This document shows, piece by piece, positions 1-64,000 of a stretch of 64,000 nt of DNA. The stretch spans positions 64,001 to 128,000 of the forward strand of contig CAWJZV010000006.1 in assembly GCA_963847445.1 (NCBI GenBank), written 5' to 3'. The position numbers were made by a program, and so were the translations under genes. Positions within the stretch are counted from its first letter, which is position 1; each line of letters starts with the position of its first letter. This stretch comes from an uncultured delta proteobacterium. GTDB lineage: Bacteria; Desulfobacterota; Binatia; UBA9968. The notes below the pieces were generated by a model. That model saw nothing but the letters and a program-made list of their open reading frames with translations. It ran no database searches and was not told the origin of the DNA.

Positions 1-1
1 T

Positions 2-514
2 TATCGAATTATCAAGCCGCTGCTGGCCGCGATGGACCATTCGCTTAGGCCTCGACAGGTGAGCGTTGGCATCGTTGCCGATGACGCCATCAACGCCGCG
101 AATGGCGGCGGCGGCAAGTTTCTCGTTACCACTGGTTTATTGGCGCGAGCCAATGACGAACAGTTGCGCGGCGTAATGGCGCACGAGATTGCCCACGAGG
201 ATCTTGGTCATGTCACCAAGCTGAAGACATCGGCAACCGGGACGAATATGGTCTTGCTCGAACAGTTGGCGACGGAAAGCAGCGCGTTAACGCTGATTAA
301 CGGACCGCTGACTACTTTGAGTTTCACCCGGTCCGAGGAGCTCGACGCCGATCGCCATAGTGTCGCGATTCTGGCGCGCGCGGGGCATCCGGGAGCCGTG
401 ATCATCGAGACACTGAGCTGGCTGGCAAAAAATTCGGCAAGAGCCGATGGGTTTGTTGCTACCCATTCGTATATTCGCGAACGCATCAAAGCCTTGAAGG
501 CGATGCCGGGATAG
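2..514 (+). CDS. M48 family zinc metalloprotease (5' end outside window)
   Basis: INA...GG motif, HEIAH zinc motif, ELDAD and ATH motifs; frame open from position 2. Confidence 0.85.
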   Translation, partial: YRIIKPLLAAMDHSLRPRQVSVGIVADDAINAANGGGGKFLVTTGLLARANDEQLRGVMAHEIAHEDLGHVTKLKTSATGTNMVLLEQLATESSALTLINGPLTTLSFTRSEELDADRHSVAILARAGHPGAVIIETLSWLAKNSARADGFVATHSYIRERIKALKAMPG

Positions 515-550
515 AAAGCGCGATAAATATGATCCAAGGAGGAAAATACT

Positions 551-1156
551 ATGCAATCTTTAACGGGCAAGTTGTTGGCAGTTTTTGGGCTGGTCACCCT
601 ATTAGCTTGCGCGGCCTGCGAAAATATCGCGCTTATCAAACGGCCCACGCCTCAACTCGATGGCGATGAGTTCGTCGGTGAGATAACCGGTGTCGACTCG
701 CGCCTCAAGCAAATCCATTTGCGCCCCGCTACGGAGGTCTCGAGCGGCGCTTCGATTCAGACAGTTCGGTATGACGACAATACCCAAGTTCTTTATCGCG
801 GCCGAGAATACTCGGTGAACTCACTTGAGGTGGGCGACGTTGTTGCGCTGCAGGTTTGGCACCGTGACCGAGAGCGCAGCGCCGATTTGATCCGAGTGCA
901 GCAAAGCCGCCGTGACCGCGACCTGGTGCGAACCGGAAGCGAGATTCAAAGAATTGAAGGCACGGTGGAGCGGATCGATTCGCGCGATTTGTTTGAACTG
1001 CGGGAACGCTCGGGGGCAAAGGTCATGATCTCAGTACCGTCGAACGCGCGTCAATCGGTTGTCGATCAGGTCGAGCGCCTGCGCCGCGGCGATCACGTCT
1101 TAGGCGAGGGCCGGTATGTCAGCCGTGACCGCTTCGAGCTGGAGAGTTTGCTCTAG
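551..1156 (+). CDS. Lipoprotein with two OB-fold-like (DUF5666-like) repeats
   Basis: AGGAGG RBS; signal peptide with LAAC-type lipobox (LACAAC); two GxV/IxxVD...LxxGDxV repeats. Confidence 0.65.
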   Translation: MQSLTGKLLAVFGLVTLLACAACENIALIKRPTPQLDGDEFVGEITGVDSRLKQIHLRPATEVSSGASIQTVRYDDNTQVLYRGREYSVNSLEVGDVVALQVWHRDRERSADLIRVQQSRRDRDLVRTGSEIQRIEGTVERIDSRDLFELRERSGAKVMISVPSNARQSVVDQVERLRRGDHVLGEGRYVSRDRFELESLL

Positions 1157-1276
1157 GCCATTCCGAGAAGAAAGTGGGCATGGGAACGGTTTAGGCTTGC
1201 TGAAGCGTTGATTTCTCATCACAGGCCGATTCCGAAAGTTGCATAAAATCTCGAACCTTCTAGGCAAGGAGAAAAC

Positions 1277-1354
1277 ATGGCCGATCTCACTGCTTGGTTT
1301 GTCGCTGTGCCGATATCTTTAGTCGCCTTGTTCTGGGTCTTTGGAGTCATCTAG
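1277..1354 (+). CDS. 25-aa single-TM micro-protein MADLTAWFVAVPISLVALFWVFGVI
   Basis: AAGGAG RBS 5 nt before ATG; fully hydrophobic; too short for the ORF track. Confidence 0.5.
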   Translation: MADLTAWFVAVPISLVALFWVFGVI

Positions 1355-1779
1355 TCACCGAGACTGAGAAGGAGTCCGCATTAATACTCACGATAAACGC
1401 GCAAAATATCGAGACGACAAACAACGAACTCATTGTAGTGCTGCGAAAATTCACCAGCGAGAGCGATAGCCGCCAGCGCGAGACGCAAATTCTACTAGCT
1501 TGCGCCCTCTCCGTGCTTTTTGGCAGCGAAAGCCTCTGTTCCCATCGCTGGCATTGAGAATCCCAGCTCGCAGGCGAATCGAAAGCGAGGGCGTAAAAAA
1601 CCTGACGGCCAAAATTCATCTACTCATCGATGGCTAACTGTTTATTTCCAATCCCGTCTGCTGAGCGCTGCAAGGAAAATTCCTTCTTAGCGGAAGGATT
1701 CTTCTCGCCGTTTCTTCTGCTCTCGATCCTCAACGGAGTGTTCTTCTTAAGTTACGCAGTTTTTCGTGCACGTCACCAC

Positions 1780-1794
1780 TGGCATCCCGATTGC
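1780..1794 (+). promoter_or_regulatory. sigma54 -24/-12 promoter
   Basis: TGGCATCCCGATTGC (GG-N10-GC) about 40 nt upstream of ORF 1835. Confidence 0.7.
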
Positions 1795-1834
1795 GAATGA
1801 AACGATGTAGCTCAGTAATAAGGAGGTTTCAGAT

Positions 1835-2059
1835 ATGAAGACATTTTTAGTTTTGTTGTTGACGGCGGTGGTGACCCAATCGGGTTGCGCTTTTCTTGGC
1901 GGCGCTGCTACTGGCGTGCTCGCGACCGGCGCGGGATACGAGATCCAGGCGAAGCGGCAAATGGACAAACTAGACGAGGATCTTAGGAATGAAAGAATTT
2001 CGCGGCGCGAGTATGAACAGCGCAAGCAGCAGATCGAGAGCGGTTCGATCATTTACTAG
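1835..2059 (+). CDS. Small lipoprotein with glycine-zipper-like segment
   Basis: AAGGAGG RBS; QSGC lipobox; GGAATGVLATGAG; charged C-terminus. Confidence 0.7.
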   Translation: MKTFLVLLLTAVVTQSGCAFLGGAATGVLATGAGYEIQAKRQMDKLDEDLRNERISRREYEQRKQQIESGSIIY

Positions 2060-2118
2060 AATACAAACCAGCGAGCGGTGGATGAAATGGTAAGCGATAA
2101 AAAAGAAAGGGTGAACCT

Positions 2119-2289
2119 ATGTTGAGCTATGCGCTGGCATTTTTAATCATCGGCCTAATCGCCGGGCTTGTCGGTCTGGCGGGAGTGGCCGCCGTGGCGA
2201 CACATGTCGGCTGGGTCCTGTTTCTCGTCGGTCTCGTCCTGCTGATCGTACATGCGGCTGTTCGTGGCCGTGTGCCGCCAGCCACATAG
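2119..2289 (+). CDS. DUF1328 (UPF0391/YtjA-like) small membrane protein
   Basis: MLSYALAFLIIGLIAGLVGLAGVAAVATHVGWVLFLVGLVLLIV; translated by hand, not in ORF track. Confidence 0.85.
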   Translation: MLSYALAFLIIGLIAGLVGLAGVAAVATHVGWVLFLVGLVLLIVHAAVRGRVPPAT

Positions 2290-3040
2290 GCGTGCGAAAG
2301 CCCTCCGTGGAGCGGAAACAAAGCTGCGTGTTTACCGCCCCATGGCGGGTATTCTGCCATTATCCCTGCGCTCCTGCTGCTCTGAGTTTTTGGCAGTTCC
2401 CATAGCGCTTGCTGAAAAACTTGCTCATCCGCTTTAAGCAGTTTAGAAGCTCAGCGGTGAGCACAATGATGCGCCGGCTAACCGCGATCACGGCGGGCGG
2501 CGAGTAGCACGGCGAGGCCTAAATAAACCATGTCTTCCCCTGCTAATTATCGTGGTTAATCACTGACAAAGGCTGTGTTGTCTTCGGAGTGCTCTGCCAT
2601 TTTATCCCATTCCATAATCGATGCTTGAGTTCGAGCGCTGTATCTTCGCCTATCATTTTTGGGTTCGGCGTTCCTCGCGGTTTGCCAGCTATAAAAAGCA
2701 ATTTGAGTTCCCTTACACCGATAGTAGAGTTATTCTTTCCGGCCGTTACCCTGAGTAGGGCCTAAGTAAGGCAACTAACCAAGATTGGGACAACGCGATG
2801 ACTAGCACGTCTTTAAAATGGGAACGGCTAAAATGCGTCTCCCTTTGAGGCATTTCGACAACGACCAAACTCTTTAGCGAGGCAAGCTTCCGATAAGGTT
2901 GGTTATGGAGCGAGCTCCGACAGCGGAAATCCTACTAAGAAGAGAATTCCCGACAGTTTCTAGAGACGAGTCGCACGCTAGTTAGACGATAAAATTGCGC
3001 AAGTGTCTTTTACAAATGAGAATTTCACATGGTGGTGGGA

Positions 3041-3055
3041 TGGCATAGCGGTTGC
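3041..3055 (+). promoter_or_regulatory. sigma54 -24/-12 promoter
   Basis: TGGCATAGCGGTTGC. Confidence 0.7.
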
Positions 3056-3124
3056 TCTATTGGTTGCTTAAATGCGCATCGAGCTCGACGAGCAATGGAG
3101 CGCAACGAACAGGAGGCGATTAAG

Positions 3125-3307
3125 ATGACTATAAAACTATCCAAGAAGGCGACGCTAGGAGACTTGATTGCGGCCGTGACCGATGAAGTATCGCGGCTAA
3201 CCCGAGGGTCGGCCAATACGAATATTCTGGTCTCGTATATTGTCAGAGATGTCTTAGCCAAGCGAAGAGCGAGGCCGGAGAGTCGGGGAGTCCTAAAAGT
3301 CGCGTAG
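3125..3307 (+). CDS. Small hypothetical protein (TLGDLIAAVTDEV motif)
   Basis: AGGAGG RBS before ATG 3125; lies downstream of the sigma54 promoter. Confidence 0.6.
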   Translation: MTIKLSKKATLGDLIAAVTDEVSRLTRGSANTNILVSYIVRDVLAKRRARPESRGVLKVA

Positions 3308-3361
3308 TACCATGGATTAACACTCTTGGGGTTTAATAATGACACAAAGAAGGGGAAGACA

Positions 3362-3466
3362 ATGCTGAACAACGAAAAAGGCGCAATTGGCTGGATTCTT
3401 TTATGGGCGCTCGGTATTCCGATCCCGCTCTTGTTATTGTTCTTCATGGTTCGCGGCTGCACATGA
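3362..3466 (+). CDS. 34-aa membrane micro-protein MLNNEKGAIGWILLWALGIPIPLLLLFFMVRGCT
   Basis: AAGGGG RBS; WILLWxLGIPIP resembles a widespread tiny membrane protein family. Confidence 0.7.
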   Translation: MLNNEKGAIGWILLWALGIPIPLLLLFFMVRGCT

Positions 3467-3582
3467 TCCAGAACGGCCAAGTGGCGAAGGTAGCTGTAGA
3501 AAACGTGGCAGAGCCTGAGCCGCAGCGGTCGTGGAAGTTCTGATTACTGTCCCGGCAACCCGCGCGTGTGGAGATTTAAGCC

Positions 3583-3720
3583 ATGCAAATGTACGTCGCA
3601 CTGCAGCCGTTAGTGGCGCTCATCGCGGGAATATTGATTCTGTTGATTCCGAGGTTGTTGAATTACATTGTCGCCATTTATCTGATCGTGATCGGCATTT
3701 TGGGACTGGCGCGAATGTAG
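3583..3720 (+). CDS. DUF3096 small membrane protein
   Basis: QPLVALIAGILILLIPRLLNYIVAIYLIVIGILGL signature. Confidence 0.85.
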   Translation: MQMYVALQPLVALIAGILILLIPRLLNYIVAIYLIVIGILGLARM

Positions 3721-3799
3721 TATTTAACCGCTCGAACGCGGCGGCATCCCAGAAGGTTAGAAAAGCGAAAGCACATTTCGCGGAAAGGAGGACATGTCG

Positions 3800-3964
3800 A
3801 TGTTAAATTGGGCTGTAACTTTTCTTGTGATCGCGCTCATCGCCGGTCTATTGGGCCTTAGCGGTGTGGCCGGCGCGGCGACTCAGATCGCATGGATCCT
3901 GTTTGTGGTGTTCTTGATCCTATTTCTCGTGGGCTTGGTCATGAACCGAAGACCGCCTGCTTAG
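3800..3964 (+). CDS. DUF1328 small membrane protein, second copy
   Basis: [42 protein letters not shown]; AGGAGG RBS. Confidence 0.9.
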
Positions 3965-4355
3965 CGGTGGGCATGACTTCGCGCCAAAATCCTCGTCATC
4001 ACAGCCTGCACCAGGGTCCCGGTTTCCTCGCCGTTGGGCGATGAGATCGGGACCTCCCTCCTTAGATGCTGAACCAAAGCAATTGCGGCGGGATCTAGAA
4101 AATGCGCACCGACAAATGTCGAGGGTAAGGAAATCACAAGCCATCCAAAAGCGCACGACAAGGAACGGAATGTCTTGATCTGGAGCTGTGAATCATAACG
4201 TCATTTGCACCGGATGTATTCGTGGTTCTTCGGATGAAAATGTCCGACACTGTTGGTTTCTTGTGTAAGGAATAACCCTGCTACAGACGACCCTGCGACG
4301 AAATATAAAATCTATAACTCACTGAAAAGCGACCGTTAGACAAGGGCGAAATAGT

Positions 4356-4370
4356 TGGCATCGTATGTGC
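4356..4370 (+). promoter_or_regulatory. sigma54 -24/-12 promoter
   Basis: TGGCATCGTATGTGC upstream of the PRC-barrel gene. Confidence 0.6.
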
Positions 4371-4483
4371 GTTAACTCGTCTATAGGAAGTTGCACGCGC
4401 GATCGCCGCATCGACGATCTCGAGAAATATATTGCGGTAGGTCTTCGTGATTAACATTAACGCAAGTCAGAGGAACTCAGACC

Positions 4484-5230
4484 ATGCTACGAAAAATGAA
4501 AGATCTGAAGGGTTCAGCAATCGGCGCTAAGGACGGTGATATCGGTGAAGCAAACGACTTCATTTTCGACGACAAGAACTGGACGGTTCGCTACTTAGTG
4601 GCGGATACCGATCGCTGGCTGCCTGGACGCAAAGTCTTGATCTCACCCATCGTGATTGATCGAGCCGATTGGAATGACAAAAGGCTTCCGGTTCTGCTCA
4701 CCCAAGAGCAAGTAAAGAACAGTCCCGACATCAGTATGGACGAAACCTTATCTGCGCAAGATGAAGTTAAATACTACGACTATTACGATTGGCCGTACTA
4801 TTGGACGGGCGGAGAAATTTGGGGTCCTGTGACGTTGCCGCAAGATCTTATTGCGGCAGGAATCGATAGAAAGATCGTGCTGACTGAAGAAATCAACCGT
4901 TCTCATTTGCGCAGCATGAAAGATGTGACCGGATATTCGATTCAGGCCACCGACGGAGAAATCGGTCATGTCGATGATTTCGTACTTGACGATGACAGCT
5001 GGACCATACGTTACATAATCGCCGACACACGCAATTGGTTGCCCGGTAAAAAAGTGCTTATTTCGCCGCAGTGGATAGCGCAGGTCGATTGGAAGAATTC
5101 CAACCTGTACGTCAATTTGTCGCGGCATGCGATCAAGAGTGGTCCCGAGTATAACCCGGAACGGCTAAATCGCTCTTACGAGACGGAACTCTACGGGCAT
5201 TACGGCCAACCCAATTATTGGTGGTGTTGA
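4484..5230 (+). CDS. Tandem PRC-barrel domain protein
   Basis: Two repeats of G-x-IxAxDGxIG...DDxxWTxRYxxADTxxWLPGxKVLISP. Confidence 0.9.
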   Translation: MLRKMKDLKGSAIGAKDGDIGEANDFIFDDKNWTVRYLVADTDRWLPGRKVLISPIVIDRADWNDKRLPVLLTQEQVKNSPDISMDETLSAQDEVKYYDYYDWPYYWTGGEIWGPVTLPQDLIAAGIDRKIVLTEEINRSHLRSMKDVTGYSIQATDGEIGHVDDFVLDDDSWTIRYIIADTRNWLPGKKVLISPQWIAQVDWKNSNLYVNLSRHAIKSGPEYNPERLNRSYETELYGHYGQPNYWWC

Positions 5231-5366
5231 GAGGAATTCGGGGAAATATTGTTTCTAAAAAAGGAGGATTTATAGAAAAGATCAATTAAAAGGGAGCTGG
5301 CTAAAGTCCAGCAAGTCGATGAAATAAGAAAATCAAAATTAAATGAGAAAGCAGAAGGAGAAATGT

Positions 5367-5741
5367 ATGCGGAATAAAATTATGACGTCATGTTTGGTCG
5401 GGGTCGGAATGCTGGCTGTGACGGCTAGTGGCTATGGGCAAAATATGCCCGCGAATCCGTCCAAGCCGGAATCGGGCGCGGAAAGCAAGGCCAGTGAAAA
5501 GCGAGCCATGGGTGAAGTGACTTCTGTTGACGCCAAAACCGGCAAGCTAGCGGTCAAGACCGCCGAGCAGGACCTCAGCCTCAACGTTACGGCGAGTGCG
5601 ACCAAAAAGTCTCTTGAGTCGATCAAGGTCGGAGATAAGGTAAGCGTGTCCTATCGAGATCAGGGCGGAATGTTGGTGGCCAGCTCTGTAAATAAATCCG
5701 CAGGGATGGAAGGCGCCGGCTCTTCTGGCAAAACCAAATAG
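5367..5741 (+). CDS. Secreted OB-fold-like protein
   Basis: Signal peptide; GEVTSVD...IKVGDKVSVSY; AAGGAG RBS. Confidence 0.65.
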   Translation: MRNKIMTSCLVGVGMLAVTASGYGQNMPANPSKPESGAESKASEKRAMGEVTSVDAKTGKLAVKTAEQDLSLNVTASATKKSLESIKVGDKVSVSYRDQGGMLVASSVNKSAGMEGAGSSGKTK

Positions 5742-5837
5742 GCGATTGGAGAGCACTTAATTATAGTGGTGTCCTCGTTGGGGGGCGGGGCAATCCGCCG
5801 CCTCCCCGTGACACCACTCGACAGAAGGAGTTGGAGG

Positions 5838-6062
5838 ATGGACCAATTCAAAAAGAGCCGACGAGAGTACAAGGAAAGCATGAAGAGTCAGTCGGGTCGG
5901 TTCTCTGTCAACGATCTCGTGGAAGCCGAGGCCGATTATGACAAATTCCTAGAGTATATGCACAAACGCTGCGTCGACCAGAAAGAAGAAGTAGAGCGCT
6001 GGGCGGAGGATTGGTGTGAACGGGGAGGCTGGCGGAACAATCGCTCGGCTCACCGAGATTAG
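5838..6062 (+). CDS. CsbD/YjbJ-like stress protein (divergent)
   Basis: DQFK...GRFSVNDLVEAEADYDKFL...KR...KEEVERW resembles CsbD; GGAGG RBS. Confidence 0.55.
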   Translation: MDQFKKSRREYKESMKSQSGRFSVNDLVEAEADYDKFLEYMHKRCVDQKEEVERWAEDWCERGGWRNNRSAHRD

Positions 6063-6181
6063 AAATGTAATCTTCGATTGGATTCGAGTAGAGCCTGGCG
6101 TACGGTCCGTCATTTTTGCCTGCGAACATCGGCGGCAGAAGCATCGAACCAAAACTGAGTAAGTGGGTGGGGGTGATCGGT

Positions 6182-6466
6182 TCAGTTCTTTTGCGATGGC
6201 ATACCATCAGTGTCGTGCGCAAAACAATTCGCCACCGTGGCAGGCACTATCTCAACCTCGTCCGGAAATACGTAAGCACAAATACCACTTCCCCAACGTA
6301 CCTGGAGAAGATGACGACCGAGGTTGTCGATCTCCGAAATTATCGTTCCCACCGTGGCGGGCCGGACATTTCCTGCATGGGTACGAATTTCCCTTCTTGC
6401 TCGACAACGCACTACCGGCGCATTCGCTACTCTGTTCAAACTTTCGTTCTCAAGTAATGGCTTCAT
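6182..6466 (-). CDS. Small beta-barrel-like hypothetical protein
   Basis: GTIISEIDNLGRHLLQVRWGSGICAYVFPDEVEIV; AAGGAG RBS; sigma54 promoter upstream. Confidence 0.55.
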   Translation of the reverse strand: MKPLLENESLNRVANAPVVRCRARREIRTHAGNVRPATVGTIISEIDNLGRHLLQVRWGSGICAYVFPDEVEIVPATVANCFAHDTDGMPSQKN

Positions 6467-6660
6467 AATTTCTCCTTTGTCTCTAACCTTGGATGAAATC
6501 TCTTACGAAATCTGAAACCGCGTATCATTGATTCCAACCTCGCGCCGGCTTCGACGTCGCGACGGAGCACTGCTCTCAACTGGGCGACTTTAACCGGCCT
6601 CACGGCGCCATGAACAAGCGCAAAGTTTTGTGTTTAGACAATCCATGAAACCCCATTAAC

Positions 6661-6675
6661 GCAAGGCGCGTGCCA
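6661..6675 (-). promoter_or_regulatory. sigma54 -24/-12 promoter
   Basis: Reverse complement is TGGCACGCGCCTTGC, near-perfect consensus. Confidence 0.75.
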
Positions 6676-6920
6676 GACGCGATGAGCGTAGTATCGAGCG
6701 AAATTTGTTTTAGCCCTCCGTAGAAGTAAATACGGGAGGAAGATCAATTCGTTGATCGTTACTGTTGCACTCGTCTGACTGGTCTGGTGAAGTTTGTAAT
6801 CGATGAAGCACGAGCGCAGGGACCATGGCAGCAAACGATTAATCGCAATGAAATGAATCGTCGATTAATGTCCTTCTCGGGAATGATTGAAATCCCGCAC
6901 CTCAGCCGAAGAGAATTTAC

Positions 6921-7038
6921 GTCATGCCGGCGCAGGCCGGCATCCAGGCCCATCGTCCACATAAGGATACCGTGATGCAACTATTTGGACGCTACCCGTC
7001 ACCTGGATTCTCTGCCTGCTAATTGCGGGAAAGCCGGC
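6921..7038. repeat. REP-like inverted pair
   Basis: GTCATGCCGGCGCAGGCCGGCATCCAGG with degenerate partner CCTGGATTCTCTGCCTGC...GCGGGAA. Confidence 0.55.
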
Positions 7039-7231
7039 AAGAAAAAAGTCGTCATGGAGTCGAGCGTAGCTTATTCGACTTCCGAAAATAAATCGTTTGG
7101 CGGAACTTTAAACATGATTAATCAGGTTAAATCCCCTTTAAATAGGGAAACTCCTATCAACCTACTCCGCTATTACGTTCCGCCGGTGAATAAATGCTAT
7201 TAAATTCAATAACCTAAAAAAACATTCGCGT

Positions 7232-7246
7232 TGGAACGTTTTCTGC
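7232..7246 (+). promoter_or_regulatory. sigma54 -24/-12 promoter
   Basis: TGGAACGTTTTCTGC, with an IHF-like ATTCAATAACCTA just upstream. Confidence 0.55.
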
Positions 7247-7320
7247 TAGTGTAATATTAATCAGGACATACCGTTAGAAATCTGGGAAGAGGAGGCAATC
7301 TGCGCTTCGATGACTCCGTT

Positions 7321-7725
7321 ATGGATACCCGTTGGACATTAAGCACGGGAAAATCGATGGTCAAATCGGTATTGGTTGTCGACGATGAGCAAAACTTCGT
7401 GAATCTTTTGGATTGGTTTCTGTCCAAGAGGGGCTATGAGGTTCGGACGGCCCTGAACGGTGACGAGGCTTTGAAACTCGTCGAAAAAACCTCTCCCGAC
7501 TTGGCGCTGCTAGATATCAGAATGGGTCCGGTGAGTGGACTCTCGCTCCTGGATGAAATGAAGCAGCGCTGGCCGGATATTACCGTGATCATGATGACCG
7601 CCTACCCAACCAGTGATTCCCGCAGCCAAGCATTTGGCAAAGGCGCCGTCGCTTATTTTACCAAACCCATGGATCTCGAGGAGCTGCTGAAGACTATTCA
7701 TGGACTCTCAAATTCCTCCGAGTGA
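7321..7725 (+). CDS. Single-domain response regulator (CheY-like)
   Basis: VLVVDD, LLDIRM, TA and KP motifs; true start may be 7357. Confidence 0.9.
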   Translation: MDTRWTLSTGKSMVKSVLVVDDEQNFVNLLDWFLSKRGYEVRTALNGDEALKLVEKTSPDLALLDIRMGPVSGLSLLDEMKQRWPDITVIMMTAYPTSDSRSQAFGKGAVAYFTKPMDLEELLKTIHGLSNSSE

Positions 7726-7800
7726 GCGCGGGATGAAATCGATAGATTCTGACAATTCAACCTGAAAGTTCGGTTGGCGCAATAGAAAGCAGGTGACAAT

Positions 7801-8217
7801 ATGTTGGTATTACTCGTGGCAGTTATTTCCGGTATCGCAATCGCTTACTTTGGAATGCAAAATGTTGACCCCGTGACGATCAGACTCAATGAATACGTCT
7901 GGAACGATGTCCCCTTGTATCTGGTCATCGTGGGCTCGTTGTTGGTCGGACTCGTCATGGCAGGGATTCTGTATTTTGCCAAGTCGATTTCCTCAAGAGT
8001 GACCATCTACGGAAAAGATCGCGCGATGAAAAAAGCCAAACATACGGTAACCGAGCTGGAACAACGGATCCGCGAACTCGAAGCGGAAAAGGCACGACTC
8101 GAAACCACAGTTTCTTCCCCGGTTGTTAATCCGCACCACACTGACGTAGCGCAAACCGACCTCCACCACGACCGCCTCTTTGCCGAGATTAAGAGAGGCC
8201 GTGGAGTAATAAAGTAG
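7801..8217 (+). CDS. LapA (DUF1049) family membrane protein
   Basis: Two TM segments, QN..V...PLYLVIVGSLLVG, C-terminal coiled coil. Confidence 0.75.
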   Translation: MLVLLVAVISGIAIAYFGMQNVDPVTIRLNEYVWNDVPLYLVIVGSLLVGLVMAGILYFAKSISSRVTIYGKDRAMKKAKHTVTELEQRIRELEAEKARLETTVSSPVVNPHHTDVAQTDLHHDRLFAEIKRGRGVIK

Positions 8218-8539
8218 TGTAGGGGTTGTCTATTATTCGAATGTCGGATTGCACTGACTGCCGGAGTAGTCTGCACCCGGGATGGCGCGCTCAGCCGGAA
8301 AAGCATAGAAATCCGAAAATGATTTTGTAGGTAAATTGCCTTCAAAGAAGGGAAATTCCTATACGTCGGAGGCTTGAGCCGATCAACGTCAAACTAAAAA
8401 CTTTAAACAATCCACCACATCCCAACCAAGCAGTAATGGAATGATTTCTGCTTGTTTTTCTTCCGACCGTACGCTTCACTGTGTGAAGCCTGTGAAATTC
8501 TTTGTCGAAATGGAGGGCTAAGCTCTGCTACCGAGGCTC

Positions 8540-8660
8540 GCTCTAATCGCCAGGTCGATAAGGCGACCGGCAGAAGTGTCTGAAAGCCGGCGCAGTCGAT
8601 TATATCGCCCAACCGGTTAACAGCGATGAGTTGATCGGAATGCTGGCCATCAGGTTAATT
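8540..8660 (+). pseudogene. Remnant C-terminus of a response-regulator receiver domain
   Basis: GDRQKCLKAGAVDYIAQPVNSDELIGML resembles MKGDREKCxxAGAxDYIAKPV; no start codon or N-terminus. Confidence 0.6.
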
Positions 8661-8691
8661 TGCAAGCAACGCATGCGACGGGGAGGTCGTT

Positions 8692-10223
8692 ATGACCCAT
8701 TCCACGGCGAACATTCTCGTCGTTGACGACGACGAAAAGAGTTTGCTCGCTATGGAGGCCATACTCGCCGGGCCGGGGCGCAACATCGTAACGGCGCGCT
8801 CGGGCGCCGACGCGCTATGCGAACTTATGCGCCGGGAATTTGCCGTGATGTTGCTCGACGTGCGCATGCCGGAGATGGACGGATTTGAGACGGCGGCACT
8901 GATACGGCAACGCGAGCGACTGCGCCATTTGCCGATCATTTTTCTCTCCGCGGTGGATACCTTGGATGCGGATGTGTACCGAGGAGTGGCCAGCGGCGCG
9001 GTTGATTACCTTTTCAAGCCGGTCGTTCCGCAAGTCTTGAAAGCCAAGGTCGCCGTGTTCGTCGACCTATTCCGTATGCATGAGCAGATACAAGCAGCAA
9101 GCGCTCGAGCAAAGTGAGGCGCGGTTTCAGCTTGCCGTCGAGGCTTCTCCAAACGCGATGATCATGATTGCAACGGATGGGCAGATAGTCTTGGCTAATG
9201 CCCAGGCCGAGCAACTTTTCGGGTACACGCGAGAGGAGATGTTCCGCCAATCGATTGACTCACTCGTGCCGGAGCGTTTTCGGGAAAAACATGCCGGCCT
9301 CCGGGCCGGTTTTTTTTCCTATCCCAAGTCACGCCCTATGGGAGCGGGCATCGATCTCTTTGGCATGCGCAAGGACGGATCGGAAGTCTCTGTCGAGATC
9401 GGCCTCAACCCGATCCAAATCAATGACGTAACTTTCGTCCTGGTGTCGATTATCGATATCACTAATCGCAAACGGACGGAGCAGGCCCTGCGGGAAAGCG
9501 AGCAAAAGCTCCGCAAACAGGCCGACGAACTGGAGCAGCAACTCATCGCCTCGGGCCGTCTGGTTTCCGTCGGCGAGCTATCGGCCTCCATGGCCCATGA
9601 GTTCAATAACCCCCTGGGGATTGTCCTTGGATTTACTCAAGGACTGTTAGCCGAGATGGACCCCGCCGACCCGAACTATCGCCCCCTACAGATCATCTCT
9701 GAAGAAACCAAACGCTGTGAAAAAATGGTCCGCGATCTTTTGGAATTTGGCCGGCCCAAAAGCACGGATTTCATATCGACCGACGTCGAGCAGGTCATTG
9801 CCAAGACGTTGGAGATGATCTCGCTCCGGCTCTACAATCAAAACATCGAAGCGATCAAGGAAATAGCGCCAGACCTGAGCCGAATCGATGCCGACCCGCA
9901 GCAGTTGCAGCAGGTGCTGGTGAATTTGTCTTTGAATGCCGTGGATGCCATGCCAGCAGGTGGAAAGTTAACCCTGAGCGCAAAGCAAAATTCGTCCGGT
10001 CAGATGACCATCGCGGTGGCGGATACCGGATTTGGCATTGACGCGGTCACGCTGGCCAAGATCTTTCAGCCGTTTTTTACCGCTAAGAAGTGGCGTGGCA
10101 TGGGTTTGGGGCTGCCGATATGTGCGAGGATCATAAAATCTCACGGCTGGGCGAATTGACGTGGAGAGCCAACCTGGACAGGGCACAACCTTCACCATTC
10201 ACCTGCCATTAAAGCAGCCTTGA
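8692..10223 (+). CDS. Hybrid REC-PAS-HisKA-HATPase sensor kinase (two apparent indels near 9090 and 10150)
   Basis: ORF 8692-9117 is the receiver; 9080-10159 has PAS, AHEFNNPL and N/G boxes; a third frame gives RIDVESQPGQGTTFTIHLP. Confidence 0.85.
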
Positions 10224-10266
10224 GATCGGTTGATTGACGCGATAGTAAAATCGCCAGAGGCTTGTT

Positions 10267-11679
10267 ATGCCCATGGGAAAAATTCTGGTTGTCGACGACG
10301 ATCGCAATCTCCTCGAATTGGTCCGGACCAGGCTCGAGGCGGCCAAGTACGATGTCGTAACAGCCGTTACAGGCGACGAGGCAAAAAAAGCACTAAATGG
10401 TGATAGCATTGATCTCTCTATTGTTGATTTGAAGCTTGCTGACCAAGACGGCATGTCATTGATGGGGGAATTGCATGCAATAAACCCCGCGCTGCCGGTT
10501 ATTATTCTCACTGGCTATGGAAGTATCGAAAGCGCCGTAGAGGCCATCAAGGGGGGCGCCTACGGATATCTCACCAAGCCCATCGATCCGCGGGAGCTGC
10601 AATTACAAATTGCCCGAGCGCTGGAAAATCGCCGGCTCGCCTCTGAGAATGTGCGGCTCAAGGAGCTGCTCAAGGAAAAATTTGATTTTCCCAATATTGT
10701 CGCCAAGAGCGACAAAATGCAGAAGGTGCTGTTGGGGGTTTCGCGAATCGCACAGACCGAGTCCACTGTTTATATTCACGGGGAAAGCGGCACCGGCAAG
10801 GAGGTGATCGCCAAGGCGATTCATCTTGCCAGCGAAAGGAAAAATAAGCCCTTCGTGGCGATCAATTGCGCCGCCGTCCCTGAAGCATTGCTGGAAAGCG
10901 AGCTGTTCGGTCACGAAAAGGGATCGTTCACCGGCGCGGTGCGAAGCACAAAGGGATTTTTTGCGCAGGCTCATGAAGGCACTATTTTATTAGATGAAAT
11001 TGGCGATATGCCGCTGTCGATTCAGCCTAAACTATTGCGCGCGTTGGAGGAGCGGCAATTTTATCCCATTGGAGGCGAAAAGCCGATTCATGTGGATGTC
11101 AGAGTTATTGTCGCCACGAAAAAGGATCTTGCAGAAGAAGTAAAAAGGGGACTTTTTCGCGAGGATCTCTTCTACCGGATTCACGTCATTCCGGTTCGTC
11201 TTCCGCCTCTGCGGGAACGGAAAGAAGACATCCCACACCTGGTAAGCCATCTGCTGCAGAAAATCGCGCGGCAATTAAAAAAGGAGGTAAAAGGTCTCAC
11301 GCCTCAAGCTATGAAGAAGCTTATGCTGCATGACTGGCCGGGCAATGTTCGCGAGCTCGAAAACGCGTTAGAGTACGCCGTCACAATGGCTGAGGGTGAG
11401 GTTGTCACGGAAGAGCTCTTATTCGAAACGAGAGCCCCGACGGCTGTCCGTTCCCAGGAGTCGGCTCGCCGCGGTGACTTGCTAGCGGCCGAGGGCCCGC
11501 TCAACTCTCTCAAACAAGCGCGGGCGGAATTTGAGAAGGCATACCTTATTCGCCTGCTAGAACACTGCAGCGGCAGTGCCGCTAAAGCAGCGGAGATTGC
11601 CGGGAAATACCGGGCGGATTTCTATGATCTACTGAAGAAACACGGCATCAATCTCCAAGAGTTCAAAAAGGCGGACTAG
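10267..11679 (+). CDS. sigma54-dependent NtrC-family response regulator (GlrR/QseF-like)
   Basis: REC domain; GESGTGKE; ESELFGHEKGSFTGA; WPGNVRELEN; C-terminal HTH. Confidence 0.95.
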   Translation: MPMGKILVVDDDRNLLELVRTRLEAAKYDVVTAVTGDEAKKALNGDSIDLSIVDLKLADQDGMSLMGELHAINPALPVIILTGYGSIESAVEAIKGGAYGYLTKPIDPRELQLQIARALENRRLASENVRLKELLKEKFDFPNIVAKSDKMQKVLLGVSRIAQTESTVYIHGESGTGKEVIAKAIHLASERKNKPFVAINCAAVPEALLESELFGHEKGSFTGAVRSTKGFFAQAHEGTILLDEIGDMPLSIQPKLLRALEERQFYPIGGEKPIHVDVRVIVATKKDLAEEVKRGLFREDLFYRIHVIPVRLPPLRERKEDIPHLVSHLLQKIARQLKKEVKGLTPQAMKKLMLHDWPGNVRELENALEYAVTMAEGEVVTEELLFETRAPTAVRSQESARRGDLLAAEGPLNSLKQARAEFEKAYLIRLLEHCSGSAAKAAEIAGKYRADFYDLLKKHGINLQEFKKAD

Positions 11680-11861
11680 ATTCCAGCTGGTTCTTGCTCT
11701 GCTCGGAATTCCCGAAGAGGCGAAATTAGGCGTAACGACGCGGAGCTATGGGTTGTCGTCTTCCTGTGTTAATGCAACAAGTTCGCTGCAACTTCAAGCC
11801 ATTGTGAAACAGCGCCTGACTTGATTACGAATCAGTTGCTATACCAACTGCGCTAGGGTGG

Positions 11862-12167
11862 CTACGTGGGCTTAATGAAGTGAACTATTCCTGCGATGAC
11901 GAAGGAACCGATGAAAGCCGCCATCAAGTCGATAAAAATGCGCAGCCCCTGCAGGCTGTCGAGATATTCGCTAAGTTGGTAATAGTTAATCACGAAGTGA
12001 CCGAGGAAAAAACCAATCAAGCCGATTATTGTGAACCCGATAACTCCCGGGCGGCGCTCTGCCGCCACCAGGCGCGTCGCCAGAAACCCGGCGATGAACG
12101 CTATCACCAAACTCCCGGCCAAGTTTGTTCTTACATAGGCGATGACTTGTTGAAGGGTTTCTGGCAC
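11862..12167 (-). CDS. Three-TM membrane protein (GlsB/YeaQ-like)
   Basis: Hydrophobic segments; follows thiE on the same strand. Confidence 0.6.
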   Translation of the reverse strand: MPETLQQVIAYVRTNLAGSLVIAFIAGFLATRLVAAERRPGVIGFTIIGLIGFFLGHFVINYYQLSEYLDSLQGLRIFIDLMAAFIGSFVIAGIVHFIKPT

Positions 12168-12171
12168 GGGT

Positions 12172-12798
12172 TTACCTCGTCAGCAGTGCTAACAGCCGTT
12201 TCGCCGCCTGGCTAGGCTCATCGGCGCTCATGATTGCCGAAATCAGGGCCACACCGCGGCTGCCCGCTCTTTGGGTTTCCAGCAAATTTTCCAGCTTGAT
12301 TCCTCCTATAGCATAAACCGCTAGGGAAATCTTTGCGACAATTTTTCGCAGCGCGTTGAGCCCTTGTGGAGCACCGTAATCGGCTTTGGACGGTGTGAAA
12401 TAAACTGGCCCGAACACGATGAAATCGGCGCCTTCCCGTTCTGCTTTGCATGCGCCTTCAAGGGAGTGCGTAGAAACACCGATGATTCGTTGCGCGCCTA
12501 AGAGCGCGCGGGCGAATGGCACCGGCATGGAAGTTTCGCCAAGGTGGACCCCGGCAGCGTCGACGGCCAGCGCGACATCGACGCGGTCATTGATGAATAA
12601 TTGGGCTTGATAGCGGTGACAGAGTTGGGAAACCCGCTCCGCGAGGCCATGCAGCTCCTTGCCGCTCAGATCCTTTTCGCGTAGTTGGACCGCTCTGACG
12701 CCGCCGTCCAAGGCGCGCTCCAGCACCCAGAGGAGATCACGCCCGTGGGTAAGCTTGCGGTCGGTAACGAGGTACAGATCGAAATTTGGCTGAGGCAC
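12172..12798 (-). CDS. thiE: Thiamine-phosphate synthase
   Basis: LYLVTD, VQLREK, INDRVD, GVHLG, STHS, AIGGI. Confidence 0.95.
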   Translation of the reverse strand: MPQPNFDLYLVTDRKLTHGRDLLWVLERALDGGVRAVQLREKDLSGKELHGLAERVSQLCHRYQAQLFINDRVDVALAVDAAGVHLGETSMPVPFARALLGAQRIIGVSTHSLEGACKAEREGADFIVFGPVYFTPSKADYGAPQGLNALRKIVAKISLAVYAIGGIKLENLLETQRAGSRGVALISAIMSADEPSQAAKRLLALLTR

Positions 12799-12808
12799 TG
12801 GCGGTCAG

Positions 12809-13589
12809 CTAATTGAGCATGCCATCCAGCGGGCTCGATGCTGTGGCGTAGAGTTTTCTCGGGATACGGCCGGCGAGATAGGCTTTGCGGCCGGCTTCAA
12901 CGCCCTGGCGCATCGCTTCGGCCATCAAGATTGGATCTTTGGCGCTGGCGATGGCGGTGTTCATTAAAACTCCGGCGCAGCCCATTTCCATGGCCACTGC
13001 CGCATCCGAGGCCGTGCCCACGCCGGCGTCGACGATCACCGGTACTTTGGCGTGCTCCAAAATGATTCTGATGTTGTATGGATTCCTAATGCCAAGTCCG
13101 GAACCGATCGGCGCGGCCAGCGGCATCACCGCGGCGCAGCCCATGTCTTCGAGTTTTTGTGCCGTGATCGGATCGTCGGTAATGTAGGGCAGGACGATGA
13201 AGCCTTCTTTGACTAGTATCTTGGCGGCATCGAGGGTCGCGGGCACGTCGGGGAAAAGCGTTCTGTCGTCGCCGATCACTTCGAGTTTGACGAGTTTTCC
13301 GACGCCCGCTTCGCGGGCGAGCCGGCAGGTGCGCACGGCGTCATCGGCGTTATAGCAGCCGGCGGTGTTGGGTAAGTATCGTGTATTGCTTGGGGTCGAG
13401 ATAGTCGAGAAGATTTTCTTTGTTGGGATCCGTAATATTGACGCGGCGCACGGCCACGGTGACGATTTCGGCGCCGGAGACTTCGATGGCTTTTTTCGTT
13501 TCGGCGAAGTCTTTGTATTTTCCGGTGCCGACGATGAGCCGTGAACGGAACTTGGTGCCGGCTAATTCAAAAAAGTCTTCCATGGTCAT
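12809..13589 (-). CDS. thiG: Thiazole synthase (one indel near 13376 splits it into two ORFs)
   Basis: [39 protein letters not shown]. Confidence 0.93.
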
Positions 13590-13789
13590 CCTCCGCCCAC
13601 GAAGTGAACGATTTCTAATGTGTCGCTATCATTGATCAATGTCGCGTTATAGCTATCGCGCGGGACGATCTCCCGGTTGCGCTCGACGACCACGCGGCCC
13701 GGCCGAATTTGTAGCGATGCCAACAGCGCGGTCAGGGTCAGGCCGTTGTCAATTTCCCGCTCTTCGCCGTTTATTTTAACTTTCATCAC
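13586..13789 (-). CDS. thiS: Sulfur carrier protein ThiS
   Basis: Ubiquitin-like; C-terminal EIVHFVGGG. Confidence 0.95.
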
Positions 13790-13792
13790 AAT

Positions 13793-13845
13793 AAAAAAAC
13801 CGCATTCGCACAGACCACCCGATTGTGGTCAGGGAATACGGTTTC
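13793..13845 (-). terminator. Intrinsic terminator, probable expression platform of the TPP riboswitch
   Basis: Minus strand AAACCGTATTC-CCTGACCAC...GTGGTC-TGTGC-GAATGCGGTTTTTTT. Confidence 0.7.
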
Positions 13846-13890
13846 AAGTGGGTTGCGCCGAATCGACTTCGACGCGACTTTGACTTTCAC

Positions 13891-13979
13891 GCTTCCCTAC
13901 GCCGGTGCGACCCGGATCAGGTTCAAAGGGTTACCTGTTTTTCAGGCTCTCAGTCTGACTCGGGCAGACACCCCTAGCT
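13891..13979 (-). ncRNA. TPP riboswitch (THI element)
   Basis: Minus strand AGGGGTG...CTGAGA...ACCCTTTGAACCTGATCCGGGT...ACCGGCGTAGGGAAGC directly upstream of thiS. Confidence 0.95.
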
Positions 13980-14142
13980 ACGACAGCACCCTTAACAAAG
14001 CACCAGCTCCAAGTCAAATTCGCGCCGCCGAACGCTTGATTCTGGAACTGTTGATGGAACGGAGACTTCAACTGTCGAACGGTGGCGGGATAATTTTATC
14101 CGGCCACTGCTAATCGGAGTTGTTCCGTGGCGTGTCAGCGTA

Positions 14143-15087
14143 TTACGGCGCGACGATGTCGACGTGTAAACTGCCGATGCCTTCGATTTCGCCTTCGACC
14201 TTGTCGCCGGGATTTAGAAACACCGGCGGCACGCGGGCGAAGCCGACGCCCGACGGGGTGCCGGTGCTGATGATGTCGCCCGGTTCTAGGGTCATACCGC
14301 CGGAGAGCGATTCGATGATCGTCGGGATGTCGAAGATCATGTCGCGGGTATTACCATCCTGCATGACTTGGCCGTTGACTCGGCAGACGAGCCGCACTTG
14401 TTGCGGATCGGGCATGGCGCTCTTGTGGACGATCCAAGGTCCAAGCGGGCATAGGGTATCGAGGGCTTTGCCTTTGAACCATTGGCCGTGGATTCTCTGC
14501 AGCTCACGGGCGGTCATGTCGAGACAGATGGTGTAGCCGAACACGTAGTCGTAGGCCTTTGCTTTGGGAATATCGCGGCCTTTTTTGCCAATGACCAGAG
14601 CCAATTCGACTTCCCAATCGAGCTTGTCGGTAACTTTATGTTTGATGACTTTACCATACTGGCCGATGACGGAGGTGGCCGGCTTGGTGAAAAACACCGG
14701 GTAGTCAGGATACTTGATATCCAGTTGGCGCGCCCGGGCGCCTTCGTCGACATGCTCGCGGTAGTTGATGCCGAGCATGACACAATTCTTTCTTGGCGTC
14801 GGGATCGGCGAGATGATCTTGGCCTGGGTTGGTTTTACCAAGGCGCCGGCGGCGGCGAGTTTTTTTTGCTCGTCGGGATTCTTTCCCGCCACATACTTTC
14901 CCGCGTTGCGCGCTACCTGCATCGCTTTGCCGCCGGCTTCGATGAACGCTTGCATGCTCGCCAAGAACGGCGCGTTGCCGCCTTTGAGATAGCGCCGATT
15001 GACTTCGGCTAAATCGATAATCTGATCCTGCGGCCCCATCAGGCCGACACGTTGCTGGTTCTTGCGCGTGAAAGTGACTAGTCGCAT
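14143..15087 (-). CDS. Fumarylacetoacetate hydrolase family protein
   Basis: GINYREH, FTKP, DWEVEL, GKALDT, TGTPSGVG. Confidence 0.92.
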   Translation of the reverse strand: MRLVTFTRKNQQRVGLMGPQDQIIDLAEVNRRYLKGGNAPFLASMQAFIEAGGKAMQVARNAGKYVAGKNPDEQKKLAAAGALVKPTQAKIISPIPTPRKNCVMLGINYREHVDEGARARQLDIKYPDYPVFFTKPATSVIGQYGKVIKHKVTDKLDWEVELALVIGKKGRDIPKAKAYDYVFGYTICLDMTARELQRIHGQWFKGKALDTLCPLGPWIVHKSAMPDPQQVRLVCRVNGQVMQDGNTRDMIFDIPTIIESLSGGMTLEPGDIISTGTPSGVGFARVPPVFLNPGDKVEGEIEGIGSLHVDIVAP

Positions 15088-15114
15088 GGCTCCTCCAGAA
15101 AAAAATTGATCTAA

Positions 15115-16111
15115 CTAAATGCCGATTCGCAATAGTTTACAAGCGTTGGTGCTGGCGATCCGCTCCAGGCTGGCGCGGTCAATACGCGCCGCGCCCAGTG
15201 AGGCCACCGGTTCGGGATCGCCCATGTCATAGGGATAGTCGCTGCCCAACACCACATGATCGGCGCCGAAGTTGGCGACCAAATATTCCAGCGCCATGGT
15301 GCTATGGGTGATGGTGTCGAAGTTGAGCAGCTTGAGATATTCTCCCGGCGGCTTGGAAATTTTCGCCGTCGCCGAGTCTTGAATCCGATAGCCGCGGTCC
15401 AGTCGGCCCCAGGTATAAGGTAAGAAGCCGCCGGCGTGGGCGAGCAAGAGTTTTAGTCGCGGATAACGTTCGAGCACGCCGCTGAAAATCAGTTTGGCGA
15501 TCGCCAGGGAGGTGTCGGTCGGATTGCCGATCAGGTTAGCGAGATTGAACTCCTTCATGCGATCGGCGCCGACCACCTGATTAGGGTGGACGAAGATCAG
15601 CGCGTCCAAGGCTTGGGCCGCTTCCCAAAAAGGATTGAACGCCGGATCGTCGAAGTAACGGCCATTGATGTTCGATGCGATCTCGACGCCGCGCAGTCCC
15701 AGTTTCGCGATCGCTCGTTCCAGTTCTCCCACGGCTTTGGCGCTGTCTTGCATTGGCACGGACCCGAGGGCTACCAGGCGCTTAGGATGTTTAGCGACCG
15801 CTTCGGCCATGCGATCGTTGAGCCACTGGGCGTATGCCAACGATTCTTCAGCGGCCATCCAGTAAAAAAAATAGCTACTCGCCGGCGACAGCGCCTGCAT
15901 GTCGACGCCCTGGCTGTCCATGATCGACAGCCGCAGGTCGAGGTCGGAGAATTCGGCTTTGGGTTGGGTCAAATAGGGCTTGCCGTCACGGCTAACGATC
16001 TCGCGGCCGCGCTCGTTTAAGCCGAGCTTCATGCCGTGGCGTTTGCCGATCTCGCTGGCGACTTTCAGGCTGTGCGGCGGGAACAAAGTGGGCGTGAACG
16101 TCGATATTCAT
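15115..16111 (-). CDS. Amidohydrolase_2 / ACMSD-like decarboxylase (indel near 16080)
   Basis: MNIDVHAH in the adjacent frame; FVHP, AHAGG, GSDYPY. Confidence 0.88.
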
Positions 16112-16264
16112 TGGTTGCGGAGTGGTAGAACTCTCCGGACAGCTACCGGAGGGTCGGCTGATTGTCAAGTTTATAATGCGATCGCGGCGCACAATCGGTA
16201 CATGGGCTCGGCTTTATGGCGTGAAATCATTGCCTGTGGAAATCGCCGGTGATAGCTTTCCCCC

Positions 16265-16498
16265 ATGGCCAGTAGGCGCAGACGAGAAAACCAAGTAACC
16301 ATGCGTGAGGGCGACCGCATCCTTATCAACAAGGGCATCGCAAAAAAAGTCATGATCATTGCACGCACCGAGATTCCCCACTCGATGGAACGTATTTTCG
16401 TCACCAAATCGGGTGGCAAGTACACGATCGGCTTGAAAGTCTGGCGCTCGGATTACGCCTGGAGTGAGAAAAACCAGATGTGGGTGCCCAAGCATTAA
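16265..16498 (+). CDS. Small basic hypothetical protein
   Basis: Fills the gap before holA; plausible codon usage. Confidence 0.5.
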   Translation: MASRRRRENQVTMREGDRILINKGIAKKVMIIARTEIPHSMERIFVTKSGGKYTIGLKVWRSDYAWSEKNQMWVPKH

Positions 16499-16582
16499 AC
16501 GCGGCGATCGCAACTTTCATCTACTGGCGGGATTTCCCAATTGGCCGCGGCTCAATAACATTCGATTCACCACTTACCCGCC

Positions 16583-17947
16583 ATGAAACGCGATTTACCT
16601 ACTGTCATTTCCGAACTTAAGAGCGCCAAAGGACCGCGGCTGTTGCTGCTTTTTGGCGACGATCTGCAAGTGCAAGAAACTTGCAAGCAGGTGGTCGATA
16701 CTTTGGTGCCGGAAGATCAAAGAGGTTTTAACTTCGAACGCTTCGATGGCCGGACGGTGAGCTGGGATCAAGTGGAGGGCTCGCTGATGACGCCGCCATT
16801 TTTTCCCGGCAAGAAAGTCTTGTGGGTGGAAAATGCGCCGTACTTCTTCTCGCGTGGGCAAAAAGGCGAGATGGGCGAAAAGATCCTCGATCTCTGGCGC
16901 GAGGGGCGGCGTGACGACGCCGCCAAATTGCTGGCGGATCTTTTAATTGTCGAAGGCTGGACTCAGGAGCGCTGGGAGCGGCTTGACGTAGCGGCGTCAA
17001 GTGAGCTCGTAGGGCTCCTCGATGCCGACGGCAGTGCGGCACTGGAGGACGCCGGCGCGCTGCTGGCTTATGTCAAGAGCCGCGACCTTGATCTGAGCAA
17101 ACGCAAAGGCGCCGACAGCCATCGCTTGGGCGAGTTTTTGGATGGCAAGTTGCCGGAATGGGCATTTTTGCTGCTCTCCGCGGTACAAGTCGACCGGCGG
17201 ACAAAACTATTCAAACGTTTCGAAGAATTGGGCGTGGCATTGTTTCTCGGCTTGGAACGTGATCGTTACGGCAAAGTCGATCGCGACAGTCTGCTCAACT
17301 TCATCTCCCAACGGCTACGCCAGGCGGGCAAGAATATCGAGCCCCAGGCTCGCGACATGATCGTCGCCCGCGCCGGCGACGATCTCCGAACTTTGCAACA
17401 GGAGCTCGACAAGCTGCTACTTTATGCCGCCGAGCGGCCGGCAATTCAGCCTCAGGATGTTGAGGCGGTGGTTGCCGACCATGGCGAAGGCTGGATTTTC
17501 GATCTCACCCGCGCTATCGGTGACCGCGATGCCTTGGGCGCGCTCGGGCAACTGTCCCGGCTGATGGGCCAGGGCGAGCATCCGTTAAAAATATTGGGCA
17601 CCATCGCCGGCGAAGTGCGCCGTCTGCTCGCTGCCCGGCAGCTTTTGGACGGCGACCTGCGGCCACATTGGAAACGCGGCATCAGCTACCAGCAATTTCA
17701 GCAGATCGCCGCCAAGCAGGGAACCGCGGTGCTGACGCGCAGTCCCTACGCCGACTATATGTGCTTTCAACGGGCCGAACGGTTCGCCATGGCGGAACTC
17801 GTCCTCCATATGGAATCCTTGTTCGACGCCGACCTGCGGCTCAAGTCGAGCGGCGGCCAACCGCGGTTGGTGATGGAAAAGCTGATTCTCGGCATGTGTC
17901 TGACCGCCCGCCGCAATCAACCGCAAAGCGTCGTTCCAGCAAGGTAA
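16583..17947 (+). CDS. holA: DNA polymerase III delta subunit (long form)
   Basis: LLFGDD, FNFERFDG, PFF.GKKV, ELDKLLLY, IFDL, DLRLKSSG. Confidence 0.85.
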   Translation: MKRDLPTVISELKSAKGPRLLLLFGDDLQVQETCKQVVDTLVPEDQRGFNFERFDGRTVSWDQVEGSLMTPPFFPGKKVLWVENAPYFFSRGQKGEMGEKILDLWREGRRDDAAKLLADLLIVEGWTQERWERLDVAASSELVGLLDADGSAALEDAGALLAYVKSRDLDLSKRKGADSHRLGEFLDGKLPEWAFLLLSAVQVDRRTKLFKRFEELGVALFLGLERDRYGKVDRDSLLNFISQRLRQAGKNIEPQARDMIVARAGDDLRTLQQELDKLLLYAAERPAIQPQDVEAVVADHGEGWIFDLTRAIGDRDALGALGQLSRLMGQGEHPLKILGTIAGEVRRLLAARQLLDGDLRPHWKRGISYQQFQQIAAKQGTAVLTRSPYADYMCFQRAERFAMAELVLHMESLFDADLRLKSSGGQPRLVMEKLILGMCLTARRNQPQSVVPAR

Positions 17948-17949
17948 CT

Positions 17950-18484
17950 ATGCTTCGCCTACTTGCCGCGCAGCTGCTTTGGCTCACCCTTGTTCCCTCA
18001 GCCTGCGTGGCTGAAATGGTCGTGCAGGCTTGTTTCAGCCCCCAGGGCAAATGCTCGACGCATATCCTGCGCGAGATCGACCAGGCAAAAAAAGAGTTGC
18101 TCGTGGCGGTCTACGCGTTTACCAACGATGACCTTGCCAGCGCGCTGGTGCAGGCGAAAAAACGCGGCGTCGCGGTGCAGGTGGTGATCGACCGCGACTT
18201 CGACACCCGCACGGAAAATTCCAAGGGAAAGTATTTCGAAGCGCATAAAATACCGTTGCGCCGGCTTTCAGGCACCAAATCCAAACAGCCAGGAGCGCGA
18301 GGCCGGCTTGATGCACCAAAAATTCGCCGTCATCGACCGCAAGACTGTTTTTACCGGTTCGTACAACTGGACCCACTCGGCGGAAAACACTAACGACGAA
18401 AATCTGCTGCTCTTTCGTAACGCCGGGCCGCTCGCCGAGGACTATCGCCAAGCTTTCTTGCGCCTGTGGGAGAGGAAGCCGTAA
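17950..18484 (+). CDS. Secreted phospholipase D-like nuclease, Nuc type (indel near 18295)
   Basis: Signal peptide; FSP; AVYAFT; HQKFAVID (HxKxxxxD) and GSYNWT in the second frame. Confidence 0.85.
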
Positions 18485-19027
18485 ATGAGTCGCGCGGCGG
18501 GAACGGGTTTGCTCATCGTGCTGGCTTTCGCCGCTGGCCTTCTCACTCATGGTTTGTACCAACGCTGGAATCCACCGGCCAGCGACGCACCGCCGGCAAG
18601 GGTTTCACGGGCAGATTTGCTTGGCGCATCCACCGCGGTGCCAGGGCAAGCGCATCGGGTGACATACCTGCCGCTGGGCGAGCCGGCGGCGCAAGCGGAG
18701 CAGGCAGCCGAAGTTCCAACTTTAGCGGCCAGGGATGTGGAGAAAATTCGCTCGCTTACCGGCAAACCAGCCCGGGTACGTGGCCGGGTATTTCGCGTCG
18801 GCCATTCAGCCAAGAGCAATACTTATTTTCTTAACTTCGGCCCATCGCGGGAGGCGCTGACCGCAGTGATTTTTGCTTCGGCGCTCGAACTATTTGAAAA
18901 GAACCAGTTGGCGCCGAGGAATTTTGAGAATAAAGAAATTGAAATCACGGGCCAGATCAAAGACCACCCGCAGTATGGCTTGGAGATAATTCTCGAGAAC
19001 CCGCAGCAGGTCAAGATTCTCCAATAG
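18485..19027 (+). CDS. Membrane-anchored OB-fold nucleic-acid-binding-like protein
   Basis: N-terminal TM; VRGRV...YFLNFG...AVIF...ITGQI...LEIILENPQQV. Confidence 0.65.
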   Translation: MSRAAGTGLLIVLAFAAGLLTHGLYQRWNPPASDAPPARVSRADLLGASTAVPGQAHRVTYLPLGEPAAQAEQAAEVPTLAARDVEKIRSLTGKPARVRGRVFRVGHSAKSNTYFLNFGPSREALTAVIFASALELFEKNQLAPRNFENKEIEITGQIKDHPQYGLEIILENPQQVKILQ

Positions 19028-19062
19028 TTATTGATCAGGGTCGCCAATAGAGGAAAGGTGCC

Positions 19063-19245
19063 GTGATGAGCGAAGCCGCTAAAAAATGTATGATCTGTGC
19101 AAAACCTTCCGAGGCTTTGAAGGGCGGCATTTGCCAGCCCTGCCAAGAGCGCATCCGCCGCGAGGCTTTGGGCGAGCAGGCCGGTGTTGCCGACCGCGCC
19201 GAGCGGGAAATCTCGCGCCAGGGAATCGCGCCGATTAAAAAGTAA
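19063..19245 (+). CDS. Small zinc-ribbon protein
   Basis: CxxC...CxxC; AAGGTG RBS. Confidence 0.65.
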   Translation: MMSEAAKKCMICAKPSEALKGGICQPCQERIRREALGEQAGVADRAEREISRQGIAPIKK

Positions 19246-19326
19246 TCGACAGATCCGCTGTAATGTCGTGCCAGTGCCCGCAACCGGGATTCCGCAGTTT
19301 AAATTAACCCGGGAAAGGGGCAAGCC

Positions 19327-19511
19327 CGCCGCCGTGATGCGAACGGGCCTGTCTCTAAGTATTTGACCATGGTGGGTCCGGTTAGCGAGTAGGGCAGCGC
19401 AAGCATTGACCTAAAGTTGGGTCGCTTCAACTCTCTGGGTTTACCCGGGCGATTGCCGTTTCCCCACTGGTGGATTTCGGGGTCAATTGCTACGACTCCC
19501 TCCACGCGGCG
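19327..19511 (-). ncRNA. ssrS: 6S RNA
   Basis: About 185-nt rod on the minus strand: CGCCGCGTG/CACGGCGGCG closing stem, TTGACC/GGTCAA, central bubble, GTGGG/CCCAC; intergenic. Confidence 0.72.
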
Positions 19512-19679
19512 ATAGCGGCCAGTGCAAATTCTAGTTTTTAGCTGTCCTCATTGCCAAGGACATGTTATAAAACAATATTATCAGATTGCTGAGCGAGAAC
19601 CTTCTGGCTTGGCTTCTAATTAGCGATTGAGAGGTTAAAGGTTCTGCGCTGCCGTCAACTATTTTCTGCCGCGATTAGC

Positions 19680-20852
19680 TTGGCTATTCTGGTTGTTCTC
19701 GTTTCGATCACGCCGCTCTGGTCGTTTACCCCGGAGGACGATCTGACGGCGAAGTCCGCGCTGCTGATGGATGCCGCCACGGGCAGGATCCTGTTTCAAA
19801 AAGAGGCCGACCTGCGGTTACCGCCTGCAAGCACGACCAAGGTGATGACCGCCATTCTGGCTTTAGAAAGCGGCCGCAAGCTCAGCGAAAACCTGACGGT
19901 ATCTAAAGACGCCACGCGCGTGCCGCCTTCCAAGTTGTACTTGCGCCCTGGGCAGACGCTGCCCATCGAAGAGCTGCTCTATGCCATCATGCTCGCTTCG
20001 GCCAATGACGCCAGTGTGGTCTTGGCCGAAGGGATCGGCGGATCGGTGGAACGCTATACCGATCTCATGACCAAAAAAGCCCATAGTTTGGGTGCCACCA
20101 ACAGTCATTTTACCAACCCTCATGGTCTGACGGCGCCGGACCATTATTCGACGACGCGCGATCTGGCGACGATTTTTCGCTACGCCATGAAGATTCCGCT
20201 GTTTCGTGAAATCGTCCAGACCAAATTCAGCTCGGTGAACTCGCTGGCGGTGATAAAAAAGAAAGTCGTGCCGCGCCGCATCTCGGTGCGCAATCATAAC
20301 CGGCTGTTATGGGACTACGAAGGCGCTCTGGGAGGCAAGACTGGTTACACCCACGCGGCGCAACGTTGTTATGTCGGCGCGGTGCAGCGCGACGGCGCGA
20401 CACTGATCGTGGCGATCTTGGGCGCCACCAATATGTGGAGCGACGCCAAACACCTGCTCGCATACGGCTTTGACAATTACGAGACCCTCAAGTCCGCGTC
20501 GCAGACCACGCAAAAGCCGGTATTCAGCGAAGGCTCGTCACGCCAACGGATCTCGACGGTCATCCTACCCGGCGATAATCCGCGGCCTAAATCTCTCGAC
20601 GGCTTCGTATTGCAAGTCGGTTCGTTCCGCGAACGGGAACGCGCCGAATTGCTGTCACGGCAGATTAACGAGCTGGGTTTCGACGCGTTTATCGATGTCG
20701 CCGAGGCGGGCCGGAACGAAGCCGCCTATCGCGTCCAGGTGGGCCCCTATGCCGAACTGGTGGCCGCTCAGGAAGTCGCTCAAGTCCTCCTCGCCAAAAA
20801 CGGCCAGCGGTCATTGATCCGGCAATTCCCGGCAGCGCGCGAGGGCAGCTGA
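19680..20852 (+). CDS. D-alanyl-D-alanine carboxypeptidase (S11) with C-terminal SPOR domain
   Basis: PASTTK, SAND, KTG; LQVGSF...YRVQVGPY. Confidence 0.92.
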   Translation: MAILVVLVSITPLWSFTPEDDLTAKSALLMDAATGRILFQKEADLRLPPASTTKVMTAILALESGRKLSENLTVSKDATRVPPSKLYLRPGQTLPIEELLYAIMLASANDASVVLAEGIGGSVERYTDLMTKKAHSLGATNSHFTNPHGLTAPDHYSTTRDLATIFRYAMKIPLFREIVQTKFSSVNSLAVIKKKVVPRRISVRNHNRLLWDYEGALGGKTGYTHAAQRCYVGAVQRDGATLIVAILGATNMWSDAKHLLAYGFDNYETLKSASQTTQKPVFSEGSSRQRISTVILPGDNPRPKSLDGFVLQVGSFRERERAELLSRQINELGFDAFIDVAEAGRNEAAYRVQVGPYAELVAAQEVAQVLLAKNGQRSLIRQFPAAREGS

Positions 20853-20865
20853 GCGAGAGCGCTGA

Positions 20866-21600
20866 CTAAAGCTCAAGCACCATCCCATCGTCGGCAACCA
20901 CAGCCGATATTTCATTTCTACGCGATAGCATTTCTTCGCCCAGGTGGGTGAGGACGAGCTGCTTGCAGCGCAAACGGTCGAGGTTGGCTGTTATGGCCTG
21001 ATAGTTGACATGCATGCCGGGCTGCTCGCTAAAAAACGAACATTCGCAGAGAAACAAATCGACGCCGCGGGCGTGCTCGATGAAACTCTCGGTCCACAGC
21101 GAATCGCCGGAAAACAAAATCTGTTTGCCGTCATAGCCGACCTTCAAGGCTAACGAAATCTCGTCGGTTTGGTGCGGCACGCGAAAAGGCACGACTTCAA
21201 TGCCGTTGACGTTAGCCGGTTCGTCAGGATGCAAGACCATAAAGCGCGTCGGCGGAATCTCCTTGTCATTGGTCGTCCCGCCATACATCAATTGGAACAG
21301 CGCGCGGACTTTCACTTCCGTCCCCGGCGGGCCGGCAATCACCAGCGGTTCGAGTCTGGGCCGGAGATACAAATACTCGATGAAGAAAAATGCAATGCCG
21401 CCGAAATGATCGCCATGCAAATGGCTCAGAAGGATCGTATCGATGCGCCGTGGATCGAAGCCGGCGCGCTTGAGCGCCAATAAAGTCGTCGGCCCGCAGT
21501 CGAGCAGAAATATCTTGTCCGCAGTTTCGACAAGGTAGCCGCTCTGATTGCGCCCGCCGCTGCCAAAGGCATCGCCGCAGCCGAGAATGTGCAGTTTCAT
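20866..21600 (-). CDS. MBL-fold metallohydrolase (RNase Z-like)
   Basis: SHLHGDH, SGD, THL. Confidence 0.9.
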   Translation of the reverse strand: MKLHILGCGDAFGSGGRNQSGYLVETADKIFLLDCGPTTLLALKRAGFDPRRIDTILLSHLHGDHFGGIAFFFIEYLYLRPRLEPLVIAGPPGTEVKVRALFQLMYGGTTNDKEIPPTRFMVLHPDEPANVNGIEVVPFRVPHQTDEISLALKVGYDGKQILFSGDSLWTESFIEHARGVDLFLCECSFFSEQPGMHVNYQAITANLDRLRCKQLVLTHLGEEMLSRRNEISAVVADDGMVLEL

Positions 21601-21738
21601 ACTGGCAGTTGAACTTCTCTACACCGTACCTAACATCGCAACTGGCGCGTTAGCAATGCCCTGTGGTGACCATCGCTGCTCGTTCGTTGCCCCAGCGATA
21701 AGTTGCTTTTTCCCTAGCGTGCGACTAAAGTTGCCGTC

Positions 21739-22191
21739 GTGGCAGAAGTCAAGCGGCCGTTTTTCACCTCTTATAGCACTAGCCTTTGGGTTCGTTTTCT
21801 CCGTTTTGGTTTGCATTCGCACAAGAAGCTTGAGGACGACTTGCAAGAATTAGGGCTGACACCGCCGCAATTCTACGTGCTGGCGACCATCGGCTATGCT
21901 GGCAGCCTGCCCTTCGGCGAGATCGGCGCGAAAATGTTGGTGACGGTGAGCAATCTCACCGGCATCGTCGACCGGCTTGAGGGTAAAAAATTCGTCGCGC
22001 GCAGGCGTGACGAGAGGGACCGCCGGGTCGTCCATGTGATGCTGACCGACAGGGGCGCCAAACTTTACAAGAGCACGATTCCGTTATTCGAAAAATGCGT
22101 CGGCGAAATCTTCGCCGGGCTGAGCAAGGCCGAGCAGAAACAGCTGTCGGCGCTGCTGCGGCAGCTCGATCATGAACCCGTGGCGAAGTAA
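21739..22191 (+). CDS. MarR family transcriptional regulator
   Basis: LTPPQF, SNLTGIVDRLE, DRR...LT..G. Confidence 0.92.
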   Translation: MAEVKRPFFTSYSTSLWVRFLRFGLHSHKKLEDDLQELGLTPPQFYVLATIGYAGSLPFGEIGAKMLVTVSNLTGIVDRLEGKKFVARRRDERDRRVVHVMLTDRGAKLYKSTIPLFEKCVGEIFAGLSKAEQKQLSALLRQLDHEPVAK

Positions 22192-22287
22192 CCGACGGGC
22201 GGCGATGCACGCGCCGTAATCTCTCAATATCGATCTGGGTATTCATTCTTTAGAAGGCGGAGGTCAGACGGATGATGCGCCGTTTGA

Positions 22288-22331
22288 TTGACACCGAATA
22301 TGGGCAAGTTATAACAGTTTATACTTTAACT
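22288..22331 (+). promoter_or_regulatory. sigma70-like promoter overlapped by an AT-rich imperfect palindrome (possible MarR operator)
   Basis: TTGACA-N16-TATAAC; GTTATAAC palindrome and AGTTTATACTTTAACT. Confidence 0.5.
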
Positions 22332-22354
22332 AATTTTCTTCGGCGTTAATTTTC

Positions 22355-23569
22355 ATGGCAGACGAAAACAACAAACCGCTGGGACTCGAACGAGTTAAAA
22401 AATGGCTTTATGCCAAGGGACTCGACGAGCGCAGCAGCGGCTGTGTGCTTTGCGGGTCGTGCTATGGCCATGGGCCGGCCAATCCGATGGAGGATGTGCC
22501 TGGGCCGAAAGAAAAATGTCCACCCTATGAGTACTACAAATTTCAGCGTCACACGCCGAAATCGCGCTGGCTGATGGCGCAGCGGGTGTTTCATGGTCTC
22601 GATCCGATCACGCCGGAGCTGAAAGAGGTAATGTACGCCTGCACAAACTGTCTGATGTGCCAGGAACTCTGCGGCGTGCGCGGCGATGGTTACGGGCCAT
22701 GGGATATCACCGTGGCGATGCGCGAGGAAATCACCGAAAAAGACGGTCCGTTGCCGGCGCACCGGCCGATTTACAATGGACTCCAACAACATGACAGTCC
22801 TTGGGGGCAAACCACGCGCGGCGCATGGGCCGCAGGCTTGGGACTAAAACAACTCAGCGACGGCAAAGCCTCGACGCTACTATTCGCCGGCTGTTCGGCG
22901 GAACGCGCCAGCGGCAAGAGCGGCGCCATCGCACTGGCCAAGTTGATGCAAAAAGCCGGTGAGGATTTCGCGATACTCGGCGATCGGGAAAAATGCTGCG
23001 GCCTGTACGCCTTCGATCTCGGTTTCCGCCGCGAGTATGAACGTTTGAAAGACACCAATTTGGCGACGTTGACGCAAGCGGGCGTCAAGAAAGTGGTCGT
23101 CGCTTGCGGCAGTTGCCAACGCATCTGGCGCGAGTACGCCAAAGAAGCGCAAGGCTTTGAAGTTATCCATGGAGTCGAGTTTGTCGCCCAGGCGCTCCAA
23201 GCCGGCCAGCTCAAATTTACCAAGCCGATCGCCAAGAAAGTAACTTACCACGATTCTTGTCACCTCGGCCGCGGCTGCGGGGTTTACGATCCGCCGCGGC
23301 AAATTCTCCGGGCGATTCCTGGCCTGCAACTGGTCGAGATGGAGCGCAACCGGCGCTGGGCTTGGTGTTGCGGCGGCGGTGGCGGCGTGCCCGAAGCCGA
23401 TCCCGATTTAGCCCAGTGGAACGCGACGGACCGCATGCGCGAAGCGCATGCCAGCGGCGCCGAACTGATGCTGACATCGAGCGCGCTGTGCCAACGGTCC
23501 TTCGGCGAGTTGCCCGATGGCGGGCTGCCGACCGAAGATTTACTCGAATTTATTTTACCGGCGCTTTGA
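22355..23569 (+). CDS. Fe-S oxidoreductase with two CCG domains (GlpC/HdrD-like)
   Basis: CVLCGSC...CP; CTNCLMCQELC; CCG; YHDSCHLGR; CCGGGG. Confidence 0.88.
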   Translation: MADENNKPLGLERVKKWLYAKGLDERSSGCVLCGSCYGHGPANPMEDVPGPKEKCPPYEYYKFQRHTPKSRWLMAQRVFHGLDPITPELKEVMYACTNCLMCQELCGVRGDGYGPWDITVAMREEITEKDGPLPAHRPIYNGLQQHDSPWGQTTRGAWAAGLGLKQLSDGKASTLLFAGCSAERASGKSGAIALAKLMQKAGEDFAILGDREKCCGLYAFDLGFRREYERLKDTNLATLTQAGVKKVVVACGSCQRIWREYAKEAQGFEVIHGVEFVAQALQAGQLKFTKPIAKKVTYHDSCHLGRGCGVYDPPRQILRAIPGLQLVEMERNRRWAWCCGGGGGVPEADPDLAQWNATDRMREAHASGAELMLTSSALCQRSFGELPDGGLPTEDLLEFILPAL

Positions 23570-23581
23570 TTTTTCAATCTT

Positions 23582-24316
23582 ATGGTTAAAGAACCGCACT
23601 TCACACCGCAACGGATGCTCAATATGCTCGGGCTCAAGCCGAACTCGCTCGGCCCCTACGCGCTGGTCCCCGGTCCGAAGGAACGCAGTGAGATGATGTT
23701 GAAACTCTTGGACGAGCCGCAAAAGAGTTTCACTTTCCTCGACTACGAGATGCACACCGGCGGGCTCGACGGCAAGCGCGTCAGCATCGGTAACGGCGGC
23801 CGCTACGCGCCGGACACGGCGATTACCACCGAAATTCTTTGCGGCGCCGGCGCGGAATCTTTGATCCGTGTCGGCAGCTGCGGTTCGCTGCAAGACCACG
23901 TCAAGATCGGCGACCTGGTGATCGTCACCGGCGCCCTGCGCGGCGACGGCACCTCGCGCTACTATGTCGCCGAGAATTTTTCCACTGTGGCTAACGCTAG
24001 TATTGTCGTAGCCTTGAAGCGGGCGGCGGAGGATTTAAAAGTCCGTTATCATCTTGGCTGGATCTTCACCACCGATGCATTGTTTCAAGAGACGCCGGAA
24101 CTGATCGACCAACTGAACCAGCAAAACGTTGCGAGCATCGACATGGTGACCTCAACCTTCTTGACCATCGCCCAGGTGCGCGGCAAAAAAGCCGGCGCGG
24201 TGCTGGCGGTGTCGGATGAATGTCTCTATGGCAAGTTCGGCTTTCGCGATCCGGTGTTTTTCGCAGCCGAGCAAAAGACCATCGAAGTGGCGCGCCAAGC
24301 ACTCCAATACCTTTAG
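23582..24316 (+). CDS. Nucleoside phosphorylase (PNP/UDP family), divergent
   Basis: VPG..ER, IRVGSCG, RGDGTS, TTDA; canonical EME replaced by DMV. Confidence 0.85.
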   Translation: MVKEPHFTPQRMLNMLGLKPNSLGPYALVPGPKERSEMMLKLLDEPQKSFTFLDYEMHTGGLDGKRVSIGNGGRYAPDTAITTEILCGAGAESLIRVGSCGSLQDHVKIGDLVIVTGALRGDGTSRYYVAENFSTVANASIVVALKRAAEDLKVRYHLGWIFTTDALFQETPELIDQLNQQNVASIDMVTSTFLTIAQVRGKKAGAVLAVSDECLYGKFGFRDPVFFAAEQKTIEVARQALQYL

Positions 24317-24342
24317 CCATCTCTTTTCATTGAGCTAAGAAA

Positions 24343-25860
24343 ATGAGCGTCGTCCAAAGTCCGCTGTTTGAACCGGTTCTATGGCACGATGGCGGCTTCA
24401 AGATTCTCGATGAGATTCAAGTCCCGCAAAAACTCGAGTACATTGAAGTGACTGAGGTCGTCCAGGCGCTCGATGCCGTGCGCGAAATGAGGACCCGCGC
24501 CTACGGCCAGGTGCTGACCTTTCTCTACAGCAATGCGCTGGTGGCGCAGCAATACCCGGGCGATGACCCGGCGCCGCTGCGCCTGCGGTTGGCGCAGTTA
24601 ACCCAGCAATTTTGCGACGTCCGTCCGACCTTCGATTTTCGCAGTCTCGGCGGTTGCGTCGCTGAGTTTTTCGACAAGTTACCGGCTAATGGCCCAGTCG
24701 GCGAAACTATCGCGCGCCAGGCGCGGGAGTTCGGCGGTCAAATCACCCGGGCGCGCAGCGCCCGCGCTAAACGCACCGCTGCGATCCTGCCCAATCCGGC
24801 GCGGGTGTTGACCCATTGTAACATCAGCGGCGAATTGGTCGCGGTGGCTGCTTACTGCAAAGAGCTCGGCAAAGAGTTTTCTGTCATCGCCACCGAAACC
24901 CGGCCGTACTTGCAGGGCGCGCGGCTGACCGCCTGGGAGCTGGCTCAAGCTGGCGTGCAAGTATCATTGATCCCCGACTGTGCGGTGGCGCAGGTGATGG
25001 CCCAGGGCGAAGTCAACGCGGTGATCGTCGGCGCCGACCGGGTGGCGCAAAACGGCGATGTCATCAACAAAGTCGGCACCTACCCCATCGCGCGCATGGC
25101 CAAAGTGTACGGCGTGCCGTTTCACGCATTGGTGCAAGATCCGCGTTCGCTCACGCGCGGCGCCGATGTGGCCATCGAAGAGCGGCCGGCCGAGGAACTA
25201 TTAGTCTACCATGGCCGCGCATTGGTCGCCGGCGAGCAAGCGCATCTCAAAGTGCGCTATCCATCGTTCGATCTGACGCCGGAAGAGTTTATCACCAACT
25301 ATGTCGGCCTGGACGGTCTCTATACACCGGCAACCTTTCGGCTGAAATACCAGGCGGGAGCCGCGGTTGATGCGAGGGTGGCGCGCGCCGGCGCAAAATA
25401 TTTGCTGATCTACGGCGTGCCGCCGCCGAGCCAATACGCTTTTTTGCTCAGCGCGTTGAAGGCGGAGAGAGCTGAGAGCTTTTTGGTTCCCGAAATGCGC
25501 CCGGAGCTGTGGGGCGCGCGTTTGATCGTAGCAGAATTGCTCAAGCGCAATGCCCCGACCACGGTGATTTCCGACAACATGATGGGCACGTTGTTCGCGC
25601 AGGGAGAGATTGGCAAGTTATGCTTTTTCTATGACAACTTGGCGGCCGCGGGACCGCAAGGGATTTGCGGTTCGCTCTTGGCGGTGCAGCTAGCGCATTT
25701 GCATGGTGTCCCCATCGAGCTGTTTAGCGGCGAGGGTCGCAAAGAATCGACTCATGATAGCGACGTCACGACCTTTCTCGGTGAGCCGATTTGTCCGGCC
25801 GGAGTCGCGGTACGAGCAGTCGGGTCGGAAGCGGTGCCCTGGGGTTTATTCAAAAATTAG
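24343..25860 (+). CDS. Methylthioribose-1-phosphate isomerase-like (eIF2B family) protein with a second degenerate domain
   Basis: LTHCN, ETRPYLQGARLTAWEL, GADR, NKVGTY, IEER; C-terminal EMRPELWGARL...ISDNM repeat. Confidence 0.85.
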   Translation: MSVVQSPLFEPVLWHDGGFKILDEIQVPQKLEYIEVTEVVQALDAVREMRTRAYGQVLTFLYSNALVAQQYPGDDPAPLRLRLAQLTQQFCDVRPTFDFRSLGGCVAEFFDKLPANGPVGETIARQAREFGGQITRARSARAKRTAAILPNPARVLTHCNISGELVAVAAYCKELGKEFSVIATETRPYLQGARLTAWELAQAGVQVSLIPDCAVAQVMAQGEVNAVIVGADRVAQNGDVINKVGTYPIARMAKVYGVPFHALVQDPRSLTRGADVAIEERPAEELLVYHGRALVAGEQAHLKVRYPSFDLTPEEFITNYVGLDGLYTPATFRLKYQAGAAVDARVARAGAKYLLIYGVPPPSQYAFLLSALKAERAESFLVPEMRPELWGARLIVAELLKRNAPTTVISDNMMGTLFAQGEIGKLCFFYDNLAAAGPQGICGSLLAVQLAHLHGVPIELFSGEGRKESTHDSDVTTFLGEPICPAGVAVRAVGSEAVPWGLFKN

Positions 25861-25873
25861 CTAAGGTTTACCT

Positions 25874-26869
25874 GTGGTTAAAATTGACAGTGAAATGATA
25901 CGCTGGGGCGAGCGGCTCTTCGAGCGCCGGCTGATCAGTGGCTGGGGCGGCAATCTGAGTTGCCGTGTCGGGGAAAACGATTTCCTCATCACCGGCCAGC
26001 ATGCGCCGCTCGGTTTCTTAACGAGGAAAGATTTGGTGCGTATCCACGCCGACGGCAAACCGGTCAAGAAAAGCCAGCGCGCTTCGAGTGAAACGCCGAT
26101 GCATTTGGCGGTCTACGCCGGCACCGACGCTCAGGCGATCGTCCATGTGCACCCGCCGATGGTGCTGGCGTTCTCGTTGTCGCATGACAGCTTCGCGCCC
26201 CTCAGCTATGAGGAGAAGTACACCATCGGCAACGTGCCGGTGATTTCCCAGGACACGCCGACGGTGACCAAACCGGAAGCGGTGGTCGAGGCGCTTAAAT
26301 ATCATCCAGTCGCGATCATCAAAGGCCATGGCACGGTGGCGATCGGCAAAACTTTTCAAGAAGCGTTTCTCTACACCGACCTGCTCGAAGAAGCGGTGCA
26401 TTGCCAATTCTTTCAAAGCGGTATCGGCGCGGAGGGTAAGGTTGATGCGCGCTTGACCGAGCCGGTCACGGTTAGCGCCGCGGTGGGGGAAGCCTACGAG
26501 CTTTTCTCGCACGAACACATGACTGCGCTGGTCGACAGCGCCAACGGCGACCGCGACTTTCGCCAATTTGCCAGCGACACCAGTCTGACGACGTCGCTGA
26601 GCTTGCACATGGAAAATAATGACGTGGCCTGGACCGTGCAGTTCGTCGCCGGCGAGATTACCGCTTTAACCGATAATTCCGGCGGCGATTTTCTCATCAG
26701 CGGTAACGCCGAATGGTGGCGCGCGGTGTTCAGCAATAAGATCGATGCATTTTTAGCGACGCAGCAAGGTAAGTTGAAACTCAAGCGAGGCGAACTGGCG
26801 CAGTTATCGCGCTGGTACAAACCATTTCAGAGGGCATTTGCGCTATGGCAAACCATACCGATTCACTAG
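25874..26869 (+). CDS. Class II aldolase fused to an SCP2-like lipid-binding domain
   Basis: GGNLS, SSETPMH, HVHP, GHG; C-terminal DFLISG..EWW......IDAFLATQQGKLKL.G. Confidence 0.8.
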   Translation: MVKIDSEMIRWGERLFERRLISGWGGNLSCRVGENDFLITGQHAPLGFLTRKDLVRIHADGKPVKKSQRASSETPMHLAVYAGTDAQAIVHVHPPMVLAFSLSHDSFAPLSYEEKYTIGNVPVISQDTPTVTKPEAVVEALKYHPVAIIKGHGTVAIGKTFQEAFLYTDLLEEAVHCQFFQSGIGAEGKVDARLTEPVTVSAAVGEAYELFSHEHMTALVDSANGDRDFRQFASDTSLTTSLSLHMENNDVAWTVQFVAGEITALTDNSGGDFLISGNAEWWRAVFSNKIDAFLATQQGKLKLKRGELAQLSRWYKPFQRAFALWQTIPIH

Positions 26870-28374
26870 GTTTTTACGCCGCTGAAGTTTTACAGCGGAC
26901 GGCGGCGCGCCAACCGGACAAGACCGCGATCATCGCCAAGGAAGAGGAGCTGACTTTCGCCGCGCTCAATCAGCGCGTACAGGCGCTGGCCGGCCACTTG
27001 ATCGCAGACGGCATCCGCCAAGGCGATCGGGTCGGCGTGCTCTTGCCCAACTCCACGGCGATACCGCTCGCTTATTATTCAACGCAGAAGATCGGCGCCG
27101 TGACCGTGATCCTCGACGCCCGCTTGAAGGGCAAAGAGCTAGAAGGCGTGTTGCAGGACGCCGATTTGAAACTGTTGGTGGTGCACCAAACTCTTTATTC
27201 GGAAGTCGAAGAGATTTTTAAAACTATCGCGCCGATCCCGGTTTGGATCGCCGGTGGCACGGGCGAGCGCGGTTTCGAGCATCGTTTCACCGCTACGGCT
27301 GGCGCGACGTACCTGCCAGAGCTCAAGCCTGACGACGATGCTTTGATACTTTATACCTCCGGCACCACCGGCGAGCCCAAAGGCGTGGTGCTGTCCTATC
27401 GCAATCTGCTGCAGTATCCCAAGGTGATGGGCGCGATGAACGTCTGCGATGCCACGACGATGCGTGGCTGCGTACTGCCGATGTCGCATATCGTCGGTCC
27501 GGTGGTGTGTAACGAGTTAGCGGAAAAGGGCTACACGCTGGTGATCTTCGATCAGATCAATCCGGTTACTTTGCTCGAAGGCATTCAAAAATACCGCGTC
27601 AATGTTTTCGAAAGCGTGCCCATCGTGTTTCAGCTTTTGCTCGGTGTGAAAAACTTGGCTAGCTACGACACCAGCAGCATGAAGATCGCCGCGATGATGG
27701 GCACGAGCATTCCGATGCCGCTGTTGCGCGCGTTCCAAACCGCCCAACCGCATATCAAAGTCATCCAAGGTTACGGTCTGACGGAAACGTCGCCGATGAT
27801 CACGCTGGTCGAGCCGGAAAAAGCGGAAGCCAAGATGGGCAGCATCGGCCGCGCCGTACCGGGCGTGGAAGTGAAGATCGTCGATGACTACGACAAGGAA
27901 GTGCCGGTCGGCGAAGCGGGAGAAATCATCACCCGCGGCCCCCATATCATGAAAGGTTATTTTCGCCGGGCCGATGCTACGGCGCAACGTATCCGCAACG
28001 GCTGGCTCTATACCGGTGATGTCGGCAAGGTGGAAGCGGATGGCTACTACTATCATCTCGGCCGGCGCGACGACATGATCATCACCGGCGGCTTGAACGT
28101 CTATCCCGCCGAAGTGGAGAATTTGATTTACACCTATCCTGGCGTGCAGGAGACCATTGTCTTCGCCATCCCCGATGCCAAGCGCGGCCAAGTGATCGGC
28201 GCCGCGATTGTACAGCGGCCGGGCGCGACGGTGGTCGAAAAAGAGCTGCTGAGTTTTCTGCGCGCCAACCTGGCGAATTTTAAAGTGCCCGACCAGATCG
28301 TTATCCGCGAGTCGCTGCCGCGCACCTCGTCGGGCAAGACGATCCGCGATGCGGCGACGCTGCTGGGGAACTAG
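26845..28374 (+). CDS. Long-chain acyl-CoA synthetase (ANL family)
   Basis: YTSGTTGEPKG, QGYGLTE, TGD, GRRDD, LPRTSSGK. Confidence 0.92.
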   Translation: MANHTDSLGFYAAEVLQRTAARQPDKTAIIAKEEELTFAALNQRVQALAGHLIADGIRQGDRVGVLLPNSTAIPLAYYSTQKIGAVTVILDARLKGKELEGVLQDADLKLLVVHQTLYSEVEEIFKTIAPIPVWIAGGTGERGFEHRFTATAGATYLPELKPDDDALILYTSGTTGEPKGVVLSYRNLLQYPKVMGAMNVCDATTMRGCVLPMSHIVGPVVCNELAEKGYTLVIFDQINPVTLLEGIQKYRVNVFESVPIVFQLLLGVKNLASYDTSSMKIAAMMGTSIPMPLLRAFQTAQPHIKVIQGYGLTETSPMITLVEPEKAEAKMGSIGRAVPGVEVKIVDDYDKEVPVGEAGEIITRGPHIMKGYFRRADATAQRIRNGWLYTGDVGKVEADGYYYHLGRRDDMIITGGLNVYPAEVENLIYTYPGVQETIVFAIPDAKRGQVIGAAIVQRPGATVVEKELLSFLRANLANFKVPDQIVIRESLPRTSSGKTIRDAATLLGN

Positions 28375-28456
28375 CTCGGAATTCTGGCCGCAAAGATCGC
28401 AAAAAAGAATGTCATTCGAGCGAAGAGAGAAATCTTTGTGAGAAACCTCGGATTGG

Positions 28457-28510
28457 GATGACGGGCTTTGCCCGTCACTTGGCGTCTTTGCGCCTTTGCG
28501 GGAGAAATTT
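28457..28510. repeat. REP-like palindromic element (half copy)
   Basis: GATGACGGGCTTTGCCCGTCACTTGGCGTCTTTGCGCCTTTGCGGGAG, near-identical to 28918-28965. Confidence 0.8.
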
Positions 28511-28524
28511 CTTAACTGGGTCGA

Positions 28525-28854
28525 ATGAAGAAAGCCAAGACTAAGGTCGTCGACAGCGGCGAAGAGCTGCTGGCGACGTTTACGAGCGCGGCGGGGATCA
28601 TTCTCGCTGTCACCGAGAACCGCAATTGGATCGAAGTGTTTTTCGACGGCGTGATCATGCACACCGAGACCGTCAATCTGCCGGCGGGCAAGCTCTTCAA
28701 TATCTACGTCGAAGAGATCGCGCATAAGTCGACGGTTTACGAGCATCCGCGCACGATGATCTATTTCGACGGGCCGTACGATCTGCGAATGACGCGCGAC
28801 GGCGATCGGGTGATCGTCACCGGCACGCCCAACCCACGCGAGAATACGGCGTGA
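28525..28854 (+). CDS. Hypothetical beta-rich protein
   Basis: Host-like codon usage; bracketed by REP elements. Confidence 0.7.
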   Translation: MKKAKTKVVDSGEELLATFTSAAGIILAVTENRNWIEVFFDGVIMHTETVNLPAGKLFNIYVEEIAHKSTVYEHPRTMIYFDGPYDLRMTRDGDRVIVTGTPNPRENTA

Positions 28855-28858
28855 AGGC

Positions 28859-28980
28859 TCGGATTATCTCTCGCAAAGGCGCAAAGACGCAAAGGTAGAG
28901 AAGTTTCCTCGGCTCTGGATGACGGGCCTTGCCCGTCACTTGGCGTCTTTGCGCCTTTGCGGAGTAATCTCCTAATCCGA
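28859..28980. repeat. REP/MITE-like inverted-repeat element (full copy)
   Basis: TCGGATTA...CGCAAAGGCGCAAAGACGCAAAG is inverted against CTTGGCGTCTTTGCGCCTTTGCG...TAATCCGA, with internal hairpin TGACGGGC/GCCCGTCA. Confidence 0.8.
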
Positions 28981-29010
28981 TGTCTCTATCTTACCGTGGT
29001 GAGTAAATCT

Positions 29011-29731
29011 ATGACAACCTGGCCGGCAGCGCCTGCCGAACTTCCGGCGCTTGAACGGACCGTCCATGTTTGGGCGGTGCCGTTAGATGACGCGCGTGTC
29101 GATCTCGACGGCGGGCGGGAGCTGCTCTCGCCGGACGAGCGCGAACGCGCGGCGCGCTTTCATTTTGAACAGCACCGGCGGCGCTATCTGATTGCCCATA
29201 TCGCGCTGCATAGGATTCTCAGCCGCTATTTACAGATTGACCCGGCGCGACTGTCATTTCGAACTTGGCAGCAACGGCAAGCCCAAGCTGCCACCGGTGC
29301 TGGCGCCGGCCGGCGTCGACTTCAATCTCTCTCATTCCAACGAAATGGCTTTGCTCGCGGTCAACCTCATCGGCGAGATCGGTGTCGATATCGAGTACGT
29401 CAAACCCGACTTCAAGTTCGAGGAGATCGCCGAGCGATTTTTCACGGCGCGAGAAGTAGCGGCGCTGCGCGGACTTCCATCCGAGCTGCAGCGCCAAGCG
29501 TTTTTCAAATGCTGGACCTGTAAAGAGGCCTTTCTCAAAGCCAAGGGCACCGGGCTATCAGGCAAGCTGGATGAGGTGGAAATCACTCTTGGCGCTGCGG
29601 ATCAAGTACTGATCCGCGCAGACGTGCCCGGTTGGTCACTCGCCGAATTGAATTCCATCGACGCTTACCAAGCCGCGCTCGTGGTCGCCGGCTCCTCGGT
29701 ACCCATCCGATACTATCTCTGGCAGCCGTAA
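29011..29731 (+). CDS. Sfp-type 4'-phosphopantetheinyl transferase (indel near 29260)
   Basis: LSPDERERAARF; GKP; FNLSHS; IGVDIE; WTCKEAFLKAKG. Confidence 0.9.
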
Positions 29732-29743
29732 TCAGTTGTCCGG

Positions 29744-29829
29744 TTCGGGATATTTCTCGCGCCAAGTCGCAACGCGCGCCAAGTGACGGGCCGAAGTCCG
29801 TCATTCCGGGCGGCGACCCGGAATCCAGG
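29744..29829. repeat. Same REP family in reverse orientation, fused to a GTCATTCC-type REP hairpin
   Basis: CGCCAAGTGACGGGCCGAAGTCCGTCA followed by TTCCGGGCGGCGACCCGGAATCCAGG. Confidence 0.65.
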
Positions 29830-30251
29830 TTCATGGGTAGGGCGGGCTTCAGGCCTTTTCTTTTCAGGCGCCAGAACATTGCGCAGCAATAACAAATCCG
29901 CAGTAGCCATCGCTCAGTTTTATAAACCGCTCCGCAAACCGAAGTCTTTCTGTTTCTCCCGCCGGGAGTATCAAAACGACTACACAGTGTAGCAATCGGG
30001 CGACAGCTTAGAAGCTTTTCCCAGGGGGTGTTCTTTATGGCTCGGGAACCAGGTTTCTTCCGTAATTTCAAAATCTTAACCCGTCTGCACCACTGCGCCT
30101 CTGTTCTGGTACAACGATTGCGCTAGAGCGAAGCGTACCGGCGCTGCGAATCTCGCCCGTGCTTGGGGCTAGCGAGCCGGGGGCGCGGTTCGCGATGGCA
30201 GAAAATTTCTCTCGACAGCGGTCGATTTACGGCGGTAGGATCGAATCCAAT

Positions 30252-30309
30252 CAGATACGGCCTGACGATTGCGCCGAACGTGCTGGTGCGGGCGGATAAG
30301 GTGCTTCGG
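30252..30309 (+). pseudogene. Orphan 3' tail of an ABC substrate-binding protein gene (5' exon of the intron)
   Basis: Encodes GLTIAPNVLVRADKVLR, resembling the C-terminus IGLTIPPNVLARADxVIR/K recalled for ABC_sub_bind-type proteins; rest of gene absent. Confidence 0.65.
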
Positions 30310-30986
30310 GAAGCGTCGGCAAAAGCCGGAGGAAGGTAGCGAATGAAAGAGTCGTACGAAGGTAAGACCTAGCCAGTCGCCTTGGCCTCGAGTGATGCGT
30401 TGTGTCGGGCAACCGGCACGGCGAAGCGTTCACAGAGGTACAACCGGGCGGTGTATGGAGCTCCGAAAGCACCCTTTTGAGGTGGCCGACCTTATCCTGA
30501 ATATGGGGAAGGCAACAGTCATGTCGAACGATAAAGGCGAGTTCGATGTGGCCCCCACGGAGTCAGAGACCACCGGCACGGTTGGAAACTTTCCTCACGG
30601 AAGCCGAGAGACCCCGGTAACATCCGTTTCTATCGTAGAAGCGGATCGGTCGGAGAAGGCGCGAGGCCACAATGCCGACGTGCACGTTATCGGGGAGTCA
30701 CACAGTTCCATAGTACCAAAGAAGCCGGCGAACAAAGGCCGAGTGCCCAGGCCTGCGGAGTCGGGGGAGGGAAGGGGACTGACCAAGGAGAACACCGAGC
30801 AATCGCTACTGGACCGGACACAGAGCCGGAACTCGGACGGGAAACCGTTTGTAGCCAGGTCGCGTGGATTGCTGGGTGTACGTGTAGCTTTTGCACGTCA
30901 ACATCCGAGGTAAGAGCCGTATGCGGTAGCTCCGCACGTACGGATCTGTGCGGGGGGCGGTCAGCAATGACCGTCCCTACCGCGAT
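30310..30986 (+). mobile_element. ORF-less group II intron (IIB-like), about 677 nt
   Basis: Domain V GAGCCGTATGCGGTAGCTCCGCACGTACGGATC (30914-30946, AGC triad); domain VI with bulged A30979; 3' end AT; domain I GCCGAC...GGAAGGC stem; no RT ORF. The 5' boundary is inferred from EBS/IBS pairing. Confidence 0.9.
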
Positions 30987-30989
30987 TAA

Positions 30990-31032
30990 GGCAAAAGTAA
31001 AAATGAATAAGGCAAAATGAAAAGAAAAAAGG
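30990..31032 (+). repeat. A-rich degenerate heptamer run
   Basis: GGCAAAA GTAAAAA TGAATAA GGCAAAA TGAAAAG. Confidence 0.5.
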
Positions 31033-31120
31033 CCTGATGCGGCAGGCGATGAATTTTGGCTGATCGAAATCGGCGATTGACAGGTGACCGGGCGTTGGTA
31101 AACTAACACCCTTAACGGAA

Positions 31121-31453
31121 ATGACTCACTTGGCGCGAGAAGCTCATAATAGAGAAATCGATGGGGCACGTGCGCGGGAGATCGCGCGCGAGGTTGCCAA
31201 ACTTGCGCGATCGCTGCTTGGCGAAAACACGCAGGTGATCTGGTTTGGTTCTTGGCCCCGTGGCAAGGCGGTGGCTCACTCGGACATCGATGTGGCGGTT
31301 TCGATTGGCATACCGATTCCCGCGGAGCGCATGGCGTTGCTGCACGATGCTGTCGACGACATCGCGACGCTTTATGAAATCGATTTGCTTGACCTTGGCT
31401 CCGCTGGTCCGGGCTTGCGCGACGAAGTTCTAAAACATGGGGAACGACTGTGA
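31121..31453 (+). CDS. MNT nucleotidyltransferase (antitoxin, MntA-like)
   Basis: FGSWPRG....SDIDVAV; IDLLDL. Confidence 0.88.
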   Translation: MTHLAREAHNREIDGARAREIAREVAKLARSLLGENTQVIWFGSWPRGKAVAHSDIDVAVSIGIPIPAERMALLHDAVDDIATLYEIDLLDLGSAGPGLRDEVLKHGERL

Positions 31454-31815
31454 CTAAGCGGCGTCAGGCGTTAGCTTCGGCGCTCGCTCGCCTGCGCGAG
31501 GTCTTGGCACAGCCGGAAAACGACGTGAGCCGTGACGCAGCGATTCAACGCTTCGAGTTCTGTTTCGAACTGGCTTGGAAGGCGATTCAAGAGCAGGCGC
31601 GAGACGAGGGCATGGACTGTCAGTCGCCTAAGAGCTGTTTAAAACTCGCCTTCAAAAACTCTTGGATCCTTGACGAACCGGCGTGGCTGGCGATGCTGGT
31701 GGATCGTAATCAAACCTCGCATACCTACGACGAAGCCCTCGCCAAGGCGGTCTATAGTCGCCTGCGCGGTTACCTGCCACTGTTTGAAGATTTAACGAAT
31801 AATCTTGCGGCGTAG
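31450..31815 (+). CDS. HEPN protein, HI0074 family (toxin, HepT-like)
   Basis: RDAAIQRFEFCFELAWK; RNQTSH (Rx4H); GTGA overlap with the MNT gene. Confidence 0.9.
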   Translation: MTKRRQALASALARLREVLAQPENDVSRDAAIQRFEFCFELAWKAIQEQARDEGMDCQSPKSCLKLAFKNSWILDEPAWLAMLVDRNQTSHTYDEALAKAVYSRLRGYLPLFEDLTNNLAA

Positions 31816-31842
31816 GACTTTTCCCGCGTTCAATCCCTCTCA

Positions 31843-32400
31843 TCAAGATTCCACGGCTACGAATCTGGCAAACGCCGGCTGAAATTCAAACTCCAACTTG
31901 CTTCTTTCTCCGCCGCGGTTTTTAACGATGTGCAGCGTGAGTGCTTGATTGGGTTCGGTGAGTTGATTACTCCTCGCCTGATTTTTTTCCATGACCAAAA
32001 TGACATCGGCGCTGGCAACTTTGTCGGCCCATGCATGCGGCTGTGTTTGATGGATGGAGCTGACATCGGGCCAGATTGCGAGCAGGGGTAGTTTCAAATT
32101 CACGGCAAGTTCTTGCAGTTGCTCGACAACGATGGGCATGCGCACATCCAGGGATTCATTGGCGTCGCCAAGACGCTGGCAGTCATCGATGACGACGAAC
32201 GGCGTGCCGTCGATTTGACGAATCTGGGTTTCGATTTTTTTCGGCGTCGTAATGCGATCACACTCCACTAAATAGATTTGATCGAGCCAGCTCTTCGCTT
32301 CTTCAGCGCAGCGCCGCAGTTTTTCCCAGCTCGGTGCGAGTTCATCGGCGCTGGCATGGTGCGCTTTGGGGACGCCGTACCAGTGCAAGAGGTATGCGCT
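31843..32400 (-). pseudogene. DnaB-like/RecA-fold ATPase C-terminal fragment (5' end missing)
   Basis: VVIDDCQRL, LQELAVNLKLPLL, ADVILVM, HIVKNRGG; no Walker A; boundary approximate. Confidence 0.65.
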
Positions 32401-32484
32401 GCTGCGCCGGCGTATCCGCAATCGGTGTTCGGCTTCGCGTCGTTCTCGGATCAGATCGCGGATGAGATGGCCATCAATCCGGTC

Positions 32485-33293
32485 GAGGCCTCGATTACGT
32501 TCGCGAGGAGCGCGGCGGTTTCCGCATCGGTGCCCTGGCGAAGCTGGCCGATATCGAGGAGCACGCCGCGATTCGTGAGAAACTTTTGATTCTCGCCGAT
32601 GCCGCTGGCGACGCGGCATCGCCGCAGATTCGTAACGCCGGCACCATCGCCGGCAATATTTGCCAGCGGCCGTTCTGCTGGTATTTTCGTTCGTCCAATT
32701 TCACCTGTCTGCGTAAAGGCGGACAGCTCTGTTACACCGTCACCGGCGACGGCCGCTTCCATGCGATCCTCGGCGCTGGCCCGAGTTATATCGTGCACCC
32801 GTCCGATACCGCACCAGCGTTGGTGGCGCTCGGCGCGCAGATCAAGATCGTCGGACCCGCGGGCGAGAAGACCTTACCGCTGGAAAAGTTTTTCGTCCTG
32901 CCGTCAGTGGATTACAAACGGGAGAATATTCTCAACCCCGGCGAAATCGTCACGGAGATTTTCGTGCCGACGCCCAAAGCTGGCAGCAAGGGTTTTCACC
33001 ACAAAGTGCGCGAACGCTTGGCTTGGGACCATGCCATCGTCGCCGTCGACACCATCGTCGAAAGCAGCGGCGGCGTGGTGCGACATGCCAGTGTGGTCAT
33101 GGGCGGGGTCGCGCCGATTCCCTGGCGCGCGCAGAAGGCCGAGGAGTTTCTCCGCGGGAAACGGCTCGACGAAGCGACGGCTAAACAAGCCGGGGAGATC
33201 GCCCTCGAAGGCGCGAAGCCGCTGAAAGACAACATCTACAAAATTAAATTGGCCCAGGAGCTGATTCAGCGGGGACTGCTGGCTTCGATCTAG
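32485..33293 (+). pseudogene. Xanthine dehydrogenase/CoxM-type FAD-binding subunit (5' end missing)
   Basis: RIGAL, ASPQIRNAGTIAGNICQRPFCWYFR, HPSD, GGVAPIPWR; N-terminal AGGTDL motif absent. Confidence 0.8.
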
Positions 33294-33406
33294 ACTGCCG
33301 TGGGCGATGCCTGGTAATTTCCCCAAGGCACACTGTTAACTCGAGTCGGCTTCGTACTTGAGCGAAGTACAGCTGACAAGCAAGCCGGTTGGCGGGCAAT
33401 TTCGAC

Positions 33407-33435
33407 TTGACCCGTTTATGCCGAGCCCTTACACT
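33407..33435 (+). promoter_or_regulatory. sigma70-like promoter, probably giving a near-leaderless mRNA
   Basis: TTGACC-N17-TACACT ending 9 nt before ATG 33445; no RBS. Confidence 0.55.
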
Positions 33436-33444
33436 TTTGGCTTC

Positions 33445-34216
33445 ATGCTCGCCGAGGTTTTAAAGAATCGCTATTTGATCGCAGGCGCGGCGTTGTTTCC
33501 AGTCGCGCTGATGCTGATCCTGTTCGTCAGCGGTCGTGAGAATCTTCGTCTGCCGTGGATGAAGAGCAGTATCAGCATTGAGCCTTCGGGCGCCGATGCT
33601 ATTGCGCAGATGAGAGAATTTCTCGCCAAGGAGCGGCGCCAGCTTGGCCAGTTCGAACAGCGAACAGGCGACGCTTCGTGCCGAGGTTATTCGCCAGCGC
33701 AAGCTGTTGCAGGAAGGCCAGCTTTCTCACGAACAAGTTAAACAGACCGAGCAGTTGTTCGTCGCGGCGCTCAAGCGCGTTCACGAGATGCGTTATACGG
33801 TGACGGAAACCGACATCGCTATCACCGAAGCGGTTCTCGGTGAAAAGGTTTTGCGCATGCCGGCCTTGCCCATCGGTGGATTTAGCCAGACGGCGGAGTT
33901 GACGCGCTTTAATGGGCCTTTCAAATGGTCGATCGCCGAAGCGCCCAGGGTAGAGAAATTCTTCTCGCAAACCTTCGGCCGCCGGCTGCCGATAACGGCA
34001 TTGGGGCAGTCAGATACTCATAATCGCTTAAGGTTCGATCACCGCGATTCAATGGATATCGGACTCCATCCTGATAGCGGCGAGGGCAGGGCGTTGGTTG
34101 GTTTTCTCCGCAAGTCCGGCATTCCCTTCGTCGCTTTTCGCAGCGCGATTCCAGGTGCTGCCACTGGGCCACATATTCATGTCGGCCGCCCGTCGGGACG
34201 GCTTGCTCGCCAGTAA
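33445..34216 (+). CDS. Membrane-anchored coiled-coil protein with putative LAS-type Zn-peptidase domain (indel near 33650-33665)
   Basis: TM helix; coiled coil; DHRDSMD and HIH motifs; paralogue of 34978-35725. Confidence 0.7.
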
Positions 34217-34360
34217 TCTAGATTCTACATCCATCCAATGGCGGGCAACTCCGCCCGTCAACTTGGTCATTTCCGTCAAACGGGAATTTTGGCTCGTGAA
34301 CTTCCCGTGGTTTCTCCGGTTACGGGCAATCTTGTTGGCGCTTTACCTCGATTACGCTCT

Positions 34361-34375
34361 CGGCATCTTGATTGC
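34361..34375 (+). promoter_or_regulatory. sigma54 -24/-12 promoter for the pilin
   Basis: CGGCATCTTGATTGC. Confidence 0.6.
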
Positions 34376-34430
34376 TTCGCAAAGGGTTAGGATCGTAGCA
34401 CAATCTAGAAAATATCACTGAGTGGGCAAC

Positions 34431-34619
34431 ATGGATCTGATGAAAAAACTTTTGCGGGAAGAAGCTGGCCAGGGACTGGTCGAGTACACCTTGGTTGTAT
34501 TCGTCGTCGCGCTGCTATTCTGGATGGGTGTGCGCGATACCAACATTGGCACTAGCTTGACTACCGGTTGGGCCAAAATTTCCGATTGTGTGTTCTCGCC
34601 ATTTTCCTGCAGCCCCTAG
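34431..34619 (+). CDS. Flp family type IVb pilin
   Basis: LREEAG|QGLVEY prepilin motif with E+5/Y+6; hydrophobic helix; C-terminal Cys pair. Confidence 0.88.
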   Translation: MDLMKKLLREEAGQGLVEYTLVVFVVALLFWMGVRDTNIGTSLTTGWAKISDCVFSPFSCSP

Positions 34620-34977
34620 TTTGGTTGGCCGCGCTGGCACAGCCGCGCCTATTTTGGCTGACCACACGACATGGCATACCCCGCGCCGAGCAGTCTTCCA
34701 GACCACGCCGCGTTGACGGCACTCGCCGAGCAACGTGTTAGTTTCATTCGATGTTTTGTTGCCCCATCTCTTGCGACCTGAAATTCACGACAATTGGCGG
34801 TTTATGGTTGGCCACTTGCCTGTTCATGATTGCGAGTCGGCGATCACCGCTCTGGCAAACTTCTGGGTCCGTAGACAAGTGGCCTGCGGCGATAACCAGA
34901 TTCCGAGACGGGTTGGGCTTGACCGCCAATTGCATACTTCATAGACTTCAGGGAGAGTTTCGCGTTATGCCAGCCCT

Positions 34978-35725
34978 ATGGAAACCTGCCGAAGAGCGAT
35001 ACCGCTAATATTTGCTGTGGCATTATTGGCGCCGGAGTTGGGCTTGGGCCAGGGCGCGCCAGGAGGCATCGCGGTCCGCTCCGACCGACTCCGAGCTCGC
35101 GCGGTCGCGCAACGACGTGATTCAAAAGACCAAGGAGACCCGTGCTGGCGCCGAAACGCTCTTGGCGTTGCACGAAGCGGAAGTCAAGCGCATTACCGCG
35201 GAATATCAGCGCCGGCGTGAGCTTTACCATGAGGGATATATTTCCCGCACTGAAGTGATTCAGGCGGAGCAAGCGGTGGCGCAGGCGATGTTGCGGCTCG
35301 AGGATGACAAACGCTTTCTCACCGAAACCGACACCGCTCTCACTGAATTTACCATGCGCGATGAATTGCTGCGGCTCCCCGGTTTGGCCCTGGGCGGTTA
35401 CAGCGAAACCAATACGTTACTGCGCTTCAACGGCGCGGCGGGATTTACTTTGGCGGAGGTCGCTAAAATCGAAAGATTTTTTTCGCAATCCTTTGGTCGC
35501 GGGCTGCCGATCAGTGCGCTCGGCCAGACGGTGACCCATGAACGCATGAGATTCGATCATCGCAACGCGGTCGATGTGGCGCTCCACCCCGAGAGCGCCG
35601 AAGGCAAGTCCGTGCTCAACTATTTACGTCAGGCGGGGATTCCATTTGTCGCATTTCGCGGCGCCATCCCCGGTGCCGCCACTGGAGCGCATATTCATAT
35701 CGGCAAGCCTTCGCCGCGTTTGTAG
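34978..35725 (+). CDS. Secreted coiled-coil protein with putative LAS-type Zn-peptidase domain (indel near 35060)
   Basis: Signal peptide METCRRAIPLIFAVALLA; DHRNAVD and HIH motifs. Confidence 0.7.
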
Positions 35726-35802
35726 AGGACCTGCGCAGAGTTCGGACTGGAGTTTTCCGCTGGAGTTGCAGCCGCGCCGGGTTTTAGCTAAGTCACTTAA
35801 CT

Positions 35803-36546
35803 ATGGCACCGCCAACCACACCCATGCCCGCTTCGACGGTCGTCTTGGCGCGACCGAGCGACAATGGCGCATTTGAAATTTTTATGAACCGGCGTCCGGA
35901 AAAAATGGACACCTACGCTGGAGTCTATGTTTTTCCCGGCGGGCGGGTGGAAAGTACGGATTGGTCGTCGCCCATGCTCAGTTTGGTGCGCGGGGTCACG
36001 CCCGCCGACGCGCAACAAAAGCTCGGCAGCGCGGCCGGACCGGAAGTTTGTTTGGGCTATTGGGTCGCCGCGGTGCGGGAGTTGTTTGAAGAGGCGGGCA
36101 TCCATTTTTTCGTGCAGCAGCACAATCAACCGGCGATCGTGGATGCGACCGGCCTTAGCGCGCGGCTGGCGCAGAAGCGCGCCGAACTGCAACAGGGTAA
36201 ATACGATTTAGCCACCCTGATGGCCGCTGAGCGCTTATATTGCGATGTCGGGCGGCTCAGCTATTTTTTTCATCGCGTCACCCCGGAGCATTATCCTGTG
36301 CGCTTCGATACTCATTTCTATTTGGCTGCTCTGCCCCACGGGCAAAACCCTTTACACAGCTCCGAAGAGGTGGCCGAGAGCCTTTGGGTTGCGCCAAAAG
36401 CGGCGCTCGACCGTGGCCAAGCGGGCAACTTTCCGATGATGCCACCGACCATTGCAGTCTTGCGAACCCTCGCTGCGCACGACTCGTGGAATTCTTTGTG
36501 TAAAGCATTTCAACTATGTGATCCTTACGCCGCCGTGCCAAACTGA
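35803..36546 (+). CDS. NUDIX hydrolase
   Basis: VFPGG...AAVRELFEEAG; RFDTHFY. Confidence 0.9.
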   Translation: MAPPTTPMPASTVVLARPSDNGAFEIFMNRRPEKMDTYAGVYVFPGGRVESTDWSSPMLSLVRGVTPADAQQKLGSAAGPEVCLGYWVAAVRELFEEAGIHFFVQQHNQPAIVDATGLSARLAQKRAELQQGKYDLATLMAAERLYCDVGRLSYFFHRVTPEHYPVRFDTHFYLAALPHGQNPLHSSEEVAESLWVAPKAALDRGQAGNFPMMPPTIAVLRTLAAHDSWNSLCKAFQLCDPYAAVPN

Positions 36547-36643
36547 CAATCCCGTCACCACATTACTTAATCGAGCAACAAAATAGGCCAAAGCTTTACG
36601 CTAAGGTCTGCGCGTTTTCAGCTAGTTATCGCAGACTGCCCGC

Positions 36644-36658
36644 AGGCACCGAGTTTGC
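36644..36658 (+). promoter_or_regulatory. sigma54 -24/-12 promoter upstream of glgP
   Basis: AGGCACCGAGTTTGC. Confidence 0.55.
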
Positions 36659-36820
36659 GTTAAGGCTACCGCAGAGGGACCAGGAATCGATGGACGTAGA
36701 ATTGCCCGATACTATCGATGGTGCTATAATCGTCAGAACTTATCGGAATATCCAGAAACTGACTCCTTTCCCGCTAAGCCATCAATGCCCCGTTAGCCGT
36801 TAGATCGTTAAATTCGTCAA

Positions 36821-38560
<1,740 letters not shown>

Positions 38561-38609
38561 TTCAGAGCTGCTGGTTCGCGCTTGGTTGACGATTCCGATT
38601 CAAAAAACT

Positions 38610-39470
38610 CTAGCGAGAGGTTTCGATAAAATTCTTGAGCCGCTCATAGTAGCCATCGCCGCCGGCGATGAAGGTGTCGTTATGGCCCGCGCCCTTGATC
38701 GGATAAAACTGCTTGGGTTGGCGGGCGGCGGCGAAGACTCTCTGGCCCTGCTCGAAGGGAATGATCTCGTCCTGGTCGCCGTGCAACACCAGCAGCGGCG
38801 CGGTTATTTTTCCAACTTTGTCGATGACGTCAAATTTTGCGCTTAACAGCGGGCCGATCGGCAAGGCGGGCAAAACTATTTTGGCCATGTCACTTATTGA
38901 AGCGAAGGGACTTTCCAGGATGACCGCTCGGCTGCCGTGGCGGGTCGCCATCTCGGCGGCCACGGCGGCGCCTAAGGAGCGGCCGAAGATCAGAAGATTT
39001 TTGCTCTCGACTTGCAATTGCGTGCGGACGAAATTCATCGCCGCGTCGCCGTCGATATAGGTTGTCGTTTCCGACGAACTGCCGGGGCTGCGGCCGTAGC
39101 CGCGGTAGTCAAAAATAAAAATGCTGATACGAGTCTTGTCGTGCAGGAGCTTGATGTTGTCCACTCGGTCGCCGATGTTGCCCGCGTTGCCATGAAACCA
39201 AATCATCGTCGCGCTGGCCTGAGGGTGGGGAATGAACCAGCCGTTGAGACGGACATTGTCGGCGGTGGTGAAGTAGAGATCCAGGTAGTCTAAACCGACG
39301 TCGCGCGGCGTGCGCGCGATGGCGGTGGTGGGATGAAAGAGCAGCCGATTCTCCAGGCCGCAACCGGTTAACAGCCAGAGCAATACGATTAGAAAATTGC
39401 CGGCGCCAAGGCGTTGCAGCGCCGCCGATCGGCAGCATTTAACTTGATCGTTCTGAGTCAGCCGGAACAA
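38610..39470 (-). CDS. Alpha/beta hydrolase (BEM46/ABHD-like), probable lipoprotein
   Basis: FHGNAG, DYRGYG, GRSLG, HGDQD, GHND; LTGC lipobox. Confidence 0.9.
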   Translation of the reverse strand: MFRLTQNDQVKCCRSAALQRLGAGNFLIVLLWLLTGCGLENRLLFHPTTAIARTPRDVGLDYLDLYFTTADNVRLNGWFIPHPQASATMIWFHGNAGNIGDRVDNIKLLHDKTRISIFIFDYRGYGRSPGSSSETTTYIDGDAAMNFVRTQLQVESKNLLIFGRSLGAAVAAEMATRHGSRAVILESPFASISDMAKIVLPALPIGPLLSAKFDVIDKVGKITAPLLVLHGDQDEIIPFEQGQRVFAAARQPKQFYPIKGAGHNDTFIAGGDGYYERLKNFIETSR

Positions 39471-39509
39471 GGCGGGTCATCCAAGTGAAACCGTGCCGCG
39501 CACCTGGTT

Positions 39510-40025
39510 TCAGTGCTTATGCTCGCCGCGGAGTTTCCACTCCAGGCCATCGATAATGCACTCGACGCTTGCCTGCAAAATATCGGCGGCGACGCCGACG
39601 GTACCCCAGCGTTGGTTGCCGTCGGCGAAGATCGCCAGCACCCGCACCAATGCACCGGCGCCGTTTTCCTCTTCATCGCTGGCAACGCCATGCAACAGGC
39701 GCACGTCGAACTCTTCCAGCGTTACCTCTGACAATTGCGGATAGTGTTTCTCAAGGATCTTACGCATGGCGTTATCGACGGCATGCACCGGACCACGGCC
39801 GCCGGCGGCGACCAGCTCTTCGTCGCCGAAGACTTCGATGAGCACGGTAGCCTCAGTGTGGCTGCGATGGCTTTCGATCGCCTGAAAGTCCACTTGATCG
39901 TCGATCTTGCAGCGCAAGACGCGAAACGGTATCAGATAGTCCTGACGGCGTCGGATCGCCATCAGTTCAAAAGACGCCCAGGCACCCTCAAGCCGAAAAA
40001 AGTCTTCCTTCAAGTCTCTTGCCAT
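39510..40025 (-). CDS. Stand-alone LeuA/CimA allosteric (regulatory) domain
   Basis: EGAWASFEL, EATV, GRGPVHAVDNA, VRVL, WGTVGV. Confidence 0.8.
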   Translation of the reverse strand: MARDLKEDFFRLEGAWASFELMAIRRRQDYLIPFRVLRCKIDDQVDFQAIESHRSHTEATVLIEVFGDEELVAAGGRGPVHAVDNAMRKILEKHYPQLSEVTLEEFDVRLLHGVASDEEENGAGALVRVLAIFADGNQRWGTVGVAADILQASVECIIDGLEWKLRGEHKH

Positions 40026-40174
40026 GATTTTCTCCCGTAACCCCATTTACGCCAATGACTGTGTGCGCCATTATATTCCTCAAGGTAAAAAGCGCTAGGC
40101 CGATCCCGCGCATCTCGTGAATCAAACGGATCGAGGGGAAAATCTTTGCAGTAACGCGCAAGTCTGGTATCCTT

Positions 40175-40756
40175 TTGGCGATGGCGATGGAAATCAAGGC
40201 ACCGGAGAATAGCTTGCAGGGGTATTTTCTCCAAGTGGTGCGTCAGAGCTTTTGGCAAGTGGGGATTTATGACGCGACGGTCGCCCAGTATGTCGCCGAC
40301 GTCTTGGCCGACTTTGCGCGGGCCGACAATCTCTACCAAATGCGCGGCCGGGGTGGACGCAAGATCGACAGCGTCGTCGAGATGCTCGCGCAAGCGCCGG
40401 CAATGCCGGCCGACGAGGCCGATGTCCTGCGCCAGCGCAGGTTACGAAAGTACGTGGGCGATTACGCGCTGTTCATGAGCGGGATTTTTCGCAAGTACAT
40501 CGAGGGCAAGGGTTCCCTGGATTATTATATTCAAGAGGGCAGCCGGTCCTATTGGACGGTTTCCGAACTCGACCTTGCTCTCTACCGCACCGGTTATTAT
40601 CTCTACCAGGAACTTTCGACCAAGTTCGAGTACTACTCCGGTGCGCTTGACTTCATGCGCAAGACTCACTTCGCGGCGGCGCCAGGCGAAGACCCGTTCG
40701 CGGGTTTCCTTCGACAAATAAGAGGCTGGATGAAAATCCACGTGAGCGAGAATTGA
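40175..40756 (+). CDS. Conserved hypothetical protein
   Basis: YVADVLADF...KYVGDYALFMSGIF...YYIQEGSRSY. Confidence 0.75.
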   Translation: MAMAMEIKAPENSLQGYFLQVVRQSFWQVGIYDATVAQYVADVLADFARADNLYQMRGRGGRKIDSVVEMLAQAPAMPADEADVLRQRRLRKYVGDYALFMSGIFRKYIEGKGSLDYYIQEGSRSYWTVSELDLALYRTGYYLYQELSTKFEYYSGALDFMRKTHFAAAPGEDPFAGFLRQIRGWMKIHVSEN

Positions 40757-40804
40757 GCGCTCTTAACCGGTAATCGCTCCGCGCCAGTCACGGAACTCGC
40801 CAAC

Positions 40805-41845
40805 TTGAAAATCCTCCGCACCACACTGCTTGCCACGGCGCTGGTTCTGCCGCTGGCAGCGGGGCTGTTCTTCTACAACATTTATTATTCCCGGCCTGCC
40901 AGCGGTGGCTATCCAATCGAGGTCAGAGTTGAGTCCGGCGATTCATTCGCTACCGTGACGCGCAAGTTGCGCGCGCAACAGGTGATTTCCAACGGTTTAT
41001 TTTTTTCCTTATGGGCTCGTTTTAACGGCGCGGAGAAAAAAATTCACCAGGGGCTGTATCGCTTCGAGAGCAGCGTCGCACCTTGGGAAGTCTTAGAACG
41101 GTTGGTGGCCGGCAAAGGGATCTTTCATAGCGTAACCATCCCCGAAGGACTGACGATCAAGGAGATCGCCGAGCTCTTAGACAAGATGCAAATCGCCAAC
41201 AAGGAGAAATTTCTCGCCGCCGCCGCCGATCCCAGTGTGCTCACCGCGCTCGGGCTTGGCGATAAAGGTCTCGAAGGATATTTATTCCCCAGCACCTATC
41301 ATTTTACGCCGGCAACGCCGGAACGGGACATTGTCATCGCAATGGCCGAGCAGTTTCGCAGATCGTCCCAACCACTATTGGTTAAGACCGCAACGACGAA
41401 GCAGTTCTCCACGCACGAGCTACTGACGTTGGCTTCGATCGTCGAGAAAGAGACTGGCGTGGAAGCGGAGCGCGGTCTGGTCGCCGCAGTGTTTCACAAC
41501 CGGCTCAAGCGGCAGATGCCGCTGCAGAGCGACCCGACGGTGATTTACGGCCTTAAAGATTACAACGGCAATTTGACCAAGAAAGACCTGCGCGACGACA
41601 ACCCTTATAACACCTATCGGATCGGCGCGTTGCCGCCGGGGCCGATTTGCAATCCGAGTCTGTCGTCGATTAAGGCGACTCTCAACCCCGCGGATGTTCC
41701 CTATATCTATTTCGTCTCGAAGAACGATGGCACCCATGCGTTTTCGGAAACCATCGAAGAGCATAATCAAGCGGTTAAAACCTACCAGCCGGTGCGCGAA
41801 CCGGCACGCGTGCAAGGCAAAAAGGCCTTAGCGACACATCGCTAA
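40805..41845 (+). CDS. mltG: Endolytic transglycosylase MltG
   Basis: TIPEG, LEGYLFP, ASIVEKE, LQSDPT, YNTY, LPPGPI. Confidence 0.95.
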   Translation: MKILRTTLLATALVLPLAAGLFFYNIYYSRPASGGYPIEVRVESGDSFATVTRKLRAQQVISNGLFFSLWARFNGAEKKIHQGLYRFESSVAPWEVLERLVAGKGIFHSVTIPEGLTIKEIAELLDKMQIANKEKFLAAAADPSVLTALGLGDKGLEGYLFPSTYHFTPATPERDIVIAMAEQFRRSSQPLLVKTATTKQFSTHELLTLASIVEKETGVEAERGLVAAVFHNRLKRQMPLQSDPTVIYGLKDYNGNLTKKDLRDDNPYNTYRIGALPPGPICNPSLSSIKATLNPADVPYIYFVSKNDGTHAFSETIEEHNQAVKTYQPVREPARVQGKKALATHR

Positions 41846-41905
41846 GCTCGCATTTCAGCTACCGCCTACGAGATGTTATAGTTCCCACGATGTCGTCTCC
41901 AAGCC

Positions 41906-43286
41906 ATGGCCCCGAGGGTGAGAGAAGCGGAAAATTTGGTCACTCGTCTGGCGGCGCGCTTGGGCAGTCATGTGCTGTGGGATTCATTGTTGATCTTCAT
42001 GCCGCCGGTGTTGGCGGCGCTCTTCATTGCGTTTTCCGTCTATCGCGCCGCCTGGATATCGCCGCTGGTTTTTTGGCTCATGGCAACTTGCCTCGCGGCG
42101 CTGGGCCTACTCTTGGTGATCTTACGCTATCGACCATTGATCCCATCGGTGCCGGCGGCGGCTGGGCTGATCGACCGCCAGGCGAGGTCCCAGGATCGCT
42201 TTCTTACCTTGGCGACGCTTGGAAGCTCACCACAACCGGCGAACTTGGTCGCGCGCCTGCGCCAAGAAACCTCGGGTTTCGGCGAACGCATCCAGTTTGG
42301 CCGGGATTTTCCCTATAAATTCAAGCAGTCGTGCTACCGCTCGTTGGCGGTGTCGACGGTCGCGGCGATTTTATTTCACCTGCTCATTCCCGTTGCCGAG
42401 TCGGTCATTGGGCCGGTGAGCGTGCAACAGAAACTGCGCCAAGTCGCCGAGAAAATGGCCGAGAAAGAATCTCTCAAGGCGCTGGCACAGGAGTTAAAGG
42501 CGCTGGCGGCTAAGCTCGACGACCCGAAAGCGACGCCGGAGGAAAAACAAGCGGCGGCCGAGGAGCTTGAGAAAAAAATCGAGAAACAAAAAAAGAAAGA
42601 AGAAGAAAAAGAAAACCGCGATCTGCTCAGTCAAGCGGCGAACTCGCTCAAGGGCACCGAGCAGCAGCAATCGGCCAGCGGTGAAGAACAGAAGAAAGAT
42701 CAAGATAAGGGCGGCGGCGGCATTCAGAGCAATGCGCCGCAGGACGGCAAAGGGGAAGGCAAGAAAAGCGATGGCAGCGGTTCGGATAGCAAGGGCGAAC
42801 AGAGCGCGCAGATGAGCAATGACATGAAGCAGGGCAGTGCCGCGCAGGGCAATCCGAAGGAAAAGGGCGACGAGAAAAACCAACAGTCACCAAGCGACGC
42901 CAAGGGTGACCAGCGCGACCCCAATCAGCCGGGCAAAGAACAGAACAACGAAAAGACCGGTAAAAACCAAGGAGCTGCGAAAGAAGGAGCGGGGAAAAAT
43001 CAGGTCGTCGGAAGAGCCGCCCCAAGGGGCGCCGCCGGCGGAGCGGTTTTATAAAGCCGGCGAGGGCAAGGAAGGCATCAAAGGGGCGGGTTATGTCACG
43101 GTACAGTTGCCGGAGGACGTGGTGGCGGACAGCAAAGCCGAGGGCAAACCGACCAAGGCGGGTGGCGCTGGCAATCGGGCGCGACCACAATTGCCGGTGA
43201 GTAACGCACCATTGCCTGCGCACGTACCCAACGCGCCCACGGAAAAACAGCAGATGCCAATCGAATATCGCGGCATCATTCGTTGA
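41906..43286 (+). CDS. Membrane protein with long Q/K/G/E-rich tail, MoxR-associated (indel near 43000)
   Basis: TM helices, coiled coil, low-complexity tail ending MPIEYRGIIR in the second frame. Confidence 0.7.
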
Positions 43287-43298
43287 TGGAAAGGGAGT

Positions 43299-44285
<987 letters not shown>

Positions 44286-44520
44286 TCCGAACTTCGGAAT
44301 TGAGCGTTAACGCGCGCCAACCACAAGTATTCTGCAGTGAAGCCATGGGTCTCTACCGCTAAGCAGTGATTAAACCTGGTGCGTCCCGTCAGCTCGGTTG
44401 GAAAGCGATCGAGTGGCGTGGAGGGAATAAGAAGCTGCGATCGTATCGCTGGGTGGCGTCACTGCTCCGGACTTGCCACTTGCCGAGTGGACTGCCGTAT
44501 TTCAATTGCGGATTTCAGGA

Positions 44521-45417
44521 TTATTTCATCTTGTTCTTTATCGCTGGGATCGATTTCAAGTAATCGGCGATCGCCAGGGCGTCCTCTTTGGTCATGTCTT
44601 TGTAGCCGTGAGTCGTGCCCCGAATCACCTCTTCCATGAGACCCTGAACGTTATCGTAGTCGGGTTTAGTTCCCGTTAGCAACAATTCGGCGATATCTTC
44701 GCGCTTCCAGTCGCCGATGCCGGTTTCTTTGTCCGGCGTGATGTTAGGAACCAGTTCGCCGATCGGGCCATCTTTGGGCGAGCCTGCCATGTAGAGCGAT
44801 TGGTTGGGCACGCCGAAGGAGTTTCGCGGTGTGTGGCAATCGCCGCAGATGGCGACATGATTCGTCAGATATTTTCCCCGCTGGATGCCGCTTTTGGGGG
44901 CCTGGGCCGGTGATTCGTAAAAAGTACCAAATGCTTTGAGCCATAACTCGGTGACGACGCTGCGCATAAAGGGTGTAGAGGTCTTCAACTCGGGCGTCGC
45001 TTTTTTGACTGGCTTGAGCGACCTGAGATAGGCCACCAGCGCTTTCAAATCCTCCTGCGCCATGCCGGAGTATAGGGTGTAAGGCATGAGCGGCAGCTGT
45101 CGGCTGCCGTCTTTGCGCAGGCCCTTGATGATTGCATCGATGATCTGTTGATCGGTCCAATTACCCAGACCGGTGTCGTTGTCCGAGGTGAGATTGGTGC
45201 TGTAGACTGTCCCCAGCGGGATCTGAAACGGGCGCGCGCCGGCGTTATGGACGCCCTTGGGCTCGGTATGGCAAGCGCAACCGCCGGAGACGGCGAAGAT
45301 ATATTGACCGCGGGCGACCAATTCTTTTTGAGTCCCCTGGGCGTAAGCCAACGGCGGGACGCATAGGAAGAATAGCCAAAGCAACAGCAGGATTTCTTTG
45401 CTTCTTATCGCCGGCAT
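44521..45417 (-). CDS. Periplasmic diheme cytochrome c
   Basis: Signal peptide; heme motifs CACH (atypical, GGCACH) and CGDCH; NLTSD/NITPD..TGxG.W repeats. Confidence 0.85.
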   Translation of the reverse strand: MPAIRSKEILLLLWLFFLCVPPLAYAQGTQKELVARGQYIFAVSGGCACHTEPKGVHNAGARPFQIPLGTVYSTNLTSDNDTGLGNWTDQQIIDAIIKGLRKDGSRQLPLMPYTLYSGMAQEDLKALVAYLRSLKPVKKATPELKTSTPFMRSVVTELWLKAFGTFYESPAQAPKSGIQRGKYLTNHVAICGDCHTPRNSFGVPNQSLYMAGSPKDGPIGELVPNITPDKETGIGDWKREDIAELLLTGTKPDYDNVQGLMEEVIRGTTHGYKDMTKEDALAIADYLKSIPAIKNKMK

Positions 45418-45426
45418 GAAGTCTCC

Positions 45427-46356
45427 TTAGGGGTTGAGTTGCGCGCGAATTCTTTGATCTAAAAACTTGAGCGTGGCATAAAATACTTGATTGATCGGCA
45501 CTGGGGTTCCGGCTCGTCGCAGTATTTGCACCACTATGCCATTGAAGGCTTGGTATTCAAGCGGTTTGCCGGTTTCCAGATCTTGCAGCATGGAGGGTTT
45601 GAATGCGCCGAGGGTGCGCGAAAACGTCATGATCTCATCGAACTGTTCGCGCCGCAGATCGATGTTGCGCGTGCGCGCGGCCGTTTGCACCTCGGCCATG
45701 CAGTCGAGCGCAAGCGCAGTCAAAGACTCCGACTCGACAATCTGTTTGACATCGGCGTGGGCCAAACAGCTGATGGCGCAAAACGGTGCGTTCCACAGCA
45801 GTTTGGTCCATTGAATTTTCTGAATATCAGCGCTGATCTCACAGGGGATGCCGGCAGCGCTGAGAATTTCCCGGAGCAATTTAGACGGTGCGCTGGCGCC
45901 GCCGTCGCTCTGTCCGAAGATAATTCGGCCACCGTTGGCATGGGTGATAACTCCAGGAGAGGTCAATTGCGCGCCGACATAGACAACCGCCGGTAAGACT
46001 TGCTCTGGATGATAGACGCGCGCGAGTTTTTCCGGGTTATCGATGCCGTTTTGCAGCGAAAGGATATGCGTCCGGTCGCTAACCAGCGGCCGGATTTGTT
46101 CGGCGGCGGTTTCGCTGTCGTAGGATTTGACGCAAAACAGAATCAGATCGACTTTGCCAATCGTTGCGATATCGTCGGTGAACTGTGCGTTGTCGATCTG
46201 TAAATCGTCATTGGCGCTCGTGACCCGGAGACCGCTTGCCCGGAGTGCCTGCAAGTGCCGGCCACGGGCGATGAAGGCTACCTCATGGCCTGCGGCGGCG
46301 AGTTTCGCGCCGAAATAACCGCCGACAGCACCTGTGCCCATGACAGCGATACGCAT
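45427..46356 (-). CDS. panE: 2-dehydropantoate 2-reductase
   Basis: GTGAVG, VKSY, QNG, WTKL.WN, SMLQD. Confidence 0.88.
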   Translation of the reverse strand: MRIAVMGTGAVGGYFGAKLAAAGHEVAFIARGRHLQALRASGLRVTSANDDLQIDNAQFTDDIATIGKVDLILFCVKSYDSETAAEQIRPLVSDRTHILSLQNGIDNPEKLARVYHPEQVLPAVVYVGAQLTSPGVITHANGGRIIFGQSDGGASAPSKLLREILSAAGIPCEISADIQKIQWTKLLWNAPFCAISCLAHADVKQIVESESLTALALDCMAEVQTAARTRNIDLRREQFDEIMTFSRTLGAFKPSMLQDLETGKPLEYQAFNGIVVQILRRAGTPVPINQVFYATLKFLDQRIRAQLNP

Positions 46357-46379
46357 GGTGATAATCCTAATTTGGCGCG

Positions 46380-46408
46380 ACTGTAGGCTCGACCTGGGAG
46401 CTTGTCAA
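46380..46408 (-). promoter_or_regulatory. sigma70 promoter of panE
   Basis: TTGACA-N17-TACAGT on the minus strand. Confidence 0.6.
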
Positions 46409-46440
46409 TTTACCCCGAAAAGCGCAGTTACAAGTTCACT

Positions 46441-46677
46441 GTGGGTGGAGGGCAAGCTCCTCCACGGCGACTCTACCTCTGAGCACTAATTTACCATAGT
46501 GCGTCGAGCCAGCTCTGTGGGAAAGGGATGGGTTGGAGAGTGGTGGAGGGTACCGGACTTTGCGGCCGCCGTCGGGTGGCTTCACCGTTCGGGGGCTCAC
46601 CCCTCGCCGCAGGGACTGCGATTTCCGGACTGAAGAGTTCGGAGTTCGGTTCCGTGCCCAAGTCTCGTGGGCAGTTT
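46441..46677 (+). ncRNA. Candidate structured RNA of unknown class
   Basis: Intergenic; at least seven stems, G-U pairs favouring the + strand; terminal hairpin TGCCCA/TGGGCA followed by GTTT. Confidence 0.4.
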
Positions 46678-46711
46678 AAGCTTGCCAGGCGCTATGTTAT
46701 AGAAATCGGTC

Positions 46712-46912
46712 ATGGAAAAGATCGATCCCCAGCCGGATCATTTAGGCCTTGAGCGCTATCGACCGGGCGCCCAAGTTACTTTTAAAGGCAAGCTCTATTC
46801 AATTCAGCGCCGCACTACACTCGCTTCGGGCGAAGCCGCCGTCGTGTTGCAAAGCGCCAGCGAGCAGTTCGTCGTCAGCGCCACTCAGTTTCTTGCCGCG
46901 GTCAGTGCTTAA
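46712..46912 (+). CDS. Small hypothetical protein
   Basis: ATG follows a TG-TATAGA -10-like element; plausible beta-rich fold. Confidence 0.55.
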   Translation: MEKIDPQPDHLGLERYRPGAQVTFKGKLYSIQRRTTLASGEAAVVLQSASEQFVVSATQFLAAVSA

Positions 46913-46944
46913 CTTCGCCAATATTTATCGAACAGGAGTTCATC

Positions 46945-47937
46945 ATGGGCAAAATTCGTTTGACTTTATCTTGCTGGGACTATGATCGCACCCGTGCTTT
47001 GCAAGACGGGCGCGTCGAGGTCGAGGGCGTCGATCTGACCTACTTGCCGTTGCGCGTGGAAGAGACGTTTTGGCGCATGTTACGCTACGGCGAATTCGAT
47101 GTCGCGGAGATGTCCACCGGTTCTTTCTTAATGTCGCGCGACAAGGGCGCGCCCAGACTGATCGGTATCCCAGTTTTCCCGTCGAAGACTTTTCGCCACT
47201 CATGCATTTACATCAACACCGACTCGGGCATCAAAAAACCGGCGGACATGGCGGGTAAGCGCGTCGGCGTTCCCGAATATCAGATCACCATGGCGACCTG
47301 GGCGCGCGGCATCTTGCAGCATGAATACGGCGTGTTGCCGGAAAAGATGCAATGGTTCACCGGCGGCGAGGAGACTCCTGGGCGCCAGGACAAGGTGCAG
47401 CATAAGCTACCGGCCAACATCGATATTCAACCTATCCCCGGCGACAAGACGCTGTCCGGCATGCTCGAACGGGGCGAGATCGACGCGATGATTTCGGCGC
47501 ATATGCCATCGCCGTTTGTGCGGCGTCATCCGAAAGTGCAGCGGCTGATCCCGAACTTCCGCGAAGTCGAGGCTGACTATTTCAAGCGCACGAAGATTTT
47601 TCCAATCATGCACACCATCGTCATCCGCGAAGAGTTTTACGAACAGCATCCATGGATCGCCCAGAGCTTATGCAAAGCCTTCAACGAATCTAAAAGGATC
47701 TGCCAGGAAGCGATGTACGAGTTTTCTGCCCTAAAATATATGATGGCTTGGTCCATCGACGAGATGGAAAAGGAGCGGGAAGCTCTTGGGCCCGATCCCT
47801 GGGCCTATGGTCTGGAAGCCAATCGCCATATTCTCGAAACTTTAGTGCAGTACACCCACGAGCAAGGTTTGATTAGTAAAAAGCTCGATGTCGATGCGCT
47901 GTTTGCCAAGAGCACGCTAGAGGACTTCAAGATCTAG
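46945..47937 (+). CDS. 4,5-dihydroxyphthalate decarboxylase-like / ABC substrate-binding protein
   Basis: YDRTRAL, FDVAEMS, FRHS, GVPEYQ, FPIMH, DPWAYG. Confidence 0.85.
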   Translation: MGKIRLTLSCWDYDRTRALQDGRVEVEGVDLTYLPLRVEETFWRMLRYGEFDVAEMSTGSFLMSRDKGAPRLIGIPVFPSKTFRHSCIYINTDSGIKKPADMAGKRVGVPEYQITMATWARGILQHEYGVLPEKMQWFTGGEETPGRQDKVQHKLPANIDIQPIPGDKTLSGMLERGEIDAMISAHMPSPFVRRHPKVQRLIPNFREVEADYFKRTKIFPIMHTIVIREEFYEQHPWIAQSLCKAFNESKRICQEAMYEFSALKYMMAWSIDEMEKEREALGPDPWAYGLEANRHILETLVQYTHEQGLISKKLDVDALFAKSTLEDFKI

Positions 47938-47973
47938 GCTTGTCTCTGCGTATCCATCAGTTAGACTAAAAGT

Positions 47974-48504
47974 ATGGCCGACGAAAAACCTCCCGCATTC
48001 GAAGAAACCAAATGGTGGATCGACCGCCGGGCGGTCAAGGAGCGCGACAAGTCCGCGGTGCCACCGGTCAGAGGCATCATCGAGAAATGGGCCGTCGATC
48101 TCTTAGAAAACTACAATCAGGACGAGGCGGCGAAGAATCTCGTCGATATCAACCGGAAAATTTTCAAGGAGCTCAAGGTCGCGCCTGGCCAGTGGGGCTA
48201 CTACTCCCTCGATATCGGCAAGTATCCGCCGGATAAACTGGAGAAGATCAAAGCGGCGCTGCCGCTGCCGCCGGGGGCGCGCGGCATCGTCATCGATGCC
48301 GGCTATTCGGTGCGCGTCATGATCACCGGCGAGCCGGTGGGCGAACGCTACGTCGACATCAATTTTGTCGACGCGCCGTCACTCGATTATTGGGTCAAAG
48401 CGCAGTTGATTGAAGAACGCGTGTTTGCCAACGTCGGCGAAGCGCTCAAGCGCATCCGTCCCGATTTGCTGAGCTATATGACTCCATCGGAAGATTCCGT
48501 GTGA
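47974..48504 (+). CDS. Hypothetical protein
   Basis: Long ORF with host-like codon usage. Confidence 0.7.
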   Translation: MADEKPPAFEETKWWIDRRAVKERDKSAVPPVRGIIEKWAVDLLENYNQDEAAKNLVDINRKIFKELKVAPGQWGYYSLDIGKYPPDKLEKIKAALPLPPGARGIVIDAGYSVRVMITGEPVGERYVDINFVDAPSLDYWVKAQLIEERVFANVGEALKRIRPDLLSYMTPSEDSV

Positions 48505-48636
48505 CGAGCTGCCATACAGCGAGACCGCGATTGGATAGTTGCCGATCTGCCAAAACGAGGATCGAGGATACATCCTACTCCCGCCCTTGGCGAAATTTCA
48601 AATACAGTTTTTTGCGTACGTTTGCCCGACCGCTTG

Positions 48637-48846
48637 CTAGTGGCAGCCGCAGGTTTGTGGCGTGCCGGTGCAGGCGCCGCCATTTGGCGCGGTGTCGCCG
48701 GTGGCTGCCGGAGCGCTAAAGACTGACAGTTGCTTGTCGACCTTCTTGCTGTTGCATTTGGGACAGCTGATTTTTTCCCGTGTCGATAAGACGATGGTCT
48801 CAAAGTGCTGCTCGCAGCTGCGGCAGTTGTATTCGAAGATCGGCAT
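48637..48846 (-). CDS. FmdB family zinc-ribbon protein
   Basis: MPIFEYNCRSC...CPKC. Confidence 0.88.
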   Translation of the reverse strand: MPIFEYNCRSCEQHFETIVLSTREKISCPKCNSKKVDKQLSVFSAPAATGDTAPNGGACTGTPQTCGCH

Positions 48847-48870
48847 TTGTCCTCGCTTCGCTCGGAATGT

Positions 48871-48944
48871 CAAATTACAGATTGCTTATTGCAAATTACC
48901 GATCCCAATTCTGGAATCTGAAATTTGGAATCTGAGATTTGCGA
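48871..48944. repeat. Two inverted arrays of degenerate heptamers
   Basis: CAAATTA CAGATTG CTTATTG CAAATTA CCGATCC against TCTGGAA TCTGAAA TTTGGAA TCTGAGA TTTGCGA. Confidence 0.65.
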
Positions 48945-48954
48945 TCCCGCAGGG

Positions 48955-50133
48955 CTAGGCATGTTTGGCCTTGGCCTTGGGGTTTTTGGCGTTGACGCGC
49001 AGGGGACTTTCCCTGGGGATCGGCACCAATGACGTCACTTCCAAACCGTAGCCACGCAGACCGACCAGATGTTTCTTGTTGTTGGTCAGTAGCCGCATCT
49101 TGCGCACGCCCAAGTCGCGCAGAATTTGCGCGCCTATGCCGTATTCCTTGAAATCCGCCTGATAGACGAACGACGCATTCATGCCTTTTTGCTGCTTACC
49201 TTCGACTTTCGGATAGGCGACCATAGCCGGGTGATGTGCCTTTTGTTTAGGCTGCAAATACAAGATCACGCCTTTGCCCTCTTTGGCGATCAACTCCATG
49301 GAACGCTGAATCACCGCGCCGGTGTTGAGCAGCTCGAAGCCGAAAACATCGCCGGGTATATACTTGGTATGCACCCGCACCAAGGTTTCTTCATTGGGCG
49401 AAATCTGTCCCTTGATCAACGCCAGGTGCTCGCTTTCGTCGACATGGGTGTTGTAGACAATGGCTTGAAACTCGCCGCCGATGCGGGTCGGCAGCGGCGC
49501 CGATGCGGCTTTGTAGACCAGCGAGTCGTAGTTCAAACGGTGTTGGATCAGATCGGCGTTGGTGACGACTTTGAGCTTGTGCTTTTTGGCGAAGCGCATG
49601 AGGTCGGGCTGGCGTGCCATGGTGCCGTCGTTCTTCATGATCTCGCAAATCACGCCCGCGGGCTTGAGGCCGGCAAGGCGGGCGAGGTCGACCGAGCCTT
49701 CGGTCTGGCCCGCGCGCACGAGCACGCCGCCGTTGCGCGCGCGCAACGGAAAGATATGACCTGGCGTCGCGAGGTCTTGGGGCTTAGCGTCGTCGGCGAT
49801 TGAATCGAGAATCGTCTTGGCGCGGTCGGCGGCAGAAATCCCGGTAGTGATACCCTGGGCCGAGTCGATGGAAACGGTGAAGGCGGTGCCGAACGGCGAG
49901 GTATTGTCCGACACCATCATGGCCAGCCCCAAATGCCGGACCCGTTCTTCAGTCAAGGTTAGGCAGATCAAACCACGTCCATAGGTCGCCATGAAGTTGA
50001 CTGCCTCGGGCGTGACCTTTTCAGCGGCCATGCACAGGTCCCCTTCGTTCTCACGATCTTTGTCATCGGTGAGGATGACCATACGGCCGCGGCGGATCTC
50101 GTCAATCGCTTCTTCGATGGTCGCTAGTGGCAT
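48955..50133 (-). CDS. ribB: DHBP synthase fused to a degenerate GTP cyclohydrolase II domain (RibBX-like)
   Basis: [31 protein letters not shown]; the GCH II domain lacks the Zn-binding cysteines. Confidence 0.9.
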
Positions 50134-50344
50134 GGCCGATTAATTTATCACCTTACGTGGTGGGGTCAACCGGTGGGGCGGCCCGGCAGAGATCGAGGAT
50201 TGCCACAGAGATTCGGAGATCGTGGCATGAGCGGATTAACGATTATTAGTGCCGTTACGCCGCTAATATCGCATGGTGCACTTCGTGCAGACAAGTCGAT
50301 GCTATCTTAGATTGGTTCTATCAGTTTTAGCGCGGTAAATACTC

Positions 50345-50713
50345 ATGAAAGCGATTCTTTTGGTGGGAATAGGACGGCTTTATCGAATCGGTGCTGCGTT
50401 ACCTGCTCTTTGGCTGGGTACCGGTTTTGGACAAGCCCTGGTTTCCGGCCGGAATGTTCGCGGTTAGTGTTATCGGCTGCTTGGTCATCGGATTACTCGG
50501 TCGCGGAACAGCGGCCAATTTTCGCGGCCGAATTCAAGTTATATTTATTCATCGGCATTCTCGGCGGCTTTACCACATTTTCCACTTTCTCTGCTGATGA
50601 GACTCTATCTCTGGTCCATAATGGTCATGACGCTGCCGCGTTTATGAACATCGCGCTGCAGGTCATGGTTGCGCTATTGGCCGTTTGGCTGGTCTCCTGG
50701 CGCGATTGCCTGA
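50345..50713 (+). pseudogene. crcB: Fluoride channel Fluc/CrcB with several frameshifts
   Basis: MKAILLVG..., LRY, FP.G...IGCLVIG and GILGGFTTFSTF spread over different frames. Confidence 0.75.
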
Positions 50714-50805
50714 CCTTTGACGGCCCGGATTCCGCCCAAGAATTTCTTAAAATTTTGGAACTTTGGTAAGTCTGGGACGTCTAACCTACTCAGGGGAGGT
50801 GTTTC

Positions 50806-51264
50806 ATGGGGAGAAAACCAACGAAGGTTGCGACATCTAATAAAGAAAATCGTGAGCGCCAGCCGTTCTGGGTAAAAGCCAATAATGGGCCGCGCATGCA
50901 GCTCGACGAGCGTGCGATGGCGATTTTTCAGCCGGATGTACTGATCGAGAGCCAGTACTTAGCGACTCAGACACGGCGGATGCATTTGGACGCCGAGCGA
51001 GTTTTGATGTTCGCCGTGCTGCGCGACGCGGTGAGCTGTTTTCAGGATAACGTCGGTTCGAATTGCAAGCGTAAGCAAGCGATACATCGTGATGCCGAAG
51101 AGTGGATCCTCGACAAAGACCGCTCCCATTTGTTTGCCTTCGACAATGTTTGTGAAATTCTCGGTCTAGATCCGGAATACATGCGTGCTGGGCTGCTGCG
51201 TTGGAAAAATGCCGCGCTTCAAGGCCGTCCACTCAAAGTGCGTGCTCAGTCGCTCGCCGGCTGA
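50806..51264 (+). CDS. Uncharacterised small protein, paralogue of 60346-60738
   Basis: FQPDVL..SQY; ERVLMFAVLRDAV; EWI; FDNVCEILGLDPEYMR; GGAGG RBS. Confidence 0.8.
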   Translation: MGRKPTKVATSNKENRERQPFWVKANNGPRMQLDERAMAIFQPDVLIESQYLATQTRRMHLDAERVLMFAVLRDAVSCFQDNVGSNCKRKQAIHRDAEEWILDKDRSHLFAFDNVCEILGLDPEYMRAGLLRWKNAALQGRPLKVRAQSLAG

Positions 51265-51354
51265 ACGTCCCATCGACGCGGATCCATGGGAGAAGGTCAA
51301 AGGAACCAATCGTCTCGTGGCCGCGTCTAATGTAAGCGGAGGAAGAAAAAAACT

Positions 51355-52835
51355 ATGTCTCGGTCCTCAGACCAGCAGCCAACTCGTTCTAAAATGACCC
51401 CCTTCGTGGGTGCCTGCGCGATCGCCGTCATGGCGGGTATAGGGGGGTAAGCGTCATTGAGCACTTTCATGGTGGTCGCCAGCCGGCCCATGCCGCAAGC
51501 AGTTCGGTTGCGACGGCGCAGGGTTTACCAGACTTCATCAGCTTGGCTAAGAAACTGGGACCTTCGGTGGTGAACGTGTCGACCAGCAGAATCCGCGGCG
51601 CGGCGCAGGAATCGCAGGACGCACCCTCACCGTTTGGTGGTAATGATCCCGGAGAAGAGTTCTGGCAGCGATTCTTTGGCGGGCGCACACCCCGCGGGCC
51701 ACAGCGGCAAAGCGGTGTCGGTTCGGGCTTCATCGTCGACGGCAACGGCACGATTTTGACCAACTACCATGTCGTCGACGGCGCGCAAAAACTTAGCGTG
51801 ACACTGTCTGACGGCAAGAACTATGACGCGAAAGTCATCGGTAAGGATCAGAAGAGCGACATCGCGGTGATCAAGATCGAAGCTGGTCGCGACTTACCCG
51901 CGGCGGCCCTGGGCGACTCCGACCGGCTCGAAGTCGGCGAGTGGGTCATGGCGATCGGCAATCCGTTCGGCCTCGATCACACGGTTACTTCCGGTATCGT
52001 CAGCGCCAAGGGGCGCAATATCGGCCAAGGACCGTACGACAACTTTATTCAGACCGATGCCTCGATCAATCCGGGTAACTCGGGCGGCCCGTTGCTCAAT
52101 CTGCGCGGCGAAGTCGTGGGCATCAATACCGCGATCTTTAGTCAGTCCGGCGGCAATATCGGCATCGGCTTTGCCATCCCTTCCAACTCGATCAAAGAAC
52201 TGTTGCCGCAGTTACGCGACAAGGGCAAAGTCGTGCGTGGCTTCATTGGTGTTTCGGTGCAAAAGCTCAGCCCTGAAATTGCCGAATCCTTGGGCATCAA
52301 TCCGCCGCGTGGCGCCTTGGTCGCCGACCTGGTGAAAGGCGGACCGGCGGAGAGCGCCGGGGTAAAAACCGGCGATGTCATCATCGAGTTCGACCGCCGG
52401 CCAATCAAAGACTCCGCCGACCTGCCGCAGCAAGTGGCGCGAGTGATGCCGGGCGCAGCGGTGCAAATCAAAGTGATTCGCGATGGCAGGGAAACCGCAC
52501 TGTCGCTGACCATCGGCGAGATGAAGGAAGCCGAAGTCACCGCTGCCGCGCAGGAGGGCGAACTAGGCTTGACCGTCCAACCGCTGACTCCACAACTGGC
52601 AGAAACCCTGGGTTTAGAGCGGGGTACCGGCTTGGTCATCTCGGCAGTGAAGCCGGGGAGCGCCGCGGAAGACGCGGGCTTACGCTCCGGTGACTTGCTC
52701 GTCGAGATCAATCGCCGGCCGGTGAAAAATCTCGCCGACTACAACCGGGAGATCGCCGGCAGTGATAAAGCTAAATCAGTCCTGTTTTTGGTGCGCCGCG
52801 GTCAGAGTAGTTTGTTCCTGGCATTGAAACGCTGA
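51355..52835 (+). CDS. DegP/DegQ serine protease with two PDZ domains (indel in the G-run near 51445)
   Basis: GSGFI, TNYHV, DIAV, TDASINPGNSGG. Confidence 0.93.
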
Positions 52836-52850
52836 CCCAACGGCGGGTGG

Positions 52851-52905
52851 AAACCGCTCAGCTTGCCATGCCTCCCAGCAGCCTCCCGGCAAGTGAGCGG
52901 TTTTT
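52851..52905 (+). terminator. Hairpin plus U-tract after the protease gene
   Basis: AAACCGCTCA-GCTTGCC...GGCAAG-TGAGCGGTTTTT. Confidence 0.55.
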
Positions 52906-53143
52906 AACTTTTCCCTCATAATTCTTGCAACCGTTAAAGCGTCATTCCGCAAGTCCATTTGATCTGGCTCTGGCGCGGCCATCGACCGCCAGCAGCGCCG
53001 TCAAGTCCACGCCCGGTTGTTCTCGGCAGCCCATAAGTATGTGCGCGATGAATATGCCGTTTCGTGGATTGAGCAACCAGCGAGAATCGTCTAATATCCG
53101 CCACTGCGGATAGCCGGATTAAGTTTCAAGCGAGGTCTCCTAA

Positions 53144-54211
53144 ATGGGTCTGCGGTTGGCAACGATCAAACGTTTCAATAGGAATGTCGGATTGCGCAAG
53201 TTACTAATTCAGCCATTGGCGCTGCTCTCGCTGCCTCTCATTATTCTCAGCACCGCGTTCGCCCAGGTTAATCCTTATCTCGCCCGTCCCAGCGAACGGT
53301 CCATGACCATCCGCATCGCGACTTGTGCCGTGTCCGGCGGGTTCGCTCACCTCTATACCGCGCTGGAAAACGGTCTTTTCGACAAATACGGATTCAAAGT
53401 GGAGCATGTTTTTATCCGCGGCAGTGGGCCGGCACTGGCCGCGCTGATGGCCGACGAGATCCAATTTCTCTACTGCGCCGCCGATGCGACGCTGCCATCG
53501 CTGGCGGCCGGCATCGACGTTAAGTTGGTTGCCGCGCCGTTCGTTAAATTGCCCTACGTCTTGGTCACCCGCAAGGAGATCCGCCGCATGGAGGATCTCA
53601 AAGGCAAAGCGCTGGGCGTGGCAAGGGCCGGCGATTTGAGCGACCGGTTGTCGCGTGCCATGGTCAAGCGTTTTAATGTTGCCGACGTTGTCATGCGGCC
53701 TGTCGGCGGCAGTCAAAATGAGCGTTACCAGGCGATGGCGGCGAACCTGGTGCAAGGCGTCGTCATCACCCCGCCCATCGATGTGCGCGCTAAAAATGAC
53801 GGTTACAACGTGCTGTACCGCCTGATCGACTTGGATATTCCGTTTATTTACAGTTCCGTACATGTGACCTCGCGCACCGTGCGCGACCGGCCCGAAATGG
53901 TCCAGCGCATGGTCGCGGCATTTGCCGAAGCGATTCATTATGTCGATAAGAATCCGGTCAAAACTAAATCTGCCATCGCTAAAATCATGCGTACGAAAGA
54001 CGACGAAGCTTTACAGGTGTCGTACAACGTCTATACCAAAGACATTGTCGACCGGCGCATGATCGTGCCGGGGCAAGCTGTGAACGACTCGCTTGAACTC
54101 TATCGTTCGTTGGGCACACCGATTAAACGTAAGGCCGAAGATATTTACGATAATAGCTTCGTCAATCACTTGGAGCAAAGCGGCTTTCAGAGAGAGCTTT
54201 GGGGCCGATAA
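53144..54211 (+). CDS. ABC transporter substrate-binding protein (NMT1/THI5/SsuA-like)
   Basis: Signal peptide; GLFDKYG, DLKGK, DNSFV; paralogue of the next gene. Confidence 0.85.
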   Translation: MGLRLATIKRFNRNVGLRKLLIQPLALLSLPLIILSTAFAQVNPYLARPSERSMTIRIATCAVSGGFAHLYTALENGLFDKYGFKVEHVFIRGSGPALAALMADEIQFLYCAADATLPSLAAGIDVKLVAAPFVKLPYVLVTRKEIRRMEDLKGKALGVARAGDLSDRLSRAMVKRFNVADVVMRPVGGSQNERYQAMAANLVQGVVITPPIDVRAKNDGYNVLYRLIDLDIPFIYSSVHVTSRTVRDRPEMVQRMVAAFAEAIHYVDKNPVKTKSAIAKIMRTKDDEALQVSYNVYTKDIVDRRMIVPGQAVNDSLELYRSLGTPIKRKAEDIYDNSFVNHLEQSGFQRELWGR

Positions 54212-54229
54212 GGCGGTCAGGAGTCAGGG

Positions 54230-55270
54230 ATGAGGAACAAGTCGCAAGTCGAAATTTTCTGTTCCGCCAAGTATCGCTTCCTAGTCTTGGCGGTTACGCT
54301 TTGTTTCTGGTTTGGGCTTGCCCACGCTAATCCTTATATCGCCAAGCCCGGCGAAGCACCGCTTCGTCTACGGATCGCAACCTGTTCGGTCACCGGCGGA
54401 TTCGTGCATCTTTACACCGCGCTGGAAAACAATTTATTCGACAAATACGGCTTCAAGCTCGAACATATCTACATCCGCGGTACCGGACCGTCATTGGCAG
54501 CCCTGATGGCGGATGAGATTCAGTTTCTCTATTGCGCCGCGGAAGCGACGATCCCCGCGCTGGTGAGCGGCATCGACGCCAGGATTGTCGCCGCGCCGTT
54601 GGTGAAGATGCCCTTCGTTCTAGTCACCCAGAAAGAGATACGCCGGCTCGAAGATCTCCGCGGTAAGTCGCTCGGCATCGTGCGTCCCGGCGATCTCAGC
54701 GATCGGCTGTCGCGCCAGTTGGTCAAGCGCTTTAATCTTGCCGATGTCACCATGCGCCCCATCGGTGGCAGTCAATCGGAACGCTACCAAGCGATGACAG
54801 CGAACTTGGTTCAAGGCGTCGTGATCACGCCGCCCCTCGACGTGCGCGCGAAGAACGATGGCTACAATGTTGTTTATCGTTTGATCGACATGGATTTGCC
54901 GTTTGTCTATAGCTCCCTGCATACCAGTTCGCGGATGATTCGCGAGCGCGGCGAGGTGGTGCAACGCATGGTTGCCGCATTTGCCGAGGCGGTGCAGTTT
55001 GCCGAGAAGAACCCGGCGAAATCCAAAGCGGCAATGGCTAAAGTGATGCGAACCAAAGACGAAGAAGCGCTCAACGTTTCCTATGATGTCTACGCCAAAG
55101 AAATCGTCGACCGGCGCATGATGGTGCCAAGCCAAGCGGTTAGCGAGTCGGTCGAACTGCACCGGGCTTCCGGGTTGCCGGTGAAACGAAAGGCGGAAGA
55201 TATTTTCGATAACACTTTCGTCATCAACCTAGAGAAGAGCGGGTTTCAGAAAGAGCTGTGGAGCAGATAA
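54230..55270 (+). CDS. ABC transporter substrate-binding protein (NMT1/THI5/SsuA-like), tandem paralogue
   Basis: Colinear with and highly similar to 53144-54211. Confidence 0.85.
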   Translation: MRNKSQVEIFCSAKYRFLVLAVTLCFWFGLAHANPYIAKPGEAPLRLRIATCSVTGGFVHLYTALENNLFDKYGFKLEHIYIRGTGPSLAALMADEIQFLYCAAEATIPALVSGIDARIVAAPLVKMPFVLVTQKEIRRLEDLRGKSLGIVRPGDLSDRLSRQLVKRFNLADVTMRPIGGSQSERYQAMTANLVQGVVITPPLDVRAKNDGYNVVYRLIDMDLPFVYSSLHTSSRMIRERGEVVQRMVAAFAEAVQFAEKNPAKSKAAMAKVMRTKDEEALNVSYDVYAKEIVDRRMMVPSQAVSESVELHRASGLPVKRKAEDIFDNTFVINLEKSGFQKELWSR

Positions 55271-55290
55271 GATGGTAAGGGGTAAGGAAG

Positions 55291-55905
55291 CGCTTGTCCA
55301 AAGCGGTGATTAGGAAATTCAACATTCCGGAAAACGAAGTCACGATCCGGCCGGTGGGCGGCAGCCAATCGGAACGCTTTCAAGCCATGGCGCATGAACA
55401 TCGTTCAAGGCGATAGTGATCACTCCGCCTCTCGACGTGCGCGCCAAGAACGAAGGGTTCAATGTTCTCTACCGCTTGGTCGATCTCGGCGTGCCGTTTA
55501 TCTACAGCTCGGTGCACGCCAACGGGCGGATGCTGCGCGATCGCCCGGACATGGTGCAGCGGGTGGTGGCGGCGTTTGCCGAAGCGGTCCATTTCGTTGA
55601 AAAAAATCCTGACAAGGCTAAAGCCGCGGTGGCCAAAGTGATGCGCACCAACGACGCCGAAGCATTGCAGTCGTCTTATGATGTTTACGCCAAGGAGATC
55701 GTTGACCGGCGCATGATCATTCCGGAAAAAGCCGTGGCCGATACCATCGAGCAAACCCGTTTGGCCGGCGGCGCCGGTGCGGCGAAAGTCGGATGATCTT
55801 TTCGACAACAGTTTCGCCGCTCACCTAGAAAAAAGCGGATTTCTCAAAGAGCTGTGGGGCGCTGAGTTGGGCGCGCCGGGGCGAGAGTTCGCTCCGGGCT
55901 GCTAG
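55291..55905 (+). pseudogene. Third tandem substrate-binding paralogue, N-terminal half missing, frameshifted
   Basis: Begins abruptly at RLSKAVIRKF...RPVGGSQSERFQAM. Confidence 0.75.
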
Positions 55906-55992
55906 CGATTTACGCTTGCGGCTTGTCTTAAGATATCTGCTTTTGTTACTCCTGCCACTGATTCGCACTTTAATCTCCGAAAGGCACGGGCA

Positions 55993-57436
55993 ATGAAAAC
56001 ACTTATTCAAGGCGGCTGGGTTGTCGGCTTCGACGGCAACGAACACGAAATCATCAAAGACGGCGTGGTCGTTTACGATGGTAATCGCATCGAATTCGTC
56101 GGCAAAGATTATCCACAACCGGTCGACAAACGGATCGACGCAAAAGGCTGCTTGGTTTCGCCTGGATTCATCGACACTCACTTTCACTCCGGCATCAACG
56201 CCAGCGACTACATTCTCGCGGATTCGACCAAGACCGATTTCTTTGCGTCGAATTATCTCGCTCACGGCGGGCCGACCCGCGAGGGCGCGCACTCGGCGCA
56301 TTTGAAAGACGTCGACATCGGCCAGCGGTTTTCGATTATTCACGTTTTGAAAAGCGGCGTGACCACGACCTTCGACATCGGCGGCGCCGGCGGCTGAGCC
56401 GGCGCGCTATGTCGACATGATCGATCAGGTCGGTATTCGCTGCGTCGCCGGTCCGAGCTACAAGAACGTTTCCTTTTTTCACGATAAAGCGGGCCGGCTC
56501 GAATATGATTGGAACGACGAACGCGGCAGCAAAGGACTCCAGACCGCGGTGGACTTCGCCAAAAAGTTCAACGGCGCGTGCAGCGGCCGCATGACGGCGA
56601 TGTTGTTTCCCGGCCATGTCGACTCGTGCACGCCGGCGTTGCTGAAGGAAACCAAAACCGCCGCCAAGGATGCCGGCGTCGGCATTCAGATTCATGCGAC
56701 GATCAATCTGTTCGAGTTCCACACGGTCATGCAGCGCGAACGCTGCACCCCGATCGAGCTATTGAAAAAGCTCGGCTTCCTGGCGCCTGATGTTTCATTG
56801 TCGCACTGCATCTTTGTCAGCGGCCATAGCTGGCTCGCCTATCCCTACGGCGACGATCTTAAAATCATCGCCGACTCGGGCTCGTCGGTAGCCTATAGCC
56901 CGCTTAAATATTTGAAGCTGGGCATTCTCATGGAATCCTTCGACCGCTACCGCCAGGCCGGCATCAACATGGGCATCGGCACGGACACTTTCCCCAAAGA
57001 CATTCTCTCCGACATGCGCTACGCCGGCATCGCCTCGCGCATCGCCGACAAGAGTTTTCTCGCCGGTCAGCCGCGCGATGTCTTCAACTCCATCACCCTC
57101 GGCGGCGCCAAGATGATCGGCCGCGACGACATCGGCCGGCTAGCGAAAGGCGCCAAAGCCGACATCGCCATTGTCAATCTGCGCGACATTGCCTTCGGCG
57201 CCGTGCACGATCCGATCCGTTCGTTGATGGAAACCGCCGTCAGTCGCGATGTGCGCACCGTCATCGTCGACGGCGAAACCCTGGTCGACAACGGCAAGTA
57301 TTTGCGCCTGGACGAACAGGAGTTGCTCGACAAAGTTCAGACCAAGGGCGAACAAGTCTGGGACAGCGTGTCCAAGTGGCACTGGACCGGCAAGACGATC
57401 GACGAAGTCGTGCCGCCGAGTTTTCGCATGAAGTAA
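55993..57436 (+). CDS. Amidohydrolase (chlorohydrolase/SsnA-like; indel near 56400)
   Basis: PGFIDTHFH, SGVTT, QIH, SHC, GTD, GAKADI. Confidence 0.88.
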
Positions 57437-57510
57437 TAGCCTGCGAGAGCGGGCTTATCGGAGCTATCAAATCTGTTGCGCGAATCCCAGGGCGAGGAAT
57501 TCAGCATTTT

Positions 57511-59303
57511 CTAGATCAGTGATTGCAACTTCCTGACTAACACACTGATCTCCTCAAACCCCTTCTGCCAAAACTCGGCTTGGTGTATGTCGACGCCTAA
57601 TGGTTTGAGCAACGCATCGGGCGTGTCCGAGCCGCCGGCTTCGAGTAGCGCGACGTATTTCGGCACAAAGCTTTTGCCTTCGTCCTTGTACATTCGATAC
57701 AGGGCGAGGACCAACAGCTGGCCGAAGACATAGCTGTAGCAATAGAAGCGCGAGTGGATGAAGTGGGGGATGTAGCTCCAGCCCCAGCGGTAGCCGTCGG
57801 GCATGGCGACGGCGTCGCCGTAGTATTTGCCGTTGGCGTCGAGCCAGAGTTGGCCGAGGGCTTCCGGTGTCAGCCGTTTTTCTTGTCTTGCCGAAAAGGC
57901 GAGTTCTTCGAAGCGGGTCAGGACATTTTGCCGAAAAACGGTGGCGAAGATGTCTTCGATCTTGCCGGCCAACAGCGCGATCTGCACTTCTCGATCGCTT
58001 TGCTGATCGAGCAGATAATCGAACACCAGCATTTCGCCGAACACCGAGGCGGTCTCGGCGGTGGTGAGCGGGGTGTCATAGTTGAAATAATTCTGCTTGC
58101 GGCTGAGACAGCCGTGCAGTCCGTGGCCTAACTCATGGGCGACGGTCATAACGTCGCGCAGGTTGTCATCGTAGTTGCACAGGACGTAGGGATGGAGCTG
58201 TGGCGAGGGCGAGGCGCAGAAGGCGCCGCCGCGTTTGCCTTTGCGGATTTCCGCGTCGATCCAATTGTTGGCGAAAAACTCTCCCGCCAAGGTGCGAAAT
58301 TTAGGATCGAAGGCTTCGAAAGCGTCTAGTATAGCCTCCTGTGCTTTTGCGTAGGGAAAGGGCCGGACTTCTTTGCCGACCGGCGCGTACTGGTCGTAGA
58401 GCGCGAGCTGCGGCAATTCGAGCAGCTTCGCTTTCAAGCGAAAGTAGTCATGGGCGAGAGGATAATTTTTTTCCGCTACCTCCATCATGGTTTTTACCGC
58501 GGCGCCGTCGATTTCGTTGGATAAATGGCGCTGGCTCCATCGGGATGTCGGATAGCTGCGCAAGCGGTCCATGGTCAGGTTGTCCTGGATCAAGGTATCG
58601 TAGATGAACGTCAACACCTGGCCATGTTGCGACAGTTCGCGATAGACCGTCTCCATGGCGCGTTGGCGCAGGCTGCGATCCGGTTCATGGAGCAGCGAGA
58701 GGATCTGGCTCAAATTCAACTCTTCGGTCTTGCCATCTTTTTCCAGTTTGAAAACTAGCGACGAGGTGATTTCCGAAAACAGCCGGCCGAAGGCGTTGCG
58801 GCCGGTGTTGTCTTTTTCGTTGATGAGTTTTTCTTCCAGTTCGGACAGCGTGTGCGGGCGGTAGCGACGCAGGCTGGCAAGATAATGCTGATAGGGTTTA
58901 AGCTGCTCGTCGCGCATCAACTTGGCGGCAATGTCGTCTTCGACCTTGAGCCAGGCCAGCTCGAAGAACAGCAGCAGGTTTCTTATTTCTGTACTGCGCT
59001 GTTCGACCCGCTGGTCCAGGTCTTGGTACTCTGGCTTGGCGGTGTCGGCGGCGTAAAGCAGGCCGGCGTAGCTGCCGACCCGGCCGAGGGCTTCGTAGAT
59101 GACTGCCAATTCTTGCAGGGCGTCGACGCAGGGTTTCGGCGCTCAGGCGTTGGCGGATTGTCCAGTGCTGCCCGGTAGCGCTCTGCGAACTCCATCGCCT
59201 GAGCGCGGCAGTCGTTTAGGGTCGTTTCGATTTTCCCGTCGTCATGGGCGGCAAAAAGGTCGCTTAAGTCCCAGCGGATTCCCGCTGCGCTGTTATTCGC
59301 CAT
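57511..59303 (-). CDS. pepF: Oligoendopeptidase F (M3B); indels near the 5' end
   Basis: WDLSDLF, GKRGGAF, AHELGH, AETAS, W..IPHF...FYCYSY. Confidence 0.9.
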
Positions 59304-59437
59304 GATGAAGTCCTTTCGCTTAAACCTGTTTTGCCTATTTCACGGTGAAACCGCCCAGAGTCAAGTTGCGACTTGGCTATTTCAGTGTATATGATGACCG
59401 GAATTTTTCCGCTAACTAGTTTGAAAGGGGTATTTCC

Positions 59438-60148
59438 ATGGCTGAATTAACTGAACTCAAAAAGAAGCTGGCGATGTCGTCGCGCATGCTGTTTAACTCC
59501 GGACTGGTCGATTACAGCGGCCACATCAGCGTGCGCATCCCCGGCTCCGATCATTTGCTGATCTTGCCGCATCCGGTGAGCCGCGCGACCGTGAAACCTG
59601 ACGATATGGTGGTCACCGACTTCGACGGCAAGGTGATCGAAGGCAACTACAAAGCGCCGTCGGAAGTTTTTATGCACGCGCGCGCCTACAAAGCGCGGAG
59701 CGACATCCAGAGCGTGGCCCATCTGCACAATCACATGGTGGCGACGCTGAGCATGGTCGATAAGCCATTTTATCCGGCTTCGTCCAATCCCGGCGCCTTC
59801 TTCGGTCCCGGCGCGTTGCCCAAGTACATGGACCCAGCGCTGATCCATACCATCGAACAGGGCGATGCGGTGGCCAAGGCGCTCGGCAAGGGGGATGCCT
59901 TGATGCTACGCGGCCATGGGTCAATGGTGGTAGCGCAATCGATCGAGTGGGTATTTGCCGCCTGCGTCGATCTCGAGGAAGCGGCGGCGCGCTTCTACAA
60001 GGCCGCGCTGCTGGGGCCGGTGCTGGTTTACAACGAAGATGAAACCCAGCGGGTCATGAAAGGCCGGCGCAAGGACTCGGTGGTGCAGAAGGTTTGGGAT
60101 CACAACGTCGCTAAGACTAAATTAGTCGGACTCATGGACGGCATCTAA
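59438..60148 (+). CDS. Class II aldolase/adducin family protein
   Basis: GHISVR, SEVFMH, HLH, LRGHG. Confidence 0.88.
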   Translation: MAELTELKKKLAMSSRMLFNSGLVDYSGHISVRIPGSDHLLILPHPVSRATVKPDDMVVTDFDGKVIEGNYKAPSEVFMHARAYKARSDIQSVAHLHNHMVATLSMVDKPFYPASSNPGAFFGPGALPKYMDPALIHTIEQGDAVAKALGKGDALMLRGHGSMVVAQSIEWVFAACVDLEEAAARFYKAALLGPVLVYNEDETQRVMKGRRKDSVVQKVWDHNVAKTKLVGLMDGI

Positions 60149-60294
60149 ACGTAGTGACAAATTCGCTTTTTTACCCACCTCGCCGGTCTCGGTCTGGGCT
60201 TCCGCCCAGCTACCGGGGCCGGCAAATCGCCGCCAATCGCGATTCTTCTCGAAACTCCGGTTCTCAATGGCGGACCCGCCAATGGTTTTTTTTC

Positions 60295-60323
60295 TTGCCT
60301 GCCACTGTACGCTGTGTTATAGA
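60295..60323 (+). promoter_or_regulatory. sigma70-like promoter
   Basis: TTGCCT-N17-TATAGA with extended TG. Confidence 0.5.
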
Positions 60324-60345
60324 ATCCGATTCAAATAAATGAGGA

Positions 60346-60738
60346 GTGGGTTGCGAAATGTACGATGATTTTCTTGCGAGGATACTAGAACCGGATATTT
60401 TTCTGCCATCGCAGTTCTACGGCAATGGCGGTTTGTCGCGCAAACTTGAGGGCGAAAAGCGCTTGATGATCGCGATCTTGAAAGACGCGGTGGAGTGCTT
60501 GGAAAAATACCGCGGCTCGCGCAATGATACCGGCAAGATCAGCTATCAAAGCGCCATCGAGTGGGTTGAAGATACCGACACTGATTGGCTCTATTCATTT
60601 ACCAACATCTGCGATTTGTTGGGATTTGACCCCCATTATCTGCGTGAACAGCTACTCAAGCGGGAAAATCGTTATATCAAACCGCTCCGGACGAGAAATT
60701 TGTCTTTAGCGTCGATGAGTGCGAGCGCAGCCCTGTAA
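60346..60738 (+). CDS. Uncharacterised small protein, paralogue of 50806-51264
   Basis: LEPDIFLPSQF; EKRLMIAILKDAV; EWV; FTNICDLLGFDPHYLR. Confidence 0.8.
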   Translation: MGCEMYDDFLARILEPDIFLPSQFYGNGGLSRKLEGEKRLMIAILKDAVECLEKYRGSRNDTGKISYQSAIEWVEDTDTDWLYSFTNICDLLGFDPHYLREQLLKRENRYIKPLRTRNLSLASMSASAAL

Positions 60739-60740
60739 AT

Positions 60741-62156
60741 TTAGCGTTTACGATCTCTTAGGGTTTTAATTTCTTCTTTAATCACCTGTCCGCGCGGCGA
60801 GCTTTCGCCGGCGATCTTGAGCGCTCGTTCGAAGTCGGCGAGCGCTCGCTCGTCTTCATCCTGAAGTAACTGTGACCGGCCCAGATAGTAATAACCATCT
60901 GCGAGCCGGTCGAGCTTGCCGTAGACCTGACCCAAGCGAAATACCGGTTTATCCCACAATGGCGCTAGGTTTTGGGCATTCAGATAAGCTCCGGCAGCGC
61001 TCCGCAAGTCGCCGGTCTTTTCGAGAAACTCCCCGAGATAATAGTAGTTTAGCGGTTCGTTGGGTTCGAGCACGACGGCCCGGTCGAAGGCTTTGCGGGC
61101 CGAGGCAAAATCGCCGGTTTGACTCGACAGCCGGCCGATTTCACGAAGCAAACCGATATGGTCGGGCCGCAGCCGCCATGATTTCTCGTAGTTTTTCTGC
61201 GCTGGTGCGAGCAAGCCCATTTGGAACTGAGCGAAGCCGAGCAAATGAAGCAGCTCAGCGTTATCGGGATCCTTTTGGACCAACTTCTCATACTCAGCGA
61301 CGACCGCTTCGCGATTGGTCCGCTCCATACGGATCAGGATCTGAACTTTCTTTAAGGTTTCGTTGTCTTCCTGCCGCGGACTGGTGGGGCCGAGGGATTT
61401 GACGACCAATTCGGCATTGGCGACCCGTTCCTGAGTGAGTGGATGGCTCAAAATATAAGCTGGAACATCGATCGGGTTGAGGGCGCGCTCCTGATCCATG
61501 GTTTTAAGAAACGCCAGCGTGCCGCGCGGATCGAAGCCGGCGGCGGCAATATAACGGGACCCTAAAGTGTCGGATTCCATTTCCAATTGACGGCTGTAGG
61601 CGGCTTGGCGGGTGGCGGCAACCGCTTGGCCGACGATACCTGCGGCTTGTCCGCCTGAGCCACTGCGCGCCAACATGACGGTGGCGAGCAAGCTCAATAC
61701 CGATATCGCGTCCGGTCCCGATGAGCGTGCCATATGACGACCTTTGATATGGACGATTTCATGGCCGAGCACGCCGGCGATTTCGGCGGTGGACTTCGCC
61801 CGTTCGATGAGACCGGTGAAGAGATAGATCGATCCGCCGGGGACGGCAAAGGCGTTTAGCTGCTGGTCTTCGACGACAAAAAAGCGATAGTCAAAGGACA
61901 GCGGACCGGTGGCGCTGAGAATTCGCCGGGCGATGCGATCGACATAGCGTTCGACTTCCGGCTGATTGAGAAACTTGAAATGCTTTTTGGCCTCTCGGCG
62001 GAACTCGCGGCTGATTCTGACTTCTTCGTCTTCGGCGGGCGGACTGACTGACGGCAGCAGGGGCGCGATGGAGCGGCAGCCCGAGCCGAGCGTGGCGATC
62101 AAAAATAGCGAAACGCAGCATGCAGGCCACCGACGAAGGTGGCGCGGTGTTGTCAT
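60741..62156 (-). CDS. M48 metalloprotease with TPR repeats (BepA-like), probable lipoprotein
   Basis: NAFAVPGG, HEIVH, EMESD, SHP, TPR repeats; LGSGC lipobox; start chosen at MTTPR. Confidence 0.9.
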   Translation of the reverse strand: MTTPRHLRRWPACCVSLFLIATLGSGCRSIAPLLPSVSPPAEDEEVRISREFRREAKKHFKFLNQPEVERYVDRIARRILSATGPLSFDYRFFVVEDQQLNAFAVPGGSIYLFTGLIERAKSTAEIAGVLGHEIVHIKGRHMARSSGPDAISVLSLLATVMLARSGSGGQAAGIVGQAVAATRQAAYSRQLEMESDTLGSRYIAAAGFDPRGTLAFLKTMDQERALNPIDVPAYILSHPLTQERVANAELVVKSLGPTSPRQEDNETLKKVQILIRMERTNREAVVAEYEKLVQKDPDNAELLHLLGFAQFQMGLLAPAQKNYEKSWRLRPDHIGLLREIGRLSSQTGDFASARKAFDRAVVLEPNEPLNYYYLGEFLEKTGDLRSAAGAYLNAQNLAPLWDKPVFRLGQVYGKLDRLADGYYYLGRSQLLQDEDERALADFERALKIAGESSPRGQVIKEEIKTLRDRKR

Positions 62157-62373
62157 CGTCGAAGTATAGAGAGCGGTTTGCGTCGGTTCAAGGTTCAACT
62201 CGGATTGCATAGTCGGAGGTAACCGCGCGGCCAGGGACAAGCTTGCCGCGGTGAAACAGCTGGTCCTCTGTCGCTTCAATAGCGTCGAATCCTATCGTTG
62301 GCGTGGCGGTGGTTGACGACCCCCGTGCAAGCCCCTATTCTCGGGCATCGATAAACCATCCAGAGGAGCCGCG

Positions 62374-64000
62374 ATGACCAACCGCTTCGAGATAGCTGCC
62401 GATAAACTCACTTGGCGCTGCGACTTGACCGCTCTGCCTTTTACTTGCACCGCGGATATGACGCCGCTGGAAGATTTTATCGGCCAGGATCGGGCAATTC
62501 GGGCGATCGAGTTCGGCCTAGGCGTCGACAAACCGGGCTTCAACATTTTCGTCACCGGACTTACCGGCACGGGCAAAACCAGCATCATCAAGGCGTTTCT
62601 CAAAAAGGTGACCAGTTTAACCCCGGCGCCGGCCGATGCTGCGACGCCCGAGGATTGGTGCTACGTATATAACTTTGGCGATCCCGACCGGCCCCTGGCG
62701 CTGAAGATCCGCCGTGGTTTCGGCAAAGCGCTCAAGAGCGACATGGAGCAGTTAATTCAGAATCTCCAGCGCGAGGCGAAGAAACTATTCGAGAGCGATG
62801 AGTTCGCGCACCAGCGCCAAGGGCTGATCGAACAGCTGCAAAAGAAACAGCAGGAGATGATGGAAGGCTTGATGGCGGAAGCCAGCCAGGCCGGTTTCGC
62901 CCTGCGCATGACGCCCTCCGGGATCGTGCTGCTGCCGACTAAAGACGGCAAGCCGATGCAGGAGGCGGACTATCTCGCGTTATCGCCAAGCGAAAAAAAA
63001 CAGCTGGAGGAGCGCCGCAGCGAGATCGAGAAGCAAGTCGAAGATACTCTGCGCGACGGCAAGAAGCTCGAGCGCGAGATTGCCGCAAGACTGGAGACTG
63101 TGGAGACCGAAGCCGGCGATTATTTGGTGCGCAATCCATTGACCGAGCTCAAACAAAAGTATCAGGACTATCCCAGGGTCTTGGCCTACCTCGACGGCGT
63201 GCGCGAACATATTTTAAAAAACTTGCAGCGCTTCAAAGGCGAGGCGGCGGCGCCAGCCGGTCCCATGGGCGCGATGGCCTACGGCGAACCGCCGGGGGAT
63301 CCGTTTCTACCGTACCGGGTCAATGTTTTCGTCGACAACGGCGATACCCAGGGCGCGCCGATCATCGTCGAAACCAACCCGACTTATCACAATCTTTTCG
63401 GTGTCATCGAGAAAAAACCGATCATGGGCGGTTACACTACTGACTTTACGCTGATTAAAGCCGGTTCTATCAGTAAAGCTAACGGCGGCTACCTGGTGCT
63501 TTACGACCGGGAAGTCCTCGCCAATGCCGGCTGCTGGGAAGCGCTGCAACGGGTCATCAAGAATCGCGAGTTGCGCATCGAGGAGCCGGGCGCCTTCTTT
63601 GGCTTCGTGCCGCCCCAGGGGTTGCGGCCGGAACCGATCCCCACCGATACCAAAGTGATCATGATCGGCGATCCTTCACTCTATCGCCTCCTGGCGACCG
63701 CTGATCCCGACTTCCGTGAGACGTTCAAGGTCAAAGCCGATTTCAACTTTGAAGTCGACCGCACCCAGGAAAATATCACGGCGTTCGCCTGTTTCATCAG
63801 CGACTATTGCAAACGGGAAGGGATCCGCCACTTCGAGACCGACGGTGTTGCCAGGGTGATCGAGCAGTGCGCGCGCCAGGTCGAGGACCAGAATAAACTA
63901 TCGACCCGCTTCAGCGACATGGTCGATCTTTTGATCGAGTCGGATTACTGGGCGGGCAAGGAGAAGGCCGAACTGGTTTCCGGCAAGCATGTCGAGCGCG
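62374..64000 (+). CDS. Lon-like (LonB/AAA_32) ATP-dependent protease, 3' end outside window
   Basis: GQDRA..AIEFG, GLTGTGKT, DWCYVYNF..P, ETNPTY.NLFG, KANGGYL, FKVKADF; GAGGAG RBS. Confidence 0.88.
   Translation, partial: MTNRFEIAADKLTWRCDLTALPFTCTADMTPLEDFIGQDRAIRAIEFGLGVDKPGFNIFVTGLTGTGKTSIIKAFLKKVTSLTPAPADAATPEDWCYVYNFGDPDRPLALKIRRGFGKALKSDMEQLIQNLQREAKKLFESDEFAHQRQGLIEQLQKKQQEMMEGLMAEASQAGFALRMTPSGIVLLPTKDGKPMQEADYLALSPSEKKQLEERRSEIEKQVEDTLRDGKKLEREIAARLETVETEAGDYLVRNPLTELKQKYQDYPRVLAYLDGVREHILKNLQRFKGEAAAPAGPMGAMAYGEPPGDPFLPYRVNVFVDNGDTQGAPIIVETNPTYHNLFGVIEKKPIMGGYTTDFTLIKAGSISKANGGYLVLYDREVLANAGCWEALQRVIKNRELRIEEPGAFFGFVPPQGLRPEPIPTDTKVIMIGDPSLYRLLATADPDFRETFKVKADFNFEVDRTQENITAFACFISDYCKREGIRHFETDGVARVIEQCARQVEDQNKLSTRFSDMVDLLIESDYWAGKEKAELVSGKHVER

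Follow-up and report, generated by a model that had tools for sequence, protein, structure and literature searches.

A conserved Binatia operon combining a DHAP-shunt-like enzyme trio with an SCP2-fused aldolase and an acyl-CoA ligase, and its possible role in processing a hydrophobic 5'-modified nucleoside

An uncultured Binatia bacterium from soil carries an operon in which a nucleoside phosphorylase, an MtnA-type isomerase, and an aldolase of class II with a fused SCP2 domain are accompanied by an Fe-S protein and an acyl-CoA ligase. We tentatively propose, with a confidence somewhat short of even, that this is a class-wide Binatia operon with its own promoter, encoding a DHAP-shunt-type route for a hydrophobic 5'-modified nucleoside; the SCP2-fused aldolase and the ligase hint at a greasy substrate. 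No published description of this operon variant was found. In the window, as we call the whole 64-kb stretch of DNA analysed, the open reading frame list and the Pfam and NCBIfam searches placed all the operon genes on the + strand, and every gene named in the original prediction (MarR, Fe-S/CCG, phosphorylase, MtnA-like isomerase, aldolase, ligase and phosphopantetheinyl transferase, PPTase) was present:

21739..22191, + strand, MarR-family regulator, 150 aa (Pfam MarR PF01047, 60 bits)
22288..22315, + strand, sigma-70-type promoter before the Fe-S gene (TTGACA 22288-22293, 16-nt spacer, TATAAC 22310-22315)
22317..22330, + strand, pseudo-palindrome GTT(T/A)A-N4-TTAAC directly after the -10 element (conserved block, 12 aligned loci)
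22355..23569, + strand, Fe-S protein, 404 aa (Pfam CCG 100.5 bits in 2 stretches, Fer4_8 28.8 bits)
23582..24316, + strand, nucleoside phosphorylase, 244 aa (Pfam PNP_UDP_1, 108 bits)
24343..25860, + strand, MtnA-type aldose-1-phosphate isomerase, 505 aa (IF-2B 179.6 bits)
25874..26440, + strand, class II (Zn) aldolase domain, residues 1-189 of the fusion protein (Aldolase_II 136.9 bits)
26486..26869, + strand, SCP2 lipid-carrier domain, residues about 205-331 of the fusion protein (profile and predicted fold)
26845..28374, + strand, AMP-forming acyl-CoA ligase, 509 aa (AMP-binding 282 bits, AMP-binding_C 62 bits)
28525..28854, + strand, small ORF, 109 aa, between the ligase and PPTase genes (uncertain member)
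29012..29731, + strand, Sfp/HetI-type phosphopantetheinyl transferase, frameshifted (N-terminal domain in one frame, ACPS domain in another)

The genes are tightly packed, with gaps of 12 nt between the CCG and phosphorylase genes, 26 nt between the phosphorylase and isomerase genes and 13 nt between the isomerase and aldolase genes. The ligase had been described as fused to the aldolase; it is instead a separate gene in another frame, whose start overlaps the stop of the aldolase-SCP2 gene (25874-26869) by 25 nt. We compared 45 related loci, using for each count only those with enough flank. Among the assessable loci, 36-42 of 37-42 have their genes in the order CCG-phosphorylase-isomerase-aldolase-ligase, with the isomerase gene in 42/42 and the phosphorylase gene in 40/40, and this arrangement is not due to chance. 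Co-conservation of the ligase and Fe-S genes with the trio, which the original prediction had set as a test, was observed within one clade: the ligase gene lies directly 3' of the aldolase gene in 42/42 assessable loci, and the Fe-S/CCG gene is present in 36/37. For both genes the overlap or tight spacing is retained, and the operon has its own conserved promoter.

All five enzymes score under their nearest curated NCBIfam cut-offs. The alignments assign the phosphorylase to the hexameric PNP/MTAP/Udp group. Its best NCBIfam match is uridine phosphorylase TIGR01718 (139.5 bits against a cut-off of 280) and its best PDB matches are Udp structures, in alignments that end at residues 169-174. The C-terminal half aligns with PNP/MTAP and not with Udp, being nearest to the Sulfolobus hexameric MTA phosphorylase 1jds (E 8.6e-7), with which the protein has a VSD motif in common. 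One Glu and one Arg that solved relatives show in the alignments are missing; the Glu of VEME(C/T) is replaced by Val (IDMVT), invariantly in 37/37 sequences. We take the Glu to be ribose-binding and the Arg to be phosphate-binding, and since both are lacking, the protein may not be an ordinary phosphorylase.

The isomerase scored 244 bits with the MtnA model PRK05720 (cut-off 271) and 221 bits with TIGR00512, above the 124 bits obtained with the ribose-1,5-bisphosphate isomerase model. Residues 12-328 align to solved MtnA proteins (1t5o and 2yrf) and retain THCN, with the catalytic Cys, and GADR, with the Asp. The loop after the catalytic Cys is short (7-residue gap relative to 1t5o), in which it presumably resembles ribose-1,5-bisphosphate isomerases. 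The protein exceeds solved MtnA proteins by about 170 aa: the catalytic unit spans residues 1-330, and residues about 340-505 repeat the Rossmann-like half in degenerate form, the C-terminal 175 aa matching IF-2B on their own (25.2 bits, E 1.2e-5). The full length is retained in 38/38 complete homologues.

The nearest solved structure to the aldolase domain is the Thermus fuculose-1-P aldolase 2fk5 (sequence E 1.5e-20; fold TM 0.87), and the structural matches include DrdA (6btd). The domain has N27, S71/S72, E73, H91, H93 and H152, and all of these except S71/S72 are invariant over 19 fusion clusters with mutual identities of 24-45%. After a variable, low-confidence linker (184-204) comes the C-terminal domain, whose SCP2 identity was a second point on which the original prediction could have failed, and which held. 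The window protein scores 16.8-19 bits, under the SCP2 cut-off of 21.3, which 14/18 divergent full-length fusion homologues pass; the domain profile matches Thermus SCP2 structures (1wfr and 2cx7, E 1.3e-4 and 1.6e-4); the predicted model has a pLDDT of 92.7; and Foldseek aligned it to Thermus 2cx7 with TM 0.83-0.85, the next matches being UbiJ-SCP2, alkylsulfatase C-terminal domains and MFE-2 SCP2-L. This domain was detected in 66 of 1.84 billion representative proteins and, since 18/18 full-length matches (323-342 aa) have the aldolase fusion, it is dedicated to the aldolase enzyme. The architecture was absent from the solved structures searched, 0/494 matches in plasmid records cover 80% of the query, and no mention of the fusion was found in the papers searched that touch on two or more of class II aldolases, SCP2 and methylthioribose.

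The ligase reached 425 bits with the long-chain-fatty-acid-CoA ligase model PRK06187 (cut-off 476), and its nearest solved relatives are the feruloyl/fatty-acyl-CoA synthetase 8wev (1.6e-76), FadD13 and FadD5. The Fe-S protein has an N-terminal 4Fe-4S dicluster and two CCG domains, as in HdrD/GlpC/GlcF/TfrB; its best NCBIfam match is TfrB (136.8 bits, cut-off 385), and in the Atlas it matches generic "(Fe-S)-binding protein" clusters only. We know of no role for CCG Fe-S proteins in DHAP-shunt-type pathways.

The DHAP-shunt-like core recognised in the original prediction stands, as the phosphorylase-isomerase-aldolase trio matches the published logic of the DHAP shunt and of 5-deoxyribose salvage; in the accessible part of PMC6079011, clusters with the same trio and order dispose of 5-deoxyribose/MTA. 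Gene content, conserved gene order, protein folds and catalytic residues are established by the sequence analysis; for the substrates, the direction of flux and the parts played by the SCP2 domain and the Fe-S protein, we infer the following scheme. The hexameric PNP/MTAP-like phosphorylase would strip a 5'-modified nucleoside, probably one with a purine, of its base, giving a 5-substituted ribose-1-phosphate; the MtnA-type isomerase would turn this into the ribulose-1-phosphate; and the zinc aldolase would cleave the latter into dihydroxyacetone phosphate and an aldehyde that retains what had been the 5' substituent. Either the tail or the aldehyde or acid set free would be held by the SCP2 domain, the FadD-like ligase would form the CoA ester of the product, and the HdrD/GlpC-like protein would supply a redox step. 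As the aldolase is always SCP2-fused and its translation is coupled to that of a FadD-like ligase, it is reasonable, on these sequence grounds, to suppose that the 5' substituent or the product passed on is hydrophobic. The claim that the aldehyde is oxidised found no gene for the step: no aldehyde dehydrogenase or oxidase was found within the operon. A molybdenum hydroxylase occurs farther downstream in a dozen related loci, beyond an opposite-strand gene, and is missing from the window.

An alternative that we consider unlikely, and still to be taken seriously, is that the operon is an ordinary DHAP shunt of the housekeeping kind, disposing of 5'-methylthioadenosine and 5'-deoxyadenosine, by-products of SAM. 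In that case the SCP2 domain would stand in structurally for the C-terminal tail of the aldolase or bind a CoA ester; SCP2-like domains can be structural and not lipid-binding. The ligase and the Fe-S protein would process small products; speculatively, (methylthio)acetate would be activated to a CoA ester, followed by reductive cleavage of the C-S bond and recovery of methanethiol. The operon lies in a syntenic core-genome region and is conserved like housekeeping genes, as universal by-product disposal predicts; the C-terminal half of the phosphorylase is nearest to an MTA phosphorylase; and CCG proteins, to judge by family names, are typically thiol/disulfide or quinone-linked redox proteins. 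Furthermore, published DHAP-shunt clusters act on exactly these MTA/5'-deoxyadenosine-type substrates, as far as the accessible parts of PMC6079011, PMC12632272 and PMC10986504 describe them. However, a lipid carrier is superfluous for a two-carbon aldehyde, yet the fusion is retained across its divergent clusters, and the ligase matches best with acyl-CoA ligases for long-chain or aromatic substrates rather than with acetate-type ones. The family-specific changes in the phosphorylase (Glu to Val) and in the isomerase (short post-THCN loop, extra half-domain) also speak against it.

We give little credence to the view that there is no single pathway, in which the trio would serve one function and clade-wide synteny would have frozen the Fe-S gene, ligase and MarR beside it as neighbours. 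In its favour, the holA, D-Ala-D-Ala carboxypeptidase and MBL genes upstream, and also orf180, are equally syntenic in these loci, which therefore all form one vertically related group; because such housekeeping flanks are syntenic too and a single clade is concerned, conserved order is weak evidence of functional linkage. In L033, the most divergent complete locus, the Fe-S gene is absent, and the PPTase gene and the 109-aa ORF vary in their presence among loci. In L033 the operon proteins (phosphorylase 67%, isomerase 56%, aldolase 57% and ligase 60% identity) show conservation equal to or above that of the flanking housekeeping genes holA (49%) and carboxypeptidase (47%). Against frozen neighbours stand the retained aldolase-ligase overlap and 12-26 nt gaps, the five genes on one strand behind one conserved promoter, and a ligase that stays with the aldolase in 42/42 loci.

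This promoter was recognised by comparison of the regions between the MarR and CCG genes: across 12/12 aligned cases, with a mean column identity of only 38%, TTGACA and TATAA do not vary. The consensus across loci, TTGACA-16-TATAA(C/A) plus the pseudo-palindrome, precedes the Fe-S gene in all of them; the consensus scan did not list it because that scan requires the second hexamer to end in T. The pseudo-palindrome is the sole match to GTTWANNNNTTAAC in the 64 kb (0.12 expected; at least one match in 10/100 shuffles) and may be the MarR operator. The MarR gene is upstream in 34/35 assessable loci; its product, which scores under all NCBIfam equivalog cut-offs, is a candidate repressor of the downstream operon and probably controls it.

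At the other end, the membership of the PPTase in the operon was not borne out, and we regard this gene as a neighbour. It lies near the ligase, within 7 kb, in 22/31 loci, at a distance of 2.1-2.7 kb in L018, L027, L028 and L036, with flagellar genes intervening in L018 (Pfam, this locus only). In the window its frame switches at 29258-29262, as located by tblastn with the one-frame L001 homologue, and no carrier protein was found nearby. The 109-aa ORF, present in 23/34 loci and flanked by two copies of a 41-nt repeat, matches no family of Pfam or NCBIfam, even with the E threshold at 10, and no scan identified it as a carrier protein.

Plain ribonucleoside catabolism without a bisphosphate step (ribose-1-phosphate to ribulose-1-phosphate to DHAP and glycolaldehyde, with a GlcF-like Fe-S protein in glycolate oxidation) appears scarcely probable. 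It would fit the uridine phosphorylase and Udp matches mentioned above, the short loop of the isomerase, the GlcF/GlpC domain architecture and the match of the aldolase to the haloarchaeal ribulose-1-phosphate aldolase model. However, that match scores 68 bits where the cut-off is 300, and the GlcF match 27 where it is 333, the GlcD/GlcE flavoprotein partner is absent, the phosphorylase in its C-terminal half aligns with PNP/MTAP, and the SCP2 domain and long-chain-type ligase are left unexplained. Most improbable is a synthetic direction, in which the aldolase would join DHAP to an SCP2-held lipid aldehyde, the isomerase close the furanose-1-phosphate and the phosphorylase add the base, yielding, for the envelope of Binatia, a sugar or nucleoside with a lipid tail: the three core reactions are reversible in principle, the highly conserved core-genome locus fits biosynthesis of a structural component and the SCP2 domain and ligase indicate lipid input, but there is no acyl-CoA reductase to produce the aldehyde, no transferase or exporter in the conserved block, and no precedent for this direction was found in the literature consulted.

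Returning to the degradative route for a hydrophobic nucleoside, adenosylhopane had been suggested as its substrate, and nothing supports this compound specifically. The guess was based on the hopanoid side-chain pathway (HpnH adenosylhopane synthase, HpnG), which likewise has a PNP_UDP_1 enzyme: in the accessible part of PMC12324291, HpnG takes adenine off a lipid-tailed adenosine. The known route differs in having no isomerase or aldolase step, our phosphorylase scores 25.5 bits with the HpnG model (cut-off 187.1), no shc, hpnH or other hopanoid, cyclase or radical-SAM gene was detected among the 72 window ORFs scanned, and no literature on hopanoids in Binatia was found. With the SCP2 family (2cx7/1wfr, UbiJ, alkylsulfatase, MFE-2) the fused domain shares the order of secondary structure (helix-helix, four-strand, helix, strand, helix) and the region of the motif G-K-L-K-L-K-(R/G)-G-x-L; it differs in its fusion to a class II aldolase, and its lipid binding is a prediction. 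The haloarchaeal non-carboxylating pentose bisphosphate pathway differs in its ribose-1-phosphate kinase and RuBP phosphatase, neither of which is in the Binatia operon, as well as in the low score of our aldolase with its aldolase model and in the higher score of our isomerase with MtnA than with ribose-1,5-bisphosphate isomerase. No paper bringing together the DHAP shunt and SCP2 was found in the literature searched. The DHAP shunt (MtnP or MtnN+MtnK/DrdK, MtnA/DrdI, Ald2/DrdA) itself is similar in having the three enzyme families in one operon, down to a PNP_UDP_1 phosphorylase, an MtnA-type isomerase with catalytic Cys and Asp, and a Zn aldolase with DHAP-binding residues. In contrast to it, the Binatia aldolase has an SCP2 domain, the 505-aa isomerase a degenerate duplicated half-domain, and the phosphorylase, of the hexameric PNP/Udp/MTAP kind, an invariant Glu-to-Val change, and the genes of an acyl-CoA ligase and of an HdrD-like Fe-S protein, predicted to be co-transcribed, are added.

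The ORF calls of the operon region were annotated by the Pfam and NCBIfam family models, and the resulting layout is as follows.

Genes of the operon and its immediate flanks (window coordinates; ORF calls annotated by Pfam and NCBIfam)
21739-22191, plus strand: MarR regulator
22355-23569, plus strand: Fe-S protein (4Fe-4S dicluster, two CCG domains), 404 aa
23582-24316, plus strand: nucleoside phosphorylase of the PNP_UDP_1 family, 244 aa
24343-25860, plus strand: MtnA-like isomerase, 505 aa
25874-26869, plus strand: class II aldolase with a C-terminal extension, 331 aa
26845-28374, plus strand: AMP-forming acyl-CoA ligase, 509 aa
28525-28854, plus strand: orf109, a small ORF of 109 aa without family match
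29012-29731, plus strand: Sfp/HetI-type phosphopantetheinyl transferase (PPTase)

All the genes named in the original prediction were found, and its inventory needed four amendments: the ligase has a gene of its own, in a different frame; the reading frame of the PPTase is interrupted; the isomerase exceeds the usual length; and one further small ORF is present. In the five-gene stretch that begins with the Fe-S gene and ends with the ligase gene, the successive spacings are 12, 26 and 13 nt and then a 25-nt overlap. The MarR gene lies 163 nt from the Fe-S gene, and gaps of about 150 nt precede both orf109 and the PPTase. Conservation was counted over 45 related loci, assessing for each gene only those loci with enough flank: the isomerase and the ligase were each present in 42 of 42, the phosphorylase in 40 of 40, the Fe-S gene in 36 of 37 and MarR in 34 of 35.

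The alignment of 12 MarR-CCG intergenic regions, with a mean column identity of just 38%, contained TTGACA and TATAA, both invariant and separated by 16 nt (22288-22315), and, 3' of the TATAA, a conserved pseudo-palindrome GTT(T/A)A-N4-TTAAC (22317-22330). We infer that the first pair would be the operon promoter and that the pseudo-palindrome is a candidate MarR operator. The latter emerged from the alignment, and a search for exact inverted repeats (seed 6) in two intergenic regions returned none. The promoter and terminator scan gave no more matches than in shuffles, and no Rfam match to a riboswitch or leader 5' of the operon was obtained within 21-30 kb of the window. Elsewhere, a TPP riboswitch (13877-13985, minus strand, 72 bits) is located 5' of minus-strand thiamine genes, namely a ThiG fragment (12809-13336) and ThiE (12172-12798).

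The aldolase C-terminus had been read in the original prediction as an SCP2-like domain, and this assignment was upheld by the profile match to Thermus SCP2 and by the Foldseek comparison. On the Pfam SCP2 model the window protein scores 16.8 bits as a whole and 19.0 bits as the domain alone (cut-off 21.3), and the gathering score is exceeded by 14 of the 18 full-length homologous fusions (21.8-34 bits). A profile from 22 Binatia-type domains matched the SCP2 proteins of Thermus thermophilus 1wfr (E 1.3e-4) and 2cx7 (E 1.6e-4). The AlphaFold model of the domain (pLDDT 92.7) matched 2cx7 in Foldseek with a TM of 0.83-0.85 and E 4e-9, followed by UbiJ-SCP2, alkylsulfatase C-terminal domains, the MFE-2 SCP2-like domain and insect and mammalian SCP2; all the named matches at E <= 0.003 were SCP2-type domains. 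In the model of the full-length fusion (pLDDT 82.5, pTM 0.68) the linker 184-204 is disordered, and it is also a variable stretch of the alignment. When residues 185-331 were used as query against 1.84 billion representative proteins, just 66 matches were recovered, and all 18 full-length ones (323-342 aa) carry an SCP2-type domain at the same position behind Aldolase_II. Across all the proteins searched, this SCP2 domain is essentially confined to this aldolase.

The aldolase half matches fuculose-1-phosphate aldolases and DrdA, the 5-deoxyribulose-1-phosphate aldolase of the DHAP shunt. No change is seen at N27, E73, H91, H93 or H152 across 19 divergent fusion clusters whose mutual identity is just 24-45%, nor at S71 and S72 across 25 Binatia-type sequences. 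The three zinc histidines, the catalytic Glu and the phosphate-binding Asn/Ser of a DHAP-shunt aldolase are thus present, with roles which we take to be those of E. coli FucA. Regarding the distribution of the fusion, eight aldolase+SCP2 clusters were found in the Atlas, and among the three displayed the commonest taxon was Binatota in two and Myxococcota in one. The close homologues are labelled Candidatus Binatia, Binatus or, in older records, 'Deltaproteobacteria', the best match being 98% identical. No fusion form of more than 600 aa was present among 8000 scored candidates, which is weak evidence, and none of the 494 matching plasmid records covered at least 80% of the query, i.e. no fusion was found on plasmids.

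Two candidates from these searches were set aside. The neighbourhood of the aldolase on a Thermus megaplasmid, where a creatininase, a Tm-1-like protein and tricarboxylate transporters surround it, is unrelated, as a phosphorylase, an isomerase, SCP2 and a ligase are all absent from it. The second, P0182, is a database protein of 694 aa with a TIGR03960 B12-binding radical-SAM N-terminus, aldolase, SCP2 and a histidinol-dehydrogenase tail. Its TIGR03960 part stops at profile position 384 of 605 and its aldolase begins at profile position 43, and it was discarded as evidence of a radical-SAM/fusion linkage, being a probable chimeric gene call that joins truncated proteins. Should it be genuine, a radical-SAM gene would lie beside the fusion in another lineage.

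Residues 12-328 of the isomerase can be aligned with MtnA proteins of known structure. The THCN Cys and the GADR Asp are retained, both within conserved blocks of the homologue alignment and presumably catalytic. Seven residues after the Cys are absent in comparison with 1t5o, and the score on PRK05720 is 244 bits (cut-off 271). The last ~170 residues are a degenerate copy of the Rossmann-like half: taken by itself, this stretch reaches 25.2 bits against Pfam IF-2B, and the repeat is visible by eye (first copy, ETRPYLQGARL; second copy, EMRPELWGARL). All 38 complete homologues retain the extension.

The phosphorylase is a member of the hexameric PNP/Udp/MTAP group, in which its best overall family is uridine phosphorylase TIGR01718 (139.5 bits, cut-off 280; DeoD, 85.8 vs 232). 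Classical Udp alignments end at residues 169-174; for the C-terminal half, the nearest relatives are the hexameric MTA phosphorylase 1jds of Sulfolobus (E 8.6e-7) and DeoD enzymes, with which it shares a VSD motif. The (E/D)ME(T/C) motif of the relatives is IDMVT here, with Val replacing Glu in 37 of 37 sequences. With the equivalog cut-offs unreached and this conserved ribose-binding Glu absent, the protein could not be assigned to Udp, DeoD or hexameric MTAP. The Glu presumably holds the 2' and 3' hydroxyls of the ribose, and a Leu occupies the position aligned to the phosphate-binding Arg of the neighbouring subunit; these two replacements mean that the pocket for the sugar or the phosphate differs from that of the relatives.

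The ligase carries the domains of an ANL enzyme (AMP-binding, 282 bits; AMP-binding C-terminal domain, 62 bits). Its nearest subfamily is PRK06187 (425 bits, cut-off 476), and it resembles FadD13, FadD5 and feruloyl-CoA-synthetase. The Fe-S protein shows an HdrD/GlpC/GlcF/TfrB-type architecture, and all its 10 NCBIfam matches are far under their cut-offs (the best, TfrB, 136.8 bits vs 385); in the Atlas it falls in generic clusters only. In L033 (5113-6469), the most divergent complete locus, the phosphorylase is directly 3' of MarR and the Fe-S/CCG gene is absent, so that at least one lineage can do without the Fe-S protein.

In the case of the PPTase, an intact two-domain ORF was not found in the window and its position relative to the ligase is variable. 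The gene is in two frames, with the N-terminal domain in the frame 28957-29523, the ACPS domain in the frame 29192-29731 and the break near 29258-29262. The homologue in the related locus L001 reads in one frame, and the break in the window would be either a sequencing error or a pseudogene. Many genes of the window look truncated or split (e.g. ThiG, the amidohydrolase described below and the PPTase), and split genes also occur in the related loci L001, L036, L037 and L044; a likely cause is sequencing error, in an assembly of this type. A PPTase is located within 7 kb in 22 of 31 assessable loci. It stands 2.1-2.7 kb from the ligase in L018, L027, L028 and L036, with flagellar genes in the gap in L018 (Pfam), and in other loci a PolA, SDR or DnaB-like gene adjoins the ligase downstream. 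No PP-binding (carrier protein) family was detected in the window scans.

Several features mark the sequence around and beyond the PPTase. Since orf109 was found in just 23 of 34 assessable loci, it may be a small inserted cassette. It is flanked by two copies of a 41-nt element (28460-28500 and 28921-28961; one difference, 0 expected by chance), each with a short hairpin (GACGGGC...GCCCGTC) followed by GCGTCTTTGCGCCTTTGCG, whose reverse complement is also present at about 28876-28894. Just 3' of the PPTase, two Rfam matches only about 640 nt apart, one to domains D1-D4 of a group II intron (30348-30572, 153.9 bits) and one to D5-D6 (30912-30986, 43.4 bits), suggest a compact, possibly ORF-less intron of this group; a 173-aa ORF in this region (30392-30913) had no family match. 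Further downstream, the stretch 31846-32487 was compared with L001 12178-16047: the DnaB-like gene has no N-terminal 127 aa, the 2Fe-2S subunit is absent and the molybdopterin subunit, of the aldehyde-oxidase/xanthine-dehydrogenase type, is down to 28 aa. These losses are a deletion or a misassembly. A CO-dehydrogenase-type flavoprotein fragment persists at 32586-33293.

Taking these enzymes together, we tentatively propose that the substrate may be a 5'-modified nucleoside whose derived aldehyde or acid is hydrophobic, held by SCP2 and then activated with CoA. The phosphorylase would release a 5-substituted ribose-1-phosphate, the isomerase would convert it to the ribulose-1-phosphate, and the aldolase would cleave this to DHAP and an aldehyde. 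The SCP2 domain would keep hold of the hydrophobic aldehyde or acid, and the ligase, translationally coupled to the aldolase, would turn the acid into a CoA ester. A hydrophobic product is the simplest reading because of the SCP2 domain on the aldolase and the coupled FadD-like ligase. No aldehyde-oxidising enzyme was found in the operon block, and the HdrD/GlpC-type Fe-S protein has no obvious task in the proposed pathway. A molybdenum hydroxylase was considered as the missing aldehyde oxidase and rejected: 12 of the 45 loci have one further downstream, beyond a DnaB-like gene on the opposite strand, and only the 28-aa fragment is left in the window.

We consider it rather unlikely that the operon is an ordinary MTA/5'-deoxyadenosine shunt in which the accessory genes handle the products. 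The appeal of this reading is that the locus belongs to the core genome and is as conserved as housekeeping genes. Outside the operon, the window contains an amidohydrolase (56417-57436) of the chlorohydrolase/5'-deoxyadenosine-deaminase/MTA-SAH-deaminase group (PRK06151, 318 bits, cut-off 416, N-terminus missing) and, 2 kb from it, a second class II aldolase, unfused, of 236 aa (59438-60148). Both may represent further nucleoside by-product metabolism in the same genome.

It is improbable that the genes are mere neighbours and not one pathway. Gene order alone says little in this respect, since the upstream holA, orf180, D-Ala-D-Ala carboxypeptidase and MBL hydrolase genes are also syntenic in nearly all loci and a single clade was sampled. 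The case for one unit is better made by the kept aldolase-ligase overlap, the tight gaps and the conserved promoter with its pseudo-palindrome. For the upstream MBL gene, which is RNase Z/cyclic-nucleotide phosphodiesterase-like and far under the cut-offs, no link with the operon was found, and it was rejected as a partner. We give little credence to a plain ribonucleoside cleavage yielding glycolaldehyde, and still less to an operon working in the synthetic direction.

Another reading, by analogy and with a very low probability, is that a lipid is 5'-adenosylated by a radical-SAM enzyme encoded elsewhere, and that the operon cleaves the ribose and leaves two of its carbons on the lipid as a C2 extension. 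The alkene would pass through aldehyde and acid to acyl-CoA, with recovery of DHAP and base; HpnH, acting on hopene, and MqnE, in futalosine synthesis, are precedents of such adenosylation. If true, with adenosylhopane it would give a biological route to C32 hopanoic acid, and with another lipid a new elongation or catabolism of Binatia membrane lipids. Adenosylhopane had been advanced as a speculative substrate, and nothing was found in its favour beyond chemical analogy: the phosphorylase scores 25.5 bits on HpnG TIGR03468 (cut-off 187.1), squalene-hopene cyclase and radical-SAM families were not detected among the 72 window ORFs or the 36 scanned ORFs of selected loci, and the co-occurrence with shc/hpnH expected of HpnG was not seen in these two sets. 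Our literature search found neither a statement on hopanoids in Binatia/Binatota nor a published account of Binatota salvage, and the text of PMC12324291 does not mention 'Binat'.

Under our preferred reading of a hydrophobic substrate, the pathway family would reach lipid or xenobiotic nucleoside metabolism, with a defined gene set that can be assayed; under MTA/5'-deoxyadenosine salvage, the accessory genes may reveal the fate of the aldehyde in some aerobes. The lineage is a widespread uncultured group of soil and sediment with the operon in its core genome, and three concrete features can be tested: the aldolase-SCP2 fusion, the 505-aa isomerase with a duplicated half-domain and the Glu-to-Val phosphorylase. 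With respect to known systems, the available text of PMC6079011 describes phosphorylase-isomerase-aldolase clusters that dispose of 5'-deoxynucleosides via ribulose-1-phosphate to DHAP and an aldehyde, and the genes studied here, of the same families and with gaps of 12-26 nt, agree with the cluster definition in that text. Neither the DHAP shunt together with SCP2 nor a class II aldolase with SCP2 was found in the literature searched, and the fusion itself was met in none of the papers and solved structures covered. The core chemistry would be that of the DHAP shunt, whereas each enzyme forms its own subfamily and the accessory genes have no precedent. In contrast to the DHAP shunt, which is described for small SAM by-products and takes three enzymes, the operon has an additional SCP2 domain, an acyl-CoA ligase and a redox protein, and the route is coupled here to lipid-type modules.

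What the first reader, a model, noticed from the sequence alone, without database searches (positions are those of the whole stretch)
30298..30989. ORF-less group II intron programmed to home at the stop codon of an expanded gene family
Seen: catalytic DV and DVI are intact. The IEP is cleanly deleted: N-terminal-like SRGLLGVR is fused to C-terminal-like FARQHPR*, and the junction closes as a 7-bp hairpin (30880-30898). Candidate EBS1 CTGAAT (30497-30502) pairs 5/6 with CTTCGG (30304-30309). Candidate EBS2 CACCCT (30470-30475) pairs 5/6 with the adjacent AAGGTG (30298-30303). The perfect target would be AGG GTG ATT C(A/G)G, i.e. R-V-I-R/Q. Removing 30310-30986 restores A-D-K-V-L-R-TAA exactly. 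Unspliced, the intron supplies its own in-frame stop after nine codons (EASAKAGGR*), so insertion is nearly harmless. The implied 5' end GAAGCG departs from GUGYG. Inference: a non-autonomous retroelement family that exploits the conserved C-terminus of a multi-copy ABC substrate-binding family as a safe harbour, mobilised by an RT in trans.
Basis: partly seen in the sequence, partly recalled or inferred. Interest (0 to 1): 0.8.

Follow-up and report, generated by a model that had tools for sequence, protein, structure and literature searches.

The report
Stop-codon-homing ORF-less group II intron
This is a small, protein-less copy of a mobile self-splicing intron that sits exactly between the last codon and the stop codon of a leftover piece of a transporter gene, and it belongs to a widespread soil-bacterial intron family that aims at that same spot in a many-copy gene family.

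Summary
Window 30310-30986 (+) is a 677-nt ORF-less group II intron: Rfam D1 model RF02005 scores 153.9 bits and DV/DVI model RF00029 scores 43.4 bits.

Both boundaries are exact. An orthologous locus in a congeneric genome has the same flanks and no intron.

Full-length relatives of 1941-1948 nt carry an endonuclease-less RT/maturase. They show that about 1.27 kb of ORF was deleted here.

The EBS1 loop covaries with the 5' exon across copies: 37 of 43 metagenome loci pair 6/6.

The target is the last sense codon | stop junction of PF04392 ABC substrate-binding genes. It holds for 52 of 74 metagenome loci and for 17 of 19 readable 3' exons.

The same ORF deletion occurs at different sites, which implies mobilisation in trans.

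Caveats:
- The host here is only a remnant of about 19 codons, and it predates the insertion.
- The only RT copy in this assembly reads as frameshifted.
- Splicing was not shown.
- The odd 5' end GAAGCG is a lineage trait, not decay.

Verdict: a new variant of known kinds, the stop-codon-specialised and ORF-less trans-mobilised group II introns.

The parts
30247..30309 (+). 5' exon. This is the 3' remnant (about 19-21 codons, ...GLTIAPNVLVRADKVLR) of a PF04392 ABC substrate-binding gene. IBS2 AAGGTG is at 30298-30303 and IBS1 CTTCGG at 30304-30309.
   Evidence: DNA homology to 36 other paralog C-termini starts at 30247-30249. tblastn finds only 19 aa. An intact paralog is PF04392 at 159.3 bits. 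The same remnant is present without the intron in G014:C17.
30310..30986 (+). ORF-less group II intron, 677 nt.
   Evidence: Rfam hits. Boundaries are fixed by the paralogs, by the orthologous empty site and by relatives at other sites. Fold z-score is -6.93.
30310..30315 (+). Non-canonical 5' terminus GAAGCG (canonical is GUGYG).
   Evidence: Read. The same terminus occurs in G003, G014 and G005 and in 18 of 52 metagenome SBP loci. GAGCG occurs in 30 of 52 and GUGCG in none.
30310..30339 (+). In-frame read-through of the unspliced form: nine codons (EASAKAGGR), then TAG at 30337-30339.
   Evidence: ORF 30163..30339.
30348..30572 (+). Domain I core (Rfam RF02005, group-II-D1D4-6).
   Evidence: 153.9 bits, model positions 1-225 of 225.
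30470..30475 (+). EBS2 CACCCU. It pairs 5/6 with IBS2 AAGGUG and would pair 6/6 with AGGGUG.
   Evidence: Position read. Relatives with CACCCU sit at A(A/G)GGUG exons. Relatives with CAUCCU sit mostly at other exons, though L137 and L173 are at SBP exons.
30494..30504 (+). EBS1 loop AUCCUGAAUAU. EBS1 CUGAAU (30497-30502) pairs 5/6 with IBS1 CUUCGG. The loop is one nt longer than in relatives.
   Evidence: Relatives L191 and L183 read AUCCGAAU.. (EBS1 CCGAAU). Contigs in runs X1 and X16 lack base 30498 (table 4).
30392..30913 (+). Residual open frame of 173 aa. An IEP N-terminal remnant (...GRGLTKENTEQSLLDRTQSR...SRGLLGVR) is fused to a C-terminal remnant (FARQHPR*). There is no RT domain.
   Evidence: Pfam finds no family. 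Compared with the intact IEPs of G014 and G027.
30880..30898 (+). Hairpin closing the ORF-deletion junction (type A junction GTACGTG-TAGCT-TTTGCACG; break at 30888-30890).
   Evidence: Homology break. Junction alignment. The hairpin is in the MFE fold.
30912..30986 (+). Domains V and VI. AGC triad at 30915-30917, bulged branch-point A at 30979, 3' end ...CGCGAU.
   Evidence: RF00029 at 43.4 bits against a gathering score of 40. Positions read.
30987..31020 (+). 3' exon: the TAA stop (30987-30989) and an SBP-type downstream spacer TAAGGCAAAAGTAAAAATG...
   Evidence: Matches the sequence downstream of paralogs at C6:133323, C4:216885 and C24:31203. In the empty site of G014:C17, 31 of the first 34 nt are identical.

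Best explanation
Window 30310-30986 is a non-autonomous (ORF-less) group II intron retroelement.

It descends from a roughly 1.94-kb intron that encodes an RT/maturase without an endonuclease domain. An internal deletion of about 1.27 kb removed the RT and left the ribozyme domains and the two ends of the ORF.

It inserted by reverse splicing and reverse transcription (retrohoming) exactly between the last sense codon and the TAA of a pre-existing 3' remnant of a PF04392 ABC substrate-binding gene.

The intron RNA reads the target by base pairing. EBS2 (CACCCU) and EBS1 (CUGAAU) pair with the codons for the conserved (K/R)-V-(I/L)-(K/R) C-terminus. The first base of the 3' exon is the T common to all stop codons.

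Its family uses this junction in the many paralogs of the gene family as homing sites, and retargets by changing the EBS1 loop. ORF-less members must be spliced and moved by an RT/maturase supplied in trans by full-length relatives.

Shown: identity, boundaries, the deletion, the target rule, covariation, and the same deletion at several sites.
Inferred: retrohoming as the route, trans-mobilisation, and present-day activity.
For: Identity: Rfam RF02005 at 153.9 bits and RF00029 at 43.4 bits.

Boundaries:
- 31 of the 36 other paralog C-termini are followed directly by a stop codon at the position equivalent to 30309.
- The orthologous empty site in G014:C17 is identical in 120 of 166 columns for the 5' flank and in 31 of the first 34 nt for the 3' flank.

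Parent form:
- The full-length copies G014:C31 and G027:C52 have open 565- and 574-aa frames.
- They match TIGR04416 at 354.8 bits (cut-off 300) and RVT_1, with no further domain.

Target rule:
- SBP-junction insertions occur in G000, G003, G014 and G005, and in other genera in G033, G031, G103 and G096.
- In metagenome contigs, 52 of 74 loci with a readable junction are at an SBP C-terminus. 17 of the 19 with a readable 3' exon start with TGA, TAA or TAG.

Base pairing:
- 9 of 14 genome copies pair 6/6.
- 37 of 43 metagenome loci pair 6/6. There are 16 distinct IBS1/EBS1 combinations and 12 of them pair 6/6.

Mobility after ORF loss:
- The type A junction is found at the window, G003, G021, L191/L197 and L206, all with different flanks.
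- The type B junction is found at L146/L152, L147, L200 and four G005 contig ends.
- An RNA-library contig is identical to 30699-30987 in 289 of 289 nt and then continues into a different 3' flank (record 18).
Against: - No splicing evidence: none of the 4 runs laid showed a joint that skips 30310-30986.
- The host here is a remnant that may not be transcribed.
- The only group II RT found in this 91.8%-complete assembly (C45) reads with three 1-nt indels.
- No full-length relative was found in G003 or G021, which also carry ORF-less copies.
- The window's own EBS1/IBS1 match is only 4/6 in the family register, or 5/6 shifted by one.
- The 5' end is not GUGYG.
- Host genes at SBP sites are often broken: 8 of 10 genome-level sites are remnants, and 19 of 38 metagenome sites have under 150 aa open. 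The insertion may therefore not be neutral in working genes.
Confidence: 0.85

Rival explanations
1. Fossil copy. The element is a true ORF-less group II intron, but in this genome it is now inert: not spliced, not mobile, and simply decaying in a dead gene remnant.
For: - No intact RT in the assembly.
- The host is a 19-codon remnant.
- The EBS1 loop carries an extra base relative to relatives, and pairing with the exon is 4-5 of 6.
- No spliced joint was seen.
Against: - DV, DVI and D1 score as intact.
- An RNA-library contig is 100% identical over 289 nt and has a different 3' flank, which points to recent movement of this very lineage.
- The assembly is 91.8% complete and visibly indel-prone, so the RT frameshifts may be errors.
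- The copy is 93% identical to the G003 copy.
Confidence: 0.35
2. Spread by DNA recombination. The intron reached SBP 3' ends by gene conversion or unequal recombination between paralogous C-termini, not by RNA-mediated homing.
For: The roughly 60-nt C-terminal coding block is conserved at 75-92% among 36 other sites in the genome. That is enough for homologous exchange. SBP genes often lie in tandem.
Against: - The EBS1 loops differ between copies in step with their own 5' exons.
- Copies with matching EBS1 also sit at non-SBP sites: 22 of 74 loci, for example GUCAGG, GACAGG and GUAUGG sites.
- The 3' flanks differ between copies.
Confidence: 0.05
3. Co-opted element. The intron serves the host, for example as a splicing-dependent switch between native and tail-extended substrate-binding proteins, or as a 3' regulatory RNA.
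For: - The position keeps the host frame intact and adds only a short tail.
- 17 of 38 assessable metagenome sites have full-length open host frames.
- The odd 5' termini are confined to SBP-site copies.
Against: - In this window the host is a dead remnant.
- Copies are patchy among congeners: 6 of 31 genomes, G000 included.
- Many hosts are broken.
- The pattern fits a selfish element.
Confidence: 0.05

Closest known systems
Thermosynechococcus elongatus TeI3 ORF-less introns and their TeI4 parents (Mohr, Ghanem, Lambowitz 2010, PMC2882425; abstract and the section on ORF-less origin were read)
   Same: - The ORF-less copies keep N- and C-terminal ORF remnants.
- They share deletion break-points.
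- They proliferated after the deletion.
- They diverged in target specificity.
- They depend on RTs from related full-length introns.
   Different: - Here there are several deletion types (A, A', B, C) rather than one.
- The main target is one defined coding junction of a paralog family, not other introns, IS elements or varied sites.
- The IEP lacks an endonuclease domain.
- The 5' termini are non-canonical.
- Mobility has not been tested here.
Specialised IIB1 lineage at start/stop codons of housekeeping genes, e.g. the Avi.groEL and EcKTE56.groEL introns (Gomes et al. 2025, PMC12584367; abstract, introduction and passages read. It cites Michel et al. 2007, which was not seen.)
   Same: - Insertion is tied to a stop codon, so the host ORF stays whole whether or not the intron is spliced.
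- Targeting is highly site-specific and RNA-guided.
- A delta-ORF form can be mobilised when the RT is supplied.
   Different: - groEL introns sit between positions 2 and 3 of the stop codon. This one sits before position 1.
- The groEL lineage carries a 300-700-nt insertion at the base of domain I. This whole intron is 677 nt, with only 38 nt before the Rfam D1 model.
- Their hosts are single essential genes. Here the host is a gene family with 60 matched stretches in one genome.
Endonuclease-less bacterial group II introns such as RmInt1 of Sinorhizobium meliloti (search-listing abstracts only; the mechanism is recalled)
   Same: The IEP has RT and maturase regions but no D/En domain. Target choice therefore rests on EBS/IBS pairing, and priming is expected to use replication-fork strands (recalled knowledge, not tested here).
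   Different: RmInt1 homes into an insertion sequence, not a coding junction. The best plasmid-borne IEP relatives found are only 50-54% identical and come from Burkholderia, Pseudomonas and Acidithiobacillus. Class membership was not determined.

Membership tests
Group II intron ribozyme | Domain V catalytic hairpin, and domain VI with a bulged branch-point A near the 3' end | tested here: met
   RF00029 scores 43.4 bits against a gathering score of 40 at 30912-30986. AGC is at 30915-30917 and the bulged A at 30979, read.
Group II intron ribozyme | Domain I with EBS1 and EBS2 loops complementary to the 5' exon | tested here: met
   RF02005 scores 153.9 bits. EBS1/IBS1 and EBS2/IBS2 each pair 5/6 here. 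Across relatives, 37 of 43 loci pair 6/6.
Group II intron ribozyme | 5' terminus GUGYG | tested here: not met
   The terminus is GAAGCG. SBP-site relatives have GAGCG (30), GAAGCG (18), GAGGCG (2), GAUGCG (1) and GUUGCG (1) of 52 loci. Sister copies at other sites have GUGCG. A natural GAGCG start in yeast aI5gamma is recalled, not checked.
Group II intron ribozyme | Self-splicing or RT-assisted splicing at the mapped boundaries | not testable with these tools
   The only sequence data available were contigs. No spliced joint was seen in 4 runs.
ORF-less, trans-mobilised group II intron | RT ORF removed from domain IV while the ribozyme is kept | tested here: met
   The intron is 677 nt, against 1941-1948 nt for relatives. 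The junction is mapped. Pfam finds nothing in the 173-aa remnant.
ORF-less, trans-mobilised group II intron | The same deletion found at different insertion sites | tested here: met
   The type A junction occurs in the window, G003, G021, L191/L197 and L206 with different flanks.
ORF-less, trans-mobilised group II intron | A cognate RT/maturase available in the same cell | tested here: inconclusive
   The only TIGR04416 matches in G000 are two pieces of the C45 copy (206 and 93.9 bits, below the cut-off). That copy has three 1-nt indels. The assembly is 91.8% complete and indel-prone.
Specialised IIB1 start/stop-codon lineage (groEL-type) | Insertion within or next to an initiation or termination codon | tested here: met
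   The intron lies directly before TAA. 17 of 19 relatives at SBP sites are followed by a stop codon.
Specialised IIB1 start/stop-codon lineage (groEL-type) | A 300-700-nt 5'-subterminal insertion at the base of domain I (as described in PMC12584367) | tested here: not met
   Only 38 nt separate the 5' end (30310) from the start of the D1 model (30348). The whole intron is 677 nt.
Specialised IIB1 start/stop-codon lineage (groEL-type) | Phylogenetic placement inside that monophyletic clade | not tested
   No groEL-intron sequence was compared.

The most novel reading that the evidence does not exclude
The intron family has turned a whole paralog family into a renewable homing-site reservoir. 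The target would be the codons for the conserved (K/R)-V-I-(K/R) C-terminus plus the T shared by all three stop codons. The non-canonical 5' terminus (A at position 2, often with an extra A) is found at 51 of 52 SBP-site loci and at fewer non-SBP loci. Under this reading it is an adaptation to that niche, for example tuning the splicing pathway or efficiency so that host proteins carry either their native end or a short intron-encoded tail.
Probability: 0.15. Interest if true: 0.7.

Novelty: new variant of a known kind. Interest (0 to 1): 0.55.

Why it matters
Mobile group II introns usually avoid genes or run out of target sites. This family appears to solve both problems.

- It aims at a 12-13-nt site that is repeated dozens of times per genome, because it encodes a conserved protein C-terminus.
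- It inserts at the one position, just before the stop codon, where an unspliced intron costs the host protein only a short tail.

This extends the 'stop-codon specialist' strategy, known from groEL introns, to a multi-copy gene family. It shows natural retargeting by EBS1 change on a large scale. It also provides many compact (672-693 nt) ORF-less ribozymes with unusual 5' ends for splicing studies.

There is a practical point for annotation. Substrate-binding proteins called from such loci will carry false C-terminal extensions such as EASAKAGGR.

Tried and rejected
- EBS3/IBS3: I scanned an alignment of 6 copies for a column that covaries with the first base of the 3' exon. No column had the expected A/U/G pattern, so this stays unresolved.
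- Splicing and expression: I laid 1 DNA run and 3 RNA-library runs (contigs only). No joint skipped the intron, and cover in an RNA library does not prove transcription.
- 'Introns persist only in dead remnants': the genome-level sample suggested this (8 of 10 sites). The metagenome sample weakened it (17 of 38 hosts open for at least 300 aa). I kept it only as a caveat.
- 'Exon remnant co-copied with the intron by read-through reverse transcription': rejected for this locus, because the same remnant exists without the intron in G014:C17.
- A second genus-wide search covered the same 31 genomes as and added nothing.
- The promoter/terminator scan gave only consensus-level hits: a weak promoter-like site at 30212-30241 and a terminator-like site at 29844-29856. 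I did not use them as evidence.
- Literature: three full-text searches found no paper that links group II introns to ABC substrate-binding genes. Supplements were not available. Simon et al. 2008 was not held, and Michel et al. 2007 was not seen.
- The intron class (A-F, CL, ML) was not determined.

Full report
**Observation check**

The stretch is a group II intron.
- Rfam's domain I model RF02005 (group-II-D1D4-6) matches 30348-30572 at 153.9 bits against a gathering score of 49. The DV/DVI model RF00029 matches 30912-30986 at 43.4 bits against 40 (repeated).
- By reading, DV carries AGC at 30915-30917 and DVI has a bulged A at 30979, the eighth base from the 3' end ...CGCGAU.
- The 677-nt RNA folds far better than shuffles (z = -6.93).
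- The only long frame inside (30392-30913, 173 aa) has no Pfam domain. It ends ...SRGLLGVRVAFARQHPR*.
- The frame entering from upstream reads ...RADKVLR, then EASAKAGGR, then TAG at 30337-30339.
- The 5' end is GAAGCG.

**Boundaries**

In the window's own genome (G000; 48 contigs, 91.8% complete), 30247-30309 matches 36 other places. These are the conserved 3' ends of a gene family...AAKQIGLTIPPNVLVRADRVIR. In 31 of the 36 a stop codon follows directly at the position equivalent to 30309. An intact member is PF04392 (ABC_sub_bind) at 159.3 bits, and the genome has 60 stretches that match that family. The sequence after 30986, TAAGGCAAAAGTAAAAAT..., recurs downstream of several paralogs.

The decisive evidence is an orthologous locus in the congeneric genome G014 (contig C17).
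- It shares the non-coding DNA upstream and the same short gene remnant, then runs straight on as ...GTCATCAGA|TAAGGCAAAAGTAAAAATG... with no intron.
- The 5' flank is identical in 120 of 166 columns.
- The first 34 nt of the 3' flank are identical in 31 positions.

The insertion is therefore exactly 30310-30986. There is no ambiguity at either end, and the remnant existed before the intron arrived.

**The host here is a remnant**

Homology to the family starts only at 30247-30249. The strongly conserved FEFIVNLKAAKQ block is missing, there is no long ORF upstream, and tblastn with ten intact paralogs finds only 19 residues. The neighbours are a 4'-phosphopantetheinyl transferase upstream and a nucleotidyltransferase/NTase_sub_bind pair downstream.

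**The parent form and the deletion**

A second copy in G000 (C45:133-2077) and copies in G014 (C31) and G027 (C52) are 1941-1948 nt long. They align with the window on both sides of 30888/30890. The G014 and G027 copies have open frames of 565 and 574 aa. The G014 protein matches TIGR04416 (group II RT/maturase) at 354.8 bits against a cut-off of 300, and matches RVT_1. It has no further domain, so no endonuclease domain. The window keeps the first part of that frame and its last seven codons, and about 1.27 kb is gone.

**Relatives and mobility after ORF loss**

Among 31 genomes of the genus, 6 hold close copies, G000 included.
- ORF-less copies with the window's junction (type A: GTACGTG-TAGCT-TTTGCACG, with minor variants) are in G003 and G021 at unrelated flanks. 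They also occur in metagenome contigs L191/L197 and L206.
- A second junction (type B: GTGAAGCCGTGAGG) is in four contig ends of G005, an unpublished genome, and in the public contigs L146/L152, L147 and L200.
- Two further types exist: A' at 693 nt, and C.

The same deletion at different sites means the ORF-less forms moved after losing the RT. An RNA-library contig (run X16, record 18) is identical to 30699-30987 in 289 of 289 nt, crosses the type A junction, and then continues into a different flank, (T)GAAGAAGGC....

**Target rule**

At genome level, SBP-junction insertions occur in four genomes of the genus: G000, G003, G014 (a full-length copy) and G005. A lineage only 66-68% identical has them in other genera of the same family: G033 (two copies), G031, G103 (three copies) and G096.

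- 74 of these loci had a readable 5' junction. 52 lie at an SBP C-terminus and 22 do not.
- Of the 19 SBP loci that also show the 3' end, 17 continue with TGA (14), TAA (2) or TAG (1).

**Base pairing**

The EBS1 loop (30494-30504) varies between copies in step with the last six exon bases.
- Examples: CUUGAU with AUCAAG, UUUGAU with AUCAGA or AUCAAA, CCUGUC with GACAGG, CCUGAC with GUCAGG or GUCGGG, CCAUAC with GUAUGG, and CCGAAU with GUUUGG.
- 9 of 14 genome copies pair 6/6.
- 37 of 43 metagenome loci pair 6/6. There are 16 distinct combinations and 12 of them pair 6/6.
- Mismatched combinations average 4.46 pairs, against 5.63 for a copy's own exon. The contrast is modest because the targets resemble each other.
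- EBS2 CACCCU accompanies exons with A(A/G)GGUG. Relatives with CAUCCU sit mostly elsewhere, though L137 and L173 are at SBP exons.

The window's own match is imperfect.
- EBS2 pairs 5/6 with its exon.
- EBS1 pairs 4/6 in the family register, or 5/6 shifted by one base.
- The window's loop is one base longer than in relatives. Contigs in X1 and X16 lack base 30498.

**The 5' terminus**

GAAGCG is not a local defect.
- It is shared by G003, G014 (with an intact IEP) and G005.
- At the 52 metagenome SBP loci the termini are GAGCG (30), GAAGCG (18), GAGGCG (2), GAUGCG (1) and GUUGCG (1). None is GUGCG.
- 14 of the 22 non-SBP loci have GUGCG.
- The more distant lineage has GAUGCG, GAGGCG and GAAAGCG.

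Lineages with these ends have inserted at many sites, so the ends are presumably compatible with splicing. This is inferred, not shown.

**State of the host genes**

- At genome level there are 10 SBP-junction copies with an assembled 5' flank. One host is open right up to its contig end (G033:C357, 295 aa aligned). One is full length with a frameshift six codons from the end (G103:C87). Eight are remnants.
- In metagenome contigs, 38 SBP loci have at least 1000 nt upstream. The host frame is open for at least 300 aa in 17, for 150-299 aa in 2, and for under 150 aa in 19.
- Both ORF-less copies (L129, L206) and a full-length copy (L154) occur at intact hosts.
- In G000 itself, about 7 of 37 scored C-termini are short remnants.

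The junction is therefore used in working genes. Broken hosts look over-represented, but the samples are neither independent nor matched, so this stays a caveat.

**How it most likely works**

- Shown: the intron RNA carries EBS2 and EBS1 complementary to the 12 bases that encode the conserved C-terminal residues. The 3' exon starts with the T of a stop codon.
- Inferred from established group II intron biology: the excised RNA, bound by an RT/maturase, reverse-splices into that DNA site and is copied into DNA. Because the IEP has no endonuclease domain, priming would rely on replication-fork strands, as recalled for RmInt1-type introns.
- ORF-less copies need the protein in trans.
- Placement before the stop codon means an unspliced copy adds only nine residues here.

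**Evidence against present activity in this genome**

- The only group II RT match in G000 is the C45 copy, which has three 1-nt indels relative to the G014 and G027 copies.
- C45's flanks are the GUAUGG/CAUACGCCC site, whose cognate EBS1 is CCAUAC (L179, L198), yet C45 reads CCUGAC. It may be a collapsed or chimeric assembly.
- The assembly splits many genes across frames.
- No spliced joint was seen.

**Comparison with what is known**

The closest analogues are two.
- The T. elongatus ORF-less introns derive from one deletion, proliferated with diverging targets, and use RTs in trans (PMC2882425; abstract and one section read).
- The specialised IIB1 lineage sits at start and stop codons of housekeeping genes, such as the groEL introns (PMC12584367; abstract, introduction and passages read).

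This element works like both but is not a member of the groEL lineage as that lineage is defined. It lacks the 300-700-nt insertion at the base of domain I, and it lies before the stop codon rather than inside it. Three full-text searches found no paper that links group II introns to ABC substrate-binding genes. Supplements, Simon et al. 2008 and Michel et al. 2007 were not seen.

**Verdict**

This is a new variant of known kinds, of moderate interest. Claims that rest on the unpublished genome G005 are three GAAGCG 5' junctions and four type B junctions. The type B junction is independently shown by public contigs.

Noticed in passing
window 13877-13985 (-): TPP riboswitch (RF00059), 72 bits against a gathering score of 54.3.
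   Followed up: no
window 28957-29731 (+): A 4'-phosphopantetheinyl transferase (PF01648, ACPS) reads as two overlapping ORFs in different frames (28957..29523 and 29192..29731). This is either a frameshifted gene or an assembly indel. Many PF04392 paralogs in this genome are likewise split across frames.
   Followed up: partly
window 31121-31815 (+): Overlapping gene pair just downstream of the intron: a Polbeta-type nucleotidyltransferase (PF18765) and NTase_sub_bind (PF08780). By recall this is the layout of MNT/HEPN-like toxin-antitoxin pairs.
   Followed up: no
G000:C45:1-2100 (L002): Full-length sister copy with a canonical GUGCG end, inserted in the centre of a palindrome (GGGCGTATGG|intron|CATACGCCC). 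Its IEP has three 1-nt indels. Its EBS1 (CCUGAC) does not fit its own exon (GUAUGG, 4/6), whereas metagenome copies at the same kind of site have CCAUAC (L179, L198). It may be a collapsed or chimeric repeat assembly, or a recombinant.
   Followed up: partly
L035 (G027:C52) and metagenome loci such as L138, L160, L163, L171, L172: A sister lineage with a GUGCG 5' end targets ...GGGGACAGG sites. In G027 the two flanks form an inverted repeat (AGGGAAAGGGGACAGG | CTGAGCCCCTTCCCT), so some relatives appear to home into hairpin-forming sequences.
   Followed up: no
G000 paralog loci, e.g. C24:29615, C4:217987, C4:219078: Low-complexity repeats lie directly downstream of many PF04392 genes (TTTTGGATTTTCGATTTTGGATT, GGCAAAAGTAAAAAT, AGGCAxxAGGCA). 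Their function is unknown.
   Followed up: no
L075 (G014:C17:314950 onward): In the orthologous empty locus the SBP remnant is followed by a full-length PF04392-like gene. G000 has the nucleotidyltransferase pair there instead, so the region downstream of the remnant has been rearranged between the two genomes.
   Followed up: no
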